Notes under the pieces: generated by a model
What the model was told of the DNA's origin: nothing
The model's database searches: none
The model's input: the letters and a program-made list of their open reading frames with translations, nothing else
NCBI RefSeq assembly: GCF_006345805.1
Contig: NW_021825075.1
Location: 1 to 16,403 of the forward strand
Reading direction: 5' to 3'
DNA length: 16,403 bases
DNA from: Octopus sinensis
Lineage: Eukaryota
In this document: positions 1-16,403 of the stretch, piece after piece
How positions within the stretch are numbered: the first letter of the stretch is position 1
Layout of the letters: every line of letters begins with the position of its first letter
Made by a program: the position numbers and the translations under genes

Positions 1-142
1 ACAGCTTCAGGGCCTAGAGCAGCAGCCTCGATAACGACAGTATCAGCAGAAGGTGCATTAGATTTATTCAACCACATCAGCAGCAAAAACACAGGCCCCA
101 CAGCAGAGATAAACGTCAACCTCACCTGCACCATCGCAATCC

Positions 143-205
143 ATTGCCAAAGATCGAGACAGATGGAGAGCTTTTGTTGGAAATCCTAAGAAGAAGAATA
201 AATAG
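143..205 (+). mobile_element. Possible extreme 3' end of an RTE-clade LINE (decayed)
   Basis: Frame +2 reads IAKDRDRWRAFVGNPKKKNK*, resembling the RTE ORF C-terminal 'A.DR..WR..V' motif, and runs into (AAG)3. Upstream sequence does not continue the match. Confidence 0.3.
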
Positions 206-570
206 AGCAAGACAGATATCGTGTCCAGCGTGAATCCCTTACACGCTAACATCCAAAACAGAGAAGTTTATCTGTACCAAAACCAATAAATTTTACTACT
301 TTCTTTCTTGAAACTTGTAGTTCCATTTTAGTTAATTAAACATCGGCTATCGTGATTTGTTGCATTTCGAAATTCTCTCCAAAATTACTGAATCTTGACA
401 GCAACACTTATTGTATACAGCTTTTGTTATTTCAAAATGTCTGACTTTTATTCTCTTGATTTATTTACTTCGCGTTCATGTTTTTATGTGGCGGATTCTA
501 TTTGTTGATATAATTCGTCTTTTTACTTTTTACAAATATTCTGACTTGTTTGCTCTGTTTTATCTACCGT

Positions 571-733
571 AAACACACACACACACACATATGGGTTGTA
601 TATATATGTTGTATGTATATATAATATAATTATATATATATATATACATATATATTTACATATATCTACACATTTGTAAATAGATATATATATATATATA
701 ATATATATATGACAAATATGTAGATATATGTAA

Positions 734-773
<40 letters not shown>

Positions 774-788
774 TATATATATATATTA
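571..788. repeat. Compound microsatellite (AC)n/(TA)n/(TATG)n
   Basis: Seen directly; it explains ORF 523..798. Confidence 0.95.
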
Positions 789-907
789 ATTCTCTCACTC
801 TATTTTTTAATCTTTGTTTAATTTCTTCTGTAGTCTGATTTACATTTTCCGAATGCTAATTTCGAAAACACTGTTTTTCTTAATATTTTCCTTGTAACTG
901 AGTAAAT

Positions 908-1011
908 TATATACATATACATACATACATACATACATACATACATACATACAGACAGACAGACATATACACACACACACACACACACATTATATATATA
1001 TATATATATAT
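908..1011. repeat. Compound microsatellite (ACAT)n(ACAG)n(AC)n(TA)n
   Basis: Seen directly. Confidence 0.95.
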
Positions 1012-1546
1012 TTGTTTAATGTTCTGTTTTGATTGATATAGCACTCACCAAATGAAGGATTTGTTTGTTTCACATTTAAACCATAATGTCATCGTGATAA
1101 GCGCAAACATTTAACTCTTAGATCTAAACAATAGCTATTTTTTTTCTTCTGTTGAATTTTCTATTCTGTATATATACTTTTGCCAATATCCATAATTATA
1201 GTTTTCAAATCTCGTTATTACCATAATTATTATCCATAAGAATTAGAAATATTTCGAAAACGAGGAACAACTTCTATTAAAAGTAGACATCGAATATAAA
1301 TTTTGAGTGTATAATTACTAGAGTCCTTCTTGTCTACCTGCTGCCGTCATCGCTGAATCCCACGCCTCACTGGTGTTATTAATATTTTCTCTTGAAATTC
1401 GACTTCCAAGCAATTTCCACTATTGCTACCCGAGACCCAACTCATCCATTTTCGAGGAAACGACCTCACACTCTATTTTCATCAACTCCGCCTCACTTTC
1501 CACATCTTATAAGTTCCCTAGATGAAATAGCGATGAATGAAATCAA

Positions 1547-1667
1547 TTTCTCCCTCTTTTTCTCTCTCCACTCTATCTTTCTCTCTTTCTGTCTCTCTCA
1601 CTTTCTTTCTGTTTCTGTCTCTTTCTCACTTTCATCTCTCTCTCTTTCTCTGTCGCTTCCCTCTTCA
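1547..1667. repeat. Degenerate (CT)n pyrimidine tract
   Basis: CT/TC-rich low complexity; it accounts for the S/L/F-rich ORF 1392..1718. Confidence 0.85.
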
Positions 1668-2257
1668 CTGTTAGATATCAAAATAGCCAAACACTATTTA
1701 TCGACTTCATGTTTGTAGCTCTGTGAAACCTGCGTGTTTCTAATTTTGTTGATCATCTATCGATGCAATAACGAAACTATTTTACATTGTTCCAATCATA
1801 TATATTCAAATATAAAAAACACTAGAGCATGGCCCACTGCTTTACACCCAGAATAAGGCATATGTTATTTCGTTGAAATATAATTTCATATACAAGAAAA
1901 AATTAAGTAAAAGAACATAAAGCAAAACTGAAATAAAATAAATTTTAATAAACCTAAATACATATGTAACTGTTTTTATTACCTGTATACTTTATTTACA
2001 AATAACCACGCAAACAGGATATGTTGACAATGTTTGTATATAAAATATTTTTTGTGAATGTAATATTGAATGCCGTGTGATTTTTTTATTCATTTATGGC
2101 AAACTTTTCAAAAATAAAAATAATTATAAAATAGCTGTAAGGAAAAAAATATTTAAGTATTTTCTGAAATGATTCGGTACAGGTAATTGAAATGGATGTT
2201 ATTTATGATTCATCTAGGATACTTGCTTATTGGGTTCGGGATCGGTATAAAAACAGT

Positions 2258-2276
2258 GATATAGATAGATAGTATC

Positions 2277-2324
<48 letters not shown>

Positions 2325-2385
2325 TATAGATAGATATATAGATAGATAATAGATAGATAGATAGATAGATAACAGATAGACAGAC

Positions 2386-2458
<73 letters not shown>
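2258..2458. repeat. (GATA)n tetranucleotide array of about 200 bp
   Basis: Seen directly, followed by CATA/CA repeats; it produces the 'SIYL' ORFs. Confidence 0.97.
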
Positions 2459-2459
<1 letters not shown>

Positions 2460-2572
2460 ATTCATACATACATATATGTATGCATGCATACATGCAGACA
2501 TACACACACATACGTACAGACATATTTAACTTCAGCTCAGATTTATGATACACTTTGGAGGTCCCAGGGCTT

Positions 2573-2653
2573 TGAGTTTAAATACCGCCGAGACCAATTT
2601 CACTTCATTTTGATCTGTCGATAGACAAAGTACCATTTTATTAATGGTGTCGA
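2573..2653 (+). mobile_element. Highly degenerate fragment of SINE family A
   Basis: tgagtttaaataccgccgag...gtcgatagacaaagtacca...ggtgtcga aligns by eye with tgagttcaaattccgccgag...taagtacca...ggggtcga of the copy at 11461. Confidence 0.55.
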
Positions 2654-3553
2654 GTATTTTCCTCATAACTTTTTATCGGGAAAATTTTATCTTTGTTCAG
2701 ACCTAGAGAGAGATGGGCACTTCTGATCTTAAGTTACCGAGAACGCATATCTCTCGAAGATGCACAGTGTCACGTAAAAAGATATGATAAAGAAAGACAT
2801 TTTTATTTTAGCCTTTTTCTTTTGCTTAAATGTTTTTATTTTGTTGCGTTTTTCTTGGGCACAAAAATCATTGCTGTGAAACGTTACCGTGAAGCTGTCG
2901 TATTCATGTATATGGTTACCTACTTAAAACTTTATAAGATGAAGTTCTGCTCTTTTTACAGGAAGTTTCATCTGTCTCAAAACTTAGTTTCCTATCATGC
3001 AGACAGTGACAGCTTGCTTGGGGAACATTAAATATGCATGACATCGATTTCTGTGACTCCAAATGATAACAGTGTTACGATAATTGATATACTATTACCA
3101 AACGTCTAGCGGGAGCGGATTGCTTTGAGAAAAAGCATTAAGTGGATGTAAACATACGAATTTCACATGTCAATCAGGTCTGACCTATTCGACATTTCTG
3201 TCTCTTCTTGGCTTTTCTGTCTTTGCTTTGTTTTATATTTGCTCAGTTCTAAATCTAATTAGAATATCTTGGGAGAATCCTACAGTTGTAGCGATAATAG
3301 ATTTAGTATCTAGCTTATGGTCAAAGCAAACATGAGAACCAAACGGAATTTCTTGTGACGTGGAAATCTAAAGGACAGTATCGACAAATGCCATCGCCAA
3401 CAAATCACTGATATTCGGTTCTTCTATACCATATTCCTATCTCATTCTATACTAATTCTAGCCAGGTTCGTTACTTTGTTTCTGGAGAATTTTTTAAGAT
3501 TTCTACAATGCCTAGACACGATATACTCCAGGTTCAATAGAAAAATAACTTGT

Positions 3554-3879
3554 GAGGTAAAGAGAAACAAGAGGATAAGACTGGCGATAATCCTAACGAA
3601 TATTATCTGGAAAATAATTTTTTTTAAAATCTGAAATGGTCTTTCGCGGAACATATGTTTAGAAGGAAGAACAATAAACGGAATGGCGAATTGACAGAGT
3701 GGACACCACGTCCAAAAGAAAAAGAGGGATAGGAAGACCATGCAGTAGTTGCAATGAAGACTTTGTTAAATTCTTCACCCCCCATACATACATAAAAAAA
3801 CATCAGGCCGTAGTTGGTGGAAAGAATACGCTGAGGCCTTCGTCCAACAGTACATAGTACATTTGTGAGGATGATGATG
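3554..3879 (+). mobile_element. Decayed 3' end of an RTE-clade non-LTR retrotransposon
   Basis: With frameshifts it reads KRNKRIR..LTNIIWKI / LKWSFAEHMFRRKNNKRNGELTEWTPR / KRGIGRP / GRSWWKEYAEAFVQQYIVHL* (stop 3866-3868), then a (GAT)3 tail. This matches the RTE C-terminus pattern LKW.WAGH..RR...W.PR..KR..GRP...DR..W....EAFVQQW. Confidence 0.85.
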
Positions 3880-3932
3880 TATCATGGATAAGGATATAAC
3901 TTAAAACACAGCACTTGCACCACACACATGAA

Positions 3933-4092
<160 letters not shown>

Positions 4093-4229
4093 CCAACGAC
4101 CTCGAACCCACACGTGTAACAAGAGAGACAAAGACGGCAGAAACAAGGAAAATGTCAATTGTATTTGAATACTATGCAAATATTCTTTAAAAAACTTTTC
4201 TTTTAATTTTTCTAAATTTAATTGTTTAC

Positions 4230-4271
4230 TTTCAGTTGAAAAAGTCTCAATGACTGAAACCGATACTGAAA
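4230..4271 (+). ncRNA. Degenerate minimal type-I hammerhead ribozyme motif
   Basis: Stem I UUUCAG(4230-35)/CUGAAA(4266-71); core UUGAAAA (2 mismatches to CUGANGA); stem II AGUC-ucaau-GACU; GAAA 4256-59; near-palindromic stem III ACCGAU; triplet AUA. Confidence 0.6.
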
Positions 4272-4585
4272 TGTTTTTATAAAATTATTTTAGCATTTTC
4301 TATCTTGACTTTTTTTCCAGGTTTTATTTTGAATTTCATACGTAAATTTTAGTTATATTTCAGAACTATTTACAATTTTCAAGTGTGTTTCATTTCATAT
4401 CTCACACAACACGGCAAACTTTCAATATCGAATTCTCATAGCATGATTTGTTATAAGTCTCATGCTCCTGAAAGAAAATTTTTGATTGAAATATATTCCT
4501 TTAAAATGATCCTTCACAATACCGATATAACATTTCGCTTGTTTACTAGATTACATAACCATACACGCAGACACATACAGATGGA

Positions 4586-4636
4586 TTGTGTCTGTGTTTG
4601 TGTGTGTGTGTATACGAGTATGTATGACTTTATATA

Positions 4637-4681
<45 letters not shown>

Positions 4682-4799
4682 ATATATATATTAACATAAT
4701 ATATATATATATCTATATATATATTATATATTTATATATATATTACATACATATATAATATATATATATATTATATATATATTTATATATATATACATC

Positions 4800-4822
<23 letters not shown>
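4586..4822. repeat. (TG)n plus long imperfect (TA)n array
   Basis: Seen directly. Confidence 0.95.
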
Positions 4823-4830
<8 letters not shown>

Positions 4831-5589
4831 ATGCGTGTATGTATCTATTTATATTCAAAGTGTATAACTTTAGCATACACTTTGATCTTTCCAGTCTTCA
4901 AGGTGAATGAGAAATAAAATTCTGTAATTCGTTGATCAGAATCCCTTCTGTCAAAGTAAAATATGGCTTTCCTTCATTTGCCATCAAAGATTACTACCTG
5001 TCCGTTCCTGAATTCCTCTATAAAGATGTACGCAATTTTGCAAAATTCTTCTTGCCTAATAATGCTTCAGGAAACACCACCATATTATACGAAACTAAAT
5101 CAACTTTATGCGACGTTAAGATCGTCTGTATGAATAAAAAAAAAATACTACTAAATATGCACCTAATATTTGTACGTGCTCAATGTATTTGGTTAAAATT
5201 TACATCGCCCTTGGCAGCCACATTGCGAATTCTACGTATTCTCCGAGTAATTTACAAGCATGATAACCTTGTAAACCCACATAGTACCAACCGCTAACGA
5301 ACAGAGGTGATTAAAATGGCTGCGGAATTTCTTAAAATATTGCAGGATATAAAATAATTATCGATTCTAAATTCAAGATTGTAAACTTTTACAATGATAG
5401 ATCTCACTCCAATTTCTCTGAATTTTTCTTTTCGGAAATGCTAACGAATTCCTCTACAACGTACATAATGCAGATGGAAATTCTAGTTAAGTTTATTGCT
5501 TCACGAATTTCTAGTCACTGTGCCTACTATCTGTTGAAACCTCCTATTGGCTGAAACTAAGAAGATTCCGTGAATGTAAAGACAGACAC

Positions 5590-5675
<86 letters not shown>

Positions 5676-5798
5676 GGATGGATGGATGGATGGATAGATA
5701 GACAGATAGATAGATACATACATACATACATACACACATACACACATTCATACATACACATATATATATATACAAATATATGCATATATATATATATA
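5590..5798. repeat. Compound (GATA)n(GGAT)n(CATA)n(TA)n array
   Basis: Seen directly. Confidence 0.96.
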
Positions 5799-5801
5799 TT
5801 A

Positions 5802-6000
5802 CTTTTACTTGTTTCGGTCATTTGACTCTGGCCATGCTGGAGCACCGCCTTTAGTCGAGCAAATCGACCCCAGGACTTATTCTTTGTAAGCCTAGTACTT
5901 ATTCTGTCGGTCTCTTTTGCCGAACAGCTAAGTTACGATGGCGTAAACACACCAGCATTGGTTGTCATGCGATGTTGGGGGCGGGCAAATACAGACACAC
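5802..6000 (-). mobile_element. 3' half of tRNA-derived SINE family B
   Basis: The minus strand begins gtgtgtctgtatttgcccgccccc, matching gtgtctgtgtttgtcccc that follows the microsatellite in the copy at 6027, and ends ccagcatggccagagtcaaatgaccgaaacaagtaaaag. The family assignment is from recall of Octopus repeats. Confidence 0.7.
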
Positions 6001-6026
6001 AACCATATACACACGCATACATATAT

Positions 6027-6240
6027 GTGGTAAGTAGATTGCTTACGAACCACATGGTTCCGTGTTCAGTCCCACTGCGTGGCACCTTGGCCAAGTCTCT
6101 TCTGCTATAGCCTCGGGCCGACCAGAGCCTTGTGAGTGGATTTGGTAGACGGAAACTGAAAGAAGCCCGTCGTATATATGTATATATATATATATATATA
6201 TATGTTATGTATATGTTTGTGTGTCTGTGTTTGTCCCCTC
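6027..6240 (+). mobile_element. 5' half of tRNA-derived SINE family B, with internal (TA)/(TG) microsatellite
   Basis: tRNA-like head gtggtaag...; B-box-like GTTCAGTCC at 6064-6072; body ...gaaagaagcccgtcg, then (TA)n and gtgtctgtgtttgtcccc. Confidence 0.75.
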
Positions 6241-6283
6241 CTCTGTCGTGTTTCAGCCCTAAGCCTACGGCCATGCTGGGGCA
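6241..6283 (-). mobile_element. Isolated SINE 3' tail (family B-related)
   Basis: gtttcagc...ggccatgctggggca is shared with 12380-12416 and with the terminus at 5811-5844. Confidence 0.6.
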
Positions 6284-6317
6284 TACACACACATACAACC
6301 CACACCCACACACACAC

Positions 6318-6357
<40 letters not shown>

Positions 6358-6401
6358 ATGTGTGTACATGGCATACGATTTAGCTCAAAGACTAACAATT
6401 G

Positions 6402-6535
6402 CATATTATATCGCTCTCAGTGCGAGAGTGGTAGGTTATTTCATCGACCTTGGACTAATGAAAGCAAAGTTGATTTCGGCAGGATTCGAACTTAAGAAGC
6501 CAGATGAAGTAACATACGGCATATATTGCAACGAT
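6402..6535 (-). mobile_element. Old, degenerate copy of SINE family A
   Basis: atcgacc...atgaaagcaaagttgatttcggcaggattcgaactt resembles atcgacc...atgaaaggcaaagtcgacctgggcggaatttgaactt at about 8256-8308. Confidence 0.6.
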
Positions 6536-7380
6536 ACTCTCAGCATGCAAATATAGAAATTGTTTAATCCGCCTTTATACGCCACATCCAATACACACAT
6601 AATCCATTTCATAAATCCTTCCTTCCGTGTCTTAAATATTAAAGATTAGCAAAAGATATTTATAGTGTTTAACTTAGCTTTCTACAATATTTATCTAATA
6701 TTAACCCCATAAATATCTCCTCTTTTCACCTTAATCTCCACCTACTTTCAAATATAGTAACCCCGAATTAATTTCCGATCGTGAATTCACTTATAGATAG
6801 CTTAATTCTTAATCATATCCTGATTTCGTTATTATTTTTAATTACGCTACAGACATTATGTCAGTAAAAACAATTTAAATAATACAAGAGTAAACACGAA
6901 CAAATCTCTCTAAATATATCTTGAATGCGACGCCCAATAACATAAACAATTATATCGAGTGAAAAATAAAGACTCTTTGCAAGTTTTATGAGTAATTACA
7001 ACATGCTCTGTCTAGTCTGCATTTCTAAATCTTACGAAGAATAAATCTCTAAACTCTCCGCCTAACAACCTCTGTTCTCATAAACGCTTCACTCAAAATA
7101 TTTATCGATTTTTACAGCGTTGGATTTAAATTGTCATCGATGTTTACACGATCCGTCTGCTCGAAAGAATCTAAACGTGAAGCAACGATATATTTTTATC
7201 ATACGAAGATCATGCTTCAATTAACTGATTTATTAAATCGTGCCAGACGCGCAGCAAACTTATATTCGATACAATTGTCTACACTGGAAAATGGGAATAC
7301 CTTTCGCTGTGACAAAAGTCACGGGAGAAAATCTCACTTGTTCGACAAGATCTGTGAAAATACATTGAGGAATAAATGAC

Positions 7381-7441
7381 GTATTCAGATTTTGGGACGC
7401 ATGGCGTTTCTCGGTTAGCATGCATCATCAGCCACGAATAC
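7381..7441 (-). ncRNA. Type-I hammerhead ribozyme motif with canonical core and GUC site but defective stem II
   Basis: Minus strand: GUAUUCG-UGG | CUGAUGA | ugcaugcuaaccga | GAAA-CGC-cau-GCG-UC | CCA-aaauc-UGAAUAC. Stem I is 3+7 bp around a 5-nt bulge and stem III is 4 bp. Confidence 0.6.
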
Positions 7442-7492
7442 TCGACGTTCATAGGCCTTTCAGAACGACCCCCACGCTCGAGTGTACATCGA

Positions 7493-8130
7493 CGTCGTCG
7501 TCATCACCTTTCATACGCCTGCAACGCATTGATTGTACTACAAAGCAAGCCTTCTCGATTAAGCGCGATTCCTGCAGCTGGCTTGTCCAACCAGCTCTTG
7601 ATATTTTACCATTCATTGATTTAAGGCGGTGAGCTGGCAGAATCGTTACCGCACCAGTCAAAATGCTTAGCGGCATTTCGTTTGTCTTAAGTTCAAATTC
7701 TGCCGAGTTCGACTTTGCCTCGCATTCCTTCGGGAACGATACAATAAGTACCACTTGAGCACTGGAGTCGATGTAATCCACCAGTCCCCTCCACCTAACT
7801 TGCTGGCCTTGTGCCAAAGTTTGAAATCGATATTTTCCATCCATTGCCTTCTTTACCTGCCTCTTGATCCACTATACTCTACTCTTCTTTCTATTATAAC
7901 ATTTTCCAAACTTCTTCTTCAAATATAGCCATTATAGACGAGCTTTGTTTTTTCAAAATGTTTAAGATTTGTCTTTCGCCTACTTGTAACACCCAGTCAT
8001 TGTGCAATGATCCTCCTAAGAAGCTCGCAACATTCTCCAATACACCCACATTTCAAACGCATTGTGATATCTTCAAATTCTATCAGTGCCCACGCCTCGC
8101 AATCAGGAATACATTAAATATCACTAAATA
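7493..8130 (-). mobile_element. Decayed RTE (BovB-like) LINE 3' fragment, split by a SINE insertion at 7619-7828
   Basis: The minus strand reads, with stops and frameshifts, CEAWAL / NAFEMWVYWRMLRAS*EDH / NDWVLQVGERQILNILK / KLVYNGYI*RRSLENVIIERRVEYSGSRGR*RRQWMENI [SINE] KSWLDKPAA / RNRA*SRRLA, then a tgatgacgacgacg tail. This matches the RTE YGCE.W...AFEMW..RRMLRI.W...GRQR..W.DNI pattern. Confidence 0.88.
7619..7828 (+). mobile_element. Full-length SINE family A with ~18-bp target-site duplication
   Basis: Head ggcggtgagctggcagaatcgtta; B-box-like GTTCAAATTC; body shared with the 8151 and 11461 copies. TSD gatattttaccattcattg (7600-7618) / gatattttccatccattg (7829-7846). Confidence 0.88.
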
Positions 8131-8150
8131 TCATTGTACATGAATATATG

Positions 8151-8374
8151 TTTCTTTATTACCCACAAGGGGCTAAACACAGAGGGGACAAACAAGGACA
8201 GACAAACGGATTAAGTCGATTATATCGACCAAGGTGCGTAACTGGTATTTAATTTATCGACCCCGAAAGGATGAAAGGCAAAGTCGACCTGGGCGGAATT
8301 TGAACTTAGAACGCAACGGCAGACGAAATACGGCTACGCATTTCGCCCGACATGCTAACGGTTCTGCCAGCTCG
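8151..8374 (-). mobile_element. Near full-length SINE family A
   Basis: The reverse complement closely matches 11464-11692 (gagctggcagaaccgttagca...gttcaaattccgcc...gcctttcatcctttcggggtcgat...tttagccccttgtgggtaataaagaaa). Confidence 0.92.
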
Positions 8375-8415
8375 AACACTAAAGAAACCGTATGCCTTTT
8401 CATATTTTGAAATCA

Positions 8416-8797
8416 TCTCTCTCTATATAAACGGCAGTTTGTCTGTGTACGTGTCTGTGTGTCTGTTAGGTTGTACCTCAACCTGACCACGGCTTTCAAC
8501 CGATTCTGATGAAACTTGACATACACATAGCCCAATGTCATAATTCAAAACTAACGCAGCGAAAATTTTGAAAAGTTCCCCCAGTTCTGAAAAAGATCGA
8601 TAAATTCGACATGGGGTCGACAATCAGAAACACAAACCACAGCTGTCTAGGGGACGCAACTCGACCTTTTTAACTCTCAAAAAACATTTACCATCATTTT
8701 TTTCCCATTTTTTTAATATTTTTTGGCTATAACTCTCTAAAAATGCTTTATAGTTATTTCCCTTACAAACCCGAGCAACGCCGGGCGATACTGCTAG
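8416..8797 (+). mobile_element. Non-autonomous Helitron (382 bp)
   Basis: Starts TC (8416) after an A and ends CTAG (8794-8797) before a T. GC-rich hairpin cccg(a)gc-aac-gc-cggg (8770-8785) lies 12 nt from the end. Short gtct/gtgt repeats near the 5' end; no TSD. Confidence 0.8.
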
Positions 8798-9524
8798 TCT
8801 TTCATAAACCCTTGTTTTACTACCAATACAGAACCACAGTTTTCTTTTTTACCGTTTCCTACTCATTTCCACCTTTCTTTTGGCCATTCCATTCTAGATC
8901 TTCTCAAACGCTTCTCTTTCTCTTACCGAGCACCTAATCACCAATACAGTCAAGCTACAAATCACTCTTTTAAAACATTTGTAACACAAAATTCTTAAAA
9001 CTGTGTATCGCAACTTCATTTACATTCTCCATATACGCAACATATTTTCGAGCAACACCGTTTAATGAGCGTGATTCATTTATCAACCGAAAGCCAGTTT
9101 TCCCCTAATTGATTTTTAGAATTCGAATGGTTTCTAAATACCAGAACTAATCTTGCTTCACTCAGTATATTAAGTTTTTTCTGCTTCCATAAATCAACCC
9201 GCTTCCACCTCACCATTTCACCCACCCACCCTATTCTTCAAATTCCTTCCTTCTCAAAGTGTTTACGTTTCCATTTCCAATATTCCGAATGAGTTCACAT
9301 GTAATATTGCATATCATTAATTTTGTACGTGTAATATCTTTGTTTTAAAAAAAAAACTTCGTTGTTATATTCTGAACATTCGAGAGAAGACTGACAAATG
9401 AAGATTCATACTATATTACATTCTGCAGCTTTAATTAGTTTTTTTTCAATCTCCTTTTTACCTGTATTACATAACTATAGTTTACAGGCTCTAGCGCGCG
9501 CACACCTACCCACCCACCTCGACA

Positions 9525-9654
9525 GACACACATGCACAAACACACACACACTAACACAAACACACATAGATAAAAAGATACAGCTATATACACAATACAT
9601 ACTTACATACATGTACGTACAAAAACACACACATATAGCTATACATACATATAT

Positions 9655-9699
<45 letters not shown>

Positions 9700-9723
9700 A
9701 AAAATATAATATATATATATAAA

Positions 9724-9755
<32 letters not shown>

Positions 9756-9941
9756 TATGTGTATATATATATATGTGTGTGTGTATGTATGTATAATGTA
9801 GTTATCTGTCTATCTATATATTATATAATATATATATATATAGACAGATCCTACATTTATACATACATACACACACACACCACACACATATATATGATAT
9901 ATATATATATATATATACATACACACACATATATATATATA
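9525..9941. repeat. Compound (CA)n/(TA)n/(TG)n low-complexity block
   Basis: Seen directly. Confidence 0.93.
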
Positions 9942-9977
9942 TGTCTGATGAACGGCAACGGGAAACTCAGAGTAACA
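9942..9977 (+). ncRNA. Type-I hammerhead ribozyme motif, intact core
   Basis: UGU | CUGAUGA (9945-51) | ACG-GCAA-CGG | GAAA (9962-65) | palindromic ACUC-A-GAGU | GUA triplet (cleavage predicted after 9974) | ACA pairing with UGU. Confidence 0.7.
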
Positions 9978-10081
9978 GGTTTTGTTGAATTTTTCTGCTG
10001 CTTTAAATAAAGCATATTACTCTACCACTAGTATTTGAGTACTCTTTTTCCACCTTGTTTCACATTTATGTTTACTCCGGT
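9942..10081 (+). mobile_element. Short HHR-bearing interspersed repeat, copy 1 (5'-truncated; putative Penelope-like/retrozyme terminal repeat)
   Basis: Clearly homologous to 14065-14206. It starts with an HHR, carries AATAAA about 30 nt downstream, and is embedded in (TA)n. Confidence 0.75.
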
Positions 10082-10103
10082 ATATATATATATAATATAT
10101 ATA

Positions 10104-10196
<93 letters not shown>
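10081..10196. repeat. (TA)n(GA)n compound microsatellite
   Basis: Seen directly. Confidence 0.97.
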
Positions 10197-10198
<2 letters not shown>

Positions 10199-10364
10199 TG
10201 AAAGAAAAATCACATATTCAATTAAGTAAAAATATGTAATTAAATATGTGATTTGAAGAAATAATATGTGATATGTAAATAACTGTATTTTTTTTTAATA
10301 CAGCCATCCAGCATTCTGAACGCCTTTTTCTTTCATATGTACATCATCCCCAAAACTAAGTGAT

Positions 10365-10632
10365 ACAAAAGAGGACAACAACACATCCAGATAGACGATG
10401 CAAAAAAAAAAAACGCGGACGGGTCATTCGAAGCCTTTTATCTTCTGTCAAGAACCGGATCATCCCCGCAATTTCGGCTGATTAATCTTGAGATTTCTCC
10501 AATCTGGCCAGCCCCAAGGAAAAACTAAGCTAAGAGCATTAGATATCTTAGAAAAAAAGCATCGAATATGTACGAAAACAAGGATAGAAAAACAGACGAT
10601 GTTACACGAATATAAATACAAAAATACAATAA
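10365..10632. mobile_element. Unclassified interspersed repeat abutting (TA)n
   Basis: GC-richer island with an internal inverted repeat (ggctga...ccagcc; agatt...aatct) next to a (TA)n tract. It resembles a recurrent Octopus repeat from recall only and is single-copy in this window. Confidence 0.4.
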
Positions 10633-10644
10633 AAAAAAAAATAT

Positions 10645-10664
10645 TAATATATATATAATATATA

Positions 10665-10717
<53 letters not shown>

Positions 10718-10806
10718 TATATATATGATACGTATATACACTATACATAATGCATATTGTGTATGTATATAATATATATGTGTGTGTGTGTGTGTGGTAT
10801 GTGTGT
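10645..10806. repeat. (TA)n/(TG)n block
   Basis: Seen directly. Confidence 0.93.
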
Positions 10807-11269
10807 CAGAACGTAGGGTGGGGTGTGAAGTATAATTGTAACAACGATAGAAATAATATGTACAATAAATACATCAATTCGATGTATTTCTCTGTAAGTA
10901 AATAAACAAATAGATAAATGCTGGAAAGATCAAAATATCAACCCATAAAAAAAGTTGTTTTAACCTTCCAGCAATTCAAGCGATTCTACCTAACGTTCTT
11001 GAATAACGTCTAGAATAAATATTTTCTTTTCTTTCCCTCTTCCTCTCGTCTCTTTCTCTCTCTCCCCTTCCCTCGTTCTTCCGTTTCTCTTCACAGAACC
11101 TATCGCATTCTTGGTCTTTGCGTATTTTCTGTACCTCCCCGCTTCACTACATCCCTTTTTCACTCCCATTTTCTCTTCTTTCCGATGCTATATTTCATTC
11201 CGACTTTTCTATCCAAACATATATATTTTACGTAATGTAACTATGGAAAAACGAACCACCCATGAGCCT

Positions 11270-11460
11270 CACTGAGGTCGCCCGATCTGCTAGATATAGC
11301 AACCAATTCTCCTTCAATTCCATAACTATCTCACGTTTCTCAGGAAAAGACACTGGTTAATTTTGTCCTATTTTCCTGGTTTGTAGGAAAATGAACAGAT
11401 CGTCACGGACGGAGAGCCTGTGTGTTTAAATCTGTTCGATAAGAGCTGATTTAGTGTTAA
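11270..11460 (+). mobile_element. Old SINE-like 3' fragment, the target of the 11461 insertion; terminus continues at about 12110-12141
   Basis: cccgatctgctagatatagcaacc...gtcacggacgga...gctgatttagtgttaaaaacaagcaa resembles an Octopus repeat ending in (CAA)n (recall only). Confidence 0.4.
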
Positions 11461-12109
11461 TAGGCGACGGACTGGCAGAAACGTTAGCACACCGGACATA
11501 ATGCTTAGCGGTATTTCGTCTGCCGCTACGTGCTGAGTTCAAATTCCGCCGAGGTCGTCTTTGCCTTTCATCCTTTCAGGGTCAATTAAATAAGTACCAG
11601 TTACACACAGGGGTCGATGTAATCGACTTACTCCGTTTGTCGGTCCTTGTTTGTCCCCTCTGTGTTTAGCCCCTTGTGGGTAGTAAAGAAATAGGTATTT
11701 CGTCTGCCTTTCATCCTTTCGGGGGTCGATAAATTAAGTACCAGTAAACGCACTGGGTCGATGTAATCGACTTAATCCCCTTCTCCTTGTTTGTCCCCTC
11801 TGTGTTTAGCCCCTTGTGGGTAGTAAAGAAATAGGTATTTCGTCTGCCTTTCATCCTTTCGGGCGTCGATAAATTAAGTACCAGTAAACGCACTGGGTCG
11901 ATGTAATCGACTTAATCCTTTCTCCTTGTTTGTCCCCTCTGTGTTTAGCCCCTTGTGGGTAGTAAAGAAATAGGTATTTCGTCTGCCTTTCATCCTTTCG
12001 GGGGTCGATAAATTAAGTACTAGTAAATGCACTGGGTCGATGTAATCGACTTAATCCCTATCTCCTTGTTTGTCCCTTCTATGTTAAGCCTCTTGTGAGC
12101 AATAAAGAA
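11461..12109 (+). mobile_element. SINE family A followed by three tandem ~140-bp copies of its internally deleted body, within one 22-bp TSD
   Basis: Head at 11463; extra units start with ggtatttcgtctgcc at 11694, 11834 and 11973 (periods 140 and 139). TSD ataagagctgatttagtgttaa (11439-11460) / ataagtgctgatttagtgttaa (12110-12131). Confidence 0.93.
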
Positions 12110-12379
12110 ATAAGTGCTGATTTAGTGTTAAAAACAAGCAAAATAGAACTAATTTAAACGTGAAAATGGATTCCACATACGAATGAAAAGTTTGAAGGTG
12201 ACTAAGTACATTCTGACATTCTGACCGCTATCTCGGTGCTGGGAAATATTATTTATATAGCTACAGTTTGAGTATAATTGATATGGGTATATGTGTGCGC
12301 GGGGGGGTTATGATTTCCGCTGAAGAAATACACGTGGATACTTTAAAATGTATCATTTCATTTTGTTTTTCATTACATC

Positions 12380-12414
12380 TAGTTTCAGCTCACGAGCTGT
12401 GGCCATGCTGGGGC

Positions 12415-12416
<2 letters not shown>
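12380..12416 (-). mobile_element. Isolated SINE 3' tail (family B-related) adjoining (TA)n
   Basis: gtttcagctcacgagctgtggccatgctggggca; compare 6241-6283. Confidence 0.6.
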
Positions 12417-12454
<38 letters not shown>

Positions 12455-12636
12455 CAATGTTATGAGGTCATCGTGTTTATATTAATCTGTGTTCATCAAA
12501 TGCATTTCGCATGTTGTATTGAAACAAGTGTAACTACAGGATTGAAGATAATATCAAAAATTCCATTTTTTTAAAAATTTGAGATATATATAGCTACATA
12601 TGTATATAGATATATGTATGTGTACGTACGTATGCT

Positions 12637-13020
12637 GAGGTGCAATGGCCCAGTGGTTAGGGCAGCAGACTCGCGGTAATAGTATGGCGGTTTCGATTCC
12701 CAGAGCGGCCATTGTTAGTGTTTATTGAGCAAAAACAACTAAAACTCCACGAGGCTTCGACAATGGGTGTTGGTGAACCCTGCGGTACTCTTTCTTCCTG
12801 CTTCTGTTGTACCTGTATTTCGAAGGGCCAGCCTGGTCACACTCTGGTGCCAAGCTGTATCGAACTTTGCTCTTCTCTTGGATAACATCGGTGGCGTAGA
12901 GAGGCGATGCTGGTATGCATGGGCGACTGCTGGTCTTCCATGGCCAATTTGGCTAGACTGGTGCCTCGGAGGGTAACTTTCTAGGTGCAATCCCATGGTC
13001 ATTCATGACCGAAGGGGGTC
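12637..13020 (+). mobile_element. Full-length tRNA-derived SINE family C (about 385 bp)
   Basis: Pol III A box TGGCCCAGTGG (12646-12656) and B-box-like GGTTTCGATTCC (12689-12700) at tRNA spacing. 3' stem-loop ggtca-ttca-tgacc (12997-13010). Possible TSD atgtgtacgta at 12618 and 13026. Confidence 0.85.
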
Positions 13021-13053
13021 ACACAATGTGTACGTATATGAGTGTATATATAT

Positions 13054-13220
13054 ATTTCTTTACTGCCCACAAGGGGCTAAACATAGAGGGGACAAACAAG
13101 GACAGACGAAGGGATTGAGTCGATTACTGGTACTTTATTTATCGACCCCGAAAGAATGAAAGGCAAAGTTGACCCCGGCGGAATTTGAACTCAGAACGTA
13201 ACGACATACGAAATACCGCT
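13054..13220 (-). mobile_element. 5'-truncated SINE family A with a small internal deletion
   Basis: Matches 8151-8335 in the same orientation and lacks the ~20-nt atatcgacc...gcgta segment. Confidence 0.9.
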
Positions 13221-14010
13221 TTGTATATATATGTGTGAGTGCGTGCATTCGTGTGTGTATGTGTTAGTCTCTGTGTGTGTGTATGTGTGTGAGTGTGTTT
13301 GTGTTTGTGTAAACATAGAGAGTTATGAATGAAAAGTGATGTGTAAGATTAGAATTCGAATAACAAGAATTATCAATAAAAGTCGAAAATCATGTAGCTG
13401 CGATTTCGGGAAAGTGTAAATTAACACACAACTTCCATAACGGATATTGTATCCCAACGAATAGCACAACAAATTCAGCTTCTCTAGATATACTTCTATT
13501 TAGTGTGATACACAGATTGACATTTTCAACTAATGCTGCAGTAGCTACTAACGAACTTTTATTCAGTCAGTAAGTTACCTGCAAAATCAGGGATTTTAAA
13601 ATTATTTTTCTGCTGTAATGAAGTTTTTTTTCTTCTTGGTATGCAGTTGCCTTAAGGCACATCGTGCGGAAGAATCGCAGGAAAAAGGAGAAATGTGTAT
13701 CGACCATTCTTGCCACCGCTGCTAGGCGACTTCCGTCTACTGCAGCGCCTGTTAATTTGGTTTCCTATGATCTCTCAGCACGTCTATGACATATACACTG
13801 TAAATATGTATACCCACCGCCACACATGTATATATGATATATAATATGCATCTGTATATATACTTATACGTACATAAACACACATATTCATATATATATA
13901 TTGTTGTATTTGAGAATGGTCATTTTGCCAGTTTAGCCAATAAAAAATCTTGCACAAGAAATATATAAACGCAATATATATATATATATATATATGTATA
14001 TACATATATA

Positions 14011-14203
14011 CTTTATTGTTTGAAATTGTTCGAAATTGTTATTTCGGTTCTATTTTAACAAAACTGTCCAACGAACGAGAGCGTGAAACTCCGAGTAACA
14101 GCTTTTGTTATATTTCTGCTGCTTTTAAATAAAGCATATTACTCTACCTCTGGTATTTGAGTACTCCTTTTTCCACCTTGTTTCACATTTCTGTGCTTAC
14201 TCC

Positions 14204-14206
<3 letters not shown>
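14011..14206 (+). mobile_element. Short HHR-bearing interspersed repeat, copy 2 (longer)
   Basis: Homologous to 9942-10081 and flanked by (TA)n on both sides. Confidence 0.75.
14056..14110 (+). ncRNA. Type-I hammerhead ribozyme motif, intact stems but mutated core
   Basis: Stem I UAACAAAA-CUGU / ACAG-(C)-UUUUGUUA (12 bp, one bulge); core CCAACGA (14068-74, versus CUGANGA); stem II ACG-AGAG-CGU; GAAA; ACUC-C-GAGU; GUA triplet. Confidence 0.65.

Positions 14207-14266
<60 letters not shown>
14206..14266. repeat. (TA)n(GA)n compound microsatellite
   Basis: Seen directly. Confidence 0.97.
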
Positions 14267-14268
<2 letters not shown>

Positions 14269-14369
14269 AAGTTTATTTGCCAACAAAATGCTGTTTTCTC
14301 CACTATGGAGTACACGAAGGATGATAAGTTATGGAGACTTTGAGCAAGTCGTTATAGTATATCAGCTCT

Positions 14370-14414
<45 letters not shown>

Positions 14415-14425
14415 ACAGCAGCAGC

Positions 14426-14464
<39 letters not shown>

Positions 14465-14690
14465 GGTGATAGTAGTAGTAGTAGTAGTAGTAGTTGTTGT
14501 TGTAGTAGTAGTAGCATTATTTGTAGTAATAGTAGTTGTAATAGTGGTGTTGGTGGTGGTGTTAGTTGCAGTAGGAGGTGGACGAGGAGGAGGTTGCAAC
14601 GATGGCGACGGCGACGACTAGCAGAATGAGTAAGGGTCGTAGGGGTAGGAGTAGTAGGAGCAGCTGTAAGAAGGGGGAGGTGGTGGATGG
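14370..14690. repeat. (TAG)n trinucleotide array decaying into CAG/TGG/TTG/GAG variants
   Basis: Seen directly; it explains the poly-Ser and poly-Thr ORFs. Confidence 0.93.
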
Positions 14691-14818
14691 CAGAGAAAAC
14701 AAGCAGTTTCGCTAAATTATACGTTGTGATTGGATTTGATTAAGTATTGAGGAAAAAAAAAGAATTTGAACTGGTTGATATGTTATGTGATATTTCGTAC
14801 AATGAATGGCAAGGCAAC

Positions 14819-14966
14819 ATGTGTGTGAGATGTATATACGTATGTATGTATTTGCATGTGTATGCCTTTGTGTGTGTCTATGTTCATGCTTGTGTGTGTG
14901 TGTGTGTATGTGTGTATGCGTTAGAGTATGTGCACGCGCGTATGATAGGCAGTGTGTATATGCATG

Positions 14967-15005
<39 letters not shown>

Positions 15006-15220
15006 GTAGACGCAAATGAATATATACTATATATATATATATATATATGTACATATATATAATTATATATATATACACACACATATATATACATGTGTGT
15101 GTGTGTGTATATATATACGTTTCGTAGAAACTATGAATATGTTTATATGAATATAAATGTCATATGAGGTAATAACATAAAATATGGCATATAATAATAT
15201 ATATATATATATATATATAT

Positions 15221-15257
<37 letters not shown>

Positions 15258-15545
15258 TTATGGATTATGTATGTATGGGTAGTTAGATACATAGATAGAT
15301 ACATAGATATATATACATATATATGTGTATACATATAAATATACATCCACTCTATATCTTCAAATATATGTGTGCATGTATGTATATACATATATGTGTG
15401 TGTACTTGTGTATATACATGCTTTTATAGGCATACATAATGCGCACAGATGTATATAACATAAACACGCATGCACACATACACATACGTATCTATGCCTG
15501 AATTTGTTTCCATAAAAATATGTGTCAGTATATATATGCATATAA
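14819..15545. repeat. Extended (TG)n/(TA)n/(CATA)n low-complexity block
   Basis: Seen directly. Confidence 0.9.
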
Positions 15546-16033
15546 CCAGATACAAATAACTATATACACGTATAATATGCCCGATCTTATGCAAAGCACA
15601 AAGCGCAAAATGATTGCACTTTGCAATTACAGATGAAATCAGCGGAAGAAATAAACATAGGGTTGGTCCCGTTTGGTGACATACGCCGCTATTTCGAACC
15701 AGAATAATTTCATATTTGCGATGTTTTAGCTACATGATTGACTGAGCAGTGTATTCAATATGTCGACTCAACATACGCATAGACTCATATGCATACACAC
15801 GCTAACAAACCTACGGCAACATGTAAATTCATACACATTATTAAACCGCCCACACACACAAATGAACATACATAGAATCATGTGAATAGAATTTAAATTT
15901 TTGATGTATACGTGCGTAGTTTGTAGCCGACAGTTTTTTTTTTTTCAAATCTGCCAATATGGCATTGTGTATGGGTATATATGTATGTTTCTATGCTTGA
16001 GTGTATATGCATGCGTTTATATATGTGACTGCG

Positions 16034-16235
16034 TGTGTATCATTGGCGATTTTCTTTCTCCGTCTTCCTTCCTTGGACTTTTCCTTTTTTTCTATATTCC
16101 TGACGAAGAGCTCCGCTCGAAACATTAAATCGTCCCTCTTTCTTTCCTTCCTTTTCTGAGCGTCCAATAACACTATATTTGTTCCACGCGGCCTCGCGTT
16201 GTTGTGGTTTCTCTCTGTTCATGTTTGGATTAACT
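16034..16235 (+). mobile_element. Short interspersed repeat containing an HHR-like core (putative Penelope-like terminal repeat)
   Basis: Pyrimidine-rich island between TG/TA- and CA/TA-rich tracts, containing CTGACGA-A-GAGC-tcc-GCTC-GAAAC. Confidence 0.55.
16096..16130 (+). ncRNA. Hammerhead-like motif (core and stem II present, stems I/III weak)
   Basis: CUGACGA 16100-06, extra A, GAGC-ucc-GCUC, GAAA 16119-22, then CAUU (one change from the palindromic ACGU minimal stem III). Confidence 0.45.
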
Positions 16236-16238
16236 ACG

Positions 16239-16272
<34 letters not shown>

Positions 16273-16275
16273 ATA

Positions 16276-16393
16276 AATCTCTGAATGGGGTATGGACAGT
16301 AACTGCACGACAATGTGAAGTATATTTGCCATCTAAATATGGCTAACCACTAAGAGTGGATGTTACTGTAGCTTGTAGCCCCAGGAGAACATC
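16276..16393. mobile_element. Short unclassified repeat fragment between (TA)n tracts
   Basis: About 120 bp of complex sequence bounded by (TA)n on both sides; no diagnostic motif seen. Confidence 0.3.
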
Positions 16394-16403
16394 TATATAT
16401 ATA

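Follow-up and report, generated by a model that had tools for sequence, protein, structure and literature searches.

Minimal hammerhead ribozymes (min-HHRs) were described in the Penelope-like elements (PLEs) of metazoans by Cervera & de la Pena 2014 (PMC4209133). The supplement of Craig et al. 2021 (PMC8557442) tabulates a hammerhead-bearing Hydra PLE from octopus, Hydra-1_Obim, and this paper lists the motif set RWK, DKT, CxCx5C, CxxC, and CxH for Hydra PLEs. Natural variants of the hammerhead core (U3-A8, U4C, A6C, and U15.1-A16.1) were reported by Perreault et al. 2011 (PMC3088659) and Naghdi et al. 2020 (PMC7151607). Our statements about the literature refer to parts of these and the other papers cited.

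We analyzed a stretch of 16,403 nucleotides from Octopus sinensis (contig NW_021825075.1; "the window"), in which a preliminary description had marked five hammerhead-like motifs. On inspection of the window, all five (A to E) were found where they had been placed, all on the plus strand. The features are as follows.

4105..4316, plus strand: family A stub, probable 3' end of a 5'-truncated Neptune/Nematis-type PLE
4230..4271, plus strand: minimal hammerhead A, with a U3-A8 core and a 4-bp stem II (predicted cut after 4265)
5529..5566, plus strand: motif B, which resembles a hammerhead by eye only; its sequence is unique (single copy)
9942..10081, plus strand: family C/D stub (subfamily C1) of a probable Hydra-type PLE, truncated inside stem I, with (TA)n on both sides
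9942..9977, plus strand: minimal hammerhead C, with a CUGAUGA core, an A.G mismatch at 10.1-11.1, a GNRA loop, and a 9-nt near-palindromic stem III
10354..10667, minus strand: family F stub, not among the five (2,146 candidates)
14026..14206, plus strand: family C/D stub (subfamily D), whose 3' end abuts (TA)n
14064..14101, plus strand: minimal hammerhead D, with the subfamily-wide U4C plus a copy-specific G5A
16021..16236, plus strand: family E stub, probable 3' end of a Neptune/Nematis-type PLE whose 3' region is CA-rich and ~2 kb long
16096..16130, plus strand: minimal hammerhead E, with a canonical core, an extra A between 9 and 10.1, a 4-bp stem II, and a 4-nt palindrome

As had been described, TA runs adjoin the short islands that contain A, C, D, and E; the stubs that carry these motifs are 140–215 bp long. 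Each of these four copies has a damaging change and is predicted to be inert. In A, a single G>A change breaks the stem III palindrome; D is predicted to be inactive; and E has G16.2>A plus a core-adjacent mismatch in stem I. None of the five motifs passes a strict descriptor for minimal hammerheads, so an intact core, stems, and palindrome do not occur together in the window copies themselves. The five type I hammerhead-like loci are present as sequences, but all are damaged, and they comprise four family motifs and one likely chance resemblance (B). Similarly, at least four unrelated contexts had been counted, and we find three, as C and D are members of a single family and B occurs just once. 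We considered and dropped the idea that C and D, 4.1 kb apart, form a co-transcribed dimer, since both copies are damaged.

We propose, with high confidence, that A, C, D, and E represent decayed minimal type I hammerheads in the 3' pseudo-LTRs (pLTRs) of 5'-truncated, ORF-bearing PLEs from three families. Genome searches gave 1,917 first-look candidates for family A, 1,225 for C1, 2,622 for D, and 3,559 for E. In all three families, the 3' ends are fixed at (TA)n, the 5' truncation is variable, and there are inverted partner copies (for example, an adjacent inverted partial copy in 8/30 D loci). TA or AT repeats directly follow the 3' end in 27/30 cases for A, 26/30 for D, and 19/29 for E. 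Family C/D has two types of 3' ends about 66 nt apart (53 long, 14 short, and 3 other, of 70). Hence 5' truncation, adjacent inverted copies, and an optional tail, which are traits of PLEs, were all observed. The genome-wide family searches bear out the earlier suggestion of abundant, (TA)n-tied families of PLE-type minimal type I hammerheads with a palindromic stem III.

Copies adjoining RT and GIY-YIG ORFs, which the preliminary description had recommended looking for, were found in every family: longer copies of A, C/D, and E continue into coding sequence for a PLE-type RT with a C-terminal GIY-YIG, as in EN+ PLEs. The family A stub is 91% identical to the 3' end of an ORF-bearing copy (L094) in which RT, Cx4CxxC, and GIY-YIG are followed by family A 3' sequence, and EN-end sequence also lies upstream of family A in L095, L063, and L159. 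The family E stub is 87–88% identical to L157 and L159; in L157 and L158, which are collinear over ~3 kb, RT, Cx4CxxC, and GIY-YIG precede family E. The D stub is 92% identical to an ORF-linked copy (L093), and the C1 stub is 95% identical to the pLTR of a tandem array (L156). This array is head-to-tail, with ~3,332-bp units that are 98% identical, and its three pLTRs (hammerheads at 477, 3810, and 7161) flank two ORFs that carry RWK, DKT, YRDD, CxCx5C, CxxC, and CxH. The tandem or partial-tandem arrangement expected of pLTRs is thus seen for C/D; among the loci examined, no same-family tandem was found for A or E. The C/D ORF piece has 41 homologs of 561–738 aa. In Pfam, the GIY-YIG scores were all below the curated cutoff (15.5–21.9 versus 22.6 bits), family A's own RT piece had E = 0.008 (RVT_1 passes only for a neighboring related ORF), and neither the Hydra-type ORF pieces nor two RT pieces from E and its sister family G had an RT or EN match. 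A tblastn search of the window with 9 pieces of PLE protein gave no match at E<=0.01, in agreement with the earlier remark that no PLE ORF is visible there.

RWK, DKT, the CxCx5C linker, CxxC, CxH, and insertion at (TA)n would place C/D in the Hydra clade. A, E, and G appear to be Neptune/Nematis-type PLEs, as judged by the CX2-5CxxC linker before GIY-YIG, which is common to both clades and does not separate one from the other. The family F stub is likely a further PLE 3' end: it has a hammerhead-like relic core with U at 15.1 that fails the descriptor, and a GIY-YIG-like ORF lies upstream in 1 of 25 loci (L177).

At the family level, the motifs have the core C3-U4-G5-A6-N7-G8-A9 / G12-A13-A14 / A15.1-U16.1 / H17 or a known variant of it. 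E and C2 are canonical, A has U3-A8, and C1 and D have U4C. Stem III is palindromic over 6 nt in A, 4 nt in E, and 9 nt (with one central mismatch) in C/D. In the family A alignment, T3 is found in 29/30 copies and A8 in 30/30, the palindrome is intact in most copies, and the 10.1-11.1 pair is A-U in 25, G-U in 3, and G-C in 2 of 30; U3 is present in 100/100 among the genome matches listed. The outer stem I pair of E/G (65 copies) is C-G in 31, G-U in 16, A-U in 11, G-C in 4, U-G in 1, and mismatched in 2. In A and E/G, the stems thus pair with compensatory changes between subfamilies. Motif E agrees with the consensus that the supplement of PMC4209133 gives for min-HHRs. In contrast to A, C1 and C2 have a mismatched 10.1-11.1 pair and therefore a stem II of just 2 bp. 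Subfamily D has C4 in 28/30 copies and G5 in 23/30. By hand count, C4 is also present in 20/23 C1-type copies, and because of this the perfect CUGAUGA of motif C does not, in our view, point to function. Its U4 probably arose by a CpG change from the C4 typical of the subfamily. When homodimers were folded by minimum energy, a complete double hammerhead resulted in some families only; stem II refolds in E, G, and D.

Self-cleavage after H17 is a predicted property of the family motifs. Contigs from four sequencing runs, a type of data blind to transcript ends and expression, gave no site with a pile-up of starts or ends and no clean intron joint. Alternatively, the families may have lost cleavage and retain the hammerhead shape as a relic or as a structure that binds protein; this reading concerns function only and is compatible with a PLE origin. 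This is quite plausible, although we lean against it. It would account for the C4 seen in roughly 40 of the first 100 C/D matches listed (hand count), for the mismatches at 10.1-11.1, and for U6 throughout family G; furthermore, insertion of an anole PLE in vitro was unaffected by hammerhead mutants (in passages of PMC11167929), and canonical hammerheads are absent from Naiads (in passages of PMC8557442). Against it, U3 is compensated by A8, covariation is seen in the stem pairs, strong variation in family G is limited to sites where a working hammerhead tolerates it, and the anole motif cleaves once the PLE protein is added (PMC11167929).

Family G, the sister of E, lies outside the window and has A6U fixed in its core. 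With 16,186 exact matches, its motif is the most abundant hammerhead-shaped motif found in the genome. U6 is present in 29/29 independently found copies, strong variation is confined to N7, H17, and one outer stem base, and H17 is never G (0/29). An A6U descriptor had no matches in a 600-kb evenly spaced sample because the 4 G copies in that sample are decayed. It is conceivable, though in our view rather unlikely, that the G motif functions as a natural hammerhead with A6U. Selection would then have preserved it in several PLE subfamilies that have diverged from one another, and its activity would require the PLE protein or a different cation (the latter by analogy with the Mn2+-preferring A6C variant).

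Motif B is likely a one-off sequence that resembles a hammerhead by chance. DNA search of the genome finds 1 match, which is itself, and so does a search allowing up to 2 mismatches over 27 nt. It fails both the loose and the strict descriptors, and fold prediction gives no hammerhead. Membership in a repeat family was rejected, given the absence of a second copy and of BLAST kin among the fetched loci. It seems improbable that B is instead a genuine hammerhead of great age, from a family too diverged to find: its 7-nt core string is identical to that of family G, a GAAA lies at a plausible distance, and a microsatellite adjoins it, but besides its uniqueness it has no stem II, no palindrome, and no NUH with stem I, and BLAST against the fetched loci matches only itself and GATA repeats.

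The preliminary description had taken the islands to be non-autonomous mini-retroelements or retrozymes, that is, discrete units that would spread via their own small (circular) RNAs. Most copies are indeed just 150–300 bp with no ORF nearby, and the hammerhead region is far more common than the ORF. However, a discrete noncoding unit should have fixed ends, and these copies have ragged 5' ends (extents of ~170 to over 1,500 bp, with no common boundary); the sole array found has a 3.3-kb ORF-bearing unit. Because longer copies run on into PLE ORFs, we consider the stubs to be the 5'-truncated 3' ends of ORF-bearing PLEs, and mini-elements to be very improbable. The 5' extents were sampled from the best BLAST hits, so there may be a minor discrete subfamily.

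The window alone does not distinguish the motifs from chance. A loose descriptor had 6 matches in the whole window (A and D were the only ones of the five among them), as compared to 2.9±1.8 (maximum 7) in 40 block-shuffles, and an Rfam search at E<=10, as had been advised, gave 146 matches (microsatellite-driven miRNA noise) with no hammerhead among them. For the window, the difference from the shuffles is not significant. The exact patterns have 580 (A), 5,589 (C and D together), and 4,230 (E-type) matches in the genome, versus 0 for each of the reversed controls. Descriptor searches had 96 matches in 574 kb of family-enriched loci versus 0–1 in 8 shuffles; evenly spaced stretches of the genome totaling 600 kb had 7 matches to the same three cores, as compared to 4 in all 10 shuffles combined. 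Only at the family level are A, C, D, and E non-random. The reading in which AT-rich sequence produced all five motifs by chance, as the window-level counts and the Rfam result would allow, has next to no probability, and is refuted for A, C, D, and E by thousands of exact family copies against zero controls, by family motifs that are better than the window copies, and by their expected position in pLTRs.

Given a PLE origin, insertion of the stubs at TA microsatellites was probably the work of the endonuclease and reverse transcriptase that the elements themselves encode. By the known PLE mechanism, the PLE protein would nick AT-rich DNA, and reverse transcription would begin 50–110 nt downstream of the hammerhead; since it usually ends early, the hammerhead region would be the part most frequently copied. 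Two hammerheads in an intact tandem transcript could pair via the palindromic stem III and cut after H17, and this cut may be weak or protein-helped.

Overall, this kind of element is known, and only some of the family-wide changes in the predicted core look new. Minimal hammerheads, U3-A8, an extra core base, U4C, and an octopus Hydra element with a hammerhead were already published; A6U fixed in the core of family G is possibly new. Our literature search, which was thin in subscription papers, found octopus PLE hammerheads only in PMC8557442 and found no natural A6U hammerhead. A6U is not named in the passages of PMC3088659 and PMC7151607, the main-text parts of PMC4209133 do not mention U4C or A6U family cores, and "octopus" has no matches in two of its three supplement files. 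The suggestion that these elements are under-annotated holds for the ribozyme only: an octopus repeat annotation (PMC13282606) lists PLEs as a TE order, with no occurrence of "ribozyme" in its main text, and one Hydra element is tabulated.

For annotation, short TA-flanked islands in this genome can be read as PLE 3' ends, and at least 26,000 exact hammerhead-shaped motifs (A, C/D, E, and G summed) escape Rfam-type searches. The 2014 min-HHR result is extended to another host. Sister families with thousands of copies and with canonical, U4C, A6U, or mismatched-stem cores make the purpose of PLE hammerheads testable. If A6U works, then together with the subfamilies with fixed U4C and stem II mismatches it would form a natural series of core rules that are relaxed in protein-assisted hammerheads.

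Retrozymes (PMC6155905, PMC7229834) are, like the stubs, noncoding hammerhead-bearing repeats, but they are discrete non-autonomous units (PMC6155905), whereas the octopus stubs, with their ragged 5' ends, come from PLEs that bear ORFs. The variants in PMC3088659 and PMC7151607 include the same substitutions (U3-A8 in A, U4C in C1 and D, U15.1 in F); those are rare viroid or phage cases, and the octopus ones are fixed in families of thousands. PAc, a Poseidon element of the green anole (Frangieh et al. 2024, PMC11167929), shares the pLTR hammerhead and AT-rich targets, and its PLE "tail", which results from two alternative 3' ends, matches the two C/D 3' ends ~66 nt apart. PAc differs from C/D in having no Zn-finger linker and in the overlap of its hammerhead with the start codon, whereas in C/D ~170 nt separate the hammerhead from the first ATG downstream. 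Neptune/Nematis PLEs (PMC8557442) resemble A, E, and G in the CX2-5CxxC linker, the C-terminal GIY-YIG, and the (TA)n preference, although the CA-rich 3' region of E is unusually long. C/D resembles the Hydra clade (PMC8557442) in its protein motifs, C-terminal EN, (TA)n targets, and a hammerhead near the 3' end. It belongs to another family than Hydra-1_Obim and differs from it in the hammerhead itself, in its ~3.3-kb unit (versus 2.5 kb), and in forming clear pLTR tandems. The min-HHRs of PMC4209133 share with the octopus motifs the type I topology, a short stem I, and a palindromic or absent stem III; with E, the extra base between 9 and 10.1; and with A, U3-A8. C/D departs from them in its 2–3-bp stem II, GNRA loop, and lack of G10.1-C11.1. 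They likewise occur as thousands of solo copies and opposite-strand pairs, with few in full PLEs.

The preliminary description had read five hammerhead-like motifs in the window. All five were found, by eye and with a descriptor:

4230–4271, plus strand: motif A
5529–5566, plus strand: motif B
9942–9977, plus strand: motif C
14064–14101, plus strand: motif D
16096–16130, plus strand: motif E

Within the window alone, their frequency did not exceed that in shuffled sequence. A loose descriptor had 6 matches (of the five candidates, only A and D were among them) versus 2.9 ± 1.8 (maximum 7) over 40 dinucleotide shuffles made block by block. None of the five passed a strict descriptor, so the window-only claim is not above chance. 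A check against Rfam found no hammerhead among 146 matches in the window (E ≤ 10). The palindrome is broken in copies A and E, and E also has a mismatch adjoining the core; D carries G5A (standard hammerhead numbering); and C has a mismatch at 10.1–11.1 in stem II and a shortened stem I. We predict that these copies are inert.

The window is one entire 16.4-kb contig (C1546) of the 2.72-Gb genome that we searched. At the DNA level, the genome has 1,917 first-look candidates for A, 1,225 for C, 2,622 for D, and 3,559 for E. Motif B had a single candidate, and a 27-nt pattern search that tolerated 2 mismatches again found it alone. Exact motif patterns matched 580 times for A, 5,589 times for C/D, and 4,230 times for the E type, with 0 matches for the reversed controls. 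Of the several unrelated contexts that were proposed, A, C/D, and E are abundant repeat families, but B lacks a second copy, and C and D are a single family with subfamilies.

These families originate from Penelope-like elements (PLEs); the motifs lie in the pseudo-LTR, and the copies are truncated and prefer TA. TA repeats directly follow the fixed 3' end in 27/30 A, 26/30 D, and 19/29 E copies, and the 5' ends are ragged in all three families (about 170 to over 1,500 bp). Adjacent inverted partial copies are frequent (8/30 D loci). Walking upstream connects each family to a Penelope-like ORF. At locus L094, family A follows a reverse transcriptase (RT) region, a Cx4CxxC linker, and a GIY-YIG endonuclease domain, which stop some 600 bp short of the hammerhead (Pfam RVT_1 E = 0.008 and GIY-YIG E = 2e-4, both under cutoff), and A copies at L095, L063, and L159 are likewise preceded by endonuclease-end sequence. 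A related PLE at L094:1–1776, with a 592-aa open RT and GIY-YIG frame, lies directly upstream of an inverted family A pair; its own 3' motif appears decayed. For family E, two loci (L157 and L158) are collinear over about 3 kb, and both have the RT, Cx4CxxC, and GIY-YIG (Pfam E = 0.006 and 0.02, under cutoff), then about 2 kb of CA-rich sequence, and then the hammerhead. For C/D, the ORFs are in a head-to-tail array:

L156:1–7240 (G000:C8:54561000–54568240): Hydra-type PLE tandem, units 98% identical

This array is young. Its units are about 3,332 bp, and its three hammerheads (477, 3810, and 7161) flank two ORFs with frameshifts. The frameshifts differ from unit to unit and may be assembly errors. 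The ORFs contain RWK, DKT, YRDD, CxCx5C, CxxC, and CxH, which are the motifs that the text of PMC8557442 gives for the Hydra clade. One ORF piece has 41 homologs of 561–738 aa; the C/D ORF pieces at L093 had no Pfam match. Upstream of the Hydra-type copy at that locus is a tandem repeat (L093:1378–3647; units of about 395 bp, 97% identical).

C/D copies have two 3' ends, separated by about 66 nt (long in 53, short in 14, and other in 3; n = 70), and loose ends fall at the same two places. These paired ends fit the PLE tail as described in the text of PMC11167929, which ties it to two reverse-transcription starts.

The preliminary description saw no PLE RT or GIY-YIG ORF in the window, and we found no piece of one there. 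Longer copies join ORFs that are absent from the window, which makes the islands 140–215-bp 3' stubs of ORF-bearing PLEs. The PLE link and the TA preference stand, but a reading of the islands as mini-retroelements is not supported.

Another repeat family in the window, F, is likely also a PLE 3' end, with a GIY-YIG-like ORF upstream of one copy (at L177):

10354–10667, minus strand: family F, abundant repeat, 2,146 candidates

Its motif has CUGANGA and GAA followed by U15.1, but the stems are weak and it does not pass the descriptor. In a 600-kb genome sample, families A, E, F, and G (the sister family of E) had 13 copies, or about 0.4 per 16 kb, versus 5 in the window, and there were no C/D copies. 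The window is locally rich in such copies, which fits the many TA runs in it, these being the targets. A 140-bp unit is also repeated there in tandem about 3.9 times (11562–12112); it derives from a SINE-like repeat that recurs at 7620–7800, 8143–8370 (minus strand), 11460–11700, and 13048–13220 (minus strand). We take this source repeat to be a SINE; two more interspersed repeats (5800–6240 and 12635–13020) are presumably octopus SINE-type elements.

We tabulated the 30 top copies per family, which were picked for likeness to the window copy and so are not a random sample; their motifs are in better shape than those of the window. In family A, U3 (29/30) goes with A8 (30/30), stem II has 4 bp, and the palindrome is 6 nt long. 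Family E has a canonical core with an extra A, G10.1–C11.1, a 4-nt palindrome, and U at H17 (27/30). In subfamily D, C4 is the rule (28/30), a GNRA loop caps the 3-bp stem II, and the near-palindrome spans 9 nt. Among 57 C/D copies, 21 combine C4 with A·G at 10.1–11.1, 10 combine U4 with A·A, and the others are mostly C4 with A-U. By hand count, about 40 of the first 100 C/D genome matches have C4. Since C4 is present in 20/23 copies of the type to which window copy C belongs, a CpG change probably accounts for the perfect core of copy C.

Across 574,432 bases from loci enriched for these families, the strict descriptor had 96 matches, versus 0–1 in 8 shuffles. Seventeen of the 96 belong to none of the A, C/D, and E classes, and about six more families are represented among them. 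(Minimal hammerheads of such further families are at L003, L015, L060, L069, L117, L128, L136, L168, L179, L240, L253, L262, L266, and L270; several have U3-A8, some have U4C cores, and some are inverted pairs.) In the 600-kb sample, which consists of 60 evenly spaced 10-kb stretches, there were 7 matches with the same three cores, versus 4 in total over 10 shuffles. Covariation is present in pairs that the search did not impose (the numbers count copies and do not stand for independent events): the outer stem-I pair in E/G (n = 65) is C-G 31, G-U 16, A-U 11, G-C 4, U-G 1, and mismatched 2, and pair 10.1–11.1 in family A (n = 30) is A-U 25, G-U 3, and G-C 2. Against constraint on the fold, two of the C subfamilies have a stem II of 2 bp, and minimum-energy homodimer folds retain the full double-hammerhead shape for some families only. 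It is quite possible, if somewhat less likely than not, that the family motifs are a non-cleaving relic.

We infer from PMC4209133 and PMC11167929 that the PLE protein nicks AT-rich DNA, that reverse transcription begins downstream of the hammerhead and frequently halts early, and that two motifs within a tandem transcript would pair through stem III and cut weakly. For the anole element, PMC11167929 reports that the cut depends on protein and is dispensable for insertion in vitro.

In family G, which is outside the window (e.g., L157:5983–6030, plus strand, and L187–L216), position 6 of the core is U. Genome-wide, its pattern has 16,186 exact matches (control 0), and the family is tied to an RT and GIY-YIG ORF at L157 and at 6/30 pattern loci. 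In an independent sample of 34 copies found by their downstream flank alone, the motif was unusable in 5, and U6 was present in each of the 29 gapless alignments. In these 29, N7 was U13/C8/A6/G2, H17 was A21/U7/C1, and other core changes were rare and mostly of CpG type. N7 follows subfamilies whose 3' flanks are only 70–85% alike, and among the first 100 A6-type matches, just 2 have G's loop. These patterns suggest that selection acts on an A6U RNA of hammerhead shape. Loop 2 is nearly invariant too, however, so a protein-binding site would give a similar pattern. The A6U family is the lead worth following. The known variant A6C has a preference for Mn2+ (PMC7151607). The texts in our literature search, figures aside, did not include a natural A6U hammerhead.

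Much of this architecture has precedents. PMC4209133 describes minimal hammerheads in PLEs, both the extra base and U3-A8, and solo motifs by the thousands as well as inverted pairs, and U4C and U15.1-A16.1 are natural variants with lower activity (PMC3088659). The hammerhead of the octopus Hydra element in the supplement of PMC8557442 is unlike those here. Overall, the A, C/D, and E motifs add members to an already described class, the PLE hammerheads.

What the first reader, a model, noticed from the sequence alone, without database searches (positions are those of the whole stretch)
9942..14206. Two copies of one HHR repeat with complementary defects and loop-focused variation
Seen: copy 1 (9942) has an intact CUGAUGA core but an A-G mismatch at the base of stem II and a stem I truncated by (TA)n. 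Copy 2 (14056) has a 12-bp stem I and perfect stem II but core CCAACGA. Loop II (GCAA vs AGAG) and the stem III centre (A vs C) differ, while ACUC/GAGU, GAAA, GUA and UGU/ACA are kept. Merging them gives a fully canonical HHR. Both carry AATAAA inside a tgcttt...aaagca inverted repeat about 30 nt downstream. Inference: a ribozyme + poly(A) signal terminal-repeat module. The palindromic stem III suggests dimeric cleavage, and both copies are on the same strand about 4.1 kb apart.
Basis: partly seen in the sequence, partly recalled or inferred. Interest (0 to 1): 0.75.

Follow-up and report, generated by a model that had tools for sequence, protein, structure and literature searches.

The report
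Penelope-like retroelement tails with hammerhead motif
The two repeats are broken-off tail ends of a known kind of jumping gene (a Hydra-type Penelope-like retroelement, present in thousands of copies in this genome) that carries a small hammerhead motif predicted to cut RNA, so the finding is real but ordinary.

Summary
Both copies, their cores, loops and the predicted GUA sites (9974, 14097) are as described.

They are not terminal repeats of one element. They are two independent, 5'-truncated 3' ends of a very abundant retroelement (anchor motif 10,595 times in the 2.7-Gb genome, control 0). Each lies in its own (TA)n tract. No element DNA or ORF lies between them.

[quoted passage not shown] The frame has the RWK, DKT and CxCX5C motifs that Craig et al. 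2021 give for the 'Hydra' clade of Penelope-like elements (PLEs). That clade inserts in (TA)n and carries hammerheads.

The motif matches published Hydra-clade hammerheads in helix I and helix III.

Copy 1's 'intact' CUGAUGA is probably a CpG-to-TpG decay product of a CCGAUGA lineage. The 'A-G mismatch' is lineage-typical.

The AATAAA hairpin marks the alternative internal 3' end, the PLE 'tail' signature. It is not a demonstrable poly(A) signal.

Dimeric folding is predicted. Cleavage is untested.

The scan has noted PLE hammerheads in other genomes, none in this one.

Verdict: new member of a known kind, low to moderate interest.

The parts
9942..10080 (+). Copy 1: 5'-truncated 3' end (139 nt) of the PLE family, lineage B background
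   Evidence: blastn to a full-length element (L050, reverse strand): element 3254-3394 = window 9942-10081, 93%; sequence
9942..9986 (+). Copy 1 hammerhead motif: UGU, CUGAUGA (9945-9951), A-CG-GCAA-CG-G, GAAA, CUC-A-GAG-U, A17 (9974), helix I 3' strand; helix I 5' strand lost
   Evidence: Read; this exact 35-mer occurs 31 times genome-wide against 708 for the CCGAUGA form
9999..10014 (+). Hairpin tgcttt/aaagca holding AATAAA; the family's alternative ('short') 3' end falls after 10012
   Evidence: 46 of 82 sampled copies end at ..AAATAAAG directly on (TA)n
10013..10080 (+). Copy 1 'tail': optional 3' extension ending CTTACTCCGG
   Evidence: 36 of 82 sampled copies carry it; 21 of 21 head-to-head pairs have it on one arm only
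9640..9941 (.). (TA)n-rich target tract upstream of copy 1
   Evidence: TRF array 9640-9942, period 2
10081..10196 (.). (TA)30 then (AG)29.5 downstream of copy 1 (target microsatellite)
   Evidence: TRF
14030..14205 (+). Copy 2: 5'-truncated 3' end (about 176 nt; 5' limit uncertain, 14020-14034), lineage C
   Evidence: blastn: element 3222-3394 = window 14034-14206, 83%; 93-96% identical to 39 other scored genomic copies
14057..14109 (+). Copy 2 hammerhead motif: helix I 11 of 12 pairs, core CCAACGA (14068-14074; C4 and A5 non-canonical), ACG-AGAG-CGU, GAAA, CUC-C-GAG-U, A17 (14097)
   Evidence: Read; most of the 30 related loci printed read CCGACGA, so A5 fits CpG-to-CpA decay
14120..14136 (+). 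Hairpin tgcttt/aaagca with AATAAA; 'short' 3'-end site after 14134
14135..14205 (+). Copy 2 'tail' ending CTTACTCCGG
14206..14267 (.). (TA)n then (GA)n downstream of copy 2
   Evidence: Read

Best explanation
The two repeats are independent, 5'-truncated 3' ends of one family of Hydra-clade Penelope-like retroelements (PLEs) inserted into (TA)n microsatellites, and each carries the family's minimal type-I hammerhead motif, which is predicted (not tested) to self-cleave only as a dimer.

Shown here:
- The repeat is the last 140-175 nt of an element of about 3.3 kb. [quoted passage not shown]
- The family has over 10,000 3' ends in the genome.
- Copies end at one of two sites 66 nt apart, both directly on (TA)n.
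- Head-to-head pairs always have one arm of each kind.

Inferred from published PLE work:
- The nuclease nicks (TA)n DNA, and the RT starts cDNA synthesis at either of two sites in the RNA's 3' end. One site is the AATAAA hairpin, the other the true end. This would give the optional 'tail'.
- Early stops or template switches would give 5'-truncated and inverted copies.
- The hammerhead, about 18 nt upstream of the hairpin, would cleave multimeric (pseudo-LTR) transcripts by pairing two copies through the palindromic helix III.

The two window copies are dead fragments. Copy 2's core is broken (C4, A5), and copy 1 has lost helix I.
For: Abundance and ends:
- 7,123 and 10,595 pattern matches against 1 and 0 in the controls.
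- About 25 of the 30 loci printed end CTTACTCCGG followed by a TA run (hand count).

Longer elements:
- L050: open frame of 723 aa, HHR about 1 kb behind the stop, end on (TA)n, inverted 5'-truncated copy upstream.
- L051: 727 aa, HHR at 7106.

Clade marks:
- RWK, DKT, CxCX5C (CNCKSESSC), FDIIDFY, YRDD and VVY...YTG are present, with no Cys inside the GIY-YIG core.
- These match the definition of Hydra PLEs in PMC8557442 section 11 and the printed alignment.
- Atlas neighbours at 0.96-0.99 carry GIY-YIG and RVT_1.

HHR homology:
- Most published rows have an unpaired N on each side of helix II.
- Ours reads ctgt ctgatga-a cg gcaa cg a-gaa actc a gagt a acag.

Window:
- No element DNA or ORF lies between the copies.

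Tail signature:
- 46 short and 36 long ends among 82 copies from 60 loci. 21 of 21 inverted pairs are long plus short. Compare PMC11167929 and PMC8557442 section 6.

Dimer:
- The cofold MFE (-26.2 kcal/mol) is the double hammerhead.
- The monomer MFE (-12.0) is not the HHR fold (-7.3).
Against: - Pfam hmmscan finds no family in the 723-aa frame at E<=0.1. phmmer and a 4-sequence profile find nothing in the PDB at E<=10. The RT/GIY-YIG call therefore rests on motifs, the published alignment and Atlas leads.
- No RT phylogeny was made.
- The element is about 3.3 kb, while Hydra PLEs are described as 'generally short (<3 kb)'.
- L050's open frame has no Met before residue 107, so that copy may lack its start.
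- Rfam finds no Hammerhead family at gathering score, at E<=10 in the window, or in five loci with canonical-core copies.
- Helix II is only 2 bp plus a tetraloop, with A opposite A, G or U at 10.1/11.1.
- Lineages B and C have C4 in their consensus.
- Only 2 of 81 sampled copies begin at the predicted cleavage site.
- No RNA evidence was obtained.
Confidence: 0.88

Rival explanations
1. The motif is a hammerhead-derived relic that no longer cleaves. It would be kept in the element's 3' UTR as a structured RNA, for instance for RT binding, stalling or template switching, not as a ribozyme.
For: - C4 instead of U4 in the consensus of lineages B and C.
- C4 in a second abundant Hydra-type family (2,417 C4 against 223 T4).
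- A opposite A or G at 10.1/11.1, and a 2-bp helix II.
- No Rfam hit.
- 41 of 81 5' junctions lie 30-50 nt upstream of the cleavage site, at the 5' foot of the motif. Only 2 of 81 lie at the site.
- HHR mutants did not affect insertion in vitro in another PLE (PMC11167929, passages seen).
Against: - The youngest lineage (A: 2.6% mean divergence, long open frames) has the full canonical core.
- Differences between the lineage consensuses fall at N7, loop II, 11.1, loop III and the helix I mismatch. None breaks a Watson-Crick pair.
- A U4C hammerhead is reported to keep enough activity in vivo for viroid infectivity, and natural 2-bp helices II are known (PMC3088659, passages seen).
Confidence: 0.3
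2. One reading: the two copies are the terminal repeats (ribozyme plus poly(A) signal) of one element of about 4.3 kb spanning 9942-14206.
For: - Same strand, 4.1 kb apart, both followed by (TA)n(GA)n.
- PLEs do form pseudo-LTRs. Same-strand HHR pairs about 3.3 kb apart occur elsewhere in this genome (places listed).
Against: - There is no similarity to the element or its ORF between the copies. The interior holds other repeats: a 140-bp tandem array and SINE-like repeats.
- The copies belong to different lineages: 93% against 83% identity to lineage A, and different diagnostic bases.
- No copy in the family ends in poly(A).
Confidence: 0.03
3. The repeat is a non-autonomous 'non-LTR retrozyme': a short HHR-bearing unit that multiplies through tandem arrays and circular RNA, independently of a coding element.
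For: - Very many short copies (140-200 nt) hold little more than the HHR and the 3' end.
- Animal retrozymes are proposed to derive from PLE pseudo-LTRs (bioRxiv 10.64898/2026.07.22.740005, abstract seen).
Against: - The short copies are collinear with the 3' UTR of the coding element and have graded 5' ends typical of truncation.
- Only 1 of 60 sampled loci held two direct copies close together (L085).
- There is no tandem array in the window.
Confidence: 0.05

Closest known systems
Hammerheads of Hydra-clade PLEs (Craig et al. 2021, PMC8557442, File S2 table read), e.g. Hydra-2_aMil and Hydra-2_aJap
   Same: - Type I motif near the 3' end of a short single-ORF RT plus C-terminal GIY-YIG element that inserts in (TA)n.
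- Helix I CUGU/ACAG, helix III ACUC-N-GAGU and A17 are the same as in Hydra-2_aMil.
- There is an unpaired nucleotide on each side of helix II, as in most rows of the table.
   Different: - Helix II is only 2 bp closed by GCAA or GGAA. The published rows have 3-7 bp.
- The flanking nucleotides are A/A, A/G or A/U instead of mostly U/U.
- Two of three lineages have C4, whereas every row of the table that I read has U4.
- The 3' UTR is about 1.1 kb, so the element is about 3.3 kb.
Hydra-1_Obim (Octopus bimaculoides, 2,507 bp, (TA)n; same paper, metadata sheet)
   Same: - Same clade marks in the ORF (RWK, DKT, CxCX5C) and the same (TA)n target.
- By eye, the second family seen here (L047 type) resembles it most: core c-y-gaagag and the stretch YRKPNDRLSYIN.
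   Different: [quoted passage not shown] The window's family is therefore another family. I made no computed comparison with it.
Minimal dimeric hammerheads of metazoan PLEs (Cervera and de la Pena 2014, PMC4209133; about half of the text read)
   Same: - Short palindromic helix III that needs two copies.
[quoted passage not shown]
- Thousands of mostly solitary copies, with pairs on opposite strands 100-700 bp apart.
   Different: Those motifs have a long helix II (7-8 bp) and a short helix I (4-5 bp). Here helix II is minimal and helix I is 11-12 bp with one internal mismatch or bulge.
'Tail' and two internal RT start sites of Poseidon PAc (Frangieh et al. 2024, PMC11167929; passages seen)
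   Same: Two alternative 3' ends a few tens of nt apart, one at a stem-loop. The optional tail is present on one end of an insertion unit.
   Different: - The tail here is 66 nt, against 30-40 bp.
- The stem-loop is AT-rich and holds AATAAA.
- The HHR lies in the 3' UTR just upstream of the start site, not across the ORF start.
Non-LTR retrozymes of animals (PMC7229834, listing and abstract start only; bioRxiv 10.64898/2026.07.22.740005, abstract)
   Same: Type I HHR with a weak helix III, and a proposed link to PLE pseudo-LTRs.
   Different: No tandem unit arrays were seen here. No circular RNA evidence was obtained.

Membership tests
Hammerhead ribozyme, type I | Conserved core: C3 U4 G5 A6 N7 G8 A9, G12 A13 A14, A15.1-U16.1, H17 | tested here: met
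   Met in copy 1 and in lineage A (2,551 exact 35-mers). Not met in copy 2 (C4, A5) or in the consensus of lineages B and C (C4).
Hammerhead ribozyme, type I | Three helices around the core, with helix I open-ended | tested here: met
   - Helix I: 11-12 pairs with one mismatch or bulge.
- Helix II: 2 bp plus a tetraloop.
- Helix III: 3-4 bp with a 1-nt centre, extended to 4+4 bp in the dimer.
 Helix II is at the lower limit reported for natural HHRs (PMC3088659).
Hammerhead ribozyme, type I | Match to a curated covariance model (Rfam Hammerhead families) | tested here: not met
   No Hammerhead hit at gathering score, among 43 matches at E<=10 in 9850-14300, or among 135 matches in five loci with canonical-core copies.
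Hammerhead ribozyme, type I | Compensatory changes that keep the helices | tested here: inconclusive
   Within the family the lineage differences avoid paired positions. One (G/A opposite U in helix I) keeps pairing. No double compensatory change was seen. Across the published Hydra table helices I and II differ while staying complementary (read by eye).
Hammerhead ribozyme, type I | Site-specific self-cleavage | not testable with these tools
   No run on record as RNA and no raw reads.
Hydra clade of Penelope-like elements (Craig et al. 2021) | [quoted passage not shown] | tested here: met
   Open frames of 723 and 727 aa with FDIIDFY, YRDD and VVYRAKV...YTG. Atlas neighbours carry RVT_1 and GIY-YIG. 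Caveat: no Pfam or PDB profile hit.
Hydra clade of Penelope-like elements (Craig et al. 2021) | RWK motif, DKT instead of DKG, CxCX5C linker, no CCHH inside the GIY-YIG core | tested here: met
   RWK at 49, DKT at 125, CNCKSESSC at 574, and no Cys between VVY and YTG...SH. Definition.
Hydra clade of Penelope-like elements (Craig et al. 2021) | Insertion into (TA)n | tested here: met
   About 25 of 30 loci (hand count) and most of the 82 sampled copies as I read them (not counted) abut a TA run. Both window copies do.
Hydra clade of Penelope-like elements (Craig et al. 2021) | 'Generally short (<3 kb)' | tested here: not met
   About 3.3 kb from the start of the frame to the 3' end in L050 (reverse-strand coordinates 3674-6990). 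The excess is a 1.1-kb 3' UTR.
Hydra clade of Penelope-like elements (Craig et al. 2021) | Placement in the Hydra clade in an RT phylogeny | not tested
   Reference sequences were seen only as text in the supplement and were not entered into tools.
PLE insertion signature | 5' truncation, adjacent inverted 5'-truncated copy, optional tail on one end only | tested here: met
   21 of 60 sampled loci hold head-to-head pairs in which both arms keep the anchor, and 21 of 21 are one long plus one short end. 5' ends are graded.
Non-LTR retrozyme | Head-to-tail arrays of a short HHR unit | tested here: not met
   No array in the window. 1 of 60 sampled loci holds two direct copies 299 nt apart.

The most novel reading that the evidence does not exclude
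In this genome the hammerhead of prolific PLE lineages ran with C instead of U at core position 4 in the master copies. This holds for lineages B and C of this family, and for a second family with 2,417 C4 against 223 T4 copies. The youngest lineage regained U4 by a single CpG-to-TpG change. 5' junctions pile up at the foot of the motif, and almost none lie at the cleavage site. Together this would mean that the fold serves PLE mobilisation mainly as an RT stop or template-switch structure that seeds head-to-head insertions, with self-cleavage dispensable.
Probability: 0.2. Interest if true: 0.55.

Novelty: new member of a known kind. Interest (0 to 1): 0.27.

Why it matters
It assigns a conspicuous ribozyme-like repeat to a described class: Hydra-clade PLEs with hammerheads and a (TA)n target. 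This guards against reading the two copies as a new ribozyme/poly(A) LTR system.

Three modest points go beyond the published descriptions I read:
- This family is very abundant (over 10,000 3' ends).
- Its lineages form a dated series of natural core and helix II variants (C4 to U4; A/U, A/G and A/A at 10.1/11.1; 2-bp helix II). These could be assayed directly to ask what PLE hammerheads are for.
- Its insertions show the PLE 'tail' asymmetry cleanly (21 of 21).

Tried and rejected
- Rfam: only low-complexity miRNA-type matches on the microsatellites, and no Hammerhead family.
- Pfam on ORF pieces and on the full frame: nothing usable.
- PDB sequence and profile searches: nothing.
- First candidate for the parent element: the GIY-YIG ORF abutting a tail in L034. 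It proved to be a different family (L047 type, 44% aa identity) whose copies lack this tail. The true parent was found through L033.
- RNA evidence: no RNA holder is listed. The four runs laid are contigs of guessed type. They show only much higher summed depth over the last ~190 nt, and no ends or joints that can be read.
- tRNA scan of the window: none.
- Earlier scan notes: PLE hammerheads are noted in other genomes. There are no notes on this genome, and none changed my reading.
- Idea that CUGAUGA arose by CpG decay throughout the family: rejected. CUGAUGA with lineage A marks is a discrete, young, very large lineage. The decay reading holds only for copy 1's haplotype.


Full report
**Observation**

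- Copy 1 reads UGU-CUGAUGA-ACG-GCAA-CGG-GAAA-CUC-A-GAG-UA, with A17 at 9974.
- Its helix I 5' strand is replaced by a (TA)n array (TRF 9640-9942).
- Copy 2 has an 11-of-12-pair helix I (14057-14067 with 14098-14109).
- Its core is CCAACGA, followed by ACG-AGAG-CGU, GAAA and CUC-C-GAG-UA, with A17 at 14097.
- Both continue with a tgcttt/aaagca hairpin around AATAAA.
- A further ~66 nt end in CTTACTCCGG (10080; 14205), and then come (TA)n and (GA)n.
- MAFFT gives 145 invariant of 228 columns, flanks included.

**It is a high-copy repeat**

- A DNA search of the window's own genome (2.72 Gb) with copy 2 gave 2,608 first-look candidates. The 40 scored were 93-100% identical, including the window's own copy.
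- The pattern AAAACTGTCYRAYRAACG occurs 7,123 times, against 1 for the reversed control.
- The hairpin anchor TTCTGCTGCTTN{1,2}AAATAAAG occurs 10,595 times, against 0.
- My hand tally of the 100 rows listed gives 52 CTGATGA, 27 CCGACGA, 15 CCGATGA and 6 others.

**What the repeat belongs to**

- Many copies continue upstream for about 1.5 kb. In L033 this runs into decayed RT/nuclease-like reading frames.
- A protein search with that piece, cross-referenced with the pattern places, led to longer elements.
- L050 (reverse strand) has an open frame of 723 aa at 3674-5842. The motif with CUGAUGA starts at 6853, and the element ends near 6990 on (TA)n. An inverted 5'-truncated copy of the 3' UTR lies at 2790-3660. 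This frame has no Met before residue 107.
- L051 has a 727-aa frame with a Met (MELYPLDF...) near its start, and the same motif at 7106.
- The frame holds RWK (49), DKT (125), FDIIDFY (261), YRDD (356), WFNP (500), CNCKSESSC (574, a CxCX5C) and VVYRAKV...YTG. There is no cysteine inside that GIY-YIG-like core.

These are the marks that Craig et al. 2021 give for their 'Hydra' clade of C-terminal-nuclease PLEs:

- RWK present;
- DKG changed to DKT;
- a CxCX5C linker;
- no CCHH;
- insertion into (TA)n in almost all families;
- canonical hammerheads;
- hosts including Mollusca (PMC8557442 section 11; alignment text in the supplement).

The supplement lists one octopus family, Hydra-1_Obim (2,507 bp, (TA)n).

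Negative results:

- Pfam finds nothing in the frame at E<=0.1.
- PDB sequence and profile searches find nothing at E<=10.

As a lead, ESM Atlas neighbours at 0.96-0.99 carry GIY-YIG, RVT_1, HTH_animal and DUF8422. I made no phylogeny.

**The hammerhead in context**

- The supplement's table of Hydra-clade hammerheads shows a common plan. It runs: helix I, ctgaNga plus one unpaired base, a 3-7-bp helix II, one unpaired base plus gaa, act-N-N-N-agt, H, helix I.
- The lineage A motif here reads ctgt ctgatga-a cg gcaa cg a-gaa actc a gagt a acag.
- So helices I and III and the cleavage triplet are the same, and the unpaired pair flanking helix II is a clade habit.
- The 'A-G mismatch' of copy 1 is therefore not a private defect.
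- Helix II is unusually short (2 bp plus a tetraloop). Natural hammerheads with 2-bp helices II are reported (PMC3088659, passage).
- Rfam's Hammerhead models do not detect the motif, even in canonical-core copies.

**Lineages and the two window copies**

The sample was taken without regard to the HHR. I took 60 of the first 62 insertion events among the anchor places listed on contig C1. I left out the L050 locus, already held, and one pair 2.5 kb apart. The sample holds 82 copies.

51 of the 82 keep a complete motif, with these haplotypes:

| Haplotype | Core | Loop II | Base at 11.1 | Copies |
|---|---|---|---|---|
| A1 and A2 | CTGATGA | GCAA | A | 29 |
| B1 | CCGATGA | GCAA | G | 5 |
| B2 | CCGACGA | GCAA | G | 4 |
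| C and singletons | mostly CCGACGA | mostly GGAA | mostly T | 13 |

Mean difference from the group majority over ~80 columns, which include 12 nt that may hold junction sequence:

| Lineage | Mean difference | Copies |
|---|---|---|
| A | 2.6% | 30 |
| B | 6.1% | 12 |
| C | 11.4% | 9 |

- A is therefore the youngest lineage, and it is the one with long open frames.
- Differences between the lineage majorities lie at position 4, N7, the second base of loop II, 11.1, the centre of helix III and the helix I mismatch. One G/A change opposite U keeps pairing. None breaks a pair.
- Copy 1 carries B marks (CGG, ACAGG, CTTTAAAT) but has U4.
- Genome-wide, its exact 35-mer occurs 31 times and the C4 form 708 times. 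The mirror decay product CCAAUGA occurs 23 times.
- The near-symmetry (31 against 23) fits CpG decay after insertion. Copy 1's 'intact' core is thus most likely an accident of decay.
- Copy 2 is lineage C with CG changed to CA at positions 4-5.
- The lineage A 35-mer occurs 2,551 times.

**Not one element**

- tblastn of two PLE frames against the window gives only a 54-aa match at E=0.72.
- blastn of a whole element matches only 9942-10081 (93%) and 14034-14206 (83%).
- The interior holds other repeats.
- The copies are therefore two solo 3' ends that landed in a microsatellite-rich stretch.

**3' ends, tail and the AATAAA hairpin**

- Of the 82 sampled copies, 46 end at ..AAATAAAG directly on (TA)n. 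The other 36 go on for 66 nt to ..CTTACTCCGG, again directly on (TA)n. None ends in poly(A).
- In all 21 loci where both arms of a head-to-head pair keep the anchor, one arm is long and the other short.
- Frangieh et al. 2024 show that a PLE RT starts at two sites inside the RNA's 3' end, with the tail lying between them.
- The hairpin is therefore best read as the inner start site. That reading is inferred.
- A poly(A) role is not supported by any genomic copy.

**Fold and function**

- The lineage A monomer prefers a non-hammerhead fold (-12.0 against -7.3 kcal/mol).
- The two-strand MFE (-26.2) is the classical double hammerhead. It has helices I in trans and an extended helix III, ACUC.GAGU twice around an A.A.
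- This agrees with the dimer model and the weak in-vitro activity reported for metazoan PLE hammerheads.
- 5' junctions do not mark the cleavage site. By local alignment, 2 of 81 copies begin there, 41 of 81 begin 30-50 nt upstream at the foot of the motif, and 25 extend at least 74 nt upstream.
- RNA evidence could not be obtained.
- Whether the motif cleaves, and what for, stays open. The published proposals are processing of multimeric pseudo-LTR transcripts, possibly followed by circularisation. I take these as the likeliest function and mark them as inferred.

**Second family**

- A second Hydra-type family has 717-aa frames 44% identical to the first. A search with its nuclease part gave 24,358 first-look candidates.
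- About 190 nt behind its stop it carries agataa-ccgaaga-gatg-(22 nt)-catc-u-gaa-acuc-a-gagu-u-uuaucu. This form is found in 17 of 18 occurrences in the loci held.
- Genome-wide the C4 form occurs 2,417 times and the T4 form 223 times.
- Core position 4 is therefore C in the master of a young, prolific family.
- A U4C hammerhead is reported to lose much activity in vitro yet suffice in vivo for a viroid.

**Verdict**

The element is a new member of a known kind: a Hydra-clade PLE with its hammerhead and tail. The reading of a terminal repeat with a poly(A) signal is not supported. The window copies are inert fragments.

Noticed in passing
L047:5636-5709 (also L034, L037-L049): A second, very abundant Hydra-type PLE family (717-aa frame) carries a hammerhead-like motif whose core reads CCGAAGA, with C at position 4, in 17 of 18 occurrences in the loci held. 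Genome-wide there are 2,417 C4 copies against 223 T4 copies.
   Followed up: partly
L052-L111 (60 loci on contig C1 of the own genome): 5' junctions of truncated or inverted copies cluster 30-50 nt upstream of the predicted cleavage site (41 of 81), at the 5' foot of helix I. Only 2 of 81 lie at the site itself. This may be an RT stop or template-switch point.
   Followed up: partly
window 14010-14017: ACTTTATT stands directly after the upstream (TA)n of copy 2. It is the reverse complement of the 'short' 3' end (AATAAAGT). It may be a vestige of an inverted arm, or chance in AT-rich DNA.
   Followed up: no
window 11562-12112: A tandem array of a 140-bp unit (3.9 copies, 92% matches). Its sequence recurs in SINE-like dispersed repeats at 7611-7781, 8143-8370 (inverted relative to 11472-11699) and 13048-13220.
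   Followed up: no
window 14370-14545: A long (GTA)n trinucleotide array (58.7 copies) just downstream of copy 2. The whole window is unusually rich in TA, GA, GATA and CA microsatellites.
   Followed up: no
L034:18-810: A tail of the window's family ends at CTCCGG and is joined directly, without (TA)n, to a 5'-truncated copy of the second PLE family (open GIY-YIG frame 139-810). This looks like a chimeric or nested insertion.
   Followed up: no
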